Shown here one piece after another: positions 1 through 64,000 of a stretch of DNA of 64,000 nt (positions within the stretch are counted from its first letter, which is position 1; every line of letters starts with the position of its first letter). The position numbers and the translations under genes were made by a program. The DNA lies in the NCBI GenBank assembly GCA_963740355.1, contig CAVUDW010000001.1:119016-183015 (forward strand), read 5' to 3'. This DNA comes from an uncultured Gemmatimonadaceae bacterium (GTDB lineage Bacteria; Gemmatimonadota; Gemmatimonadetes; Gemmatimonadales; Gemmatimonadaceae). A model generated the notes under the pieces. That model saw only the letters and a program-made list of their open reading frames with translations. It ran no database searches and was not told the DNA's origin.

Positions 1-320
1 ACCGCTTCCGGCGAGAAGGTCGGTCGGCCGTCGGCACCGACGTACAACTTCTGGCCCGGATAGATCAGGTTCGCGTTGGCAATCGTGCTGGTGTTGGCGC
101 GGAACAGCTCGGGCCAGCGCAGCGGATTGCCGAGATACTTGCGCGCGATTTCATAGAGCGTGTCGCCCTGTCGCACCGTGTGCAACACGGTGCCGGGCTT
201 CGGAGCTGCCGTGCTGTCGCGCTGCTGCGCCTGTGCCAGGGCCGGCGAGCCGACGAGCAGCAGGGCGAGGATCACGTTACGCAGGCGGCGCGCAACAGGG
301 GCCTTCGGATGACGGCGCAT
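1..320 (-). CDS. LysM peptidoglycan-binding secreted protein (runs off the window edge)
   Basis: Hand translation from ATG at 320: MRRHPKAPVARRLRNVILALLLVGSPALAQ (signal peptide) ... HTVRQGDTLYEIARKYLGNPLRWPELFRAN...NANLIYPGQKL (LysM). Not in the ORF track. Confidence 0.85.
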   Translation of the reverse strand, partial: MRRHPKAPVARRLRNVILALLLVGSPALAQAQQRDSTAAPKPGTVLHTVRQGDTLYEIARKYLGNPLRWPELFRANTSTIANANLIYPGQKLYVGADGRPTFSPEA

Positions 321-688
321 ACTGGTGGGGAGCGCGGGGATCGTCCACATCAAGCACGACGCGCGAAGCGGTCGCACCACGGAGGGGCCCCGCCACAGGT
401 GCGGTTCCCCGATCAGGGACGAGTATCGGCCGCGGAGGAAACGTCGTGAGCGCAGGCCAGAGGAGCCCACAAACATCCATGCCCGAAATCGCCGGTTCTG
501 ATATGTCAGGCATTGCCTGATAGCGCCGCTGGACATCGTTACTCCGTCACCGTTCTATCCACCGACGAGTACTTCGCCGGCGACCCGCCGACCACCCGCA
601 CTCCCCCTCCGCCAATGCCAGGCGCGAGGGCTGCGTTGGGCCTTGCGCGACCGACCGAGCGACTTCACCCCTCTCGGGGAGCCGGCGC

Positions 689-2716
689 ATGGCCTTGGAC
701 ACACAAATGCTGCATGCCGCACTGCAGCTGCCTCATGGGTACTGCTACCTCTGGGATCCGGGCCTGATCTGGCTGCACGCGCTCTCGGATGGCTTGATCG
801 GTGCCGCGTACTTCGCGATCCCGATCGTACTGGCCCGCTTCCTTCGCCAGCGGAAGGACATTCCCTTCAACGGCATCGTCTGGTGCTTCGCCGTCTTCAT
901 CCTTGCCTGCGGCGCCACGCACTGGATCAGCGTCGTCAATATCTGGGTGCCGAGCTGGTGGACATCGGGAGGCTTGAAGGCGCTGACCGCCGCCGCATCG
1001 CTTCCGACGGCCTTCCTGCTGCATCGCATGACACCGATGCTGGTTGCGTTGCCAAGCCCGACGCAACTGCACGCGGCCAACGCCACACTCGCGGCAGAAA
1101 TCGCAGAGCGCAAGAAAATCGAGCAGATGCTCCGCGAGTCGCAGGCCGAACTGGAAAAGCGCGTCGAAGAGCGTACCACCGAACTCGCGCGCGCAAATGC
1201 GTCCCTGCGCCTGCTCGAGTCAGCCGTGACACAGTCCACCGATGCGTTCACCATCACGACCGGCGATCTCGATGCACCGGGACCAAAGATCGTGTTTGCC
1301 AACCCTGCGATGACACGGATCACGGGCTACCCGCTTGACGACCTGCTGGGCAAGACGCCGCGAATCCTGCAGGGCCCAAAGACGGACCATGAGATGTTGT
1401 CCGAAATGCGGCGTACCCTGACCGAGACGGGCGCATTCGCAGGCGAGACCCTGAACTATCGCGCGGATGGCGGTGAGTTCGTGATGAGCTGGAAGGTGAC
1501 CCCGATCCGCGACGAGGATGGCATGATCGGGCACTATCTCGCCGTCCAACGGGATGTGACGGAACAGCGCGATCTCGAACTCCAGTTTCGACAGGCACAG
1601 AAGATGGAAGCCGTCGGCCAGCTGGCGGGCGGAATTGCGCACGACTTCAACAACCTGCTCACCGCAATCCAAGGCAACTGCGCGCTGCTGATGGAGGATA
1701 TACCAGCCCCGGATCCTCGTCGTGTGTTCGTCGAGGAGATCGACGATGCGGGCGCGCGTGCAGCTCGGTTGACACGGCAACTTCTCGCGTTCAGTCGGCG
1801 GCAGATTCGCCAGCCGACCGCGATCAGCCTCGACGTCGTCGTGACCGACGCGCTCCGCCTGTTGGGTCGCCTGCTCGGCGAACGCATCGATGTTCGATTC
1901 GCACCCACCAAGGATCTAGGCCTGGTCTGGGCGGACCCCGATCAGTTGGAACAGGTGGTGCTGAACCTGGCGGTCAACGCGCGCGACGCGATGCCACAGG
2001 GCGGCACCCTCACGATCGAGACCGCGAATGTGGAGCTCGACGGTGACTACGCCGGCATGCACATGTCCGTGATCCCCGGTTCGTACGTGATGCTCTGCGT
2101 GACGGACACCGGTTCCGGCATGCCACCGGAGACGATCACTCGAATTTTCGAACCCTTCTTCACCACGAAGCCCGTGGGTCAGGGTACCGGTCTCGGATTG
2201 TCCACGCTCTATGGCATCGTGAAACAGAGCCGCGGCAATGTCTGGGTGTATTCGGAGCCGGGTCGGGGCACCACCTTCAAGGTCTACCTCCCGCGAGTGT
2301 CGGATCCCGCGGTCAGGGTGACGCGGCCCACTCCTGTGTCATCGACGCTCGTGCTGGGTTCGGGCGTTGTGCTGCTCGTCGAGGATGACCCCGCGGTCCG
2401 CAGCCTTGCCGCACGCATGCTGCGACGCGCAGGATACGATGTGATCGATGCGGCGACGCCGGCGATCGCACTCGAGATTGCACGGGACGAGTCGGTCCAC
2501 ATCGACATCCTGCTGACGGATGTCGTGATGGCAGGTCTGACGGGGCCCGAACTCGCCGCTGCGGTCCGTGAACGACGACCCTCTATCCGCGTCGCTTTCA
2601 TGTCTGGGTACACCGACACGGCGCTCGACGCACACCAACTAGCGGACGCGCACGCTGTGCTCATCTCGAAGCCGTTCACGGGCAGTTCGCTCACCGCGCA
2701 GATCGCCAAGGTGTGA
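689..2716 (+). CDS. Hybrid sensor histidine kinase/response regulator: ethylene-receptor-like TM domain, PAS, HisKA, HATPase, REC
   Basis: SDGLIGAAYFAIP...FILACGATH (ETR1-like); PAS GKTPRILQG; H-box GIAHDFNN; N-box NLAVNARDAM; GTGLGL; REC LLTDVVM...KPF. Confidence 0.93.
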   Translation: MALDTQMLHAALQLPHGYCYLWDPGLIWLHALSDGLIGAAYFAIPIVLARFLRQRKDIPFNGIVWCFAVFILACGATHWISVVNIWVPSWWTSGGLKALTAAASLPTAFLLHRMTPMLVALPSPTQLHAANATLAAEIAERKKIEQMLRESQAELEKRVEERTTELARANASLRLLESAVTQSTDAFTITTGDLDAPGPKIVFANPAMTRITGYPLDDLLGKTPRILQGPKTDHEMLSEMRRTLTETGAFAGETLNYRADGGEFVMSWKVTPIRDEDGMIGHYLAVQRDVTEQRDLELQFRQAQKMEAVGQLAGGIAHDFNNLLTAIQGNCALLMEDIPAPDPRRVFVEEIDDAGARAARLTRQLLAFSRRQIRQPTAISLDVVVTDALRLLGRLLGERIDVRFAPTKDLGLVWADPDQLEQVVLNLAVNARDAMPQGGTLTIETANVELDGDYAGMHMSVIPGSYVMLCVTDTGSGMPPETITRIFEPFFTTKPVGQGTGLGLSTLYGIVKQSRGNVWVYSEPGRGTTFKVYLPRVSDPAVRVTRPTPVSSTLVLGSGVVLLVEDDPAVRSLAARMLRRAGYDVIDAATPAIALEIARDESVHIDILLTDVVMAGLTGPELAAAVRERRPSIRVAFMSGYTDTALDAHQLADAHAVLISKPFTGSSLTAQIAKV

Positions 2717-2754
2717 CCGCAGCTGAGGGTGCGGCGCAGCGTGAGCACCTGAAG

Positions 2755-2797
2755 GCAGAACGCCTCCCGTCGGATGGTGCGACGGGAGGCGTTCTGC
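2755..2797. terminator. Perfect 18-bp inverted repeat, probable bidirectional terminator
   Basis: GCAGAACGCCTCCCGTCG-gatggtg-CGACGGGAGGCGTTCTGC just downstream of the kinase stop. Confidence 0.7.
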
Positions 2798-3099
2798 AAC
2801 CGGAAAAGCGGACGGTCAAAATGGTACTATCCCATCGACGCCTTGTCGTTATTGCGTATATCGTGCAGATATAAAGACATACCGCACGACGCATCGCAAC
2901 CTTGTCGTTTTTCAGCCATCGATTCCATCTTCACGGCATCCATCGCGTCCATCAGACCTCTCCCGCGGTCACCATCGGGCGGTCTTCCGGCCGAGCAGTC
3001 ACGACCCACACAGTGAGTATAAGGGGACTACCGTCGGCATGACCGTCGGACGTACCATTGACCCGATCTCGCGCCATTGCGGTGCACCGCCGTTCTCAA

Positions 3100-4564
3100 C
3101 GCGGCCGGCTAGCGGCATCGCGCAACTCCGGGGCATTGAATTTCGACCACAGCACGACGACCGCGCTGGCTCCCTCGCCGGGCTTCTAGTCAGGCCGATC
3201 TCCGGAACTACCAAACTGCGCCGGCGCGTCGGCAGGGTTTGAATACACTTTGATGCCACCGACGTCGGCAAACGGGAGCACATCGTCGAGCAGGCTTCCA
3301 ACGCGGCCCAGGTCGCCTTGGAGCAGCAAGCTGTCGATTAGACGACCGGTCGGCATCCACCTCGTCCACGCAGACCGCCGCCACGCATCGCTGGCGCCAT
3401 GTACAGGGCGCCCGGAACGCTCGTCGCTCCGTTCGCTCGTGCCCGCGCTGCCCTGACAAAAATGGCCGAGTCCATTCTTTCCGCGCGCGTCAAAGCCGAC
3501 GTCGTCACGAGTCGGCGCCGAGTACGCCGTCACAGAATCGAGCGTCGGCGTCCGCTCGCGCAAAATGGGATCGAGCGTGACAACTTGATCGGGCCGGAGA
3601 TCTGCAGCCAGTCGCAGTGGAGGGTAGCGGATCATTATGACGTCGATCCTTCTGGTGCCCGTCGGCGGTCCGGTCATGCGAGAGGTGCCGTCTAGCGCAG
3701 CCTCCGCGAATGCGCCGGCATAGGGTACCGTGACCCTCGCCCCGCCAATCGGACGGCCGCCCGCGTCCCGGATCGTACCGGCCAATCGCGCACTCCCACG
3801 GGCCTGCGGGAGTTCGCGCGAGGGAGCGGAATCAGCGGAAGCTTTCGTGTCGCCAACCGTCGACGCGGCATCGAGCGCGCTCGGCACGAGCATGTCCCGA
3901 TGCAGCAACGGCGTCTCGCCCGGCAGTCTCAGTTCGATCCCGGCTGTGTTTCCGCGCCCACCGCTGTCGGCAATCACCGCGTACAGAGCAAGCGGCACGT
4001 CAGTCGGAACGCCTCAGATCACATACCGACCGTCGCGTCTGACCACGCCGACCGCACGCTCGGTGGTGCGCTCTTCACCTGCAGTCGAAATCTGTAGCGC
4101 GCCCCAGCCCACGATGACCTGCGCCGCATCGGGCACGTCTCCAGTCGCCGCGTCTCGTACGCGACCGAGGACGACGCGCGTGGTTTCGCGTTGCGCCCCG
4201 CAAAAGCCCGCATGGCACCCGGCAACGAGAGGTTCGCGGTCACTATGGCGCCGCGCCCCGTCACAGACAGCAACCGCGCCACAGCATCGAACCCCAGCGA
4301 GTCGAATCGCGCGTGCTGAAAGCCGAATGTGTACTGCCCTACGGGTACGTCTCGGATCGCGAAGCGACCGGCGGTAGCTGAGATGGCAGTGAAGCCTCCG
4401 GACAACGGTGCGGCAGTTGGCACTGGCTGCACCCACGCCGCCATAAAATGACCACCAGCCAAGCTGTCGATGACTTCGCCTCGCACGGCCACCTGAGCCC
4501 CAGCGGCGCTGGCAGTGAGAAGGTCCACGCTGCATCACACAAGGAAAATCCGACAACGCGGCAT
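3100..4564 (-). pseudogene. Degraded secreted protein with carboxypeptidase-regulatory-like domains and a TonB-plug-like C-terminus
   Basis: Signal peptide MPRCRIFLV*CSVDLLTASAAGAQ has an in-frame TGA. Fragments in different frames: VRGEVIDSL, GRFAIRDVPVGQY, LGRVRDAATG, LAGTIRDAGGRPIGGARV, GIKVYSNPADAPAQF, AVVVLWSK. Confidence 0.7.
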
Positions 4565-5368
4565 CAGGAAACCTCGGATCGAAAAACGTTGGGCGACCAC
4601 ATCCTGTAAGTCGGTCCACGACTGAAGGGTCCACGATGACTCAAAATGAGGATGCGGCGGGCAGGGGTCTTTGACTGATGGTGCACTCGCGGACGAAGCA
4701 GGGGAAGCGCTGTAGTTAAGGCGACGTGTTGCATGCGCGGTAATCGTGTTCGCGTTGACAGGCAACGACGCAGACAACGGCGCAGAGGCGGCCAGATCAC
4801 ACTTTCAAACCACCGGCATCGCAGGAGGCGTCTCACTAGGAACTGTGCCGCAGACCGTTCGACTGGATAGAGCCTGGTCGCAACTAAGCGCACTCTAGCG
4901 CGAGTGAGAGGCCGCGAACCGCCATGCTTGCCTTTTCGTCTGGTTACGGTACTATACCCGTGCGACATCTCTGCGCTCCATCCAGAACACGGTGTTTCGG
5001 TGACCGCGCAAGGGAACGCAGTCGTGTGGACGCCCGAGCAGGGGTCCTCCGACAGGTGCACGCTCTGCACACCGGTGTCGAAGTACGAATTCCGCCCTGC
5101 TGGCCGTAGGTGGGGCTGAAATGCTCGAGCAATCAATGCACGCGACTGGTTTCAGACTGCGACCACGGAGCCACAAACCACGACACGCAGCGGCGCTACC
5201 GGACAGCGGAAAACAGCGTCTCCCCGATCGCCAGTCGTAGCGCTCGGGGCACGCATGAGTGAGCACGGGCGCGCGTCACTTCCGACGCCGCGCAACTGGG
5301 GTGGGGCACACGCGGTAGGCAACCGGACGGTGTGGGTCACTTCCCTTCTCATCAGCCAGGAGTTGCTC

Positions 5369-6862
5369 GTGACCGTACGAAATCGTTGGCTCAGTGTACC
5401 TACTGCCGCGCTTCTGGTGCTCGCAGGGTGTGCGCCAGATGTTAGGCAACCCGCCGAGCCCGAGGCACCAGCGGCTTTTCCCGTCGTCGCCGCGGTGGCG
5501 AAGAAAGTCCGTGGATCGGAGGTTGGTGGAGATCGACTCGGCTGCCTCGTGCAACAGCGCGACGCGGCAGGTGGCTTGGTGCAAACGCACATCGAGGGCC
5601 CGCAACTTCGGCTTGCGCCGAGACGTGGCGTCGTTCACTTGACGGAAGTTGCGGTCTCGGATGGCGTCACCGCACAATGCTTTTTAACGCGCCGCGATAC
5701 GATCGCCCGGGTCACGAGCGCGCTCCGACGCGTCGACCTCACTGCGGCCGTTTGGACGCAAGGCCGAGCAACGTCGGCAAGTGCCGCGGCACGAGGCGGA
5801 CTCGCCAGACAGTGGCTCACCGCGAAAATGAACGCACTCCTCGGAGCAGAGGCGAACACGCTGAAGACTGCTGGCGTCTCATTGACGCTTGGCGGCCTCC
5901 CCGACTGCCCGACGGACGTGATCTACATCGCTGGCAGCTGTCGAGCGAGGATCCACGGAGTGGCTGGTGACTCGTACATCTGGCTCGACCTGTATGATAT
6001 CACGTTCAAGATGAGCTACGCGCCTGTCGAGATGTCCGTCTATCTGCCCACCGAAGAGCAGGTCATTCAGTGGGCCATCTGCCAATTCTCGAGTGACATG
6101 GCGCAGGAGATGGACGCGGCGGCGCAGGTCGTACGAGCTGAATCCGACCTCGAGGCTGCAGCTTTCGCCCAGTCGGGCGGCAGCACAATCATGTGCGAGC
6201 ATGTGATGAACGTCGGCAACCGCGAATTGTGCATCGACTTGTTTATTCAGGAGCGTCGGATCGGCGCACCATTTACGTTCGGAGCGATTGTGGGAATGGG
6301 AGACAATCGCGGTTTTGACCCAGACGCGCCGCGGAAGGAGTCGCGGGTCCAAATCAATATCGACCCGGAGACTCTCGCGCTCAACGCGTTCATCAATGGC
6401 AGCACGGTCGAGATCCTGGGGGGGTGGACGCGGACGTATGGCGGCGACGGCACCGTTATCATCCAGAATGACGGCCCGAGCCACGACTGGCCCGCGAACG
6501 TGCGGCAGTTGTCATTTTCGCGCCTTAACGGTGATCCGAACACCGCCGTTCTCCAATATAACGTCGCTAACAATGTGTGTGGAAACTGGAGTCAGTGTCC
6601 CACGATCACGGGCCGCTGGGTGTTCAACAAGAACCCAGCAGGTGTATGGGTGGTAAATACTGCTCAATCACGAACCGACACGTTCCCGTCCCAGTCCGTG
6701 AACCGGTATGATCCGGCCGGTGGCGTATTCCGTAGCGTGTTGGAGATTCCGGAGGATGTGAAGGCGAAACTCAAGGGCTTGGACGACTTCCAGCAGATTG
6801 ACGGACGCATCCGCGCTGAGCAGACCAAACTCTTCATTGGGACAGGCTGCAACGGGATGTAG
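5369..6862 (+). CDS. Hypothetical lipoprotein with a possible polymorphic-toxin-like C-terminal domain
   Basis: AGGAG RBS before GTG 5369; lipobox LLVLAGC; long open frame; C-terminal LFIQ...GDNRGFDPDA...SRVQ motif. Confidence 0.7.
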   Translation: MTVRNRWLSVPTAALLVLAGCAPDVRQPAEPEAPAAFPVVAAVAKKVRGSEVGGDRLGCLVQQRDAAGGLVQTHIEGPQLRLAPRRGVVHLTEVAVSDGVTAQCFLTRRDTIARVTSALRRVDLTAAVWTQGRATSASAAARGGLARQWLTAKMNALLGAEANTLKTAGVSLTLGGLPDCPTDVIYIAGSCRARIHGVAGDSYIWLDLYDITFKMSYAPVEMSVYLPTEEQVIQWAICQFSSDMAQEMDAAAQVVRAESDLEAAAFAQSGGSTIMCEHVMNVGNRELCIDLFIQERRIGAPFTFGAIVGMGDNRGFDPDAPRKESRVQINIDPETLALNAFINGSTVEILGGWTRTYGGDGTVIIQNDGPSHDWPANVRQLSFSRLNGDPNTAVLQYNVANNVCGNWSQCPTITGRWVFNKNPAGVWVVNTAQSRTDTFPSQSVNRYDPAGGVFRSVLEIPEDVKAKLKGLDDFQQIDGRIRAEQTKLFIGTGCNGM

Positions 6863-7098
6863 GAGCTGGGTCGCGGTGGTGGTTGTGGCCCAGCGACGTA
6901 ACCATCCGGCGCTGGGTCACCGCCGAGCGATCTGCGTGGAACCCATGAGCAAGTAGCCAGCGCGTCTCGGCTCGCAGTTGCTCGTGACTTTGGACGGTGC
7001 CCTGCCGAATGCTCCATGCCAGCTTTGTCGCAGATGAGCATGGTGCTGCCGGTGCCACGGCCGCGGTAGAAGTCTTCTTTCGCTGTGAGAGTGTCGCG

Positions 7099-7596
7099 AT
7101 GTACAGCCGCGCCCTGAATTGGTGTCTCCGTCTCCTCCTCGACCTGTATGGTGAGTTCGCGCGATTCGCCTGCGCCTCCGCCATAGTGACCTGGGTGAGC
7201 ACAGGAGCCCTGATGCTATTGAGCCGAAGCGTGACAATACGGAGTGCGCTCTTCAGGGACCCCAACGTCTCGTGTGCCACGCTAACGGACTTTGTGGAGG
7301 TTGGCCGCACGATAGCGTATACGCTGCCGGTGCAGTTCTTCGCCTTTATTCCTATTCTTGCGGCAGTTCGCGTGCTGCAGTGGCGTGGTGCTCCAGCAAT
7401 GGTGACGCGAGCTGGCGCAGCGGTCTTCTGCGCCGTACTGGCGGGCGTTGTCGACTTTGTGCTGATTGCCGGCGTCTATGCCAACGTGCATGAATTCGGG
7501 GCGCTGATCGGTATTACGGGCGCCGCCATGTACGGACATTCGCGACTCAGCCAGCCGCTCGCGCCGCTGCACCACGACTTACGGTTTGGAAAGTAG
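7099..7596 (+). CDS. Hypothetical multi-pass membrane protein
   Basis: About 4 hydrophobic segments in ORF 6997..7596; start codon uncertain. Confidence 0.55.
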   Translation: MYSRALNWCLRLLLDLYGEFARFACASAIVTWVSTGALMLLSRSVTIRSALFRDPNVSCATLTDFVEVGRTIAYTLPVQFFAFIPILAAVRVLQWRGAPAMVTRAGAAVFCAVLAGVVDFVLIAGVYANVHEFGALIGITGAAMYGHSRLSQPLAPLHHDLRFGK

Positions 7597-7660
7597 CGTA
7601 GCGGCAGCGTGGGGCACACCGTCGCGACCTGCCGAACTACTGGGGGCTGATCGTACGGCA

Positions 7661-8959
7661 TTAGTCGCGGCAGTCCTGGCGGTATGCGAGACCAGTGTGG
7701 CGAAGCTCTGCCAGAACTGAGCGCGACGTTGCGAGCTGTACCGCCATTCGATCGACAACCGTCTCGCGTGGAAGGTCGAGCGCTTGGCTCACGCCAGCGA
7801 CAACTAAGGTGACGCTGCGCGCCGTGCCGGCCAATAAAAGCGAGCGCGGCAGGGTTCGGCAGTGCAGCACCGCCACTCGGTATGCAGCACCCAAAATATC
7901 AACGTCCTGCGCACCGTCCGTGTGCGTTGCAAAGGACAGTGTGTCAAAACGGATATCCTCCGAAAGCGCCTTGGCAAGCCGACGCTTGGCTTCAGACGCC
8001 GACGGCGAGTTGCTGAGCTCGAAGACCGAACGGCCTTGGGAGCCACCAATTGCCCGCGCGAGCGCTTCCTGCACGAAGTACGGGTAGAGATACGGCGCCT
8101 CGCGGTCCCGCAATGAGTGCGTCAGCGCCACGTGAGTCAGCTCGTGCGACGAGAAGCCAGCGCCCCGTGGCGCCATAAAGCTCACGCTCGGCAGTTGTGC
8201 GGCAGCCACGGTGAAATCTCCGTAGTACCCGTCGCGCCAGCGAACTGGGAAGTGCTGTACAAATGACGCCGCACTGACAAAGGCCACGATGAATGCGGGG
8301 CGTTTCGCCCGGCCGCCTACTATGTCTTCGATTTGTCTTAAGGTATCCGCGAGCGCGCGCGGAAGGTCGCTCGAGACTCCTGTCTCTGTGACGTAATTGA
8401 CGGTGTCGATCTGGACCAGCCTCAGGGCGGCATTCATGTCTTGAATGCCATGCGGATCGAGGGGGCTAGGGAGCACACCGACGGCGCCCAAGCGGAATAC
8501 GCCAGCGGCACGGCCGTCGATCGAGGCGCAGACAAGCGCGTTGAGCGAGGCATCTGGACCGTGCGCGTCAGCATCACTCGCGGTCCCGTAGGAGAGCTCC
8601 GTCCCTGGCGACTGTGACTGCAGCCAATACGCGAACAGGATTCTGTCGATCGTTGCGGTCCCATCCTTCAAGGTTGCGGGAGCGCCAAGCGATTCGTGCA
8701 AGAGCCGCGTCAAACGAGACGCGACGCTGTCTGGAAGGCGGGTCCGTGGGGTGTTCGCAACATGCGCGCAGCTGTCACCCCCAGACTGCGTCGGCAAAAC
8801 TCTGGCTTGGGTCGCAGGGCTTCGTGCCATGCCCGTCTGCAAGCAACCGGTGACCACAAATGCGAGGGCGACGCGCAAACCTCCGTGAGATGGCCGGGCC
8901 CACATGACAGTTGCCCGCATCAGACGCACGATGCGAGGCGCGTTGAGAGTGCTGCGCAT
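7661..8959 (-). CDS. Hypothetical secreted protein or lipoprotein with a zinc-metallopeptidase HExxH motif
   Basis: SSHELTHVAL followed by FVQEALARAIGG (gluzincin-like third ligand E); hydrophobic ALAFVVTGC near the N-terminus; start uncertain. Confidence 0.6.
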   Translation of the reverse strand: MRSTLNAPRIVRLMRATVMWARPSHGGLRVALAFVVTGCLQTGMARSPATQARVLPTQSGGDSCAHVANTPRTRLPDSVASRLTRLLHESLGAPATLKDGTATIDRILFAYWLQSQSPGTELSYGTASDADAHGPDASLNALVCASIDGRAAGVFRLGAVGVLPSPLDPHGIQDMNAALRLVQIDTVNYVTETGVSSDLPRALADTLRQIEDIVGGRAKRPAFIVAFVSAASFVQHFPVRWRDGYYGDFTVAAAQLPSVSFMAPRGAGFSSHELTHVALTHSLRDREAPYLYPYFVQEALARAIGGSQGRSVFELSNSPSASEAKRRLAKALSEDIRFDTLSFATHTDGAQDVDILGAAYRVAVLHCRTLPRSLLLAGTARSVTLVVAGVSQALDLPRETVVDRMAVQLATSRSVLAELRHTGLAYRQDCRD

Positions 8960-9176
8960 GTTTGAGGGGCGAATGCGGAGGAGGGTGATGCAAGCGCGTC
9001 GCGTACCGCAGTGCTGAAGTGTAACGCCGCCGACGCGCCGCCGAACCAGAAGCACCGAATCGCTCACAAGCACACCGCGACCGACCAGGCATCGCGACGC
9101 CGCGTCGCGGGCTGGCGTCTCGCGTGCGTCGTGCGGGTCGACCCCGGTTGCGCGGCCACGGCGCGATCGGAAACAC

Positions 9177-9213
9177 GACGCCCCTGGAACCCGATTTGGA
9201 TTTCGGGGGCGTC
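9177..9213. terminator. Hairpin downstream of ssb
   Basis: GACGCCCCtggaacccgatttggatttcgGGGGCGTC. Confidence 0.5.
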
Positions 9214-9239
9214 ACGCATCATGCAGTCCAGCTGGGGTT

Positions 9240-9752
9240 CTAGAACGGCAGATCGTCCTCTTCGTCCTCGAGCGCACCCGGGAAGTCGGAGAACTCGTCA
9301 CCACCGCTCTTCGCAGCCGAGGCGGCCGGCTTGGACGCTGGTGCTGCGGTCCGCGCCGGACGGGCCGATGCGCCGGAGTACGAGCCACCCTCCGACTCGC
9401 CATCACCACGACCACCGAGCAGGATCAGCTCGCGCACGCGAATCTCCGTGGAGTACCGCGTCTGGCCTTCCTTGTCCTGCCACTGACGGTATTCGATGGC
9501 GCCCTCGACATAAACCGGCTTGCCCTTCTTGCAGTACTGCTCGACCACGTCGGCCAGCTTCTGCGTCCCCTGGTTCCAGGCGATGCACTTATGCCATTCA
9601 GTCTTCTCCTGCTTGTTGCCCGACTGATCGTTCCAGGTACGGGACGTGGCAAGGGAGAAGCTGGCGACACGACCGCCGCCGGGGGTGGACCGAACCTCGG
9701 GATCATTCCCGAGATTCCCCATCAACATGACCTTGTTCAAGCTGCGTGACAT
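9240..9752 (-). CDS. ssb: Single-stranded DNA-binding protein
   Basis: SLNKVMLMGNLGNDPEVR, KTEWH, acidic tail DDLPF. Confidence 0.97.
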   Translation of the reverse strand: MSRSLNKVMLMGNLGNDPEVRSTPGGGRVASFSLATSRTWNDQSGNKQEKTEWHKCIAWNQGTQKLADVVEQYCKKGKPVYVEGAIEYRQWQDKEGQTRYSTEIRVRELILLGGRGDGESEGGSYSGASARPARTAAPASKPAASAAKSGGDEFSDFPGALEDEEDDLPF

Positions 9753-9864
9753 CGGCTTCGTCTCCAGAATGGACGGTGGGGCTGGTGACTCGGCGCAAGC
9801 GACGCCGGTCGGAACGACGGTACAGTGGGAAGCCCCTGCGCCGTGCTCGAAATTAATGCAGGTG

Positions 9865-10338
9865 TCATCGTATTACTGCGGGCGCCGGTTCGGCGGTGCG
9901 TGATCGCCGCAGGACGAGGGCATCTTCGACCGGCGTACGATAGTACCCACGCCGTCGCCCGATCGGCTCGAACGCACGGCTGGCGTAGAGGCGACGCGCC
10001 GCCTCGTTGGAGACTCGAACTTCGAGCCAGACGGCTTCGCAGTCCTCTGCCTCGGCAGCCGCGACGGCGGCGTCGAGGAGGCGCCCGCCGAGTCCGGTAC
10101 CCTGGAACGCTGGATCGACCGCGATGTTGGCGATCTCGCCCTGCTTCGCGACGATGCGCGCAATGACATAGCCGGCAATCGTGCCATCCACCTCGATGAC
10201 CCGAAACCAGCTGTATGGATCCTCGAATTCCGGTGCGAACGATTCCGGCGACCAGGGATCGGAAAAGACCAACCGCTCGATCCGCAGGACGTCCGGGAGG
10301 TCAGGCCCGCGTGCAATCCGCACCGTGATTTCACTCAC
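9865..10338 (-). CDS. rimI: Ribosomal-protein-alanine N-acetyltransferase (GNAT)
   Basis: IANIAVDPAFQGTGLG, WLEVRVSNEAARRLY, RRRGYY; follows tsaB; GTG start at 10338. Confidence 0.9.
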   Translation of the reverse strand: MSEITVRIARGPDLPDVLRIERLVFSDPWSPESFAPEFEDPYSWFRVIEVDGTIAGYVIARIVAKQGEIANIAVDPAFQGTGLGGRLLDAAVAAAEAEDCEAVWLEVRVSNEAARRLYASRAFEPIGRRRGYYRTPVEDALVLRRSRTAEPAPAVIR

Positions 10339-10994
10339 GACGTCGGCAACGCCCGCGCATGCGTCGCCTCCCACACGACCTGTGCTTCTGCCAGACGGCC
10401 GTAGTCGGGCTCCCACGAGTCGCGAGGGACCGTTGTGACGCCCACACGCAGTGCCGCGAGCGCGTCTGGTTGCTGCGCGATGTCGATCGGTGGACCGACG
10501 AGCGTGGCACCGCTCGTTGCAGCGCGTTCGCGTGCCACGCTAGCGGCGATGCGCTCAACAGGTGCATCCACCGACCAACTCCCATCCAAGTGCCGCGTGG
10601 ACTGCTGGACGAACCATTCGCCGCGCAGCGCGTCGAGCACGGAGAGGTACACGCCGACGGGCGCTTCACGATTCGCCGCCGCGATGAGTGGCAATGACGA
10701 CACCGAAAACAACGAGGCGCCCGAGCCACGGGCGAGGCCCTTCCCCAGTGCCGCTGCGACGCGCAATCCGGTGAAACTTCCCGGGCCACCACCGACGATC
10801 ACGTCGGTCAGGTCGCGCGCGAGATAGCCGGCCGCTAGCAGTATCTCTGCGACCGTCGGCGCCAATAGTTCGGCCGAGCCCTGACGATCGATGCGACGCG
10901 ATTGCACGAGCTCATCGCCCACAAAAAGCGCCACCGATGCGGGACCAGCGCTGGCGTCAATGGCCAGTCTGAGCGCGACCGTCACGATGCCCAT
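10335..10994 (-). CDS. tsaB: tRNA threonylcarbamoyladenosine biosynthesis protein TsaB
   Basis: LAIDAS, GPGSFTGLRV, LDALRGE. Confidence 0.93.
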   Translation of the reverse strand: MGIVTVALRLAIDASAGPASVALFVGDELVQSRRIDRQGSAELLAPTVAEILLAAGYLARDLTDVIVGGGPGSFTGLRVAAALGKGLARGSGASLFSVSSLPLIAAANREAPVGVYLSVLDALRGEWFVQQSTRHLDGSWSVDAPVERIAASVARERAATSGATLVGPPIDIAQQPDALAALRVGVTTVPRDSWEPDYGRLAEAQVVWEATHARALPTS

Positions 10995-11428
10995 TCCTCA
11001 GCGCAGCGCCGCACATCGGGATCGTCGGCGACATGCGACAGCGTGATGGCGAGTGTTGGCGCAGGCAACAGGTTTCCGGCACGGTCCGGCCACTCGACGA
11101 GCACGATGGTGTTCGGATCGGAGAGGATGTCGTCCAGCCCAAGCGTCGCTACCTCCCGCGGCGAATCGAGTCGATAGAGGTCGCAGTGCACAACACGCAC
11201 GGTCGGCGTCGCGTACTCGTGAATCAACGCGAACGTCGGGCTGGTGACCGGTTCGGTGACGCCGAGTCCGCGGCAGATCGCTTGCGCCAGCGAGGTCTTG
11301 CCCGCTCCCAGGTCACCGATGAGGGTGACGAGTGCCGGCGCCGCGAGCGAAGCGGCGATCTCGAGGCCGCGTGCGTCGAGCTCGGCGCGCGAGACGTCGA
11401 ACACGGCGTGACGCGTCTCAGCGGCCAC
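10982..11428 (-). CDS. tsaE: tRNA threonylcarbamoyladenosine biosynthesis ATPase TsaE
   Basis: [25 protein letters not shown]. Confidence 0.94.
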
Positions 11429-13548
11429 GCTGCTTCCGTCCGCCTCGCCCGCCCTTGCCACGACCACCCTTGCTGTCGGCGGCAAGCGACGACACACCGG
11501 TGCGCGCGCCTGCGGTGTCACCGGATCGCACACGCAATTCGAAGAGCTGGTCGCGCAGTCGTGCCGCCGCCTCGAAGTCGAGTTCCTTCGCGGCCACCTG
11601 CATCTCCTTCTCGAGCTGCGCAATCATCGCTGGCACATCGGCCGCATTGTAGCCGCCCGCTGGCTCAGCCACTTTCCGCTGGCCGTAGTCGGCCAGCGGC
11701 GTGCCGTCGCTCTCCTCTGCTTCTTCCATCCGCGCATCGGCAACGCGCGTGCTGAATCGCACCTGTTCGATGCTCTTGCGCACCCCCTTGGGTGTGATGC
11801 CATTGGCCAGATTGTGCGCCACCTGAATCGTCCGGCGACGATCGGTCTCATCGATGCAGCGCTGCATCGAGTCGGTGATGCGGTCGGCGTAGAGAATGGC
11901 ACGACCTTCGAGATGGCGCGCCGCGCGGCCGACGGTCTGGATCAGCGATCGATCGCTGCGCAGGAACCCTTCCGTATCGGCGTCGAGGATCGCAACCAGC
12001 GAGACCTCCGGCATGTCGAGGCCTTCGCGCAACAGGTTGATGCCGATCAGCACATCGAACTCGCCAAGCCGCAGCCCGCGCACGATTTCCATGCGTTCGA
12101 TGGCATCGATGTCGGCGTGCATGTAGCGCACGCGCACTCCGACCTGCTGCAGATAGTCGGTGAGGTCCTCGGCCATTCGCTTGGTGAGCATCGTGACCAG
12201 GACACGTTCGTCCTTCCGCTCGCGAATGCGAATCTCGTGCAGCAGGTCGTCCACCTGCCCTCGGACCGGACGAATCTCGATGATCGGATCCACGAGGCCG
12301 GTGGGTCGAATCACCTGCTCGACGACCACACCTTCACTCAGTTCGAGCTCGATCAGGCCAGGCGTGGCCGAGACGTTGATCAATCGCGGCGTGAGCGCCA
12401 GGAACTCGTCGAACACCAGCGGCCGATTGTCGAGCGCACTCGGCAGGCGGAATCCGTACTCCACCAGCGTCAGCTTGCGCGCACGGTCGCCGTTGTACAT
12501 GCCACGGATCTGCGGCAGCGTGACGTGCGACTCGTCCACCACGACGACGAAGTCGTCGGGGAAGTAGTCGAACAGGCAGGCGGGGCGGTCGCCGCTGTTG
12601 CGGCCGGAGAGATGACGGGAGTAGTTCTCGATGCCGGCGCAGGTGCCGATCTCGGGCATCATCTCGAGGTCGAAGTTCGTCCGCGATTCGAGCCGCTGCG
12701 CCTCCAGCAGCTTGCCGTCGTTGCGCAGCATCTGCAGACGATCGGCCAGCTCCTCGCGGATCGCCTTGGCGGCCTTCTCGAGCGAGGGACGGCTTGTGAT
12801 GAAGTGCTTCGCGGGATAGACGGCAGCTCGGCTGAGCGTGGCGATCAGGTCGCCCGTGATCGGATCGATCTTCGTGATCCGCTCGACCTCGTCGCCCCAG
12901 AACTCGACACGGACCGCCTGTTCCTCGTACGCGGGAAAGATCTCGACCGTGTCGCCGCGGACCCGGAAGGTGCCGCGATCGAATGCGACGTCGTTGCGCT
13001 GGTACTGAATGCCCACCAGCAGGCGCAGCAGGTCGTCGCGGGCGATCTGCTGTCCCTGGTCCACGCTGATCATTCGTTCGCGATACGAGACCGGGTCACC
13101 GAGACCGTAGATCGCCGAGACCGTGGACGACGATCACGACGTCGTCGCGCTCCATCAGCGACGAGGTCGCGCGCAGCCGCAGCCGATCGATGTCCTCGTT
13201 GATCGAGGCGTCCTTCTCGATGTAGGTGTCGCTCGAGGGGACGTACGCCTCCGGCTGGTAGTAGTCGTAGTACGAGATGAAGTACTCGACCGCGTTGTTC
13301 GGGAAGAACCCCTTCAACTCACCGTAGAGCTGCGCCGCGAGCGTCTTGTTGTGCGACAGGACCAGCGTCGGGCGGCCCCACTTCGCGATCACGTTGGCGA
13401 CGGTCATCGTCTTGCCGGAGCCCGTGACGCCGAGGAGCGTCTGGTACCGGTCCCCGCGCTCGAGCCCCGCCGACAGCTCGGCGATGGCTCGCGGCTGGTC
13501 GCCGGCCGGCTGGTACGGCGCCTGGAGGTCGAACAGCGATTCGCTCAT
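11418..13548 (-). CDS. uvrB: Excinuclease ABC subunit B (one-base frameshift near 13130, probably a sequencing error)
   Basis: GVTGSGKT and [10 protein letters not shown] in 13096..13548; DESH and QTVGRAAR in 11418..13073. Removing one base restores [16 protein letters not shown]. Confidence 0.95.
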
Positions 13549-13625
13549 GGCCCAAATCTAGACTGTCGGGATTTGTTCGGGGAGCCCTTTTTCCAGCTCA
13601 GGCGCCGATTCGAGTCCGTGAAGAG

Positions 13626-13936
13626 CAACAGCAATGAGGGGGAGGCCACGGAGCTCACGGAGTGCTCAAGTGGCCTGACCCACGCTCAGCGCGACGTTAA
13701 GTCGAATGGGAAGCAAACCCTACCAGAGAGGGCCGCCAAGCGAGATGCCGGCTAGTGGAGCACTCCGTGAGCTCCGTGGCCTCCCCTCCATTGCGGTTAC
13801 AAAGGCGCGCAAAGCCTGAAGCCGGCCCATGGCGCACTCCGTGAGCTCCGTGGCCTCCCCCCCCATTGCTGTTGAAAATGCGCGCAAAGCATGAAGATGG
13901 CCGATGGAGCACTCCGTAAGCTCCGTCGCCGCCCCC
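13626..13936. repeat. REP-like intergenic repeat cluster: 3 direct copies (74-75 bp period) and 1 inverted copy
   Basis: GAGCACTCCGTGAGCTCCGTGGCCTCCCC-like unit at 13758, 13832 and 13907; reverse complement at 13626-13667. Confidence 0.88.
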
Positions 13937-13959
13937 AGATGCCACAACGGCAGCGCCTG

Positions 13960-16149
13960 CTAGTCCTCGGTCGAAATCCGCTCCCGGCGAGCGATCTCGG
14001 AGATGCCCTTCACGCGACGGACCGCCTTCAGGATCTGCTGGAGGTGCTGCAGGTTCTCGACTTCGACCATGACGGCCCCGACCGCGCGACCGTCGATGGC
14101 CTTCAGCTCCATCTGGCGGATGTCGGTGCCGGTGGAGCTCACCGCGCTCGCGACGTCGGCGTAGAGGCCGCGTCGGTCCGTCCCTTCGAGCGCGAGGCGG
14201 ACGATGAATCGCTCGCCGAACTTCTCCTGCCAGTCGATCTCGAGTCGGCGCTCCGGTTCGTGCGCCAGCGGCAGGAGGTTCGGGCAATCGGCTCGGTGAA
14301 TGCTCACACCGCGGCCGCGGGTGACATAGCCGACCACTTCGTCACCCGGGACGGGCTGGCAACACTGGGCGTAGCGTACCATCACCCCGTCGACGCCCTG
14401 GATCTTCACCCCGCGGTCGTTGTCGGTGCCACGCACCTTGTCGACCAGCCGCTCGATGACGCTCGGCTTCGGCGGCTCAGGTGAATCATCCGCGGTCGGG
14501 AACAGTACCTTGATCACGTTCAACGTCTGGATCTCGCCCTGCCCGATCGCGGCCAGCACGTGCACTGCGTCGGTGAGGCCCAGCGACTTCGCGACACCGT
14601 TCAGCGCATCGTCGGTAACCTTGCCGAGGCGACGACGACGCAGCTCCCGCTCGAGAATCTCGCGGCCCAGTTTCTGGCTGGTGACCTGCTCTTCCTGTCG
14701 CAGGTGCTGCCGGATCTTCGCACGCGCGCGACTGGTGCGCACATGCGCCAGCCAATCGCGGCTCGGCTTGGCCGACGGCGACGTCAGGATCTCGATCGTT
14801 TCCGAATTCTTGAGCGGGCGAGAGAGCGGCGTGATGCGACCGTTGACCTTGGCGCCCTGGCAGCGCAAGCCGACTGCTGTGTGCACCGCGAACGCGAAGT
14901 CGATCGGCGTCGCGCCCTTCGGCAACTGGACCACGTCGCCGGTGGGCGTGAAGACGAAGATCTCGTCCTGGTAGAGGTCGAGCTTGAGGAACTCGAGGAA
15001 TTCATCCGGCGACTTGGTGTCGAGCTGAAACTCGAGCACCTGCCGGAACCACGCGAGGTGCCGATCGAGGTCGCCCTGCTCCTTCGAGCCCTCCTTGTAC
15101 AGCCAGTGCGCCGCGATGCCGTAGTCGGCCGTCTGGTGCATCTCGCGCGTGCGGATCTGGATCTCGAACAGCTGGCGCCCCGGCCCGAACACCGTGGTGT
15201 GCAGCGACTGGTACCCGTTCGACTTCGGTTGCGCGATGTAGTCCTTGATGCGCTCCTGCACCGGCTTCCACTTCTCGTGGATCACGCCCAGCGCGTGGTA
15301 GCAATCCGGGATCGAATCGACCAGCACGCGAATCGCGAGGAGATCGAAAATCTCCTCGTACGGCTTGTTGCGCTTCTGCATCTTCTTCCAGATCGACCAG
15401 AGGTGCTTCGGTCGTCCGGACACGTCGGCGTCGCGCAGCCCTGCCAGGTCGAAGCGCTCCTTGAGGGGCAGCGCCATCTGCGCGATCAGTTCCTCGCGCT
15501 CGCCGCGGCGGGTGCTGACCTGGCGCGCGAGCGTCCGATACTCATCCGGCTCGAGGTACTTGAAGGCAAGATCCTCGAGTTCCCATCGCACCTTCGCCAT
15601 GCCGAAGCGGTGCGCCAGCGGTGCGTAGATGTCGCGGGTCTCCTGCGCAATCAGCCGCTTCTTGTCATCCGGCATCCAGTCGAGCGTCCGCATGTTGTGC
15701 AGGCGGTCGGCGAGCTTGATGATGATCACACGGGCGTCGCGCGCCACTGAGAGCAAGAGCTTGCGGTACGTCTCGGCCTGCCGCTCTTCCTTCGAGGTGA
15801 ATGGCAGGTTGCCGATCTTCGTCAGGCCATCGACGATCTGCGCGATCTCGGGCCCGAACTCACGCTCGACATCGGGGACGGTGATCGCTGTGTCCTCGAC
15901 CACGTCATGAATCAGGCCCGCGGCAATCGTGGTCGAATCGAGCTGCAGATCGGCCAGGATGCGCGCCACCTGCACGCAGTGGACGACGTAGTCCTCACCG
16001 GAGCGGCGCTTCTGTCCCGTGTGCGCACGCGCGCTGTAGCGGTACGCGCGCAGCAGCAATTCACGATCGAGCCGCGCCGGCAGTGGACTGCCGGGGCCCC
16101 ATCCTGGAAAGACTTCGTCCGCTGCCTTCACCGTACCGTCGATAGCCAC
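13960..16149 (-). CDS. relA: Bifunctional (p)ppGpp synthetase/hydrolase (long RSH)
   Basis: HD motif HDVVED, KLADRLHN, RIKDY, YQSLHT, TGS and ACT domains. Confidence 0.96.
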   Translation of the reverse strand: MAIDGTVKAADEVFPGWGPGSPLPARLDRELLLRAYRYSARAHTGQKRRSGEDYVVHCVQVARILADLQLDSTTIAAGLIHDVVEDTAITVPDVEREFGPEIAQIVDGLTKIGNLPFTSKEERQAETYRKLLLSVARDARVIIIKLADRLHNMRTLDWMPDDKKRLIAQETRDIYAPLAHRFGMAKVRWELEDLAFKYLEPDEYRTLARQVSTRRGEREELIAQMALPLKERFDLAGLRDADVSGRPKHLWSIWKKMQKRNKPYEEIFDLLAIRVLVDSIPDCYHALGVIHEKWKPVQERIKDYIAQPKSNGYQSLHTTVFGPGRQLFEIQIRTREMHQTADYGIAAHWLYKEGSKEQGDLDRHLAWFRQVLEFQLDTKSPDEFLEFLKLDLYQDEIFVFTPTGDVVQLPKGATPIDFAFAVHTAVGLRCQGAKVNGRITPLSRPLKNSETIEILTSPSAKPSRDWLAHVRTSRARAKIRQHLRQEEQVTSQKLGREILERELRRRRLGKVTDDALNGVAKSLGLTDAVHVLAAIGQGEIQTLNVIKVLFPTADDSPEPPKPSVIERLVDKVRGTDNDRGVKIQGVDGVMVRYAQCCQPVPGDEVVGYVTRGRGVSIHRADCPNLLPLAHEPERRLEIDWQEKFGERFIVRLALEGTDRRGLYADVASAVSSTGTDIRQMELKAIDGRAVGAVMVEVENLQHLQQILKAVRRVKGISEIARRERISTED

Positions 16150-16892
16150 CCAGCCTCCGCAAAGCTCACGTACCTGCCCCGGCCGATCACGACGTGATCA
16201 CGCACCGGAATTCCCAATAACGTTCCTGCTGCGACCAACTGCGACGTCACCATCCGATCCTCAGCCGACGGCGTCGGATCGCCACTCGGGTGGTTGTGCA
16301 CCAGGATGATCGACGCCGCCCGCTCCGCGATCGCCTCACGAAACACCTCCCGCGGATGCACCAGCGACGAATCGAGAATTCCCCGAGTCACCAGCACATC
16401 CCGCTCGAGATGATGTTGCGCGTCGAGGATCGCGACATGAAACTCCTCGACCGACAACGCCTCGAGATGCGGTGCAAATGCCGCCACGACATCCTGCGGC
16501 GAGTGCACCGCCACCCGTTCACCATGCGGTTCTGCCGCCGTCCGCCGGCCCAATTCGAGCGCGGCCACAATCGCCATCGCCCGTGCAGGACCAACGCCTG
16601 TGATACCCCCAATCGTGGCAACCGGGCGGCTGGCGAGGACCCGTAACGACCCGCCGACCTGCGCCAGCACATCGTGCGCAATCGTGAGCGAAGACCGGCC
16701 TCGGTTCCCGCTGCCCAGGATCACGGCGAGCAGCTCCGCCGCGCCAAGTGACCGCACGCCAAGAGCCCGCAGCCGCTCCCGGGGACGCTCGGCTGGTGCA
16801 AGCCGCTCCATTGGTATTAGCGGAGCCGGGATGTTTGCGGTAGTCGTGACCCGTGTGGAGGGAAGGCGGCGGTGGCTGACGGCGGATGTCAT
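16128..16892 (-). CDS. radC: RadC family JAB-domain protein
   Basis: ERPRERL, VHPREVF, HNHPSGDPTPS.ED; start may be 16811 or 16892. Confidence 0.93.
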   Translation of the reverse strand: MTSAVSHRRLPSTRVTTTANIPAPLIPMERLAPAERPRERLRALGVRSLGAAELLAVILGSGNRGRSSLTIAHDVLAQVGGSLRVLASRPVATIGGITGVGPARAMAIVAALELGRRTAAEPHGERVAVHSPQDVVAAFAPHLEALSVEEFHVAILDAQHHLERDVLVTRGILDSSLVHPREVFREAIAERAASIILVHNHPSGDPTPSAEDRMVTSQLVAAGTLLGIPVRDHVVIGRGRYVSFAEAGWLSTVR

Positions 16893-17083
16893 ATCGAGGT
16901 GGGTGAGGGGTGGAGAGCACTGCAACGCCGCCACAATGCAGCCACATGCCCGAAAGTCGGGTACCGATCCGATGCATCTCGTCCCCTCGCGGTGCGAGCC
17001 CATGCGCGGGTATCGTTGGTGGCCCGCGTGCGAACGGCCCTGTTCGGCCAACGTCGCTCCCTGACTCACCCTCATGCTCCGCC

Positions 17084-18130
17084 ATGCGATTGCGACTGGC
17101 CGTGACACCGGCACTCCTGCTCGCGGTCGTCGCGGCGCCGACCCTCCGCGGTCAGGCACCGGGCTCGCTCGAGATCGGCGCCTACGGCCAGATCACTCGC
17201 GTCGACCCGAGTGAAGCCCGCTTCGAAAGCCGCGCGCCGCTGAGCCTCGGGCTGCGTGGCCGAGTGAACCTGCACCGGCAGTTTGGCGTCGAGCTCGAGG
17301 CCTCCACCGGCATGGTCGATGGCATCGGCGATCCACCGCGACGTCGCTACAACCAACTCGTGGCGCGCGGGACCTATTCCCTGCCGCTCTCCGAGTACTC
17401 GAGCCTCATGCTCGGAGCCGGCTTGTCGCGTAGCGACTACGAAGTCACGTATCACTTCGGCGCGGACGCACTGGTAGGCGTGCGCACGGTGATCAGCGGA
17501 CGCTATTCCCTGCGGTCGGACGTGATCTTCAACTATCAGCCGACCGGCGGAGCAACCGAACTCGGCCTGCGCACGGGATTGCACGCGACACTCGGTCCCT
17601 TCGATGGCCCCACATCGCGCGACCGGCGCCGCAACGCATTGACGATGGCCGAGCCCGGCAGCCTGGAAGGCGGGCTCTTCGCCCAGCAGTGGAAGCTGAA
17701 CGACGTCTGGAACCTGCGGAACGGGCCTGCGGCTGGCGCACGGGTCGGTGCATTCGTCACATCTCGTTCAGAACTCGAGGTCGAGGCGACGTATGGGCGA
17801 CAGGAGACGCGCGACGCCGGCGCCAATGGGCAGACGTACGTCCCGCTGCCCGGTGGCGCGACGTACCGTGTGACCACCTTTGCCTTTCGCTACCTCCACA
17901 ACCTCCCTCTTTCATCACGTGCGGCCGTCCTGGCCGGTATCGGGCCTGCGCGAACGTCATACGAATACGTTGACTACTGGGGTGCCTCGGCACTCGCCGG
18001 CGTACGCCTCGCCGTCACGCGCGACATCCACCTTCGCGGCGACGTGGTGGCGAACTACGGGCGCGAACCCCGCGTGTTCGACTACGGCATTCGTGTCGGT
18101 GCGAGCACCGTCCTGCGACTGGGCCGCTGA
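17084..18130 (+). CDS. Outer membrane beta-barrel protein with two tandem OmpA-like barrels
   Basis: Signal peptide; internal repeat PGSLEIGAYGQ / PGSLEGGLFAQ; alternating amphipathic strands. Confidence 0.75.
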   Translation: MRLRLAVTPALLLAVVAAPTLRGQAPGSLEIGAYGQITRVDPSEARFESRAPLSLGLRGRVNLHRQFGVELEASTGMVDGIGDPPRRRYNQLVARGTYSLPLSEYSSLMLGAGLSRSDYEVTYHFGADALVGVRTVISGRYSLRSDVIFNYQPTGGATELGLRTGLHATLGPFDGPTSRDRRRNALTMAEPGSLEGGLFAQQWKLNDVWNLRNGPAAGARVGAFVTSRSELEVEATYGRQETRDAGANGQTYVPLPGGATYRVTTFAFRYLHNLPLSSRAAVLAGIGPARTSYEYVDYWGASALAGVRLAVTRDIHLRGDVVANYGREPRVFDYGIRVGASTVLRLGR

Positions 18131-18150
18131 TCCGCTGCGGTCGAAGGCAA

Positions 18151-18184
18151 ACGGGGCGCCGCCGATTGCTCGGTGACGCCCCGC
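18151..18184. terminator. Hairpin between convergent OMP and secA genes
   Basis: CGGGGCGCCGCCG-attgct-CGGTGACGCCCCG. Confidence 0.55.
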
Positions 18185-18209
18185 TCGATTTCATGGCCTG
18201 AGATGCCGC

Positions 18210-21380
<3,171 letters not shown>

Positions 21381-21389
21381 TGCTCTCCC

Positions 21390-21962
21390 CTATCGGTACA
21401 ACGCCGACTGGCGGATCTGCTCCGCCACGGCGTCCAGGACGAATCCTCGCAGTGAGCGCCCCTCGCGTATGCGGCGGCGCACCTCGGTGGAACTCACATC
21501 CACTCGTCGCGTCGCCAGCAACAGGGCGTTGCGTCCCATTTCCGTCGGAGCAAAAGCCTCCGCACCACGGGTCAGGACGACCAACTGCACCATTCGCAGC
21601 AACTGCTCCGGTTCCTTCCATCGGGCGAGCCCGGACGCGGCATCCGTGCCCAGCAGCAGAAACAGCTCGTCGTCTGGACCAGACGCACGATAGGCCGCTG
21701 CTGTGTCAACCGTATAAGATAATCCCCCGCGACCGATTTCGACCGGATTGACCGCGAAACGTGGATCGTCGGCAACCATCGCCTCCAGCATCCTCAGACG
21801 CGCGTCCGGTGCGGCGGCGTGGCCAGAGGCCTTCAGGGGCTGGTGCTGGGCCGGGATGAAATCCAGCCGATCAAGCGACAACCCCTCGAACGCGTCGACC
21901 GCGGCCAGCCAATGGCCGATATGCGGGGGGTCGAAGCTGCCGCCAAAGAGGCCGATCCGCAC
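21390..21962 (-). CDS. nadD: Nicotinate-nucleotide adenylyltransferase
   Basis: GGSFDPPHIGH, SYTVDT, VSSTEVR. Confidence 0.95.
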   Translation of the reverse strand: MRIGLFGGSFDPPHIGHWLAAVDAFEGLSLDRLDFIPAQHQPLKASGHAAAPDARLRMLEAMVADDPRFAVNPVEIGRGGLSYTVDTAAAYRASGPDDELFLLLGTDAASGLARWKEPEQLLRMVQLVVLTRGAEAFAPTEMGRNALLLATRRVDVSSTEVRRRIREGRSLRGFVLDAVAEQIRQSALYR

Positions 21963-21968
21963 GGCCCC

Positions 21969-22880
21969 TCAGGGCTTCGCTGGCGGCGGAATCGCAGCCG
22001 GGACGGTCGTCCCAGGCGCCTTCGAGGTGTCGCGGACAGCCGCTTCCGGCGGACACAACTTTGCGACTTCGGGGTCGGAGGCGAAGCGCGCGCGCACCGC
22101 CGTGCACGCCTCAGCTGCCTCTTCCTTGTACCGGATCACGCGGTACGACTCGATCATCCGGAGGTAGGCGTCCTTCGCCTTCTTGCTCTCCGGAAAGGTG
22201 TTGACCACCGTCTTGAAGTACAGGATCGCCGGGTCGTACGCCTTGCGGCGGTAATAGTAGTATCCGGCGAGGTATTCCTTGGTCGCGAACATCTCTTCGA
22301 GGTTCGCCAGTTCGCGCTCTGCATCCTTCCGGCGCGGCGAATCGGGATACACCGCCACCAGGGTCCGGAAGGTGGCCTGCGCGGTGGTACCATACTGCGA
22401 ATCCAGCTCCGGCGAGCGCCACAGCTTCTGGTATTCGCGCGCTCCCTCGTACATCGCATCGTCGGCGAGCGAGTCTTCAGGGAAGTTTTCGGCGACCTTG
22501 TTGAACGCCTGCGCCGCGAGCAGGTGCTCGACGTTTCCGCTGCGCGCCTTGCCGAGATAGAACTGAGTCAGCGGGAGGAGCGAATCACGGGCCGGGAGAT
22601 CGGTCGCCAGCTTCTCGAACGCGAGGATCGCGTTGCCATAGTGCTTCAGGTTCAGCTCGCGCACACCAGCCGCGAAGAGCGGCCCGGTTTCACCGCCGAA
22701 CTTGTCGACCCGGAATCCGCCACCGCCACACGCCGTGAGGATGACCACCAGCGCAAACAGGCCGAGGCGGGCATGGGTGCGTCGTGCGCTCAGCACGAGC
22801 ACCTCGCGGCGACGGCCACCGAGACGCGGCAGCTGGTCAGGTGATCCACTGAGGCGGAACTGGGGGAGAGATCGAAGCAT
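21969..22880 (-). CDS. bamD: Outer membrane protein assembly lipoprotein BamD
   Basis: Lipobox ILTAC; TPR repeats; PELDSQY, YYYRRKAY; true start may be near 22796. Confidence 0.85.
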   Translation of the reverse strand: MLRSLPQFRLSGSPDQLPRLGGRRREVLVLSARRTHARLGLFALVVILTACGGGGFRVDKFGGETGPLFAAGVRELNLKHYGNAILAFEKLATDLPARDSLLPLTQFYLGKARSGNVEHLLAAQAFNKVAENFPEDSLADDAMYEGAREYQKLWRSPELDSQYGTTAQATFRTLVAVYPDSPRRKDAERELANLEEMFATKEYLAGYYYYRRKAYDPAILYFKTVVNTFPESKKAKDAYLRMIESYRVIRYKEEAAEACTAVRARFASDPEVAKLCPPEAAVRDTSKAPGTTVPAAIPPPAKP

Positions 22881-22986
22881 GGGAGCAGGAAACGCGACAA
22901 TCGCCCTGAGCGGGCGCCAACGGCGAAAGCAATCGGGACAGCAGCAGCGACTTCACGAGCTATAGACCCCGGTCGGAACGCCGGGT

Positions 22987-24291
22987 TCAACGCGGCCGTC
23001 CGATGGAGTCGTAGAGGAAGCCCAGCGTGCGCATGCGCGCCGGGGAATACAGGTTCCGCATGTCGACCACGATCGGCGTGCGGAGCGCACTGTGGACGCG
23101 GGTCCAGTCCGGCGACCGGTACTCGTTCCAGTCGGTCATCAGCACGAGCGCATCCGAGCCGGCACAGGCGGCATAGGCGCTCGGCACGAGTTCGACCTGG
23201 TCGCCGAGGCGGCGGGCCGCCTCGCGCCGTGACTCCGGGTCATGCGCCACGACCGTGCCGCCCTCGGCACGGATCGTCGCGATCAACGACAGCGACGGCG
23301 ACTCGCGCATGTCATCGGTCTGCGCCTTGAAGGCGAGGCCCCAGACCGCGATCCGCTTGCCTGCCAGCGAGCCGCCCAGCAGCGCTCGCAGCTTCTCCGC
23401 CGCACGATCCTTCTGGTGCGTGTTGGCGTCATGCACTGCCTGCAGCACGCGCAGCGGCACGTCGTACCCACGCGCCGACAGCAGCAATGCCTGCACATCC
23501 TTCGGGAAACAGGAGCCGCCGTAGCCTGGGCCGGGCAGCAGGAACGAGGGCCCGATCCGTGGATCGCTGCCGATGCCAAGGCGCACGAGATCGACGTTGG
23601 CGCCGGTACGTTCACAGAGCAGCGCGATCTCGTTCATGAAGCTGATGCGTGTCGCCAGCATCGCATTGGCGGCGTACTTCGTGAGCTCGGCTGAGGCAAG
23701 ATCCATGAAGATCAGCGGCTTGCCAGAGCGCACGTACGGCTCGTAGAGCTCCTCCATCAACTCGCGCGCGCGCTGCGAGTCGGTGCCGATGATCACGCGA
23801 TCGGGATGCGTGAAGTCATCAACCGCCGCGCCTTCCTTGAGAAACTCAGGATTGCTGCAGACATGGAACGGCACGGTCGCGTGTTCGCGCAACACGCCAC
23901 GAATGAGTTCGGCCGTGCCGACGGGCACCGTGGACTTCGTCACCACCACGACTTCCTGTTCCGCACTCTTCGCGACGGTCTGCGCGGCCGCGAGCACGTA
24001 GCTCAGGTCGGCCGACCCATCCTCGTCGGCGGGCGTCCCGACCGCGATGAAGACGAACTGCGCGTGCCGCGCCGCGGCCGCCACATCGGTCGTGAACGTG
24101 AGACGTTCCGACCGCTGATTGCGCTCGACGATCACGTCGAGGCCGGGCTCGAAGATCGGCAGGATGTTGCGCTGCAGCCCCTCGATCTTGGCGGCATCGA
24201 GATCGGCGCACACCACATCGTTGCCGGTGTCTGCAAGGCAGGCACCGAGCACCAGTCCGACGTATCCGGTTCCGATCACCGCAACTTTCAT
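22987..24291 (-). CDS. ugd: UDP-glucose 6-dehydrogenase
   Basis: GTGYVG, SNPEFLKEG, GYGGSCFPKD. Confidence 0.93.
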   Translation of the reverse strand: MKVAVIGTGYVGLVLGACLADTGNDVVCADLDAAKIEGLQRNILPIFEPGLDVIVERNQRSERLTFTTDVAAAARHAQFVFIAVGTPADEDGSADLSYVLAAAQTVAKSAEQEVVVVTKSTVPVGTAELIRGVLREHATVPFHVCSNPEFLKEGAAVDDFTHPDRVIIGTDSQRARELMEELYEPYVRSGKPLIFMDLASAELTKYAANAMLATRISFMNEIALLCERTGANVDLVRLGIGSDPRIGPSFLLPGPGYGGSCFPKDVQALLLSARGYDVPLRVLQAVHDANTHQKDRAAEKLRALLGGSLAGKRIAVWGLAFKAQTDDMRESPSLSLIATIRAEGGTVVAHDPESRREAARRLGDQVELVPSAYAACAGSDALVLMTDWNEYRSPDWTRVHSALRTPIVVDMRNLYSPARMRTLGFLYDSIGRPR

Positions 24292-24292
24292 C

Positions 24293-25639
24293 TCAGTGCG
24301 CGTTCGCCGTGATCGGGGTGGCGGCGTCAGCCAGGCTGACGATGCGCGCCGTCGACTTCGTCGTCCGGCCCGTCGCGTTTCGCGTATCGACGACCAACTC
24401 GGCGTGGTCGACCACGAACTGCCAGTCGTACGCCTTGTGATCGGTGACGATGACCACGGCGTCGGCCTGTGCGAGTGCCTCGGCGGTCAGCGCGACGCTG
24501 TGGTATTCGTGGCCGTCCTCGCGGAACTTCGCGACGTGCGGGTCATTGAAGGTGACCGTGGCACCGCGCTGCTCGAGCAGGCGCATGATGTCGAGCGCAG
24601 GGCTCTCACGCATGTCATCGATGTCGCGCTTGTACGCGACGCCAAGGATCAGTACCCGACTGCCGTGGACGGCCTTCCGCGAATCATTCAAGGCGCGTGA
24701 CACCTTCTCGACGACATAGTCGGGCATGCCGGAGTTGATCTCGCTGGCGAGGTCGATGAAGCGCGTCTTGTAGTTCAGCATCCGCATCTTCCACGCGAGA
24801 TAGTGCGGATCGAGCGGGATGCAGTGCCCACCGATGCCGGGGCCCGGCGTGAACTTCATGTAGCCGAACGGCTTGGTGGCGGCCGCATCGATCACTTCCC
24901 AGACGTTCACGCCAAGCTTGTCGCAGACGATCGCGATTTCGTTGACGAGACCGATGTTGACCGAGCGGAACGTATTCTCGAGCAGCTTGACCAATTCAGC
25001 CGTCTCGGTCGACGACACCGGCACGATGGTATCGATGACCGCACCATAAAGCGCCGTGGCGACTTCGGTGCACGCGGGCGTTACGCCACCGACGACTTTC
25101 GGTGTGTTCTTGGTGTGATAGACCGGGTTGCCGGGATCGACCCGCTCCGGGCTGAAGGCGAGGAACACGTCAGTTCCAACGGTGAAGCCAGCCGCTTCGA
25201 GCGCCGGCAGCAGCACTTCGCGCGTGGTGCCAGGATAGGTCGTGCTTTCGAGCACGATCAACAGACCCGGATGTGCCTGCGCCACGACGGCCTGCGTCGC
25301 GGCATTCACGTAGGTCATGTCCGGATCACGCGTCTTGCCGAGCGGCGTCGGCACGGCGATCGAGATCGCATCCGCCTCGAGCATGCGGCTGGCATCGGTG
25401 GTCGCGATGAAGCGGCCACTCGCGACATGCTTCGCGACCATCGCCGCCGGAATGTCCTGGATGTGCGAGTCACCACCGTTCAGCAGCGAGACGACGCGCT
25501 CGCTGACGTCGAAACCGATCACCTTGAAGCCGGCCTCGGCGAATTCCATCGCCAGCGGCAGGCCCACGTAACCGAGACCGACGACCGAAACCACCGCGTT
25601 CTGCGACTGGATTCGGGACAGCAATTGTGACTTGAGCAT
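24293..25639 (-). CDS. wbpA: UDP-N-acetyl-D-glucosamine 6-dehydrogenase (WbpA/WecC family)
   Basis: GLGYVGLP, ESTTYPGTT, SPERVDPG, GIGGHCIPLDP. Confidence 0.85.
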   Translation of the reverse strand: MLKSQLLSRIQSQNAVVSVVGLGYVGLPLAMEFAEAGFKVIGFDVSERVVSLLNGGDSHIQDIPAAMVAKHVASGRFIATTDASRMLEADAISIAVPTPLGKTRDPDMTYVNAATQAVVAQAHPGLLIVLESTTYPGTTREVLLPALEAAGFTVGTDVFLAFSPERVDPGNPVYHTKNTPKVVGGVTPACTEVATALYGAVIDTIVPVSSTETAELVKLLENTFRSVNIGLVNEIAIVCDKLGVNVWEVIDAAATKPFGYMKFTPGPGIGGHCIPLDPHYLAWKMRMLNYKTRFIDLASEINSGMPDYVVEKVSRALNDSRKAVHGSRVLILGVAYKRDIDDMRESPALDIMRLLEQRGATVTFNDPHVAKFREDGHEYHSVALTAEALAQADAVVIVTDHKAYDWQFVVDHAELVVDTRNATGRTTKSTARIVSLADAATPITANAH

Positions 25640-25680
25640 CAGAGGGCCAGGACCTGGAATGAAGAGTGACGGGCTGACGG

Positions 25681-26802
25681 TCAGCGGCCGTAAAAGGCGC
25701 GTACGGCATCAACCACGGTGTCGCGTTGGGTCGTCGTCAATTCCGGGAACACGGGCAGCGACAGCACTTCCTGTGCGGCGCGCTCCGATTCCGGGAACTG
25801 GCCCTCCTTATACCCGAGATAGGCAAAACAGGGCTGCAGGTGCAGCGGAAGCGGGTAATAGATCGAGCAGCCGATCCCGCGCTCCTTGAGATGCGCCATC
25901 AGGGCATCGCGCTTCTGCGCCCGGATGGTGTACTGGTTGTAGATCGACGTGTTGGCCGAATCGATGTACGGCGTCACGATTTCGGCGACGTCGGCGAAGG
26001 CCTGATCGTAAAAGGCCGCGTTGGCCCGACGGGCGGCGCTCCACTGCTCGAGGAACGGCAGCTTGGCCATCAACACCGCGGCCTGCAGGGCATCGAGTCG
26101 GCTGTTGTAGCCCACCATCTCGTGGTAATACGTCTTCAGCGAGCCGTGCATGCGCAGCTTGAGCAGCTTGGTCGAGAGCGCCTCATCCTGCGTCACCATC
26201 AGGCCGCCGTCGCCGTACCCACCGAGATTCTTGGACGGGAAAAAGCTGAAGGTGCCGATCGTGGCGGCCTCGCCGGCCATCACCGTGGCGCCATCGATCA
26301 CCCGACTGGCGCCGATCGACTGGGCCGCGTCCTCGATGATCGGCAGGTCGCCAGCGACGGCGCGCACCTGCTCGATGGCAGCCATCTGGCCGAACAGGTC
26401 GACCGGGATCACGGCCTTGGTGCGCGGCGTGATGGCGGCCGCGACGGCCGCTGGATCGATGTTGAAGGTGAGCGGGTCGATGTCGGCAAACACCGGTCGC
26501 GCACCCACGTTGTGAATCGTGCCCGCCGTGGCGAAGAAGGTGAAGGGTGTCGTCACCACTTCATCGTCCCGCCCGATGTCGAGTGCCCGCATGGCGATCA
26601 GGATCGCATCGGTGCCATTCGCGCACCCGACCGCAAACCGGGTCTTCGACAAGCCCGCCACTGCGCACTCGAATCGTCCGACGATCGGGCCGAGGATGAA
26701 GGCCTGCTCCTCGATGATCTCGTTCACGAGTGCGGCCACCTCATGCTTGATGGTCGCATGCTGCGCCTTCAGGTCCAGCAGCGGGACAGGGGTCTGGGTC
26801 AT
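25681..26802 (-). CDS. DegT/DnrJ/EryC1/StrS aminotransferase (WbpE-like)
   Basis: EDAAQSIG, SFFPSKNLGGYGDGG, NSRLDALQAA. Confidence 0.92.
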   Translation of the reverse strand: MTQTPVPLLDLKAQHATIKHEVAALVNEIIEEQAFILGPIVGRFECAVAGLSKTRFAVGCANGTDAILIAMRALDIGRDDEVVTTPFTFFATAGTIHNVGARPVFADIDPLTFNIDPAAVAAAITPRTKAVIPVDLFGQMAAIEQVRAVAGDLPIIEDAAQSIGASRVIDGATVMAGEAATIGTFSFFPSKNLGGYGDGGLMVTQDEALSTKLLKLRMHGSLKTYYHEMVGYNSRLDALQAAVLMAKLPFLEQWSAARRANAAFYDQAFADVAEIVTPYIDSANTSIYNQYTIRAQKRDALMAHLKERGIGCSIYYPLPLHLQPCFAYLGYKEGQFPESERAAQEVLSLPVFPELTTTQRDTVVDAVRAFYGR

Positions 26803-26834
26803 CGCAGTCGAATGGGATGTCAGGTCAGCAGGGA

Positions 26835-30086
<3,252 letters not shown>

Positions 30087-30234
30087 GGACGCGGAACAGG
30101 CGGGACAGAATGGACTGGTGATCAGCCTTCAAATATAGCCTCGCCGGAGCCCAAGCTGGGCGGGCACAGCCGGCAGATATTCCGCAGCGTTTGCTGGGAA
30201 AATTCGTGCGAGCCCGAGCCGGCATCAGGCGCGG

Positions 30235-31221
30235 TCAGTTCCGGGGCCGCGGCCCCACGGCGAGCGCGGCACGTGCGGCCTCGAGCAGCTCGTCGAGGAG
30301 GGCGTCGAACGAGGTCGTGGCGCGCCATCCGAGGCGTTCTGCAGCCTTGCGCGGGTCCGCGATCAGTGCCGCAACGTCACCGGAACGTGACAGGGCGGGA
30401 TCGCTGATCACATGCTGCGTCCAGTCGAGCCCCACGCGCTCGAACGCCGCCTCGCAGAACTGTGCGACGGTCCGCCCGACGCCGGTGCCAATCACGTAGT
30501 CGTCCGCCTGCTCGGCGTCGGCCATCCGCACCAGCGCGTCCATGTAGTCGCGGGCATGGCCCCAATCGCGCACCACATCCATCGCGCCGAGCGTGAGTGG
30601 CGTCGCGGTGCGATCCCCGGCGGCAATGCGTACGGCGGCCCGGCAGATCTTGGTGGTGACGTAGTCGCCCGGCCGACGTGCGCTCTCGTGATTGAACAAC
30701 AGCGCGGTACTGGCGTGCAGGCCACGTCCTTCGCGAAAGGCGGCGACGAGCAGCGCACTGTAGGCCTTCCCTGCGCCGTAGGGGGTACGGGTCGTGAACG
30801 GGCTCGTTTCGCTCTGTGGTGCGGCACTACCGGGCCCGAAGACCTGGCACGATCCAGCGAAGACGACATGGGCGGAGGGGACGCGCCGCTGAATCGCCTC
30901 CAGCAATCGCGCCGGCGCCGTGCAGAGCGCATCGGTCGCCTCGGCCGGTGACTGCCATGCGAGGTTCGGCACCGCAGGCGCAGCCAGATGGTAGATCTGA
31001 TCCGGGACCAGCTCTGCGATCAGGGAATCGACCTGCCGGGCATCGCGCAGGTCGAGCTCACGCAACTGTACGTTGGCGGCTGCGGTCGAGAGCTTCGACC
31101 GTGCTTCGAGGGGATCGCCACGAGTCGTGCCGAAGACGACATCGCCACGCGCGAGCAGCTGCTCCGCGAGCAAAACGCCGTCCTGCCCTGCGACTCCGGT
31201 GATGAGCACTCGTCGCGTCAT
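30235..31221 (-). CDS. gmd: GDP-mannose 4,6-dehydratase-like extended SDR
   Basis: GVAGQDG, YGAGK, LFNHES, RDWGHARDY. Confidence 0.8.
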   Translation of the reverse strand: MTRRVLITGVAGQDGVLLAEQLLARGDVVFGTTRGDPLEARSKLSTAAANVQLRELDLRDARQVDSLIAELVPDQIYHLAAPAVPNLAWQSPAEATDALCTAPARLLEAIQRRVPSAHVVFAGSCQVFGPGSAAPQSETSPFTTRTPYGAGKAYSALLVAAFREGRGLHASTALLFNHESARRPGDYVTTKICRAAVRIAAGDRTATPLTLGAMDVVRDWGHARDYMDALVRMADAEQADDYVIGTGVGRTVAQFCEAAFERVGLDWTQHVISDPALSRSGDVAALIADPRKAAERLGWRATTSFDALLDELLEAARAALAVGPRPRN

Positions 31222-31247
31222 GCCTGCCCCAAGAGGAGAAAAAACAA

Positions 31248-31279
31248 CGCGGGGGAGCCCCGTAAGGACTCCCCCGCGT
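31248..31279 (-). terminator. Intrinsic terminator of the alpha operon/rpmB
   Basis: Minus-strand ACGCGGGGGAGTCC-ttac-GGGGCTCCCCCGCG followed by TTGTTTTTT. Confidence 0.8.
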
Positions 31280-31316
31280 CACCAGCGATCATCGCTGTGT
31301 CACCCGCAGTCGCAGT

Positions 31317-31541
31317 TCAGGCGACGGAAGGGACACCGCGCGGCGCGCGATGGATCTTGCCGGCCGACATGCAGGACGTGCAGGCCTTGACCTTGATGAT
31401 CTTGCCATCGGTGTCGAGGATGCGCATGACCTGCAGGTTCGGACGCCAGGTGCGACGCACGCGGTTGTTCGCGTGCGACACGTTGTTGCCGAAGGTGACG
31501 CCCTTCTTGCAGACGTAGCAGCGGTGACGATCGATAGCCAT
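31317..31541 (-). CDS. rpmB: 50S ribosomal protein L28 (CxxC-containing form)
   Basis: CYVC...GNNVSHANN...RTWRPNLQ...CTSC. Confidence 0.95.
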   Translation of the reverse strand: MAIDRHRCYVCKKGVTFGNNVSHANNRVRRTWRPNLQVMRILDTDGKIIKVKACTSCMSAGKIHRAPRGVPSVA

Positions 31542-31544
31542 GAC

Positions 31545-31901
31545 TCAGTTCTCCACGAATTCGATGCGTGCCATTTCCGCACCATCGCCGAGGCGATGAC
31601 CGGTCTTCAGGATGCGGGTGTAGCCGCCGGCGCGGGTGGCGAACTTCGGCCCCCACTCCTGGAACAGCTTGTCGGCAGCGCCACGCTTGTGGATGTGCCG
31701 ACCCGCGAGCCGGCGCGCGTGCACCGTGCCTGCCTTGGCCTTGGTCACGAGCTTCTCCACGAAGGGACGAAGCTCCTTGGCCTTGGCCTCGGTGGTTTCA
31801 ATGGCCCCCTGCTCGATGAGCGAGGTGGCGAGGTTACGCAGCAGGGCGAGACGCTGCTCGCTTGTGCGGCGGAGTTGACGACCAGCCTTCCGATGGCGCA
31901 T
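31545..31901 (-). CDS. rplQ: 50S ribosomal protein L17
   Basis: MRHRKAGRQLRRT, TTEAKAKELR, GGYTRILK. Confidence 0.97.
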   Translation of the reverse strand: MRHRKAGRQLRRTSEQRLALLRNLATSLIEQGAIETTEAKAKELRPFVEKLVTKAKAGTVHARRLAGRHIHKRGAADKLFQEWGPKFATRAGGYTRILKTGHRLGDGAEMARIEFVEN

Positions 31902-31907
31902 TTGGGA

Positions 31908-32978
31908 TTACTCCTGCGAGGACTCGACGGGATCGTCCGGCGCGTTGGCGGCGACCTTCGACGGTGGCGTGCCCCAATCGAGCACCCGTGCGAAGTCCCC
32001 CGCTTCCTCGTACCGCATCCCAAAGTTCAAACCACGATTCTCGAGGAGTGCTGCCACTTCCTCGAGGGACTTCTTGCCAAAGTTCTTGACCTGCAGAATC
32101 TGCGACTCCGTCTGGCGGGTAAGGTCACCCAGCGAACGGACGTTGTTGTTCTTGAGCGAATTGACCGAGCGCACGGACAGGCCGAGTGCATCGATGGCAA
32201 CCGCGAGCTCCGACAACAGGATGCCCTTGCCGTCGACATCGCCGGTGCTCAGGCTGCCAGCGGAGCTGGACCCGAAGCTGGCGAAGTACTGGAAGTGCGC
32301 CTGGGCCAGTGCGGCGGCGTAGCTGACGGCTTCTTCCGGCGCGATGGTGCCGTCGGTTTCGACCGTCAGGGTGAGGCGATCGTAGTCGGTGCGCTGACCG
32401 ACGCGGGTTTCCGCGACGGTGAAGTTGGCGCGACGCACAGGGTTGTAGATCGCATCGATGCGAACCAGGTCCACCGGCATGCCGCGCTCGACCGGGTGCT
32501 GGTCGGCATCGACATACCCACGGCCCACATTCACATACAGCTCGACGGCGATGTCGCGATCGTCCTGCATCGTGAAGATGTGGTGGTTCGCATCAACGAC
32601 ACGCACACCAGCGGGCAGCTGCAGCATGCCGGCCGTGAAGGCACCGGCCGACTTGAGCGCCACGCGGAGGACGGCGTGCTCGAGATCATCATCCAGCACG
32701 AGCACGAGCGACTTCAGGTTACCAATGATCTGGTGCACATCTTCGACCACGCCGGCGATGGTCTGGTGCTCATGCACCACGCCATCGATCCGGAAGCCCC
32801 ACACCGCTGCGCCACGAAGTGACGACAGGAGCATGCGACGCATCGCGTTGCCGAGCGTGTGGCCGAAGCCTCGCTCGAGCGGCTGCAGGCGGAATTCCGC
32901 AATGAACGGGTTGTCCTCGCGCTTTGTCGCTTCGACAAGCTGCGGACGAACAAGGCCGCGGAGATCGATCGTTGCCAT
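31908..32978 (-). CDS. rpoA: RNA polymerase alpha subunit
   Basis: PLERGFGHTLGNAMRR, NFGKKSL. Confidence 0.97.
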   Translation of the reverse strand: MATIDLRGLVRPQLVEATKREDNPFIAEFRLQPLERGFGHTLGNAMRRMLLSSLRGAAVWGFRIDGVVHEHQTIAGVVEDVHQIIGNLKSLVLVLDDDLEHAVLRVALKSAGAFTAGMLQLPAGVRVVDANHHIFTMQDDRDIAVELYVNVGRGYVDADQHPVERGMPVDLVRIDAIYNPVRRANFTVAETRVGQRTDYDRLTLTVETDGTIAPEEAVSYAAALAQAHFQYFASFGSSSAGSLSTGDVDGKGILLSELAVAIDALGLSVRSVNSLKNNNVRSLGDLTRQTESQILQVKNFGKKSLEEVAALLENRGLNFGMRYEEAGDFARVLDWGTPPSKVAANAPDDPVESSQE

Positions 32979-33179
32979 AGGGATGCTGAATGCGAAAAGG
33001 GGTCATGCCGGACCGAAGTGGCCGACAACGCCGTGCCTCGCCTCTCATGCGTGGCACGCTCGTAAGGGAATGAGAGTCCCGACCGAACGACTTCCCGTCG
33101 GTGCACCGGGGTGCACTCGACGGTCCTGCACACCTGATTGCACTCACGCCCCCGTTGCCAGGGGCGCGAATGAATCGAG

Positions 33180-33818
33180 TTACTTCGAGTAGAGTTCGAC
33201 GACCAGCTGTTCCTGCGCGGCAATCGGGATGCTTGCGCGCTGTGGGCGCTCGAGCATCCGGCCGCTGAACGACTCGGAATCGACTGCCAGCCACGCCATC
33301 GCCGGGTTGCGCTTGGCCTGTTCCATCGCCTCGGCGACGACGGCCAGCTCACGCGACTTCTGACGCACGCGAATCTCTTCACCCGGCTGCACTGCGTAGC
33401 TCGGGATGTCGACGCGCTTGCCGTTGATCTCGACGTGCTGATGGCGGATCAGCTGACGCGCAGCCTTGCGGCTGGCGGCGAAGCCGATACGGTACACCAT
33501 GTTGTCGAGACGGCTCTCGAGGGCGGCGAGCAGGTTGTGACCGGTGATGCCCGGGCAGCTTCGCGACCTTCTCGAACGTGTTGCGGAACTGCTTCTCGTT
33601 CATGCCGTACATGCGCTTGATCTTCTGCTTCTCGCGCAGCTGCTTGGCATACTCGGACACCTTCTTGCGGCGGCGCGCGTGCTCTGGCCGTGCTGGCCTG
33701 GAGCGTACGGGCGGCGTTCCACCGGGCACTTCTCGGTGAAGCACTTGGTGCCCTTGAGGAACAGCTTCGTGCCTTCGCGCCGGCACTGCCGGCAGCTGGG
33801 ACCTGTATAACGCGCCAT
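33180..33818 (-). CDS. rpsD: 30S ribosomal protein S4 (frameshifts near 33690 and 33555)
   Basis: [28 protein letters not shown] and LVVELYSK in three frames. Confidence 0.93.
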
Positions 33819-33820
33819 GG

Positions 33821-34198
33821 TCAGACCCTCCGGCGCTTGGGAGGACGGCAGCCGTTGTGCGGAATCGGCGTGACGTCCTTGATCGACTTGACGACGAGGC
33901 CCGTCGAGGCGAGCGCCTGGATCGCGGACTCACGTCCGCTGCCCGGGCCCTGCACCTTCACGTGCACCCGCTTCATCCCCATCGAGAGCGCTTCGCGCGC
34001 GCACTGCTCACCGGCGACGGTCGCAGCGAACGGGGTGCTCTTCTTGGAGCCCTTGAAGCCGGCCTTGCCGGCGGATCCCCACGAGACCGCGTTGCCGCGG
34101 GCATCGGTGATCGTGATCGTCGTGTTGTTGAAGGTGGCGCTGACGTGCGCGATGCCTTCCGCATCGACGATTTTCTTGGTCTTCTTTCCGGTCGCCAT
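33821..34198 (-). CDS. rpsK: 30S ribosomal protein S11
   Basis: [27 protein letters not shown]. Confidence 0.98.
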
Positions 34199-34201
34199 CG
34201 G

Positions 34202-34579
34202 TTACTTGGTTACCTTCTTCTTGCCGGCGATCGCGCGGCGCGGCCCCTTCTTCGTGCGGGCGTTGGTGTGCGTACGCTGGCCACGGACGGGAAGTCCGCG
34301 ACGGTGGCGTGTGCCCCGATAGGACCCGATGTCCATGAGGCGCTTGATGTTCATCGCGACCTCGGTGCGCAAGGCACCCTCGACGCGATAGTCCCGCTCA
34401 ATGATCTGGCGGAGCTTGTTGACGTCGGCTTCAACGAGGTCCTTCACCCGCAACGCGGCGTCCACGCCGGTCTTGGCGAGAATCTCGCGTGCCGTCTTGC
34501 GACCGATGCCGAAGATATACGTCAGCCCGATCTCCACCTTCTTTTCGCGCGGAAGATCCACGCCAGCAATACGCGCCAT
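34202..34579 (-). CDS. rpsM: 30S ribosomal protein S13
   Basis: [19 protein letters not shown]. Confidence 0.98.
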
Positions 34580-34585
34580 TAATCC

Positions 34586-34702
34586 TTAACCCTGCCGCTG
34601 CTTATGCTTGGGATTGCGACCACAAATGATGCGCAGAACGCCGTCACGCTTGACCACCTTGCAGTGTTCACAGATCGGCTTCACGCTGCTCCGGACTTTC
34701 AC
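34586..34702 (-). CDS. rpmJ: 50S ribosomal protein L36 (zinc-ribbon form)
   Basis: Hand translation from [41 protein letters not shown]; below the ORF-track size limit. Confidence 0.96.
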
Positions 34703-34745
34703 ACGCTACTCCTGCTGTAGGTCACGACTTCTGGACAAGTCTCCG

Positions 34746-34774
34746 AAGCTAGCCGGACCAGTTGCCCCATACAA
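34746..34774 (-). promoter_or_regulatory. Putative sigma70 promoter of the rpmJ-alpha operon
   Basis: TTGTAT-N17-TAGCTT on the minus strand, about 45 nt upstream of rpmJ. Confidence 0.5.
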
Positions 34775-34875
34775 GGGCTCCGGACGACTTTTTTCGCGCG
34801 ACCTCTTGACACCGGATTTCGACTGACGTGTACGATTTTGCGTGATTCGCGACACAACGGCGTCAGAACGCGCGA

Positions 34876-35580
34876 TCAGGCCCGGACCGAGACGCTGGCC
34901 GCAATCGCGTCCCAGGCGGCCAAGGGGTCAGCCGCTTCGGTCACGGCCCGCCCCAGGATCAGGTACCGGGCCCCCTGCGCGGCAGCGGCCTCGGGCGTCA
35001 CGACGCGCACCTGATCGTTCACCGGCGCCCCAGCCGGACGGACGCCCGGCACCAGCGGCGCCAGCCGACCCTCGAACTTCTGAACCACCGCCCCAAGTTC
35101 GGCCCCACTGCACACCACGCCGTGGGCGCCCGCGGCATCTGCCAGGCCGGCCAGGCGCAACACCTCGGACTTGATGTCGATCCAGGGGCCGCGCCCCCAC
35201 GCCTCGGCCAATTCCGCCGGATCGAGGCTGGTCAGGACGGTCACACCAAGGATGCCACAGCCATCCCCCGCCCCATCCACCGCCGCAGCCAGCATCGCCT
35301 CGCCACCGGAGGCATGCACCGTCAGCAGCCGCACGTCGTGCGCGGCCGCCCGCCGCGCCGCCTGCCGCACGGTGTTCGGGATGTCGTGCAGCTTGAGGTC
35401 GAGGAAGACATCCACGCCGCGGGAACGCAGCACGGCGATCAGCGACGGGCCCGCGGCCGTGAACAGCTCGAGGCCGACCTTGTAGAAATCACACCGCCCC
35501 GCGAACTGATCGACCATCGACAACGCCTGATCCGCGGTCGGCACGTCCAGCGCCAGCAGCAATCGTGGCGACGTATTCAC
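34876..35580 (-). CDS. pyrF: Orotidine-5'-phosphate decarboxylase
   Basis: YKVGLELF, FLDLKLHDIPNTV, VTVLTS, LILGRAVT. Confidence 0.96.
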   Translation of the reverse strand: MNTSPRLLLALDVPTADQALSMVDQFAGRCDFYKVGLELFTAAGPSLIAVLRSRGVDVFLDLKLHDIPNTVRQAARRAAAHDVRLLTVHASGGEAMLAAAVDGAGDGCGILGVTVLTSLDPAELAEAWGRGPWIDIKSEVLRLAGLADAAGAHGVVCSGAELGAVVQKFEGRLAPLVPGVRPAGAPVNDQVRVVTPEAAAAQGARYLILGRAVTEAADPLAAWDAIAASVSVRA

Positions 35581-36500
35581 GAGGGCCACTCCAGCGTCCC
35601 ACGCACGTCTGCCAGTGACGTCACGCCATGCCGGCCACACCACCGCTCGAGGTCACTCACGATGCGCTCCGGTGCGCGTGGATCGACCATGCCTGCCGTC
35701 CCAACGCCAACCAGCGTTGCACCAGCCATGATGTACTGCAAGGCGTGTTCACCACGCGAGACGCCACCGAGCCCGATGATCGGCACCGACACCACCCGCG
35801 ACACGCGCCATGTCGCGAGCACCCCAACCGGCAACAGCGGCGGCCCGCTCACGCCGCCACTCCCGAACCCGATCCGCGGCTTCCGTGTCTCGACATCGAT
35901 CACCAGACCGGGCAAGGTATTGGTGAGGGTGATGGCATCGGCACCGGCATCCACCGCGACCTGCGCTGTGCCAGCGAGATCGGCCAGCGTCGGCGACAAC
36001 TTGATCACGATTGGCTTGCGGGTGACGGCGCGCGCCCGCTCGATCAATGCGCGCAAGACCACGCGATCGGCGCCGAACTCCATACCGCCCGCCTTCACAT
36101 TCGGGCAACTCACATTCAACTCGTAGCCTGACACGCCTGCCGGGTCGTCGAGTCGCGTGATCACATCGGCGAAATCCTCGACGGCGTTGCCCACGACGTT
36201 GACGAACACCCTGGCGCGGCGGAGGTGCGAGGCGAGCCACGGCAGCTCCGTCTCACGCACCACATCCACGCCGGGATTCGCGAGACCAATGGCGTTGATC
36301 ATGCCGCCAGGAAAATCAGCCACGCGCGGCGCCCTGGCACCGGGCCGTGGTGCGAGCGACACCGCCTTCGTCACGAGGCCGCCCAACCGCTCGAGATCGA
36401 CGATGTCATCCAGCTCTCGGCCATACGCCGCAGTGCCTGACGCAAGGACGATCGGATTCTGGAAGTCGACGCCGGCGAACGAAGCGCCCAGTGACGTCAT
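35577..36500 (-). CDS. pyrD: Dihydroorotate dehydrogenase family 1B catalytic subunit
   Basis: NPIVLASGT, NAIGLANPG, ELNVSCPN, GGVSGP. Confidence 0.95.
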   Translation of the reverse strand: MTSLGASFAGVDFQNPIVLASGTAAYGRELDDIVDLERLGGLVTKAVSLAPRPGARAPRVADFPGGMINAIGLANPGVDVVRETELPWLASHLRRARVFVNVVGNAVEDFADVITRLDDPAGVSGYELNVSCPNVKAGGMEFGADRVVLRALIERARAVTRKPIVIKLSPTLADLAGTAQVAVDAGADAITLTNTLPGLVIDVETRKPRIGFGSGGVSGPPLLPVGVLATWRVSRVVSVPIIGLGGVSRGEHALQYIMAGATLVGVGTAGMVDPRAPERIVSDLERWCGRHGVTSLADVRGTLEWPS

Positions 36501-37897
36501 GGATTGCTTCCACCGACACGACGTTCGTACCGGCCGAGGTACTCGAGCGTCGCGTCGGAAATGGCGCGTGCCAATTCAGTCTGGCGCGCGCCGGTCGTGA
36601 GAAAGTTGGCTTCCTGCGGATTGGTGCCGAAGCCGACTTCGACCAGGATCGCGGGCATGAACGACCCGCGCAGCACCGCGAAGTTCGCCTGCTTCACCCC
36701 GCGATCCGTCCCGGGGTGCATCGCCTTCAGGCGACGCTGCACTTCACGCGCGAGATCACTCGATTCACGCAGGTGTTCATTCTGCGCCATGTCGTTGATG
36801 ATGAAGCTGAGTGGATCGCCGCGGGGCGCGTTGGCACCGGTCTCGAACTTCACGGCTTCGTTTTCCATCCGCTCCACGCGGCTTTCATCCTCGGTCTTCG
36901 CTTCGGCGAGGAAGTAGGTCTCGAATCCGCGAGCCGAGGAGGGATCGCGCCAGCGTGGATTGGCCGCGTTGACGTGCACCGAGATGAAGAGATCGGCTTG
37001 TTGACGATTGGCGATCCGTCCTCGATCGCTGAGCGCGATGAGCGTATCCCGCGTGCGCGTCATGTAGACGGTGACACCCTGGGCACGCAGCGCCTCGGCC
37101 ACTTTGAGAGCAACGGCGAGCGTGATGTTCTTTTCGTAGACCCGTGAACCGCCGGCGGCGACGCCGCTCATGCCATTGTCGGGACCACCGTGCCCCGCGT
37201 CGATCACCACGCTCCGAGGCCGCCGGCGGATGCCGGTTGCTGCGGGCGTCGAGCGCGGTGGGGCGCTGGCTCCGGTCCGCGTGCTGCCCCCGCCAATGCT
37301 GACGGGGCGTGCGTCTGCGTCAGCTCGCAACACCGAACCATCACTGCTGCCCGTCGATGACGCTGGCGGCGGGACCGGGTCGACATCGCTGGGCGTAGAT
37401 ACCGAGGGCATGGCGGGGGCTGCGTCACTCGGGCCGCGTCGCGCGAAGGTCGAGAACCGACGCAGTTCCTTCTCGTCCGCGTCCCACACGATGCCGGTGC
37501 CGTACCGCGGCAGGATCTCCGTGACGAACTCCGCCGGCACGAGGGTGCCGCTGATGCCACCGCGCGTCACGGCCACCGGTAGTTGTTCGCTGCCGGCCGA
37601 GCCGAGATCGACCGCCCGTTGCCCCACGACGAATCGCGCAATGACACCGCAGGCGTCGAGCGTCGCACCGCGAGCCGAGGTCTCGACCGTTCCGCCGAGC
37701 GCACGCGCGAGTGACGCCAGCGGCAGGAATCGTGCGCCGTTGCTCGTCACCCATGGGACCACCGCGTCACGATTGCCGGTGCGAATGTGGAGCCCGTCGG
37801 CCTGCGCCGCGATGGTGCCGGCGCTACCGACGAGCATCAGGCCAGCGACCGCGAGGCGAACCACCGCGGCGCGCAGGATCGCAGGCGCGCACATCAT
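36497..37897 (-). CDS. N-acetylmuramoyl-L-alanine amidase (Amidase_3)
   Basis: Signal peptide; VIDAGHGG, EKNITL, FISVHVNA, ILVEVGF. Confidence 0.93.
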   Translation of the reverse strand: MMCAPAILRAAVVRLAVAGLMLVGSAGTIAAQADGLHIRTGNRDAVVPWVTSNGARFLPLASLARALGGTVETSARGATLDACGVIARFVVGQRAVDLGSAGSEQLPVAVTRGGISGTLVPAEFVTEILPRYGTGIVWDADEKELRRFSTFARRGPSDAAPAMPSVSTPSDVDPVPPPASSTGSSDGSVLRADADARPVSIGGGSTRTGASAPPRSTPAATGIRRRPRSVVIDAGHGGPDNGMSGVAAGGSRVYEKNITLAVALKVAEALRAQGVTVYMTRTRDTLIALSDRGRIANRQQADLFISVHVNAANPRWRDPSSARGFETYFLAEAKTEDESRVERMENEAVKFETGANAPRGDPLSFIINDMAQNEHLRESSDLAREVQRRLKAMHPGTDRGVKQANFAVLRGSFMPAILVEVGFGTNPQEANFLTTGARQTELARAISDATLEYLGRYERRVGGSNP

Positions 37898-38367
37898 TTC
37901 TTCATCGCCCGCGCCATCGCGCGCACGTCGTCCTTCTTCTTCAGGTCTTCGCGCTTGTCGTGCAGCTTCTTGCCTCGCGCCAGCGCGATCTCCACCTTGG
38001 CGCGCCCGTTCTTGAAGTAGACCTCGAGCGGGACGATGGTCAGGCCCTGCCGCGTCACCGCGCCAATCAACTTCTCGATCTCGCTGCGATTGAGCAGCAG
38101 CTTGCGAGTCCGGGTCGGTTCGTGCGCACTGTAACCCGCCTGCTCGTACTGGGAAATGTGCAGGTTGAGCAGGAAGATCTCGTTGCCATTGATCACGCCG
38201 AACGCATCGCTCACGTTGGCGCGACCTTCACGAAGGGCCTTCACCTCGGAGCCGGTCAGCATGATCCCCGCCTCCCACGTGTCCAGAATCTGGTACTCGT
38301 GGCGGGCGCGACGATTCTTGGCGATCGATTCGATCGCCGGTTTTTCATCGGCAGAGGGTCGGGCCAT
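37894..38367 (-). CDS. smpB: SsrA-binding protein
   Basis: NRRARHEY, GSEVKALR, ARGKKLHDKRE. Confidence 0.97.
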   Translation of the reverse strand: MARPSADEKPAIESIAKNRRARHEYQILDTWEAGIMLTGSEVKALREGRANVSDAFGVINGNEIFLLNLHISQYEQAGYSAHEPTRTRKLLLNRSEIEKLIGAVTRQGLTIVPLEVYFKNGRAKVEIALARGKKLHDKREDLKKKDDVRAMARAMKK

Positions 38368-38601
38368 GACGTCGGTCTGGAGAACGGGCAGGCAGCGAAG
38401 TGGACGCCGGCCCAGTCTCGCAAGTTAGGCCGGTTCGTGATGTGCTACAACCAACGCGGTCGCAACGAGTTGCAGCGCAGCGACAGGATTCGATGTGCCG
38501 AGCGCGATGTACCGAGCGCCATTCGTCCGCGCGTCGGTGCTTCTTCTGACAGCGAATCCCTGCCACACGTAACCCGGCGAGCGCCAACTTGTTGCACGAC
38601 G

Positions 38602-38630
38602 TTGACAGCATCGCCCGAGATCGGTATCCT
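38602..38630 (+). promoter_or_regulatory. sigma70 promoter of tRNA-Leu
   Basis: TTGACA-N17-TATCCT ending 9 nt before the tRNA. Confidence 0.75.
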
Positions 38631-38639
38631 CATCGCTCT

Positions 38640-38723
38640 GCCGAAGTGGTGGAACTGGTAGACGCGCTGCGTTCAGGGCGCAGTGGGTGCAAGCCCGTGG
38701 GGGTTCGAGTCCCCCCTTCGGCA
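38640..38723 (+). tRNA. tRNA-Leu(CAG); CCA not encoded
   Basis: GCCGAAG/CTTCGGC acceptor stem, D-loop GGTA, anticodon arm CTGCG-TTCAGGG-CGCAG, long variable arm, GGTTCGAGTCC T-arm. Confidence 0.97.
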
Positions 38724-38737
38724 CTACAGACGAAATG

Positions 38738-38767
38738 CGGCGTCGGACATAGTCCGGCGCCGTTTTT
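38738..38767 (+). terminator. Intrinsic terminator after tRNA-Leu
   Basis: CGGCGTCGGAC-ata-GTCCGGCGCCG then TTTTT. Confidence 0.85.
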
Positions 38768-38848
38768 CGTTACTGGATCCGTCCGAGTCGGCAAGCTGTC
38801 GCAGTCGCAACCGCTGAGGGCGCGATGATCGTGGGCGAACGCCCGTGC

Positions 38849-39412
38849 TCAGGCGCGCGGCGACGGCATGGCGGAGGGCGCGACATCCTCCGGGAGGTCA
38901 GCGGCTCCGAACTCCTGCCGGAGTGCCTCGTTCGCCCGGTCCAACTCGGCCGCCACCCAGCCCGCAGCCCAGGCACTCTGGTCATTGCCGGGGCGCCCCC
39001 CAGCAAAACCCACCAGGGCCTCGCCGATCTGGCCCACTGGCGTCCGCGATGCCCCGCGTTGGCCCATCAGGTCGCGGTACAGGCGCAGCCGAGCATTGAA
39101 CTGCGCACTCGAAATCGCGCGCATGGCCGGCGCAGCGGACGGATCGTGCTCGACGGCCTTGGCCAGCGCCTGCCCGACCATCGACGCCGTGCGGTCGTCG
39201 AGCGAATCGCGCCCTGCGATGAGCAGGCCAACGGCGCGACGCAGGTACCGCAGTTCCCACCGTGCGTGATCGGCGTCGAGGTCACCGACGGAGGCGAGGC
39301 GGTCGACCGCCGCCGGCTCAGGCTCCGTCATGAGTGTCGACACGAACGACGAGGCGCGACGCTCCCACTCGCGTTCCTGCTGTTGCGTCGACCACTTCGA
39401 CATGCCAGCCAC
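38849..39412 (-). CDS. Hypothetical protein
   Basis: Stop/start overlap with the Rrf2 gene; helical, host-like codon usage. Confidence 0.75.
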   Translation of the reverse strand: MAGMSKWSTQQQEREWERRASSFVSTLMTEPEPAAVDRLASVGDLDADHARWELRYLRRAVGLLIAGRDSLDDRTASMVGQALAKAVEHDPSAAPAMRAISSAQFNARLRLYRDLMGQRGASRTPVGQIGEALVGFAGGRPGNDQSAWAAGWVAAELDRANEALRQEFGAADLPEDVAPSAMPSPRA

Positions 39413-39900
39413 TACGCCGAGACCACGGGGAGCATGCGCCGCGCCAGCTCGGGCGGCGCATCGAGCTTCACACGGACTCGGACCGTTTCCTCGTTCGCCA
39501 GCAGGTCGGCGAGCCGGATGCCGGCGAGGACTTCATCGATCTTCGATTGCAGCAGCGCCCACACCGGACGGATGCTGCACGACGTCGAGTCGGCGCAGCG
39601 ATGCTCGTCGAGAGGATTGCTGGTGCAATGCATGTCGAAGGTCTGCAGCTCGGAGGCGGTCACCACATCCTTGACCGTGATGTCCGTTGCAGGACGAGCG
39701 AGCACGTAGCCGCCGCGCGCGCCGCGTGTGCTGTCGACGATGCCTGCACGTCGAAGGCGGAGCAGAATCTGCTCGATGTAATCCACGGGCAACGACTCAC
39801 CGGCGGCGATCGCTCGCCCGGTGACCGGGCCTTCGCCGACCCGTCGAGCCAGATGCAGAGCGCTGATGAGGCCGTACTCGGCCCAAGTTGTAATCCTCAC
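39412..39900 (-). CDS. Rrf2 family transcriptional regulator (IscR-like, 3 Cys)
   Basis: YIEQILLRLRRAGIVDSTRGARGGY; C-x9-C-x5-C before SIRPVW. Confidence 0.92.
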   Translation of the reverse strand: MRITTWAEYGLISALHLARRVGEGPVTGRAIAAGESLPVDYIEQILLRLRRAGIVDSTRGARGGYVLARPATDITVKDVVTASELQTFDMHCTSNPLDEHRCADSTSCSIRPVWALLQSKIDEVLAGIRLADLLANEETVRVRVKLDAPPELARRMLPVVSA

Positions 39901-39972
39901 CTGCTGAGGATCGCCTGACAGGGCGCGGCGGACAAGGGGCGAGAAGCGGATCCGGGGATCTGCTGTCGACGG

Positions 39973-41400
39973 TCAGCCACCCGCCACCGCCGCATGTTTG
40001 CCTTGGGGCACGCCAATCTCGGTCATCTTTCGGAGGTCGAGTGTGCCTGCAATCTCGTCAGCCGGAATCACCTGGTCTCGCGTCACCAGCTCCCGGATGA
40101 GGACACCTTCCTTCACCGACCGCTTGCTGATCTCGGCCGCCTTGGCATAGCCGATCTGTGGCATCAGCGCCGTCGCCAGGGCGGCCGACCGCTCGACCCA
40201 GTACTGACACATCGCCTCATTCGCCGTGATGCCACGCACGCAGCGCACGGTGAGTGTGGTGATGGCATTGGTGAGGATCATCATCGACAGCAGCAGGTTG
40301 TGTGCGATGACCGGCATCATGACGTTCAGCTCCAGCTGGCCGTGTTCAGCGCTGATCGCCACCGTGGTATCGCAACCGATCACCTGGAAACAGACCTGGT
40401 TGACCATCTCGGGGATCGACGGATTGATCTTGCCCGGCATGATCGACGACCCCGGTTGCACCGCCGGCAGGGCGATCTCATCGAGTCCGGTGCGTGGCCC
40501 GCTGACCATCAGCCGGAGATCGCTGGAAATCTTCGACAGGTCGAGCGCGAGGCCGCGCAGCGACGCACTGAACGCCGCAGGATCGCCCATGCTTTGCATG
40601 AGTTGAATCCGATCCGCCCCGACGCGCAGCGTGGTGATGCCGCTGATCGCCTTCAGGTGCTGGTTCATGAGCGCCGGGTACTGTGGCTCGACGGTCACAC
40701 CGGTGCCAACCGCGCTGCCGCCGATCCCGAGATCGTTGAGGTAATCGGCGGCCTCTGCGATCCGCTTGCGACAGCGCTCGAGCGTGCCGGCGTAGGCCGT
40801 GAATTCCTGGCCGAGCCGGATCGGCATGGCATCCTGCAGGTGGGTGCGGCCTGCCTTCACGATGTGGTCGAATTCCCTGCCTTTCTCCGCCAGCGCGTCA
40901 CGCAATTCCGCGACCGCATCGACCAGCGCTGGCAACTGACGCAACGCGGCCAATCGGATGTTGGTCGGAATCGTGTCATTGGTGCTTTGCGCCATGTTCA
41001 CATGGTCGTTCGGATGCACCGGCGCATACGTCCCACGCGGCGCACCAAGCAACTCGTTGGCTCGATTGGCGAGCACCTCGTTCACATTCATGTTGTGCGA
41101 GGTGCCAGCGCCCGCCTGGTACGGATCCACCACGAACATGTCGCGGTGTTGTCCCGCAAGGACTTCTGCCGCGGCCGCGATGATCGCGTTCGCGCGCTCG
41201 GCATCGAGCCGCCCGGTCTGCTTGTGCGTGAGCGCCGCGGCCTGCTTGATCCAGACCTGGGCGATCACGAATGACTCAAGTGGCTTCAGTCCCGAGATGG
41301 GGAAGTTCTGCATGGCACGCACCGTCTGGACGCCGTACAGCGCGTCGGCCGGTACCTCGAGTTCACCGAGCGGATCCTTCTCCGTACGTGTGGCGGCCAT
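39973..41400 (-). CDS. aspA: Aspartate ammonia-lyase (fumarase/aspartase superfamily)
   Basis: QAGAGTSHNMN, GRTHLQDA, GSSIMPGKINP. Confidence 0.87.
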   Translation of the reverse strand: MAATRTEKDPLGELEVPADALYGVQTVRAMQNFPISGLKPLESFVIAQVWIKQAAALTHKQTGRLDAERANAIIAAAAEVLAGQHRDMFVVDPYQAGAGTSHNMNVNEVLANRANELLGAPRGTYAPVHPNDHVNMAQSTNDTIPTNIRLAALRQLPALVDAVAELRDALAEKGREFDHIVKAGRTHLQDAMPIRLGQEFTAYAGTLERCRKRIAEAADYLNDLGIGGSAVGTGVTVEPQYPALMNQHLKAISGITTLRVGADRIQLMQSMGDPAAFSASLRGLALDLSKISSDLRLMVSGPRTGLDEIALPAVQPGSSIMPGKINPSIPEMVNQVCFQVIGCDTTVAISAEHGQLELNVMMPVIAHNLLLSMMILTNAITTLTVRCVRGITANEAMCQYWVERSAALATALMPQIGYAKAAEISKRSVKEGVLIRELVTRDQVIPADEIAGTLDLRKMTEIGVPQGKHAAVAGG

Positions 41401-41436
41401 GAGCAGTACCCGGAGACAGGAGGATCGAAAGTGGCG

Positions 41437-41994
41437 TCAGTCGCGCGTCGCGGTCGACCGAACTGCCAGCACCGCGCCGGCAAGCGCGAGCAGGGCGAAA
41501 AGCATCGCCACGCCGAGCGAGAGCACGCTGAGTCCATGGAGCTTACCGAACGCAACGCGCAAAGGATCCGTGGCGGCCAGCGCTTCCACGCTCGGGCCGA
41601 TCTTCTCGCGCAGCGATGCAATGCGTGGGGCGATCACGATCTGCGCGACGGCACATCCCGCGATCGTCCCCGCAGCGCCAATTCGGCGCAGGATCGCACG
41701 CGGTGCGCCGCGCGGCGTGAGCGTCAGGACGAGCGTGCCGATGGCGATGCCACTGAGGAAGAGCACCGGCAATACCTGACCGACGAGCGCGCCAGCCAGT
41801 GATCGCGTCGGCAGCACGCGGAACGCAGCCGGTGCCACCGTCGTCACGACGATCATCGCCGCGCCACCCCAGATCGCAGTCAGCACGATGGAGACCAGCG
41901 CACGGAGCTGGTTGCGCGAGACTGCACCGATCGGGTCGGCCTCGTCACGTTCGCGGCGGCGCCGCGCAGCAATCGCGGCAACAGGTGCAGTCAT
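41437..41994 (-). CDS. DUF4149-like membrane protein
   Basis: 4 TM segments; VAPAAFRVLPTRSLAGALVG, FGKLHGLS. Confidence 0.75.
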   Translation of the reverse strand: MTAPVAAIAARRRRERDEADPIGAVSRNQLRALVSIVLTAIWGGAAMIVVTTVAPAAFRVLPTRSLAGALVGQVLPVLFLSGIAIGTLVLTLTPRGAPRAILRRIGAAGTIAGCAVAQIVIAPRIASLREKIGPSVEALAATDPLRVAFGKLHGLSVLSLGVAMLFALLALAGAVLAVRSTATRD

Positions 41995-42803
41995 GGGAGC
42001 TCTTCTCCAGCGTCTTCCGACGGTGACGGGTGAACTGGGCAGCGCGGCGCATCGCCACTGGCAGGGGCTGCGATGGTGAATGGATGCGGGCGCAGCTTCG
42101 ACATGTGGGCAGCCGACGTCGGCACACCGTGCGCATCGACGCCGCGGTAGTACAGCTTCTGCCACTTGTCACTTGGAGACGTTGGTGGATTGCGTTCCAC
42201 CTCGGCCTGGAACGCGTCGCGCGAGCGACTCCACGTTTCGAATTGCTCGCGGAGCTCCGGGTCGTCATCGATGTCGACGAACCGCGGTTCGATCGCGGCG
42301 ATCGTGCTGCGTTCGACAGGAAAGATGAAGCAGTACGGCTCGTTTTCCTCGAAACGGACCCAGTGGTCGGCACGCGTGAAGCGCCAATTCATCGTGAAGG
42401 TGTAGGGCGACCAGTCCGTCTCCACCATGCCGCTGAGCGGTGCGATGCCGTCCTTCGCCGAGTTCGGTGAACCACCGACGAACAGGCTGTAGCCCGGCGA
42501 GGTACGCAGGAGGCCCGCGACGTGGAAGGTGAGTGTCGCCTGGCCGAAGAGTGCCACCGGGGCGTCAACACCTTCACTGCCCGGATCGAGCTTGATCTCG
42601 ACATCGGTCGGCAGTGGGCCACCGTTCCAGCGCGCCTCGAAGCCACACGGGCTGAGGATTTCCCACCCATGCGAATTCGCAATGTTGAGCGGCAGGCAGC
42701 GATAGGCGAACGACTCGGGCGTCGCGTCCATCCATGCGCGGCGTGACGTCGCCGCGCGGATACGCGGCTTCCAGCCAGGATACACGTAACAGGTCAATTC
42801 CAT
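41991..42803 (-). CDS. DUF6065 family protein
   Basis: RRAWMDATPESFAYRCLPLNIANSHGWEIL, GMVETDWSPYTFTMNWRF, WQKLYYRG. Confidence 0.8.
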   Translation of the reverse strand: MELTCYVYPGWKPRIRAATSRRAWMDATPESFAYRCLPLNIANSHGWEILSPCGFEARWNGGPLPTDVEIKLDPGSEGVDAPVALFGQATLTFHVAGLLRTSPGYSLFVGGSPNSAKDGIAPLSGMVETDWSPYTFTMNWRFTRADHWVRFEENEPYCFIFPVERSTIAAIEPRFVDIDDDPELREQFETWSRSRDAFQAEVERNPPTSPSDKWQKLYYRGVDAHGVPTSAAHMSKLRPHPFTIAAPASGDAPRCPVHPSPSEDAGEELP

Positions 42804-42875
42804 GCGGTCGCCATCTCCATTGCGAAACCAGGGCAGCGCGAGTCGGTCACGACGGACATGCCCAGCCTCTGCAAC

Positions 42876-43535
42876 TCACGCGCCGCCTGCACCGCGCGGT
42901 CGTGCGAGTCCAGCGAGGAAGGGATTCGTGCGCACTTCGGTTTCGACGGTGGTCGACTGCCCATGTCCGGGATACAACACCAGCGACGGAGTCCACGCGG
43001 CAATGCGCGACAGCGAAACCTGCATCGCGCGCGGATCGCAAAGCGGCAGGTCCGTGCGTCCGATCGAACCGGCGAAGATCACGTCGCCGACGAACACCAC
43101 ATCGTCACCGACGAGTGCCACGTGGCCCGGGGCGTGGCCGGGAAGATGAACGATGCGAAAGGTGTGCTCGCCAAGGGCCACGCTGTCGCCTTCATCCCAT
43201 TCGAGGTCCGGCGCGGGCGGCGACTCGAGTGGAATGCCGTACGCCCGAGCCTGCGTTGCGACGTTGTCGTACAACGGGCGATCGGCCTTGTGCAACCAGA
43301 TCGGTGCGTCAGGGAAGATCCGACGTACACCCATGATGCCACCCACGTGGTCGAGATGGCCGTGTGTGATCCAGATGGCATCGAGCGGGAGGCCCATCTG
43401 TTTCACCCGAGCGGCGAGTTCGTCCCCTTCGGCGCCCGGATCGACAATGGCGGCGCGTCGCGCGACATCGTCGATCACGATGTACGCGTTGGCCTGGAAT
43501 GGCCCAACCGGGATCGCCTCGATATGCAGCGTCAT
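42876..43535 (-). CDS. MBL-fold metallo-hydrolase (glyoxalase II/GloC-like)
   Basis: THGHLDHVGG, PGHAPGH, GDVIFAGSIGRTDLP, YPGHG. Confidence 0.92.
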   Translation of the reverse strand: MTLHIEAIPVGPFQANAYIVIDDVARRAAIVDPGAEGDELAARVKQMGLPLDAIWITHGHLDHVGGIMGVRRIFPDAPIWLHKADRPLYDNVATQARAYGIPLESPPAPDLEWDEGDSVALGEHTFRIVHLPGHAPGHVALVGDDVVFVGDVIFAGSIGRTDLPLCDPRAMQVSLSRIAAWTPSLVLYPGHGQSTTVETEVRTNPFLAGLARPRGAGGA

Positions 43536-44569
43536 CAGGCCGCGGTCGTGGCTTCGTCGGCGATCATCACGGGCGCCACGGCGGTGTCGAGCATCGGCGA
43601 TTCACCGATGCCATGATGCGCCAACCAGCGCTCCGCCTCGAGCGCGGCCATGCATCCCGTACCGGCCGACGTGATGGCCTGACGGTAGTAGTCATCGATG
43701 GCGTCGCCGGCGGCAAACACGCCTTCCACGCTCGTTACCGTACGCCAGGGCGCGGTCTTGATGTAGTTGAACGGCGTCAACTCGAGCTGCCCGCCGAGAA
43801 ATCCCGTGTTTGGTGCATGCCCGATGGCGACGAACAACCCGCCCACCTCGAGTTCACGCTCGACACCAGAGACGGTATCCTGCAGCTTCAAACCGGTGAT
43901 TGGATCCTCACCGAGAACATCGCTGACGACCGTATTCCACTCCACGCGAACCTTCGGGTGCGCGAGCACACGATCAGCCATCACCTTCGATGCACGGAAC
44001 TTGTCCTTGCGGTGAATGACGATCACCTCACTCGCGAACTTCGTGAGGTAGAGGGCCTCTTCCATCGCGGTGTCACCGCCACCGACCACGGCCAGTCGCT
44101 TGTTGCGGTAGAACGGCAGCGCACCGTCGCAGACCGCGCATGCGGACACGCCGCCACCGATCTTGGCCAGGCGGATTTCGTTCTCGAGCCCGATCCACTT
44201 CGCAGCCGCCCCGGTCGCCACGATGACCGTGTGCGCCGTGATCGGTGCGCTGTAGTGCGGTGTGAGGATGAAGGGCCGCTGGCTGAAGTCGACCGACGTG
44301 ACGAGTTCGGACACGATGCGCGTGCCGTGGTGCTCGGCCTGCTGACGCATGCGTGCCATCAGGTCGGGGCCCGAGATTGCTTCGGGGAATCCCGGGAAGT
44401 TCTCGATGTCGGTGGTCAGCATCAGCTGACCACCCGGGAGTTCCGTGCCCACCGGCTCGCCCTCGAAGACGATCGGATTGAGATTCGCGCGTGCCGCGTA
44501 AATCGCTGCCGTCCAGGCAGCAGGGCCGGAGCCGATGATGGCAATGGCTTCGGTGGGGGAAGCGGTCAT
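43535..44569 (-). CDS. trxB: Thioredoxin-disulfide reductase
   Basis: [33 protein letters not shown]. Confidence 0.96.
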
Positions 44570-44792
44570 GTCGCGAGTGCTCGGTAAGGTGGTCCGCGAT
44601 GGTTGGGGCGTGACCAACAAGCCCCTCTTCTGTGGAGGAATCTAACCGGAGTCTGGATAGCCACCGATGGGAGCGTGCCAGGTTCGACATCACGCGCTGG
44701 CGGGTCGGCTTGCGGAGCCCCGCAATGCGCGCGTCATTCGGCGGAGGCCCGCCCGTGTTCCTGCCGGGCCAACTGCCCCAGCCCAGGTCGAC

Positions 44793-45104
44793 ATGCGGAC
44801 GATTCTTCTCTGGTTATTGCCGCTCTACAACCTGTTCGTGGCGATTGCCCTGCTCCGGCGCGCCACCTCCCGCGACGCCGGCAGCGAGAGGCCGACGCCG
44901 AGCGGAGCCGTTGTGGCATTGTGCTGGTCACTGACCGCGGTGGCTGTGGCTGACTTCTTCGTATTGCGCGACCCACGTTTCGTCGCGGTTCCGTACGTGC
45001 TGTTCGCAATCAATGCGCTCGCCGACTGGCGTCTGGTGCCGAAAATGCGTGCGACGCGCGCGGTCGCCGCGGATCCCGTCAGCGAGCGTGCGAGCACACC
45101 CTAG
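44793..45104 (+). CDS. Small hypothetical membrane protein
   Basis: Three hydrophobic segments; fills the gap between trxB and the convergent gene. Confidence 0.55.
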   Translation: MRTILLWLLPLYNLFVAIALLRRATSRDAGSERPTPSGAVVALCWSLTAVAVADFFVLRDPRFVAVPYVLFAINALADWRLVPKMRATRAVAADPVSERASTP

Positions 45105-45979
45105 TTCTCGAGCGCACCCTTGCTCTCGAGCGCGGCCAGTGCGCCGTGACAATGCGAGACCGAGGCGACGAGGGTGCGAAGGAGCGGCAGCCTGCTGGAC
45201 GCCTCGATCGCTCGTTCGGCGTCGAGCGCGCGACTGACGTCGAACATTCCGACCCCAAAGGCACGATGCGTGGTCGTGAACAGCGCGACGACGTCGTACG
45301 GAGTGCCGAGCAGGCGCGCTGCGTCAGCGGCCTCCTTGACCGCGGCGGGCATCGTCCAGTCACGGTGGCCGCGCGTTTCCGGACAGCGCGGCGGCTCGAC
45401 GCAGTTGATCGGGCACATCCAGGTGGCAAAAGACGCGTAGTGTGACCCGTCGCCGCCCGCGCGAGACCATGGCGTGACCGGTGCAACCGGCATCGGGATC
45501 CGAGACACGGGAGATGCAGGTCGATGTCGTGCGATCCGCGACGCGACCCAGTTCGCCAGCAGGTTCGGCATCAGCGGTGACGGTACCACGGCATCCGACG
45601 CCGCCCCGTGTGGCGCTGCAATCGCGGCCGCGAACCACCGATCAAAGAAGTGATCCCACGTTTCGCTCACGAGAGTGATCGGTAGTGCGAGATACGCGTC
45701 GATGGTGCGCGGTTCGAGGCTCGGGGCGCTGCCTCCGTCGGCATCTGCGCGACGCAGCCGCCAGCCATGTTGCTCGATCGCGTCCATGTCACCGCGCTGA
45801 ATGGCGGATGCGAGCTGTGCAACGGGGCACGACGGATCGCTGTCGACGACGAGAATGCGCTCGAACCGCATGGCGCCGGCCGCTCGCGCCCGTGCCAACT
45901 GGCGTACGTAGTAGCCGCCATAACAGCCTCCACCGCACACGACGATCGTGCCGTACTGTCGAACGTCGGCGTCGCTCAT
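45101..45979 (-). CDS. Hypothetical protein with an N-terminal Rossmann motif and a Cys/His-rich C-terminus
   Basis: IVVCGGGCYGG...ILVVD; CPINCVEPPRC; SHCHG. Confidence 0.8.
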   Translation of the reverse strand: MSDADVRQYGTIVVCGGGCYGGYYVRQLARARAAGAMRFERILVVDSDPSCPVAQLASAIQRGDMDAIEQHGWRLRRADADGGSAPSLEPRTIDAYLALPITLVSETWDHFFDRWFAAAIAAPHGAASDAVVPSPLMPNLLANWVASRIARHRPASPVSRIPMPVAPVTPWSRAGGDGSHYASFATWMCPINCVEPPRCPETRGHRDWTMPAAVKEAADAARLLGTPYDVVALFTTTHRAFGVGMFDVSRALDAERAIEASSRLPLLRTLVASVSHCHGALAALESKGALEN

Positions 45980-45987
45980 CGATGGCG

Positions 45988-46731
45988 TCAGCTTCGAATG
46001 TGCCGGCCACCATCGACGATGATGACCTCGCCGGTGACGTAGTCCGCTTCGCAGAGATAGACGACGGCCTGCGCGACGTCCTGTGCTGACCCGAGACGTT
46101 GCAGCGGTGTGGTGGCGGCGAGCCGATCAGCGGCCTCGTTCCCCCACTCATCGGGGAGCAGCACTGCCCCCGGGGCCACGGCGTTGACGCGGATGCCTGG
46201 GGCGAGCGCACGTGCCAGTCCGCGTGTGAGCTGCACGACGCCGGCCTTGGTGATGGCATGCGGCACATAGGCAGGCCAGGTCTCGTACGCAGCGAGGTCG
46301 GCGATGTTGACGATGACGGCGGTGCCTGGCGTCATCAGCGGTGCCGCAGCCTGGGCGATGAAAAATGGTGCCCGGAGATTGAGCGCGAACATCGTGTCCC
46401 ACTCATCCGGCGTCACCGCACCCATCGGGGTGCGCAGCATCATCGCGGCCGAATTCACGAGGATGTCGAGCGAGCCAAAGACCTCCTTCGCCCGCTGCGG
46501 CAGCGCCTGTGCGATGGCGACGTCCGACAGGTCACCCTGCACGACCTCGACACGGACACCGAGCGCACGAATTTCTGCGGCGGTCTGCGTGGCCTCGGCG
46601 GCACCACTGTTGAAGTGGAGGACGATGTCTGCTCCACGCTCTGCGAGTGCGACCGCAATCGCCTTGCCGACGCGTCGCGCGCCGCCGGTGACGAGGGCCA
46701 CGCGCCCACCCAGGCTGCTCGATGTCGTCAT
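45988..46731 (-). CDS. Pteridine reductase-like SDR (FolM/PTR1 family)
   Basis: TGGARRVG (Arg in the glycine motif, as in PTR1), NIAD, NAVAPG, VDGG. Confidence 0.85.
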   Translation of the reverse strand: MTTSSSLGGRVALVTGGARRVGKAIAVALAERGADIVLHFNSGAAEATQTAAEIRALGVRVEVVQGDLSDVAIAQALPQRAKEVFGSLDILVNSAAMMLRTPMGAVTPDEWDTMFALNLRAPFFIAQAAAPLMTPGTAVIVNIADLAAYETWPAYVPHAITKAGVVQLTRGLARALAPGIRVNAVAPGAVLLPDEWGNEAADRLAATTPLQRLGSAQDVAQAVVYLCEADYVTGEVIIVDGGRHIRS

Positions 46732-46750
46732 CGTCCCCCTGCCCCCTCAG

Positions 46751-47608
46751 CTACGCGGCGCGGGCGCGCCACTCGAGTGCGCGTGCGATCTGCGCGTCCA
46801 TCCAGGGTGCGGGCACATGCATGCAGCCGAGCGGCCGGAAACCGTCGAGCGCCCCATGCCAATCGGACCCACCACTCTTGAGGAGTCCGAAGTGATCACA
46901 GAGCGTCGCCAGACGCGCCAGGTCCTCGCTGCTGTGACTCGGGTGGCGGACTTCGACGCCGTCGAGACCGAGAGCCGCGTAGCGTCCGATCTTTTCCTTG
47001 TTGCCTTCACCCTGTGGATGCGCCCACACGGCAACGCCACCAGCGTCGTGAATCAGGGCGATGCCGTCCGCGAGTTCGATGCGCAGCTTGCCGACATTGG
47101 CGGGCTTGCCGTCGCCGAGATATCGGTCGAACGCTTCGCGCATGTCACGCGCCCAGCCGCCGGCGAGCAACGCACGCGCCACGTGCGGTCGTCCTACGGC
47201 GCCGCCTGCGGCTTCGTGCAGCACCATCTCCATCGTGACCGGCATGCCGAGCTTGTTCAGCTTGGCCACCATTTCGACGGCGCGATCGACGCGTGCCGCC
47301 TGCACGGCGATCAGCTGCTCGGCAAGCACATCGGTGTCCTGCAGGTGCAGGCCAAGCAGGTGCACTTCGCGCGCGCCATCGATGGTACTCAACTCGATGC
47401 CATGCACGAGGTGGATCCCGCACGCGTCAGCCGCGACCTGCGCTGCGGGCAACCCGTCGAGCGTGTCGTGATCGGTGACGGCGACGGCCTGAAGGTCGGC
47501 CGCCTTGGCCAGCGCGATCAGTTCTTCGGGGGTCGCCCTGCCATCGGACGCGGTCGTGTGCGAATGCAGGTCAACGTACGGCCCCTGCGGAGCCGTGAGC
47601 TCAGTCAC
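46751..47608 (-). CDS. PHP-domain phosphoesterase (TrpH/YciV-like)
   Basis: DLHSHTTASDG, TDHDT, GRPHVA, AHP, GGSDWHG. Confidence 0.92.
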   Translation of the reverse strand: MTELTAPQGPYVDLHSHTTASDGRATPEELIALAKAADLQAVAVTDHDTLDGLPAAQVAADACGIHLVHGIELSTIDGAREVHLLGLHLQDTDVLAEQLIAVQAARVDRAVEMVAKLNKLGMPVTMEMVLHEAAGGAVGRPHVARALLAGGWARDMREAFDRYLGDGKPANVGKLRIELADGIALIHDAGGVAVWAHPQGEGNKEKIGRYAALGLDGVEVRHPSHSSEDLARLATLCDHFGLLKSGGSDWHGALDGFRPLGCMHVPAPWMDAQIARALEWRARAA

Positions 47609-47874
47609 GATCGGTAACCGCCCTCTGGCGCACGCACACTTGCCTGCGAGGTGAGAAACAAGCGCAACAAGGTCGCGTCGGAGAGTGCATCGAATGACGC
47701 CTCACGCGAGCGTGTCGCCCGCGGCGAGTATCGCGAGAAACGGACTTCAGCCACCTCACCATCGAGGCGGGTGAAGACGACGCCGAACTCGTCGCCGAGC
47801 GACTGCGTGATGAATCCGCTCGGCGCGACCGCCCATTGCGCACCATCGTGGGAAATCGTTCGTGTCACGATCAT
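47605..47874 (-). CDS. Small hypothetical protein
   Basis: 4-bp overlaps with both neighbours; ATG at 47874. Confidence 0.75.
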   Translation of the reverse strand: MIVTRTISHDGAQWAVAPSGFITQSLGDEFGVVFTRLDGEVAEVRFSRYSPRATRSREASFDALSDATLLRLFLTSQASVRAPEGGYRS

Positions 47875-48131
47875 GACAGCGAGATCTCCTGATAGATGCG
47901 GTTGGCATCGAGCACCTGCTCGGGTGCACCCGCGAGGGCGGTCTGCAATGTGTCCCGATCCGGGGCCTCGGTGAACTCGATGAAGGCGCCATTCAAGGCC
48001 GCCTCCTCGAACACCCAGAAGTTGCACCCTGCCGTGGCGTAATACGCTTTGCGCTTCTGCAAACGCGCCATGTACCGCGCCCGTTCAGGCAGCGGCACAA
48101 TGGTGCGTTTCATGACGAGAGCGCGGGCCAC
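47871..48131 (-). CDS. Small hypothetical protein
   Basis: Operon-coupled between E2 and the 47605 gene. Confidence 0.75.
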   Translation of the reverse strand: MARALVMKRTIVPLPERARYMARLQKRKAYYATAGCNFWVFEEAALNGAFIEFTEAPDRDTLQTALAGAPEQVLDANRIYQEISLS

Positions 48132-48133
48132 GA

Positions 48134-49495
48134 TCAGACAGTTGGTTCAGGCATGGATTCCAGTGACCGCTTGAGATCTGCCATGAAGCGATCGGCATCG
48201 GCGCCATCGACGACCTTGTGGTCGAACGACATCGAGAAATAGGCACAGGTCCGGATCGCAATCGTATCCTCGCCGTCGGCGCCCGTGATCACCTTGGGGC
48301 GCTTCTCGATCGCACCAAGTCCAAGGATCGCCGTCGTCCCAACCGGGATGATCGGGGTGCCCATCAACGAGCCAAACACGCCTGGATTGGTGATCGTGAA
48401 GGTCGCCTGTGTGACCTCGTCAGGCTTCAACCCCTTCGAGCGGGCACGCGCCGCGAGATCATTGATGGCCTTCGTCAACCCACCAAGCGAGAGGTCGTCG
48501 GCGCGCTTGACGACCGGCACGATCAAGCCCGTCGGGTCGAGCGCAACAGCGATGCCGATGTTGTACTGCTTGCGGTAGATCATGTCGGTGCCATTGACGG
48601 CAGCGTTCATCATCGGGTGCCGCTTGAGCTGCGCAATCACCGCCTGCACGATGAACGGCAGGAAGGTGAGCTTCTGTCCGTTCTGGGCCTCGAAATCCTT
48701 GCGCATACCGGCGCGGATGCGGGCCACGCGCGTAAGGTCGATCTCGAAGAAGCTGGTCACGTGCGCCGCAACGCGACGCGCCTGCGACATGTGATCCGAG
48801 GTCAGTCGACGGATCTTCGACATCGGCTCGACGACATCGCCTGGCCAGACCTGTGCCGTTTGCGTCTCATGCGAGACTGAGGTGGCAGCGACAGCCGGGA
48901 TGCTCACCGACGTCGGGAGCGCCGCGATCGGGGCCGGCGGTGCCGGTTCCGGGGCAGCGGTGGCGGGCCCGGTTTCGAGATGCGCGAGGATGTCGCGCTT
49001 CGTGACCCGCCCTGCGATGCCCGAGCCGTTGATGCCGGCGATCTCGACACCGTGCTCGGCTGCAATCTTTCGGACCAGCGGCGAGGAGCGTGTCCGGAGG
49101 CGATCCTCGAGGCTGTTGGCGGCGTAGGCCGGCGTTGGAGCCGCGACTGGCGCGACAGGCACCGCGGCAGCGACCGGGGCGGCTGGCGCGGCCGTCACGG
49201 CAGCGGCCGGGGCCGCGGCAGGGGCGCTGGGCGCGACGACGACTGCGGCACCGACCTCGGTCTCGAGGCGTGCCACGATCGCCTGCACCGGCACCGTCAT
49301 CCCTTCGGTGACGATGATCTCCACCAGGATGCCGGCGGCGGGCGACGGAATTTCAGCATCGACCTTGTCGGTCGAAATCTCGAAGATGGCTTCATCGCGC
49401 TTCACCGCGTCGCCCGGCTTCTTCAGCCAGCGTGACAAGGTGCCTTCAGCGATGGATTCGCCCATCTGCGGCATTACGATATCAATACGAGCCAC
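48134..49495 (-). CDS. 2-oxoacid dehydrogenase E2 dihydrolipoamide acyltransferase
   Basis: Lipoyl motif EISTDKVDAE, E3-binding GSGIAGRVTKRDI, catalytic DHKVVDG. Confidence 0.95.
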   Translation of the reverse strand: MARIDIVMPQMGESIAEGTLSRWLKKPGDAVKRDEAIFEISTDKVDAEIPSPAAGILVEIIVTEGMTVPVQAIVARLETEVGAAVVVAPSAPAAAPAAAVTAAPAAPVAAAVPVAPVAAPTPAYAANSLEDRLRTRSSPLVRKIAAEHGVEIAGINGSGIAGRVTKRDILAHLETGPATAAPEPAPPAPIAALPTSVSIPAVAATSVSHETQTAQVWPGDVVEPMSKIRRLTSDHMSQARRVAAHVTSFFEIDLTRVARIRAGMRKDFEAQNGQKLTFLPFIVQAVIAQLKRHPMMNAAVNGTDMIYRKQYNIGIAVALDPTGLIVPVVKRADDLSLGGLTKAINDLAARARSKGLKPDEVTQATFTITNPGVFGSLMGTPIIPVGTTAILGLGAIEKRPKVITGADGEDTIAIRTCAYFSMSFDHKVVDGADADRFMADLKRSLESMPEPTV

Positions 49496-49509
49496 CAGCT
49501 CACCCTCAA

Positions 49510-49848
49510 TCAGACATTGCGGGAACGATCATGCGCAGCGTCACCACGTTTCAGGCGCCACAGCGAGACCGTCGGAAGGATAATCATGCCCACCACGCCG
49601 CCACGGGCGGCCCAGGTGAGCCAGTTGCATGTAGGTAAGCCCTCGCACTGCGGTTCGTTGAGGGCCTGCGACACGATCTTGGCGATCAGGACGGAAATCA
49701 TGCCGCCGCCGAAAAAGCCGATGAACGTGGTAAAACATCCAACGCCGATATTTCGATAGCGTCGTCCAGAAATATCGTCGTCGGGCTGCGCCTGCTGGGG
49801 CTTGGACTGCGGATCCGTCACGTTCGTGTCTGGTTCAGTATCGGGCAA
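49510..49848 (-). CDS. Hypothetical 2-TM membrane protein
   Basis: Two hydrophobic helices with a CEGLPTC loop; overlaps the E1-beta stop. Confidence 0.7.
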   Translation of the reverse strand: MPDTEPDTNVTDPQSKPQQAQPDDDISGRRYRNIGVGCFTTFIGFFGGGMISVLIAKIVSQALNEPQCEGLPTCNWLTWAARGGVVGMIILPTVSLWRLKRGDAAHDRSRNV

Positions 49849-50812
49849 GGTGCCGGGCCACGGTGACGATGTCGCTCACCTGGGGCAGCACAAAGTCTTC
49901 GAGCGGGGGAGAATAGGGCAGCGGCACGTCGTGTGCCGTCACGCGGAGGACCGGCGCGTCGAGCCACTCGAAACAGGTCTCGTTGATGCGCGCCGTGATC
50001 TCACCGGCGATACCGCCGGTCCGGGTGTCCTCGTGCACCACCATCACCCGGTTGGTCTTCTTGACCGTCGCCACGATCGCCTCGTCGTCCATCGGCAGCA
50101 GCGTGCGCAGGTCGATCACCTCGACCGAAATGCCGTCCTCGCGCTCGAGCTGTTCTGCCGCCTCGAGCGCCTTCCACACCGTGGCGGCGTAGGTGATGAT
50201 CGAGACGTCCTTCCCTTCCCGGGCCACACGGGCCTTGCCGATCGGCACGACATGATCGCCCGCTGGCATCACGTCCTTGACGCGGCGGTACAGATACTTG
50301 TGCTCGAAGAAGAGCACGCAGTCGTCGTCGCGGATGGCGGCCTTCATCAGGCCCTTGGCGTCCGACGCAGTGGCTGGGTACACGATCTTGAGGCCCGGCG
50401 TGTGGAGAAACGCTGCCTCGGGATTCTGTGAGTGAAACGGACCACCACGCACATACCCACCGCTCGGACCACGCACCACCATGGGGCATGGGAGAAAGGC
50501 GCGGTATCGGGCGGTCGCGACATAGTTCGTGAGCATGTCGTAGCCACACGAGATGAAGTCGATGAACTGCAGCTCCACCACCGGGCGCAGGCCCATGTGC
50601 GACGCGCCCGCCGCCGCACCGATGATCGCGGCCTCGGAGATCGGCGTGTCGATCACCCGCTGTTCGCCGAATTTCGCCAGCAATCCCTCGGTGACCTTGA
50701 ACGCGCCACCGAAGGCACCAATGTCCTCGCCAAGGCAGAAGACGTTCGCGTCGCGCTCCATCTCCTCGAAGATCGCCTCGCGGATGGCTTCGAGATAGGT
50801 GATCTCAGCCAT
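49835..50812 (-). CDS. 2-oxoacid dehydrogenase E1 beta subunit
   Basis: GEDIG, DTPISE, ELQFIDF, HSQNPE. Confidence 0.95.
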   Translation of the reverse strand: MAEITYLEAIREAIFEEMERDANVFCLGEDIGAFGGAFKVTEGLLAKFGEQRVIDTPISEAAIIGAAAGASHMGLRPVVELQFIDFISCGYDMLTNYVATARYRAFLPCPMVVRGPSGGYVRGGPFHSQNPEAAFLHTPGLKIVYPATASDAKGLMKAAIRDDDCVLFFEHKYLYRRVKDVMPAGDHVVPIGKARVAREGKDVSIITYAATVWKALEAAEQLEREDGISVEVIDLRTLLPMDDEAIVATVKKTNRVMVVHEDTRTGGIAGEITARINETCFEWLDAPVLRVTAHDVPLPYSPPLEDFVLPQVSDIVTVARHLARY

Positions 50813-51953
50813 CGTGCGTCCCCCAGCTGGCCGGCCGTTCGTTCTTCTCGACGGCGGCCCGCACCCCTTCGCGATACCAGTGCGGCGGGAGCGACGCGGG
50901 TTCGCCATAAATACCGATGAGCGCGTCGAGCGGCTCCGGCATGGGGCTCCTCTCGGCTTCATCGGTCGCGGCATCGATCTCCGCCGCCACCGATGCGTCG
51001 ATCGCTGCGAATTCGCCTTCGGTCACACCATCATGTTCCGTCAGCCAGGCCACGAAGCGATCGATGGGGTCGTTGTTGGCCGCCCACCACTCGATCTCGC
51101 CAGTCGGCACGTAGGACTGGTTGTCGTGCTCTGCATGGCCCTTGCGGCGATACGTGATCAGCTCGACGAGCGTCGGTCCGCCGCCGGCACGCGCGCGATC
51201 CACCGCCGCCTTCGTGACATCGTAGACGGCCAGCACGTCGTTGCCATCGGCTTGCACGCCAGCAATGCCGTACCCCAGTGCCTTATCCATGAAGGAGTTG
51301 GCCGCGGTCTGCTTGCCGGTCGGCGTCGAATAGGCGTAGCCGTTGTTTTCGACGATCACGACCAGCGGCACCTTCTGCACGGCGGCGAAGTTGACGCCCT
51401 CGTGGAAGGCGCCCGTCGAGGTGGCACCGTCGCCGATGTACACCAGCACCACGCGATCCTCGCCACGCATCTTGAACGAGAGCGCGATGCCGGCCATCAC
51501 CGGGATCATGTCTCCAAGGTGCGAGATCTGTCCGACGAACCCGCGGACCAGGTCACCGAAGTGAATGTTGAGTTCCCGGCCACGCGTCGGTGAATCCCCT
51601 TTCGCCATGTACTGGCGCAGGATCTCGAGCGGCGTTGCGCCCTTCACCAGCATCGACCCCATGTTGCGGATCAGCGGCGACATGATGTCGCGACGCTCGA
51701 GCGCGAAGGCGCTGCCGACGGCGTCGGCTTCCTGCCCCAGTGACCGGAACAACCCGCCGACCACCTTCGTCTGTCGGTAGAGCGCGACGAGGCGTTCCTC
51801 GAGCGTGCGCGTCATGCGCATGTGCCGATACAACTCGAGGCGCTGTGCGCGGGTGAGCAGGTCGGCATGCGGGCGCGCCGACCGCGCGGCACCGCTGTCC
51901 GCGTCTGGTGCGAGCATCGCGTCGAAGTCGAGCGGATGCGCGGGAAACTCCAC
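50805..51953 (-). CDS. 2-oxoacid dehydrogenase E1 alpha subunit
   Basis: TPP motif GDGATSTG...ENNGYA; TYRRKGHAEHD. Confidence 0.95.
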   Translation of the reverse strand: MEFPAHPLDFDAMLAPDADSGAARSARPHADLLTRAQRLELYRHMRMTRTLEERLVALYRQTKVVGGLFRSLGQEADAVGSAFALERRDIMSPLIRNMGSMLVKGATPLEILRQYMAKGDSPTRGRELNIHFGDLVRGFVGQISHLGDMIPVMAGIALSFKMRGEDRVVLVYIGDGATSTGAFHEGVNFAAVQKVPLVVIVENNGYAYSTPTGKQTAANSFMDKALGYGIAGVQADGNDVLAVYDVTKAAVDRARAGGGPTLVELITYRRKGHAEHDNQSYVPTGEIEWWAANNDPIDRFVAWLTEHDGVTEGEFAAIDASVAAEIDAATDEAERSPMPEPLDALIGIYGEPASLPPHWYREGVRAAVEKNERPASWGTHDG

Positions 51954-51954
51954 G

Positions 51955-52248
51955 TCAGTACCCTACCGTGGGGACGTGATGCGGATCGGCAGCGCGGTGC
52001 ACACGATTGAAGAACTTCTTCACATTCTTGTCGAGCCGACTCTCGCCGATCTGGTCGGTGTAGGCCTCGACGAGCGTGTAATGGCCACCGTCGCTGCGAA
52101 CCTTGAGTTGCAAGGTGCCAAGGTCGCCCGTGAAGGTGCGCGTGCGCATGGTGTCGGCCGTGCCGCGCAGGCCAAGCGCCTTGAAGTGATCGTCGGCAAG
52201 CGCGATCACATCGGCAGGCAGAATCGAGGTGCGGTGAAAGAGTCGCAT
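51955..52248 (-). CDS. Small hypothetical protein
   Basis: ATG at 52248; tight operon spacing. Confidence 0.7.
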   Translation of the reverse strand: MRLFHRTSILPADVIALADDHFKALGLRGTADTMRTRTFTGDLGTLQLKVRSDGGHYTLVEAYTDQIGESRLDKNVKKFFNRVHRAADPHHVPTVGY

Positions 52249-52252
52249 GGGA

Positions 52253-52756
52253 TCAACGTGCGTTGCGGACTGACTGCAACCAGTCCATGGTCTCGAGCTT
52301 CTTGGTGGTGTCACGCCGGAACTGCAGGCCGATAGCCCACTCGCCGGCGGTCACGAAGTTGAGCTTCGCATAGTACGTGCCCGGTTCCGGCCCACGTTCG
52401 AGGCCGTCGAACACCTTCACGCTGTCGTGGCTCATGGCGTAGATGCGGCCTTCGCCATTCTCGACCGGCGCGCCGGACTCCTTGTCCGACACGACGACCT
52501 TCACGATCACGTCCTCGCGCGCAAACGGCGGGCGCGGTGTGAGCCGGATGCGGAACGATAGGTCGTCCGTCCACATCCGGGTGTCGATCGCGGCCTGCGG
52601 ATCCTTCGCCGTACACGCGGCCAGGAGCATGACCGCGACCACAGCAGGCACCGCGCGGCGCGCCACCTGCGCCACACGGGCCAGCATGCCGAGCGGCGCA
52701 CCGGCGCCGTTCCGGCGAGGCGCGACCAGCGGTTGCGTCGCGCTGCCGGACGTCAT
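52253..52756 (-). CDS. FixH/YtkA-like Ig-fold lipoprotein
   Basis: Lipobox LLAAC; EPGTYYAKLNFVTAGEW. Confidence 0.65.
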   Translation of the reverse strand: MTSGSATQPLVAPRRNGAGAPLGMLARVAQVARRAVPAVVAVMLLAACTAKDPQAAIDTRMWTDDLSFRIRLTPRPPFAREDVIVKVVVSDKESGAPVENGEGRIYAMSHDSVKVFDGLERGPEPGTYYAKLNFVTAGEWAIGLQFRRDTTKKLETMDWLQSVRNAR

Positions 52757-54084
52757 CAGGTGTAGTACTCCAGGCCGAGATGCGTGATCTGGTCCTCGCC
52801 CATCAGGAAGCGCAGCGTGTTCTTGAGCTTCGTCTGCTGGATGAACAGGTCGTGCTCCGGCTGCAAGCCCGGCGCCGCCATGGGGCTCTTGTAGTAGAAC
52901 GACAGCCATTCCTGGATCCCCTTCATGCCAGCGCGATGGGCGAAGTCGCTGAACAGCGCCAGGTCGAGCACGATCGGCGCCGCCAGGATCGAGTCGCGAC
53001 AGAGGAAGTTCACCTTGATCTGCATCGGGTAGCCCATCCACCCGACGATGTCGATGTTGTCCCAGCCTTCCTTGTTGTCGCCGCGCGGCGGATAGTAGTT
53101 GATCCGCACCACGTGCGAGAAATCCTTGTACAGCTCGGGTAGACTTCCGGCTGCAGGATGTTGTGCAGCACCGACAGCTTCGACTCTTCCTTGGTCTTGA
53201 ACGACGCCGGATCGTCGAGCACTTCGCCGTCGCGGTTGCCGAGGATGTTCGTCGAGTACCAGCCGTCGAGGCCGAGCATGCGCGCCTTGAGGCCGGGCGC
53301 GATGACGGTCTTCATCCAGGTCTGGCCCGGTCTTGAAGTCCTTGCCGCTGACCGGGACGCCACGCTCGTTGGCGAGCTGCAACATGCACGGCAGGTCGAC
53401 CGTCAGGTTCGGTGCGCCATTGCAGAACGGCACGTTCTCCATCAACGCCGCCCACGCGTAGAGCATCGACGGGGCGATCGCAGGATCGTTCTCCTCCATC
53501 GCCTTCTCGAACGTTTCCACGGTGTCGTGCTGCGGGCCTGGCTTGATGAACGCCTCGGTGCTCGCGCACCAGACGATGACCAGTCGATCGCAGCCGTTGG
53601 CCGCCTTGAATTCGCGCATGTCGGCGCGCAGCTGCTCGGCGATGTCGCGATACGTCGGCCCAGTCTTGACGTTGTCGACGCCGAGCAAGCGGGTCACGAA
53701 CCGCGACTCGAAGGCGGCCTTCATCGGCTTGATGCCGGTGAGGAAGTCCTTCAGCGGCTCGAGGTGTTCAGCGGATAGCACGCCGGCCTTCTTGGCGGCG
53801 GTGTACGCGTCATCGGAAATCGGATCCCAGGCCCCGAACACGATGTCACCGAGCCCTGCCAGCGGCACGAAATCCTTGATCAGCGGCGACCGGTGCTCGG
53901 TGCGCTTGCCGAGGCGAATCGTGGCCATCTGCGTCAGCGATCCGATCGGGCTGGTGTGGCCGCGACGGATGCTTTCGACGCCCGCCATGAACGTGGTGGC
54001 AACCGCACCGAGACCGGGGGTCAGGATGCCAAGTTTGCCAGTGGCAGGAGCGATGGACGTCGGACGAGTGAGCGAACCGGGCAC
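52756..54084 (-). CDS. ino1: myo-Inositol-1-phosphate synthase (compensating frameshifts about 53330-53140)
   Basis: GLGAVATT, WCASTE, GKDFKTGQT, STNILGNRDG (alternate frame), RDSILAAPIVLDL. Confidence 0.93.
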   Translation of the reverse strand: MPGSLTRPTSIAPATGKLGILTPGLGAVATTFMAGVESIRRGHTSPIGSLTQMATIRLGKRTEHRSPLIKDFVPLAGLGDIVFGAWDPISDDAYTAAKKAGVLSAEHLEPLKDFLTGIKPMKAAFESRFVTRLLGVDNVKTGPTYRDIAEQLRADMREFKAANGCDRLVIVWCASTEAFIKPGPQHDTVETFEKAMEENDPAIAPSMLYAWAALMENVPFCNGAPNLTVDLPCMLQLANERGVPVSGKDFKTGPDLDEDRHRARPQGAHARPRRLVLDEHPRQPRRRSARRSGVVQDQGRVEAVGAAQHPAAGSLPELYKDFSHVVRINYYPPRGDNKEGWDNIDIVGWMGYPMQIKVNFLCRDSILAAPIVLDLALFSDFAHRAGMKGIQEWLSFYYKSPMAAPGLQPEHDLFIQQTKLKNTLRFLMGEDQITHLGLEYYT

Positions 54085-54117
54085 GTGGTGAAATCTCCAG
54101 GGGGAAAAGCGACGCCT

Positions 54118-54846
54118 TCAGGGGGCGACGGGAGCCGGCACATCATCGGACAGCGACGTGGGTGTCGCTGGTGATGCTGCACTGGGAGCGCGCGACGCGA
54201 GCGACGGCTCACGGGCCAGATCGGCCTCGCGCGTGACGTTGTAGACGAAGAGGATGCGCTGGATGGCCGTGATCCAGGCCGTGACCGCCAGCAGTGTGAC
54301 GATGCCCGCCAGCACCCACCCATTGAGCGCGAGTCCGAAGAACGCCTGGGGTGCCGAGAGCAGGGTGACGCGTTCCGGCCGCTGCATGATGCCGACCTTG
54401 GCATCGAGCCCCAGCGATTCGGCGCGGGCGCGCGTGTACGACGTGAGGAAGGTGCCAATCAGGCCCGCGATCGTGATCGAGAGCATGATCGGGCTGTGAT
54501 GCACGGGGTTGATGCCGTAGAACACGGCGAGCCCGCCCAGCACAAAACCATCCGCGACCCGATCCAGTGTCGAGTCGTAGAAGGCGCCGAACGTCGTGCT
54601 TCGCCCGGTGCGGCGCGCCACGGTCCCATCGAGTACGTCGAAGAGTGCCGTCAGGCCGAGGAACCACCCCGCCGTCGAGATGTGGCCACTGGCGAAGATC
54701 ACGCCGGAGATCATGGTGCAGATCGTCCCGACGGTGGTAATCAGGTTCGGGCTGACGCGATGGCGCACAAGAAAATCCGCCACCGGCGCGATCACGCGCA
54801 GGTAACCAGCCTTGATCGCATCCCAGACTGCAACGAGCATGGCCAT
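54118..54846 (-). CDS. CDP-alcohol phosphatidyltransferase (probable phosphatidylinositol-phosphate synthase)
   Basis: DVLDGTVARRTG...GAFYDSTLDRVAD; SYTRARAESLG...GIMQRPER as in actinobacterial PgsA; adjacent to ino1. Confidence 0.9.
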   Translation of the reverse strand: MAMLVAVWDAIKAGYLRVIAPVADFLVRHRVSPNLITTVGTICTMISGVIFASGHISTAGWFLGLTALFDVLDGTVARRTGRSTTFGAFYDSTLDRVADGFVLGGLAVFYGINPVHHSPIMLSITIAGLIGTFLTSYTRARAESLGLDAKVGIMQRPERVTLLSAPQAFFGLALNGWVLAGIVTLLAVTAWITAIQRILFVYNVTREADLAREPSLASRAPSAASPATPTSLSDDVPAPVAP

Positions 54847-54880
54847 GAGGTGGCGGAGAAACAGACGAAGACAACGGCTA

Positions 54881-54927
54881 CGAAAACGAACGCCCCCCGG
54901 CATCTCCGCCGTGAGGGCATGCGGGGC
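54881..54927 (-). terminator. Terminator-like hairpin in the pgsA/ino1 leader
   Basis: Minus strand GCCCCGCAT...ATGCCGGGGGGC followed by GTTCGTTTTCG. Confidence 0.45.
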
Positions 54928-54967
54928 CTCAGTCCGAGAACTGAAACGCAGATAGAGAAGCTTAGAG

Positions 54968-55078
54968 GCGGGACTTGAATGCAGCAACGGCGGCGTCCGC
55001 TACTTCGTGCCGTAGAGCCCGCCGTTCCGCTCGGTTCTCGCGGTAGCCGTGGCTACCCTTCTGCCATTCCAGGCCCGC
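54968..55078 (-). ncRNA. Candidate structured RNA (riboswitch-like leader or sRNA), family not recognised
   Basis: Closing stem GCGGGCCTGGAATGGCAG/CTGCATTCAAGTCCCGC; hairpin GGTAGC-CACG-GCTACC; stem AACGGCGG/CCGCCGTT enclosing CTAC-GGCACGAA-GTAG. Confidence 0.6.
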
Positions 55079-55152
55079 GCCGCAAGGATTGATCGAGCGG
55101 GAGTACCCGAGCCTGATCACGTCGCACTTTTTCACTTTCGTTCAGTCCACAC

Positions 55153-56997
55153 ATGCGTTTTCTCTTGATCACGGGGTCTGCGGTCGCGCTCGCCAGTAGC
55201 GTCTGGACGGCGGCTGGATCGCGCCCGACCGCCGGCGGCGAGCTGCATGTCGGTCCGGTCGGGGCCGGTACCAGCGTCCTTCGCCGCGCGCCGGGCTCGG
55301 AATCCCGTGATCCGCGTGTGCCGCTCTCCGCGGCCGGACAGCGCTGGGTGGACAGCACCCTGCAAACGCTCTCCCAGCGCCAACGGGCCGCGCAGTTGAT
55401 CCACGTCTGGTTGCTCGGTGACTACGAGAGCACGACCGACAGCGCCTTTGCGGTCACCGCACGATGGGTGCGCGAGGATGGGATCGGCGGCATCCTGATG
55501 TCCGTCGGATCGCCGATCGAGGTCGCGGCCAAGCTGAACGCGCTGCAGGCCATGTCTCGCGTCCCGTTGCTGGTGGGCTGCGACGTGGAGCCGTCGCTGG
55601 GGCGGCTCGAAGGTGGTCTGTTCATTCCCTCGATGCTCAAGGGCGGCGGTGCGACGCTGCTGCCGACGAACATGGCGATCGGCGCCACCGCAGACACCGC
55701 TCTCGCCTATCAGGCTGGCCTCGTGACCGGTCGAGAGGCCCGCGCCATCGGCATCCACCTCGCGTACGCGCCAGTGGCCGACGTGAACAACAATGCCGCC
55801 AACCCGGTCATCAACGTCCGGTCGTTTGGCGAGGACCCCGCGCTGGTGGCTTCGATGGTCGCGGCGTTCACCCGCGGAGTGCAGGATGGTGGCGCGCTGG
55901 CGACGGTGAAGCACTTCCCCGGCCACGGCGATACGGAAACCGACTCACACAACGCCCTGCCCGTGGTGCACCTGACGCACGCCCGGCTCGACAGCGTCGA
56001 ACTGCGCCCCTTCCGCGCGGCGATCAATGTCGGAGTGGCGGCCGTGATGTCCGCGCACATCAGCAATCCGACCTGGATGGGGGATGCCCTGCCGGCGACG
56101 CTCCAGCGGCGCGTGCTCCGCGACGAGCTCCGTGATTCCCTGCACTTTCGCGGCCTCACGATCACCGACGCGCTCACCATGCAGGGCGTGGCGCGGATGT
56201 TTTCGCAGGACGAGATCGCGATTCGCTCGATCGAGGCCGGCGCGGAGGTGCTGCTGAAGCCGGCGGATGTGACGCCGGTGCTCAATGCGCTGGCCGCACG
56301 TGCGGCCAGGGACACGGCGTTCGCGGCGCTGATCGACGCCGCCGCCCGCAAGAATCTCGAGATGAAGGTGCGGGTCGGCCTCGATCAGTCATCGCAGATG
56401 TCGCTTGATTCGCTTCGCCTGCACGTCGGCACCGCGAGCAATCGCGCCGTCGCGACGGCGATTGCCAGCCGGGCCGTGACCGTGCTCCGCGACGGTGCGG
56501 GCCAGATTCCGCTGGCCCGCGGCCGCAATCTGCGGGTCGTGGTGTACACACCGGAGACGGAGTTCGGCGGAGGCGCGGCCTTCCTCGATGAATTCAAGAA
56601 GCGCGCGGATGCCACGGTCTACCGTGTCGGGCCGCAGACTTCCGCGATCGAGCTGAACGCGATCAGCAAACGTGCCACCCGAGGCCGACTGGTCGTCCTC
56701 ACCGTGGTGCGACGCGTGGAGGGCCGTGGGCGGGTCGCCATTGCGGAGCCGTTCGCGGCGTGGGTGCGCCGGATTGCTCCGAAGCTGAAACCTGTCGTGA
56801 TTGCGGCGGGCAACCCGTACGTGATTGGCCAGTTTCCCAGGATTGAGGCGTACATGACGACATTCAGCGTGGGCGAGGCATCCGAACGCGCCGCGGCGCG
56901 GGCACTGCTCGGCGCGGCAGTCAGCGGGCATTCACCGGTCAGCCTGCCCGGCGTTTTCTCGCGCACCGATGGCGTGACGGGAGGCAATGGACGATGA
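55153..56997 (+). CDS. nagZ: GH3 beta-N-acetylglucosaminidase (two-domain NagZ type), secreted
   Basis: KHFPGHGDTETDSH NagZ motif; ITDALTM; signal peptide. Confidence 0.88.
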   Translation: MRFLLITGSAVALASSVWTAAGSRPTAGGELHVGPVGAGTSVLRRAPGSESRDPRVPLSAAGQRWVDSTLQTLSQRQRAAQLIHVWLLGDYESTTDSAFAVTARWVREDGIGGILMSVGSPIEVAAKLNALQAMSRVPLLVGCDVEPSLGRLEGGLFIPSMLKGGGATLLPTNMAIGATADTALAYQAGLVTGREARAIGIHLAYAPVADVNNNAANPVINVRSFGEDPALVASMVAAFTRGVQDGGALATVKHFPGHGDTETDSHNALPVVHLTHARLDSVELRPFRAAINVGVAAVMSAHISNPTWMGDALPATLQRRVLRDELRDSLHFRGLTITDALTMQGVARMFSQDEIAIRSIEAGAEVLLKPADVTPVLNALAARAARDTAFAALIDAAARKNLEMKVRVGLDQSSQMSLDSLRLHVGTASNRAVATAIASRAVTVLRDGAGQIPLARGRNLRVVVYTPETEFGGGAAFLDEFKKRADATVYRVGPQTSAIELNAISKRATRGRLVVLTVVRRVEGRGRVAIAEPFAAWVRRIAPKLKPVVIAAGNPYVIGQFPRIEAYMTTFSVGEASERAAARALLGAAVSGHSPVSLPGVFSRTDGVTGGNGR

Positions 56998-58190
56998 AAC
57001 AGCGTGCGGCAGGCATCGCGCTGGCGCTGGTCATCCTGACGCAGGTGGGCGAGGCGCAGGGGCCGCGGCGTCCAGCGCGGCCACGTCGACCAGTCACCGT
57101 CGCCACACGGGTCAACGATTCGCTGGTGTCCGTGCTGACGAAGGCGAAAGCCGACGGTGCGTTTCCAGGCGCGGTCGCGGTCATCGGCAGCAAGGCCGGA
57201 ATCCTCACCACGCTGGGGGTCGGCCAGCTCGACGCCAGTGTGCCCGCACAGCCGACCGCCCAGACGTTGTACGACCTGGCCTCACTGACGAAGATCATTG
57301 CCACCACGACGCTGATGCTGGAGCTGGTGGACCAGAAGCGCGTGGTCCTCGACGCCCCGGTCGTGACCTACCTCCCGGAATGGCGCGGGCAAGGAGCAAA
57401 CCAGATCACGATTCGCCAACTGCTGACACATAGCAGTGGCCTCGCCGCATGGCGCGCGTTCTACAAGGAAGCCGTCGATCGCGCCGATGCGCGAGCGCAA
57501 CTGATGCTGGTGGGTCCCGAGGTGCCGCCGGGCACGCGCTACCTCTACAGCGACATGAACTTCATGCTGCTCGGCATGGTCGTCGAGCAGGTGACCGGCA
57601 TGCCGCTCGACAGCGCGTTCGTGCAGATGGTGGCGCTCCCGCTGGGGCTGGTGGACACGCGATATCATCCAGACTCGACGCAGCTCTTTCGCATCGCGCC
57701 GACGGAATACGATCCATGGCGGCAGCGGAAGCTGCGCGGTGAGGTGCACGACGAAAATGCGTCCCGTTTCAACGGGGTGAGTGGCCATGCCGGTCTGTTC
57801 TCGACCGGCGCGGATCTGGCGCGCGTGGCTCGCATGTGGCTCAACGGCGGGACGCTGGACGGTGTGCGCATCGCGTCAGCAGCGACCGTCGCACAATTCA
57901 CCCGCGCACAGGACACGCTGCTGAGCAAGCGTGCGTTGGGGTGGGAGACGCCGAACGGGACCAACTCTGCCGGGCATCGGTTGTCGCCATCCGCATTCGG
58001 GCACACCGGCTTCACCGGCACATCGATCTGGATCGATCCAACACGAGACCTGTTCGTGATCCTGCTCACGAATCGCGTCAATCCGACGCGCGAGAACAAG
58101 AAGATCGGCGGCGTGCGTACCGCATTGGCGGATGCGGTCGTCGGTGCGGTGGACGGCCCGGTGGCCCGGACCTCCGCCTCGTCGCCGTGA
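56994..58190 (+). CDS. Serine hydrolase, beta-lactamase class C/AmiE-like
   Basis: ASLTK (SxxK), LLTHSSGL, YSD, GEVHDEN, GHTGFTG. Confidence 0.88.
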   Translation: MKQRAAGIALALVILTQVGEAQGPRRPARPRRPVTVATRVNDSLVSVLTKAKADGAFPGAVAVIGSKAGILTTLGVGQLDASVPAQPTAQTLYDLASLTKIIATTTLMLELVDQKRVVLDAPVVTYLPEWRGQGANQITIRQLLTHSSGLAAWRAFYKEAVDRADARAQLMLVGPEVPPGTRYLYSDMNFMLLGMVVEQVTGMPLDSAFVQMVALPLGLVDTRYHPDSTQLFRIAPTEYDPWRQRKLRGEVHDENASRFNGVSGHAGLFSTGADLARVARMWLNGGTLDGVRIASAATVAQFTRAQDTLLSKRALGWETPNGTNSAGHRLSPSAFGHTGFTGTSIWIDPTRDLFVILLTNRVNPTRENKKIGGVRTALADAVVGAVDGPVARTSASSP

Positions 58191-58282
58191 TCGCTGGCCG
58201 TTCCTGAGTCCGGCAGGCTTGGGCGCACCGGCCGATTCGACGATTTTGGCGGAGTCCTTCCCCGCAGCCCCTTCTGGCTTAA

Positions 58283-58307
58283 ATTGCTGAGTAATGAGGT
58301 CGGGATT
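58283..58307. promoter_or_regulatory. IscR/Rrf2-type operator upstream of iscA/erpA
   Basis: Reverse complement AATCCCGACCTCATTACTCAGCAAT resembles E. coli type-1 IscR boxes. Confidence 0.55.
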
Positions 58308-58335
58308 CCCCGACCCCCCTTCTGGAGGAAGACGC

Positions 58336-58692
58336 ATGAGCACGATGCAGACGCCTGATGTGATGCTCTCGATCTCGCCCGCGGCGGCGGTCGAGGTGAA
58401 GAAGTTCCTCGAAGCCGAAGCGGTCGATCCAACGATCGGCGGCCTTCGTGTCGCGGTGCAGCCGGGCGGCTGCAGCGGGTTCAAATACTCGTTGCTGATC
58501 GAGGACAAGCCGGCCGAGGATGACTCCCTGCTCGCGCAGGATGGCTTTCAGGTCTTCGTCGATCCGTTCTCGATGCAGTACCTGAACGGAATCCAGATCG
58601 ACTACACGACGTCGATGCAGGGTTCTGGCTTCACCTTCAAGAACCCGAACGCCACTGGCGGCTGCGGCTGCGGATCGTCGTTCTCGGCATAA
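58336..58692 (+). CDS. erpA: Fe-S cluster A-type carrier (IscA/ErpA/HesB)
   Basis: GGAGG RBS; GGCSGFKY; CGCGSSF. Confidence 0.9.
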   Translation: MSTMQTPDVMLSISPAAAVEVKKFLEAEAVDPTIGGLRVAVQPGGCSGFKYSLLIEDKPAEDDSLLAQDGFQVFVDPFSMQYLNGIQIDYTTSMQGSGFTFKNPNATGGCGCGSSFSA

Positions 58693-58713
58693 GCAAATAC
58701 GTGCACGATGAGG

Positions 58714-58742
58714 AAGGCGGGCCCAGTCGGGTCCGCCTTTTT
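58714..58742 (+). terminator. Intrinsic terminator after iscA/erpA
   Basis: AGGCGGGCCC-agtc-GGGTCCGCCT then TTTT. Confidence 0.85.
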
Positions 58743-58819
58743 CGTTGCGGGGCGGATGCCTGAGCGGCAACGGATTTCGCGCACCTGAGTCCGGCGTCCC
58801 GATTACTTTGCCAGTACTT

Positions 58820-60682
58820 ATGCAGAACCCCGAGAAGATCCCGACCGTCATCAGTGGCGATCCCGACGCCCTCTCCGTTCGCGTGGCAGACCGCATCGAG
58901 TCGATCATGCGCTCGAATGCGAGCGCCGGGCGACAGACGGTGCTTGGTCTTGCCACCGGCTCGACACCGATCGGCGTCTACCGCGAATTGATCCGCCGCC
59001 ATCGCGAACAGGGCCTGAGCTTCGCGAACGTGGTCACGTTCAATCTCGACGAGTACTGGCCGATGGCGCCGGACTCGATTCACTCGTATCACCGATTCAT
59101 GTGGGAGAATTTCTTCTCCCACATCGACATTCCGGCATCGCAGGTGCACCTGCCGCCCGGCACCGTCGATCGGCACGACGCGGCGCATGCGTGTGCGGAC
59201 TACGAAGCGGCAATCCTCGACGCCGGCGGCATCGATTTCCAGCTCCTCGGCATTGGAAAGACGGGGCATATCGGCTTCAACGAGCCTGGCTCCGGCCGCG
59301 ATAGTCGTACCCGCCTGGTGACGCTCGATGCCATCACGCGAAAGGACGCATCAGCCGATTTCTTCGGCGCCGAGAACGTCCCGCGCGAAGCGATCACGAT
59401 GGGCGTGGCGACGATTCTGGCGGCGCGGGAAGTCGCCATCCTCGCGACAGGTGAGCACAAGTCGGGGATCGTGCGGCGCGCAGTGGAAGGCGCGATCGAC
59501 CTCGAAGTGGCCGCGACTTTCCTGCAGGAGCATCCCAACACCACGTTCTTCCTCGACGACGCCGCAGCGGTCGACCTCACGCGCATCGCAACTCCGTGGC
59601 TGGTCGATGAGGTGACGTGGGACGAGACGCTGGCGGTGCGCGCCGTCACCTGGCTCTCGCAGAAGGTGAACAAGGCGATCCTGAAGTTGACGCAACAGGA
59701 CTACGCCGAGCATCGGCTGTCATCACTGGTCGCGGTGTACGGTTCGCCAGGCGAGATCAACGGTTTCGTCTTCAACTCGCTTGGCGCACGCATCCGCGGC
59801 AAGAGCAAGCTGCACCGCGGCAAGCGCGTGATCTGCTTCTCACCGCACCCCGATGACGATGTCATCTCGATGGGTGGGATCCTGCGCAAGCTGGTCGAAA
59901 ACCAGAACTCGATCGCGGTGGCCTACATGACGAGCGGCAACATAGCGGTCTTCGATCACGATGTGCGACGCCACCTCGATTTCCTCGTGCGCATGGGCGC
60001 GCGAACGTCCGACGAGACGACGCCAGCGACGCTGCGTGGAGAGGATGTGCGCGACTTCGCGTTCCGGCTCTTTGGCGCGCTGGCGTCGAAGCGCCCGGGC
60101 GAAGTGGACGTCCCCGCGGTGCAGGACATCAAGCGGATCATTCGCGAGACGGAGGCCGTGAGCGGCCTCGAAGTGGTGGGATTGACCCGCGACAATGCTC
60201 GGTTTCTCGACCTGCCGTTCTACCAGACGGGCAAGGTGCGGAAGGACCCCATCGGGCCTGCCGATGTGCGCATCGTGCGCGACTTGCTGGAAGAGGTGCA
60301 CCCGGAAGTCGTGTTCGTCGCCGGCGACCTGAGCGATCCGCATGGCACACACCGCATGTGCAAGGAAGCGATCGAAGCAGCGCTGGAGGAATACGTCGCG
60401 CTGGGCAACGCGCGCCCCGAAGTCTGGCTGTATCGTGGCGCCTGGCAGGAATGGCCCGTGACCGACGCGACCGTGCTCGTGCCACTCAGCCAGGAAGAGC
60501 TGCGCCTCAAGATCCAGGCGATCTTCAAGCATCAGTCGCAGAAGGATTCTGCACCATTCCCGGGTCAGGACGACCGAGAGTTCTGGCAGCGGGTGCAGGA
60601 TCGCAACACGGAAACAGCGGCACAGCTCAATCGCCTCGGGCTGGCCGAGTACTTCGCCATGGAGGCGTACGTTGTCCAATAG
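58820..60682 (+). CDS. nagB: Glucosamine-6-phosphate deaminase fused to a PIG-L/LmbE-like deacetylase domain
   Basis: GLATGSTP, FNLDEY, GHIGFNEPGS; C-terminal SPHPDDD...DPHGTH. Confidence 0.92.
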   Translation: MQNPEKIPTVISGDPDALSVRVADRIESIMRSNASAGRQTVLGLATGSTPIGVYRELIRRHREQGLSFANVVTFNLDEYWPMAPDSIHSYHRFMWENFFSHIDIPASQVHLPPGTVDRHDAAHACADYEAAILDAGGIDFQLLGIGKTGHIGFNEPGSGRDSRTRLVTLDAITRKDASADFFGAENVPREAITMGVATILAAREVAILATGEHKSGIVRRAVEGAIDLEVAATFLQEHPNTTFFLDDAAAVDLTRIATPWLVDEVTWDETLAVRAVTWLSQKVNKAILKLTQQDYAEHRLSSLVAVYGSPGEINGFVFNSLGARIRGKSKLHRGKRVICFSPHPDDDVISMGGILRKLVENQNSIAVAYMTSGNIAVFDHDVRRHLDFLVRMGARTSDETTPATLRGEDVRDFAFRLFGALASKRPGEVDVPAVQDIKRIIRETEAVSGLEVVGLTRDNARFLDLPFYQTGKVRKDPIGPADVRIVRDLLEEVHPEVVFVAGDLSDPHGTHRMCKEAIEAALEEYVALGNARPEVWLYRGAWQEWPVTDATVLVPLSQEELRLKIQAIFKHQSQKDSAPFPGQDDREFWQRVQDRNTETAAQLNRLGLAEYFAMEAYVVQ

Positions 60683-60694
60683 CGCGGTCGGATC

Positions 60695-62254
60695 GTGACG
60701 GGAGGCGGTGGGTTTTCGCTGATCGACGGCGTCGTCCTCATCATCTACCTCGTCGGCACGACGGGACTGGGATTGTGGCTCGGCGGCAAGCAGAAGGATG
60801 CGAAGGACTACTTCGTGGCGAGCCATGCCATCCCGTGGTGGGGGATCCTGCTCAGTGTCGTCGCCAGTGAAACGAGTGCGCTGACATTCATCAGCATCCC
60901 AGGGCTGAGCTACGTCGGCAACCTTGGGTTCCTGCAGGTGGTGGCCGGCTACATCATCGGGCGCTTCGTGGTGGCGTACGTGCTGCTGCCGAAATACTTC
61001 GCGGGCGAGCTGGTGACGGCCTATGCACTGTTCGAAAAGCGATTCGGCAAGGAAACGCGCCGGTTCACGAGCATCGTGTTCATGGGCACACGCGCCGTGG
61101 CTGACAGCGTCCGCATCTTTGCGACGGCCATCCCTGTTGCTTTGATCCTTGGCGATTCAGTGCCGAAAGCGTACGTGATGCCGGCCGCGATCCTGGTGCT
61201 TGGCCTGCTCACGGTGGTGTACACCTACAAGGGCGGCATGCGTGCGGTGGTGTACACGGAAATGATCCAGGCCGGTGTCTACATCTTCGGCGGGATCTGC
61301 GCGCTGGTCCTGCTGGGCAAGAGTGTCGACGGCGGCTGGAGCACCATCGTGACGACAGCGGGCGCCTCGGGAAAACTGCAGGCCATCGACTGGTACACCG
61401 GCTTCGACCGCCCGCACACGGTCTTTGCCGGCCTGCTTGGCGGCGCCTTCCTGGCGATGGGGTCACACGGTGCCGATCAGTTGATCGTACAGCGCCTGAT
61501 GGCGAGCCGCGGGCTGAAGGATGCACAGCGTGCCCTGATCACGAGCGGCTTCGTGGTGTTCGCGCAGTTCACCCTGTTTCTCTTCATCGGGCTCGGCCTC
61601 TACGTCTACTACGGCGGCAAGGCCTTCGACGCCAGCGACCAGATCTTCCCGACGTTCATCGTCGAGCAGATGCCGCCTGGCTTGCTAGGCCTGATCCTGG
61701 CGGCGATCGTGGCTGCCACCATGAGCACGCACAGCGCGACGATCAACGCATTGGCTGCGACGACGACACATGACATCTACCTGCCGCTCACCGGCAAGAG
61801 CGCTGATGCGCCCGGCACGTTGCGCACGGGCAAGCTCATCGCACTGGTATGGGGCATCGCATTGACGCTCGGTGCCCTGCTCTATCCGAAACAGGGGACG
61901 CCGGTCGTGGTCGTCGCGCTCAGCATCCAGAGCTTCACGCATGGTGGCCTGGTTGGTGGCTTCTCGTTGGCGCTGCTCTGGAAACGAGCGAACCAGCGTG
62001 ACGCGATCACTGGCATGAGCATCGGCATCGCCTGCATGGCCGTGATCGTCTTCGCCAAACTGCTGATTGCGCGGATTCCCTCGCTGGCCCCAACACTTGG
62101 CGGCGTGGCAACGATCGCGTGGCCCTGGTACGTCCTGATTGGCACAGGCATCACGCTGACGGCAGGCATCCTGTCGTCGCTGACGCATCCCGCACCCACC
62201 GCGATGTTGCCGGTCACTGCGACCGGCGCCGCAGATCCAGAGAGTCGGTCATGA
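60695..62254 (+). CDS. Sodium:solute symporter (SSS family)
   Basis: [30 protein letters not shown]; about 13 TM segments. Confidence 0.93.
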
Positions 62255-62840
62255 GCAGCCCTACGGAACTCGTCGTCGTCGGTGTTGACGGTGGCGGCAG
62301 CAGCACACGCATCTATGTCGCCGATGAACGCGCACAGGTGCTCTTCAAGTCGACCGGCGAAGGGAGTGCGGTCAAGCCGGGTGCCGAAGCCGACTCCGCA
62401 GAGGTGATCGGGGCACTGGTGCGCAACGCGGTGATCGATGCCGAGATGGGGCACCTGATGCCACGCGCGCTCGTGGTTGGTGTCGCCGGCGTCGGTCGTG
62501 AAGCGCAGAAGATCGCGTTGCAGCAGGAGCTGGAGCGGCTCGAGCTGGCCGACGCCGTGGTCGTGATCTCCGACGCCGAGGCGGCGATGGAAGATGCGTT
62601 CGGGGAAGGTCCCGGCATCCTGCTGATCGCGGGCACCGGCAGCATCGCGTGGGGTCGCAGTCCGGCCGGCACGATGCAGCGATGCGGCGGCTGGGGCCAT
62701 GTGATCGGCGATGAAGGCAGTGGCGCGTGGGTCGGTCGGAAGGCGCTCGAGGTCATCGCTGCGGCGCACGATGGCCGCGAGCCCGAAACAGCGTTGACGG
62801 GTGCCGTGCTCACCGCACTCGAGTTGGACGATGTGTCGTC
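62251..62840 (+). CDS. BadF/BadG-type N-acetylglucosamine/MurNAc kinase, truncated at 62840
   Basis: [28 protein letters not shown]; similarity ends at ELDDVSS. Confidence 0.85.

Positions 62841-64000
<1,160 letters not shown>

Follow-up and report, generated by a model that had tools for sequence, protein, structure and literature searches.

In the window, the whole 64,000-nt stretch of Gemmatimonadaceae DNA that was analysed, positions 54881 to 55078 comprise a sigma-70-type promoter together with the PIP synthase-ino1 operon leader, and no three-way-junction RNA. Within this leader lies a conserved terminator-like hairpin that probably tunes the expression of the inositol-lipid operon. For bacterial PIP synthase-ino1 operons, it is put forward here as the first candidate of a cis-regulatory element in the leader. 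To our knowledge, the regulation of inositol-lipid production in bacteria has been little studied, and in titles and abstract openings of the literature on inositol-1-phosphate synthase and riboswitches no natural one was described.

The operon is encoded on the minus strand. Its first gene (54209..54846) codes for a CDP-alcohol phosphatidyltransferase of the PIP synthase type (PF01066, E 6.2e-17) and starts at the ATG at 54840 or at 54846, where conservation begins. It is followed by ino1 for myo-inositol-1-phosphate synthase (52756..54084, PF07994, E 3.3e-95). The hairpin (54892-54918) is placed between the promoter (54959-54987) and this first start codon (54840/54846). On the other side, a glycoside hydrolase family 3 gene (55153..56997, plus strand, PF00933, E 5.9e-69) is oriented divergently and therefore the hairpin is not the terminator of the upstream gene. 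The neighbour was also divergent in 8 out of 11 loci of other genera that had a Pfam-supported neighbour.

The sequence-only reading had placed a closed three-way structure of about 110 nt at 55078-54968 on the minus strand, and all strings quoted for it were found there. By string match, P1 joins 55077-55060 with 54984-54968, P2 (GGUAGC-CACG-GCUACC) lies at about 55057-55042, and P3 (AACGGCGG/CCGCCGUU) closes at 54993-54986 and carries the apical stem CUAC-GGCACGAA-GUAG. That these helices form an orphan riboswitch aptamer or a standalone structured RNA is hardly credible any longer. Such helices can indeed be drawn, and the single sequence has a similar MFE structure, with ViennaRNA giving a three-branch fold of -52.4 kcal/mol for 54960-55085. 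However, shuffled sequences reached a mean of -50.6 kcal/mol (sd 3.9; z -0.46) and 63 out of 200 folded equally well or better, while the whole 308-nt intergenic region had a z of -0.09. In the alignment of 18 sequences of the genus, 46.1% of the cells could pair compared to 38.4-45.4% in slid controls and 44.6% in shuffles. The pairing score was matched or exceeded in 39 out of 500 shuffles, the helices were without covariation, and no aptamer-like structure supported by covariation was found among the 18 sequences.

The 5' half of the proposed structure (55003..55078, minus strand), namely the 5' strand of P1, P2, the junction, the 5' strand of P3 and the apical stem, is unconserved intergenic DNA upstream of the promoter. 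Its mean column identity of 0.48 in the 18 sequences equals the background level; BLAST matches in sister species begin only at about 55009 or lower and the 5' half is unalignable there. The 3' strands of P3 and P1 coincide with the -35 hexamer and the spacer of the promoter and belong to promoter DNA upstream of the predicted transcription start. The three-stem RNA is thus not real, because one half of it is an ordinary promoter, and a false lead could be removed: the hand-drawn RNA consisted of promoter DNA and unconserved spacer. One block in this stretch, AAG(G/C)(G/C)TAGC(G/C) at 55048..55059 on the minus strand, had a column identity of 0.74 and was also present in the genomes G009 and G003. 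On the plus strand it takes the form TAnnnT (TACCCT here and TAGGCT in most species), and no TTG was seen 17 nt upstream of it when judged by eye.

Rfam 15 returned no family in the region at gathering thresholds, and up to E 10 it gave only four matches between 54700 and 55300 (E 1.2-5.6), each with 10-20 bits against cut-offs of 40-70. ARAGORN found neither tRNA nor tmRNA genes between 54000 and 56000, and UUCAAGUCC falls within the promoter spacer. Possible resemblances to the RfaH ops element (GGCGGTAG...), to CsrA GGA-loop sites and to the CGUGAC motif of ZTP were considered and dropped; JUMPstart and pfl had no Rfam match in the region. The similar CUACGGCACGAAGUAG-type elements in other phyla that the sequence-only reading had mentioned turned out to have a trivial source, which speaks against the three-way junction as well. 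In 51 out of 80 fetched loci holding the 16-mer CUACGGCACGAAGUAG, it formed the end of a uracil phosphoribosyltransferase-type (upp) ORF and was in frame with it (G[LI]G[DE]xx[DE]...YGTK*), and CAAGTCC was downstream of it in none of the 80. A remnant of a upp pseudogene was considered in the window and rejected, as the frame that ends with LYGTK* has just 38 open codons and is Upp-like in its last five residues only. An intact upp is present elsewhere in the genome and ends with different nucleotides. The likeness of the frame to Upp is a coincidence.

The promoter has the form TTGCTG-N17-TAAGCT on the minus strand. Its -35 hexamer TTGCTG (54982..54987), which overlaps the 3' strands of the proposed P3 and P1, lies in a stretch with a column identity of 0.99 (54981-54992). 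The -10 hexamer TAAGCT follows 17 nt further on (54959..54964) with a column identity of 0.90, compared to 0.71 for the spacer between them. The motif TTGNNN-N17-TANNNT was found in 24 out of 29 orthologous upstream regions (28 other genera and the window), 64-160 nt before the PIP synthase start. Spacers of 16-18 nt were allowed, and the spacer was 17 nt in all 24 loci. By comparison, 0.32% of random 230-nt windows contain this motif. In the same genome it was also present within 150 nt upstream of 22 out of 50 tRNA genes, compared to 0.56% of random 150-nt windows, with the end of the -10 hexamer 8-12 nt from the mature 5' end of the tRNA. A stricter scan for TTGACA/TATAAT promoters found no site in the region, and a crude genome-wide count of TTGC-N19-TANNTT showed no enrichment (15 compared to 51 in the reversed control).

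The predicted start zone of transcription is 54949-54954 on the minus strand, 5-10 nt past the -10 hexamer, with the most likely start near 54950-54953, about 6-8 nt past it. A literature search on Gemmatimonas found no start-site mapping for the group. Comparative data alone yield TTGnnn-17-TAnnTT as working promoter consensus for Gemmatimonadaceae. Like housekeeping promoters of the type TTG...TAnnTT(T), the promoters described here follow TTGnnn-17-TAnnnT, and the fifth position of their -10 element is preferably T. The -7 motif of Bacteroidota is TAnnTTTG; in contrast to it, the promoters described here keep a clear TTG at -35 at a distance of 17 nt, like classical sigma-70 promoters.

The hairpin GCCCUC-A-CGGCG-GAGA-UGCCG-GGGGGC (54892..54918, minus strand) starts about 35 nt into the leader and was obtained as RNAalifold consensus with 11 bp, one bulged A and a GAGA loop of the GNRA type. 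Together with its U-rich tail (54918-54881) it lies 35-41 nt before the ATG at 54846 or 54840. The GC hairpin with U-rich tail that had been described before the start codon is thus present, and so is the lack of a clear Shine-Dalgarno sequence, since nothing similar to GGAGG was found there. The hairpin alone folds with -24 kcal/mol (z -2.44) and was equalled by 3 out of 200 shuffles; it is the only part of the region that folds beyond chance.

In an alignment of 17 species, the hairpin paired in all 187 out of 187 cells, with three pairs changed on one side and one pair changed on both sides. Two changes each were of the types U-G to C-G and C-G to U-G, G-C became G-U once, and in one case C-G was replaced on both sides by G-U. 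Being almost invariant, the element shows little covariation within the genus, and the observed score was reached by 37 out of 500 shuffles. Its column identity in the genus was 0.98 (54893-54919) compared to 0.80 over the initial 90 nt of the coding sequence. Such near-invariance is unlike ordinary terminators. To judge from this conservation, the part under selection is the one that had been described as a "terminator-like platform".

The hairpin is present in the genome of the window and in 18 out of 19 other genomes of the genus. In G009 it is kept via a register shift of one base, and in G003 the promoter is retained, the leader is different and the hairpin is absent. It occurs as a single copy in the genome, where only 3 out of 187 matches to the promoter motif have a hairpin of at most -20 kcal/mol and a T-rich tail within 90 nt; this one is second among them. 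The genus model R1, searched against 151 genomes of the phylum, matched only the genome of the window and two further sites (E about 9e-4). Both were rejected: the first is an ordinary terminator downstream of an unrelated gene, and the second lies within a coding sequence. When metagenomes were scanned with the promoter as anchor (GTTGCTGCA-N14-CTAAGCTT), 36 loci were obtained, of which only one has the leader, and the scan therefore added no covariation power.

The remainder of the leader is less uniform. Its 5' end folds into a species-specific 9-bp hairpin UUUCAGUUC-UCGG-GACUGAGG (54926..54947, minus strand; MFE and centroid of the leader) with a column identity of 0.69 and weaker or different pairings in other species. 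Directly 5' of the conserved hairpin lies a single-stranded flank, (GAGG)CCCCGCAU (54919..54931, minus strand), which is conserved with a column identity of 0.82 and in which C34, C35, G36 and C37 do not vary among 17-18 species. The U-rich tail GUUCGUUUUCG (54881..54891, minus strand; column identity 0.75) reads CUUUCUU in most species and has an interrupted U tract in the window. A terminator scan called a shorter stem that overlaps the hairpin. Further downstream, a pyrimidine block UUCUCCGCCA (consensus UUUCCGCCAC; 54851..54860, minus strand) occupies the expected Shine-Dalgarno position. No convincing antiterminator was found among the alternative pairings of the leader. A 6-bp antiterminator pairing of UCGUGA with UCACGG, selected by eye, is broken in several species. 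A leader peptide from an ATG in the conserved block (MPSRR...) was likewise discarded by eye, as it has an in-frame stop after five codons in two species and differs in length.

In other genera, the same locus carries a different, covarying hairpin (GGGCCGGAGC/GCUCCGGCCC), referred to here as family type, for which 61 genomes of the family were sampled. In the alignment of 19 seeds, which were chosen by eye from 28 loci and fitted to the model, 89.4% of the cells could pair compared to at most 56% in slid controls. Double changes were found in 6 out of 10 pairs, a level that was reached by 1 out of 500 shuffles. The hairpin begins 3 nt past the -10 hexamer in 15 out of 19 seed loci, and there, in the family type only, a GGGCC run forms its 5' arm. 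Within the 8 nt after the stem, 4.2 T were counted on average (range 0-7). As 9 out of 19 stems are followed by three T or less, some copies may not terminate at all. Outside the seeds, the family model had 13 whole-genome matches (E <= 1e-4), with five just upstream of PIP synthase, four just upstream of ino1, one at a contig end and three elsewhere.

The family type also bears on the question whether the repeat acts as DNA, as an operator through which a dimeric transcription factor would regulate the inositol operon. Its half-sites are conserved in sequence across genera (GGCCGGAG...CUCCGGCC) and not by complementarity alone, the genus hairpin is near-invariant, and the family-type repeat overlaps the likely start, a classic position of a repressor, and its outer pairs may precede +1. 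Nevertheless, the distance between the half-sites varies with an unpaired centre of 3 to 16 nt, and G-U pairs, which are mismatches in DNA, are frequent (for example, at different positions of the stem, GU was counted in 5, 2, 2 and 3 sequences, UG in 3). Moreover, relative to the promoter the element sits at +35 in the genus and at about +1 in the family type, and the T-rich tail is found on one side only. An operator is very improbable.

It is possible, although unlikely, that the hairpin is a structural element of the 5' UTR that does not terminate transcription. It would then protect the mRNA from decay that depends on the 5' end, or govern translation at the start codon lacking a Shine-Dalgarno sequence, for example by pairing of GGCGGA in the hairpin with UCCGCC before the ATG. 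Protective 5' stem-loops sit at the RNA 5' end, and the hairpin of the other genera, at its distance of 3 nt from the -10 hexamer, would lie at or before this end. The poor T tracts in 9 out of 19 family-type copies and the conservation of the pre-ATG block (column identity 0.82) point in the same direction. The GGCGGA pairing is retained in 94.1% of the cells and all single changes lead to G-U. However, no double change was observed for it, and G003 keeps the pre-ATG block without having the hairpin. An extended alternative set, in which the flank pairs with the 3' arm and the hairpin loop with the pre-ATG block, was compatible in 95.2% of the cells, again with zero double changes and no statistical support. 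Furthermore, the hairpin in the genus of the window is not 5'-terminal, as it lies about 35 nt from the predicted 5' end behind another hairpin, and T is enriched after most family-type stems (mean 4.2 out of 8 compared to about 1.3 by chance, a rough estimate for GC-rich DNA).

An independent sRNA gene, consisting of the promoter, a transcript of about 60-70 nt and the terminator, was also considered. The single-stranded GAAGCCCCGCAUG would serve as seed for trans-targets in this case and PIP synthase would be expressed via read-through or from another promoter. The element is laid out like a typical sRNA, with a promoter, an unpaired stretch that is conserved, a stable hairpin and a U-rich tail, and the conservation of flank and hairpin exceeds that of the coding sequence. 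Yet, the tail ends only 35-45 nt before the start codon, no second TTGNNN-N17-TANNNT was seen by eye in between, and the element is tied to one locus, directly 5' of PIP synthase or ino1 in the family-model matches. This makes a separate sRNA gene quite improbable.

With regard to the inositol-lipid attenuator proposed in the sequence-only reading, a weaker form stands, that is, a terminator-like hairpin conserved between the promoter and PIP synthase, while the orphan riboswitch and the multi-stem sRNA had to be given up. Of all explanations considered, the favoured one is that the hairpin is a lineage-specific leader attenuator of the PIP synthase-ino1 operon, which we hold to be about as likely as not. 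Transcription would start near 54950-54953, about 6-8 nt past the -10 hexamer TAAGCT, and about 35 nt into the leader the polymerase would transcribe the very stable 11-bp GC hairpin with its GAGA loop and then the U-rich stretch. This intrinsic-terminator-type structure, situated 35-41 nt before a start codon that lacks a Shine-Dalgarno sequence, could act as leaky or regulated premature terminator and thereby set how much transcription reaches the inositol-lipid genes. Since hairpin and flank are near-invariant in sequence, a trans-acting factor that recognises both is suggested rather than a self-contained ligand-sensing aptamer.

A more far-reaching version, which is speculative and distinctly unlikely, would make the hairpin the core of an undescribed attenuator class that is confined to one family and devoted to the synthesis of inositol lipids in bacteria. 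Across most of its genera, the initiating nucleotide (G or C, and with it the availability of GTP or CTP) or a dedicated RNA-binding factor would decide whether the full terminator is formed, given the GGGCC... arm 3 nt past the -10 hexamer. In the genus of the window, this would have been replaced by an invariant module of about 50 nt, made up of the flank, the GNRA hairpin and the block before the ATG, to which a specific protein or a small ligand binds. As a leader hairpin or attenuator, the element is ordinary in kind; its interest lies in the unusual sequence invariance and in the fixed spacing from promoter to hairpin in related genera. It offers a simple and testable handle on the regulation of inositol lipids in bacteria.

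Compared with known systems, the element shares with riboswitches that it is cis-acting and conserved, belongs to the leader of an operon for metabolic genes and has a candidate expression platform of the terminator type. Unlike riboswitches, it has no conserved multi-helix aptamer and no Rfam family was assigned to it even at E up to 10. Only about 35 variable nt precede the hairpin, and this poorly conserved stretch is too little for a known aptamer class. The 5' UTR of ompA provides an example of a 5'-terminal stabilising stem-loop. The hairpin of the other genera is similar in that it would sit right at the 5' terminus of the RNA, 3 nt past the -10 hexamer, whereas the one in the window is internal to the leader and a T-rich tail follows most copies. 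In pyrC, pyrD and upp of E. coli and in pyrG of B. subtilis, start sites are selected in an NTP-sensitive way or transcription is reiterative. The family type alone resembles these systems by its GGGCC run 3 nt past the -10 hexamer; as this run is the 5' arm of the hairpin, the choice of the start nucleotide would decide, purely by inference, how much of the stem is transcribed. CDP-diacylglycerol, a substrate of PIP synthase, derives from CTP. In the genus of the window, the initially transcribed sequence is variable and hence the comparison does not apply there.

Leader attenuators that are based on an intrinsic terminator and lack a leader peptide are known from ampC of E. coli and pyrG of B. 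subtilis. The leader in the window differs from them in that no upstream operon uses the hairpin as terminator, the neighbouring gene being divergent. Neither an antiterminator nor a conserved initially transcribed sequence was found in its genus, and the hairpin is near-invariant (0.98). As in these attenuators, the promoter and the first biosynthetic gene are separated by a stable GC hairpin followed by a U-rich tail, and the downstream genes would be expressible by read-through only.

The RNA proposed at 55078-54881 (minus strand) lies within an intergenic region of about 300 nt. This region is divergent, because the genes for PIP synthase (CDP-alcohol phosphatidyltransferase, PF01066, 54209-54840) and myo-inositol-1-phosphate synthase (ino1, PF07994, 52756-54084) are encoded on the minus strand, while a glycoside hydrolase family 3 (GH3) gene identified by Pfam starts at 55153 on the plus strand. 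Exact matches to the conserved core were found in seven public MAG records, of which five are titled Gemmatimonadaceae, one Gemmatimonadota and one Gemmatimonadales.

The element conserved in the genus is the GC hairpin with its U-rich tail. The sequence-only reading had placed it last in a larger structure, and it proved to be real. The genus alignment contains a near-invariant block, (G)AAGCCCCGCAUGCCCUCACGGCGGAGAUGCCGGGGGGCUUUCUU, downstream of the promoter. RNAalifold folded the leader hairpin (GCCCUC-A-CGGCG-GAGA-UGCCG-GGGGGC, 54918-54892, minus strand) with eleven pairs, a single bulged A and a loop of GNRA type, and all 187 of 187 cells were paired across 17 sequences. Column identity was 0.98 for 54893-54919; the opening 90 nt of the coding sequence had 0.80, and the leader beyond the tail 0.54. 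The changes observed were U-G to C-G (two sequences), C-G to U-G (two) and G-C to G-U (one), together with one double-sided change from C-G to G-U. As the hairpin hardly varies, its covariation score was reached by 37 of 500 shuffles. The hairpin alone had a folding energy of -24 kcal/mol (z -2.44), equalled by 3 of 200 shuffles.

Besides the window's genome, 18 of the 19 other genomes of the genus carry the hairpin. One of these, G009, had been missed by BLAST and keeps it with the pairing shifted by one base, the A that is bulged in the consensus being paired to a new U. In G003 (locus L070, ~2130-2250, minus strand) the promoter TTGCTG-N17-TAAGCT and the block before the ATG are kept, and the hairpin module is exchanged for unrelated hairpins. 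This apparent natural 'swap' could serve for testing function. A 12-nt block, AAG(G/C)(G/C)TAGCG at 55048-55059, was also shared by every genus genome, G003 and G009 among them, amid otherwise unconserved DNA; on the plus strand it contains TAnnnT about 94 nt ahead of the GH3 start, with no TTG at -35.

The hairpin occurs once in the genome. Among 187 genomic matches to the promoter motif, three had a hairpin of -20 kcal/mol or lower and a T-rich tail within 90 nt, and the PIP synthase leader ranked second of these. A separate site outside the window (C2:2349054-2349140, plus strand; locus L194, 355-430) has TTGATT-N17-TACTTT and, 1 nt further on, a hairpin of -27.6 kcal/mol with a U-rich tail, ahead of a gene with a strong Shine-Dalgarno sequence, GAGGGAGGG. 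It shares its promoter-adjacent layout with the inositol leader of other genera and has no Rfam match.

The three-way junction proposed upstream of the hairpin is a chance structure. All its quoted strings were located on the minus strand of 55078-54881, and it matched no known RNA family. At gathering thresholds, the only Rfam 15 match anywhere in the window was the tRNA at 38640-38723; at E values up to 10, four matches to eukaryotic or viral families appeared in 54700-55300, with 10-20 bits against cut-offs of 40-70. ARAGORN found no tRNA or tmRNA in 54000-56000. The 126-nt junction stretch folded with -52.4 kcal/mol, compared with -50.6 ± 3.9 for shuffles (z -0.46), and was equalled or bettered by 63 of 200. 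A 201-nt query matched 17 of 19 other genus genomes, only over the 3' half (~55009 and below), and mean column identity in the 5' half (55003-55078) was 0.48. With the MFE structure including P1, P2 and P3 projected onto an alignment of 18 genus sequences, the paired share of cells was 46.1%, compared with 38.4-45.4% for slid partners and 44.6% for shuffles (39 of 500 matched the observed value); the 5' half is essentially unalignable across the genus, which was itself counted as a result. A multi-stem RNA was not upheld, and a riboswitch of this form is scarcely credible.

Similar elements had further been suggested for other phyla. The 16-mer CTACGGCACGAAGTAG occurs in at least 119 genome records from many phyla; by a rough hand estimate, about 280 chance occurrences of a given 16-mer would be expected over both strands of 596 Gb. 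At 51 of 80 loci inspected it forms the in-frame end of an ORF with the ending G[LI]G[DE]xx[DE]...YGTK*, the typical C-terminus of uracil phosphoribosyltransferase, and CAAGTCC followed downstream at none of the 80. In the window, the corresponding frame stays open over just 38 codons, and the genome's own upp lies elsewhere with different terminal nucleotides. The resemblance is a coincidence with coding sequence and not an RNA family.

Two conserved blocks, GTTGCTGCA and CTAAGCTT, are separated by variable sequence in the genus alignment, which gave a candidate promoter with a -35 hexamer TTGCTG (54987-54982, minus strand) and a -10 hexamer TAAGCT (54964-54959) at a spacing of 17 nt. The 3' strands of P3 (54993-54986) and P1 (54984-54968) correspond to its -35 hexamer and spacer. 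The two hexamers had column identities of 0.99 (-35) and 0.90 (-10), the spacer 0.71. A PIP synthase homologue was present in 51 of 61 sampled family genomes, or 50 of 60 genera, including the unpublished G199. Of 29 upstream regions, taken from 28 other genera and the window, 24 contain TTGNNN-N17-TANNNT, 64-160 nt ahead of the start; the spacer was 17 nt in every case, with 16-18 permitted. The motif occurred in 0.32% of random 230-nt windows of the same genome. At tRNA genes, 22 of 50 had it within 150 nt upstream, compared with 0.56% of random windows, with -10 forms such as TAGCTT, TAGTTT, TAGGTT and TACCTT ending as close as 8-12 nt from the mature 5' end. A clean example is the tRNA-Leu gene at 38640-38723 (plus strand), where TTGACA-N17-TATCCT ends 9 nt short of the mature 5' end. 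Scanning with the strict TTGACA/TATAAT consensus yielded no promoter here, and TTGC-N19-TANNTT, in a crude count over the whole genome, was rarer than its reversed control (15 compared with 51); the comparative and tRNA evidence for the putative promoter appears stronger than these two negatives. Transcription would start at approx. 54950-54953.

Searching 151 phylum genomes with a covariance model of the genus element gave no convincing match elsewhere; of two matches with E ~9e-4, one was a terminator of the usual kind following a different gene and one lay in coding sequence. Many other genera instead have a different hairpin, GGGCCGGAGC-loop-GCUCCGGCCC, directly after the promoter. In 19 of 28 other-genus loci, chosen by eye as seeds and with the alignment fitted to the model, 89.4% of cells paired compared with at most 55.9% for slid controls. 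Double-sided changes affected six of ten pairs (1 of 500 shuffles was as good), and G-U pairs were frequent. Of the 19 seeds, 15 have the stem beginning 3 nt downstream of the -10, one has 2 nt and one 4 nt, and two were unparsed. The remaining nine loci gave no match, some having other hairpins further downstream as judged by eye.

The model built on these seeds was searched against 61 whole family genomes, including the unpublished G199, G200 and G181, and gave 31 matches at E ≤ 1e-4, of which 18 were seeds and found by construction. The 13 others lay directly upstream of PIP synthase (five), upstream of ino1 (four), at a contig end (one) and elsewhere (three). The ino1 sites belong to G022 and G128 (public) and G181 and G200 (unpublished), in which no PIP synthase gene precedes ino1; identity to the window's ino1 is 68% for G022 and 70% for G181. 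They represent the same locus, because the 2-oxoacid dehydrogenase E1 alpha and beta genes are syntenic downstream. In the phylum sample, matches occurred in 9 of 31 family genomes compared with 1 of 119 from other families.

In the window, a 119-aa ORF without Pfam match lies 3' of ino1, ahead of minus-strand genes for 2-oxoacid dehydrogenase E1 alpha (50805-51953), E1 beta (49835-50974) and E2 (48134-49495). G022 and G128 have the same order after ino1 (48134-52314 in the window), and the stretch from ino1 onwards may form a larger lipid-related gene cluster. Within ino1, the single long ORF runs in the wrong frame for about 66 codons (53136-53333, minus strand); another frame encodes a conserved peptide there with 91% identity to the G022 homologue over 66 residues, and both flanks are in-frame and conserved. 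It follows that two indels compensate each other here; they may stem from assembly errors or reflect a genuine double frameshift.

The outer GGG/CCC pairs of the hairpin in other genera begin only 3 nt after the -10 and would stay untranscribed, because transcription usually starts 6-8 nt downstream of it, yet they covary. Two explanations offer themselves: an unusually close start, or a stem whose strength is modulated by the choice of start site. The second underlies a speculative reading as NTP sensing. An inverted repeat acting as DNA operator is highly improbable, given that the half-site spacing varies (the unpaired centre measures 3-16 nt) and that G-U pairs are present.

The best explanation, held with middling confidence, is a leader attenuator: the hairpin and T-rich tail between promoter and PIP synthase start would act as an intrinsic terminator. 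The original proposal is partly supported: an attenuator is kept as the best reading, a riboswitch or multi-stem RNA is not. The attenuator reading draws on the stability of the hairpin, its T-rich tail and its position, which is after a conserved promoter and before a start without Shine-Dalgarno sequence, with no upstream gene in the same direction. Among the 19 seed loci, the upstream neighbour had Pfam support in 11; eight were divergent (beta-lactamase family or GH3) and three were co-directional NamZ genes ending 121-449 nt upstream. In other genera, the 8 nt after the stem contain 0-7 T (mean 4.2). Against attenuation count the interrupted U tract of the window's leader and the 9 of 19 copies in other genera with at most three T there. 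A 5'-UTR element that does not terminate but serves stability or translation is a possible, more tentative reading, and an independent sRNA spanning promoter to terminator is unlikely.

For an attenuator, none of the pairings examined in the leader was supported as antiterminator. Pairing is possible between the 5' flank CCCCGCAU and the 3' arm, and between GGCGGA of the hairpin and a conserved UCCGCC block before the ATG, but these pairings gave 95.2% paired cells with zero double changes and were equalled by every shuffle; an antiterminator formed in this way is an idea only. As had been noted, the start codon lacks a Shine-Dalgarno sequence, unlike the strong sites used elsewhere by the organism, and is preceded by the conserved pyrimidine block UUUCCGCCAC (54851-54860). 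The block before the ATG is kept in G003, which has no conserved hairpin. C-rich blocks were likewise seen by eye ahead of the start in other genera. The near-invariance of the hairpin sequence would point beyond structure to a partner, protein or RNA, that recognises the sequence itself.

In the accessible parts of the literature on inositol-1-phosphate synthase and riboswitches, a natural ino1 riboswitch is not described. The accessible parts of the wider literature are mostly unrelated attenuator work, and those on transcription starts in Gemmatimonas contain only unrelated work. The inositol-lipid literature, as far as its accessible parts extend, concerns Bacteroidetes and mycobacteria; the hairpin described here is a lineage-specific feature.
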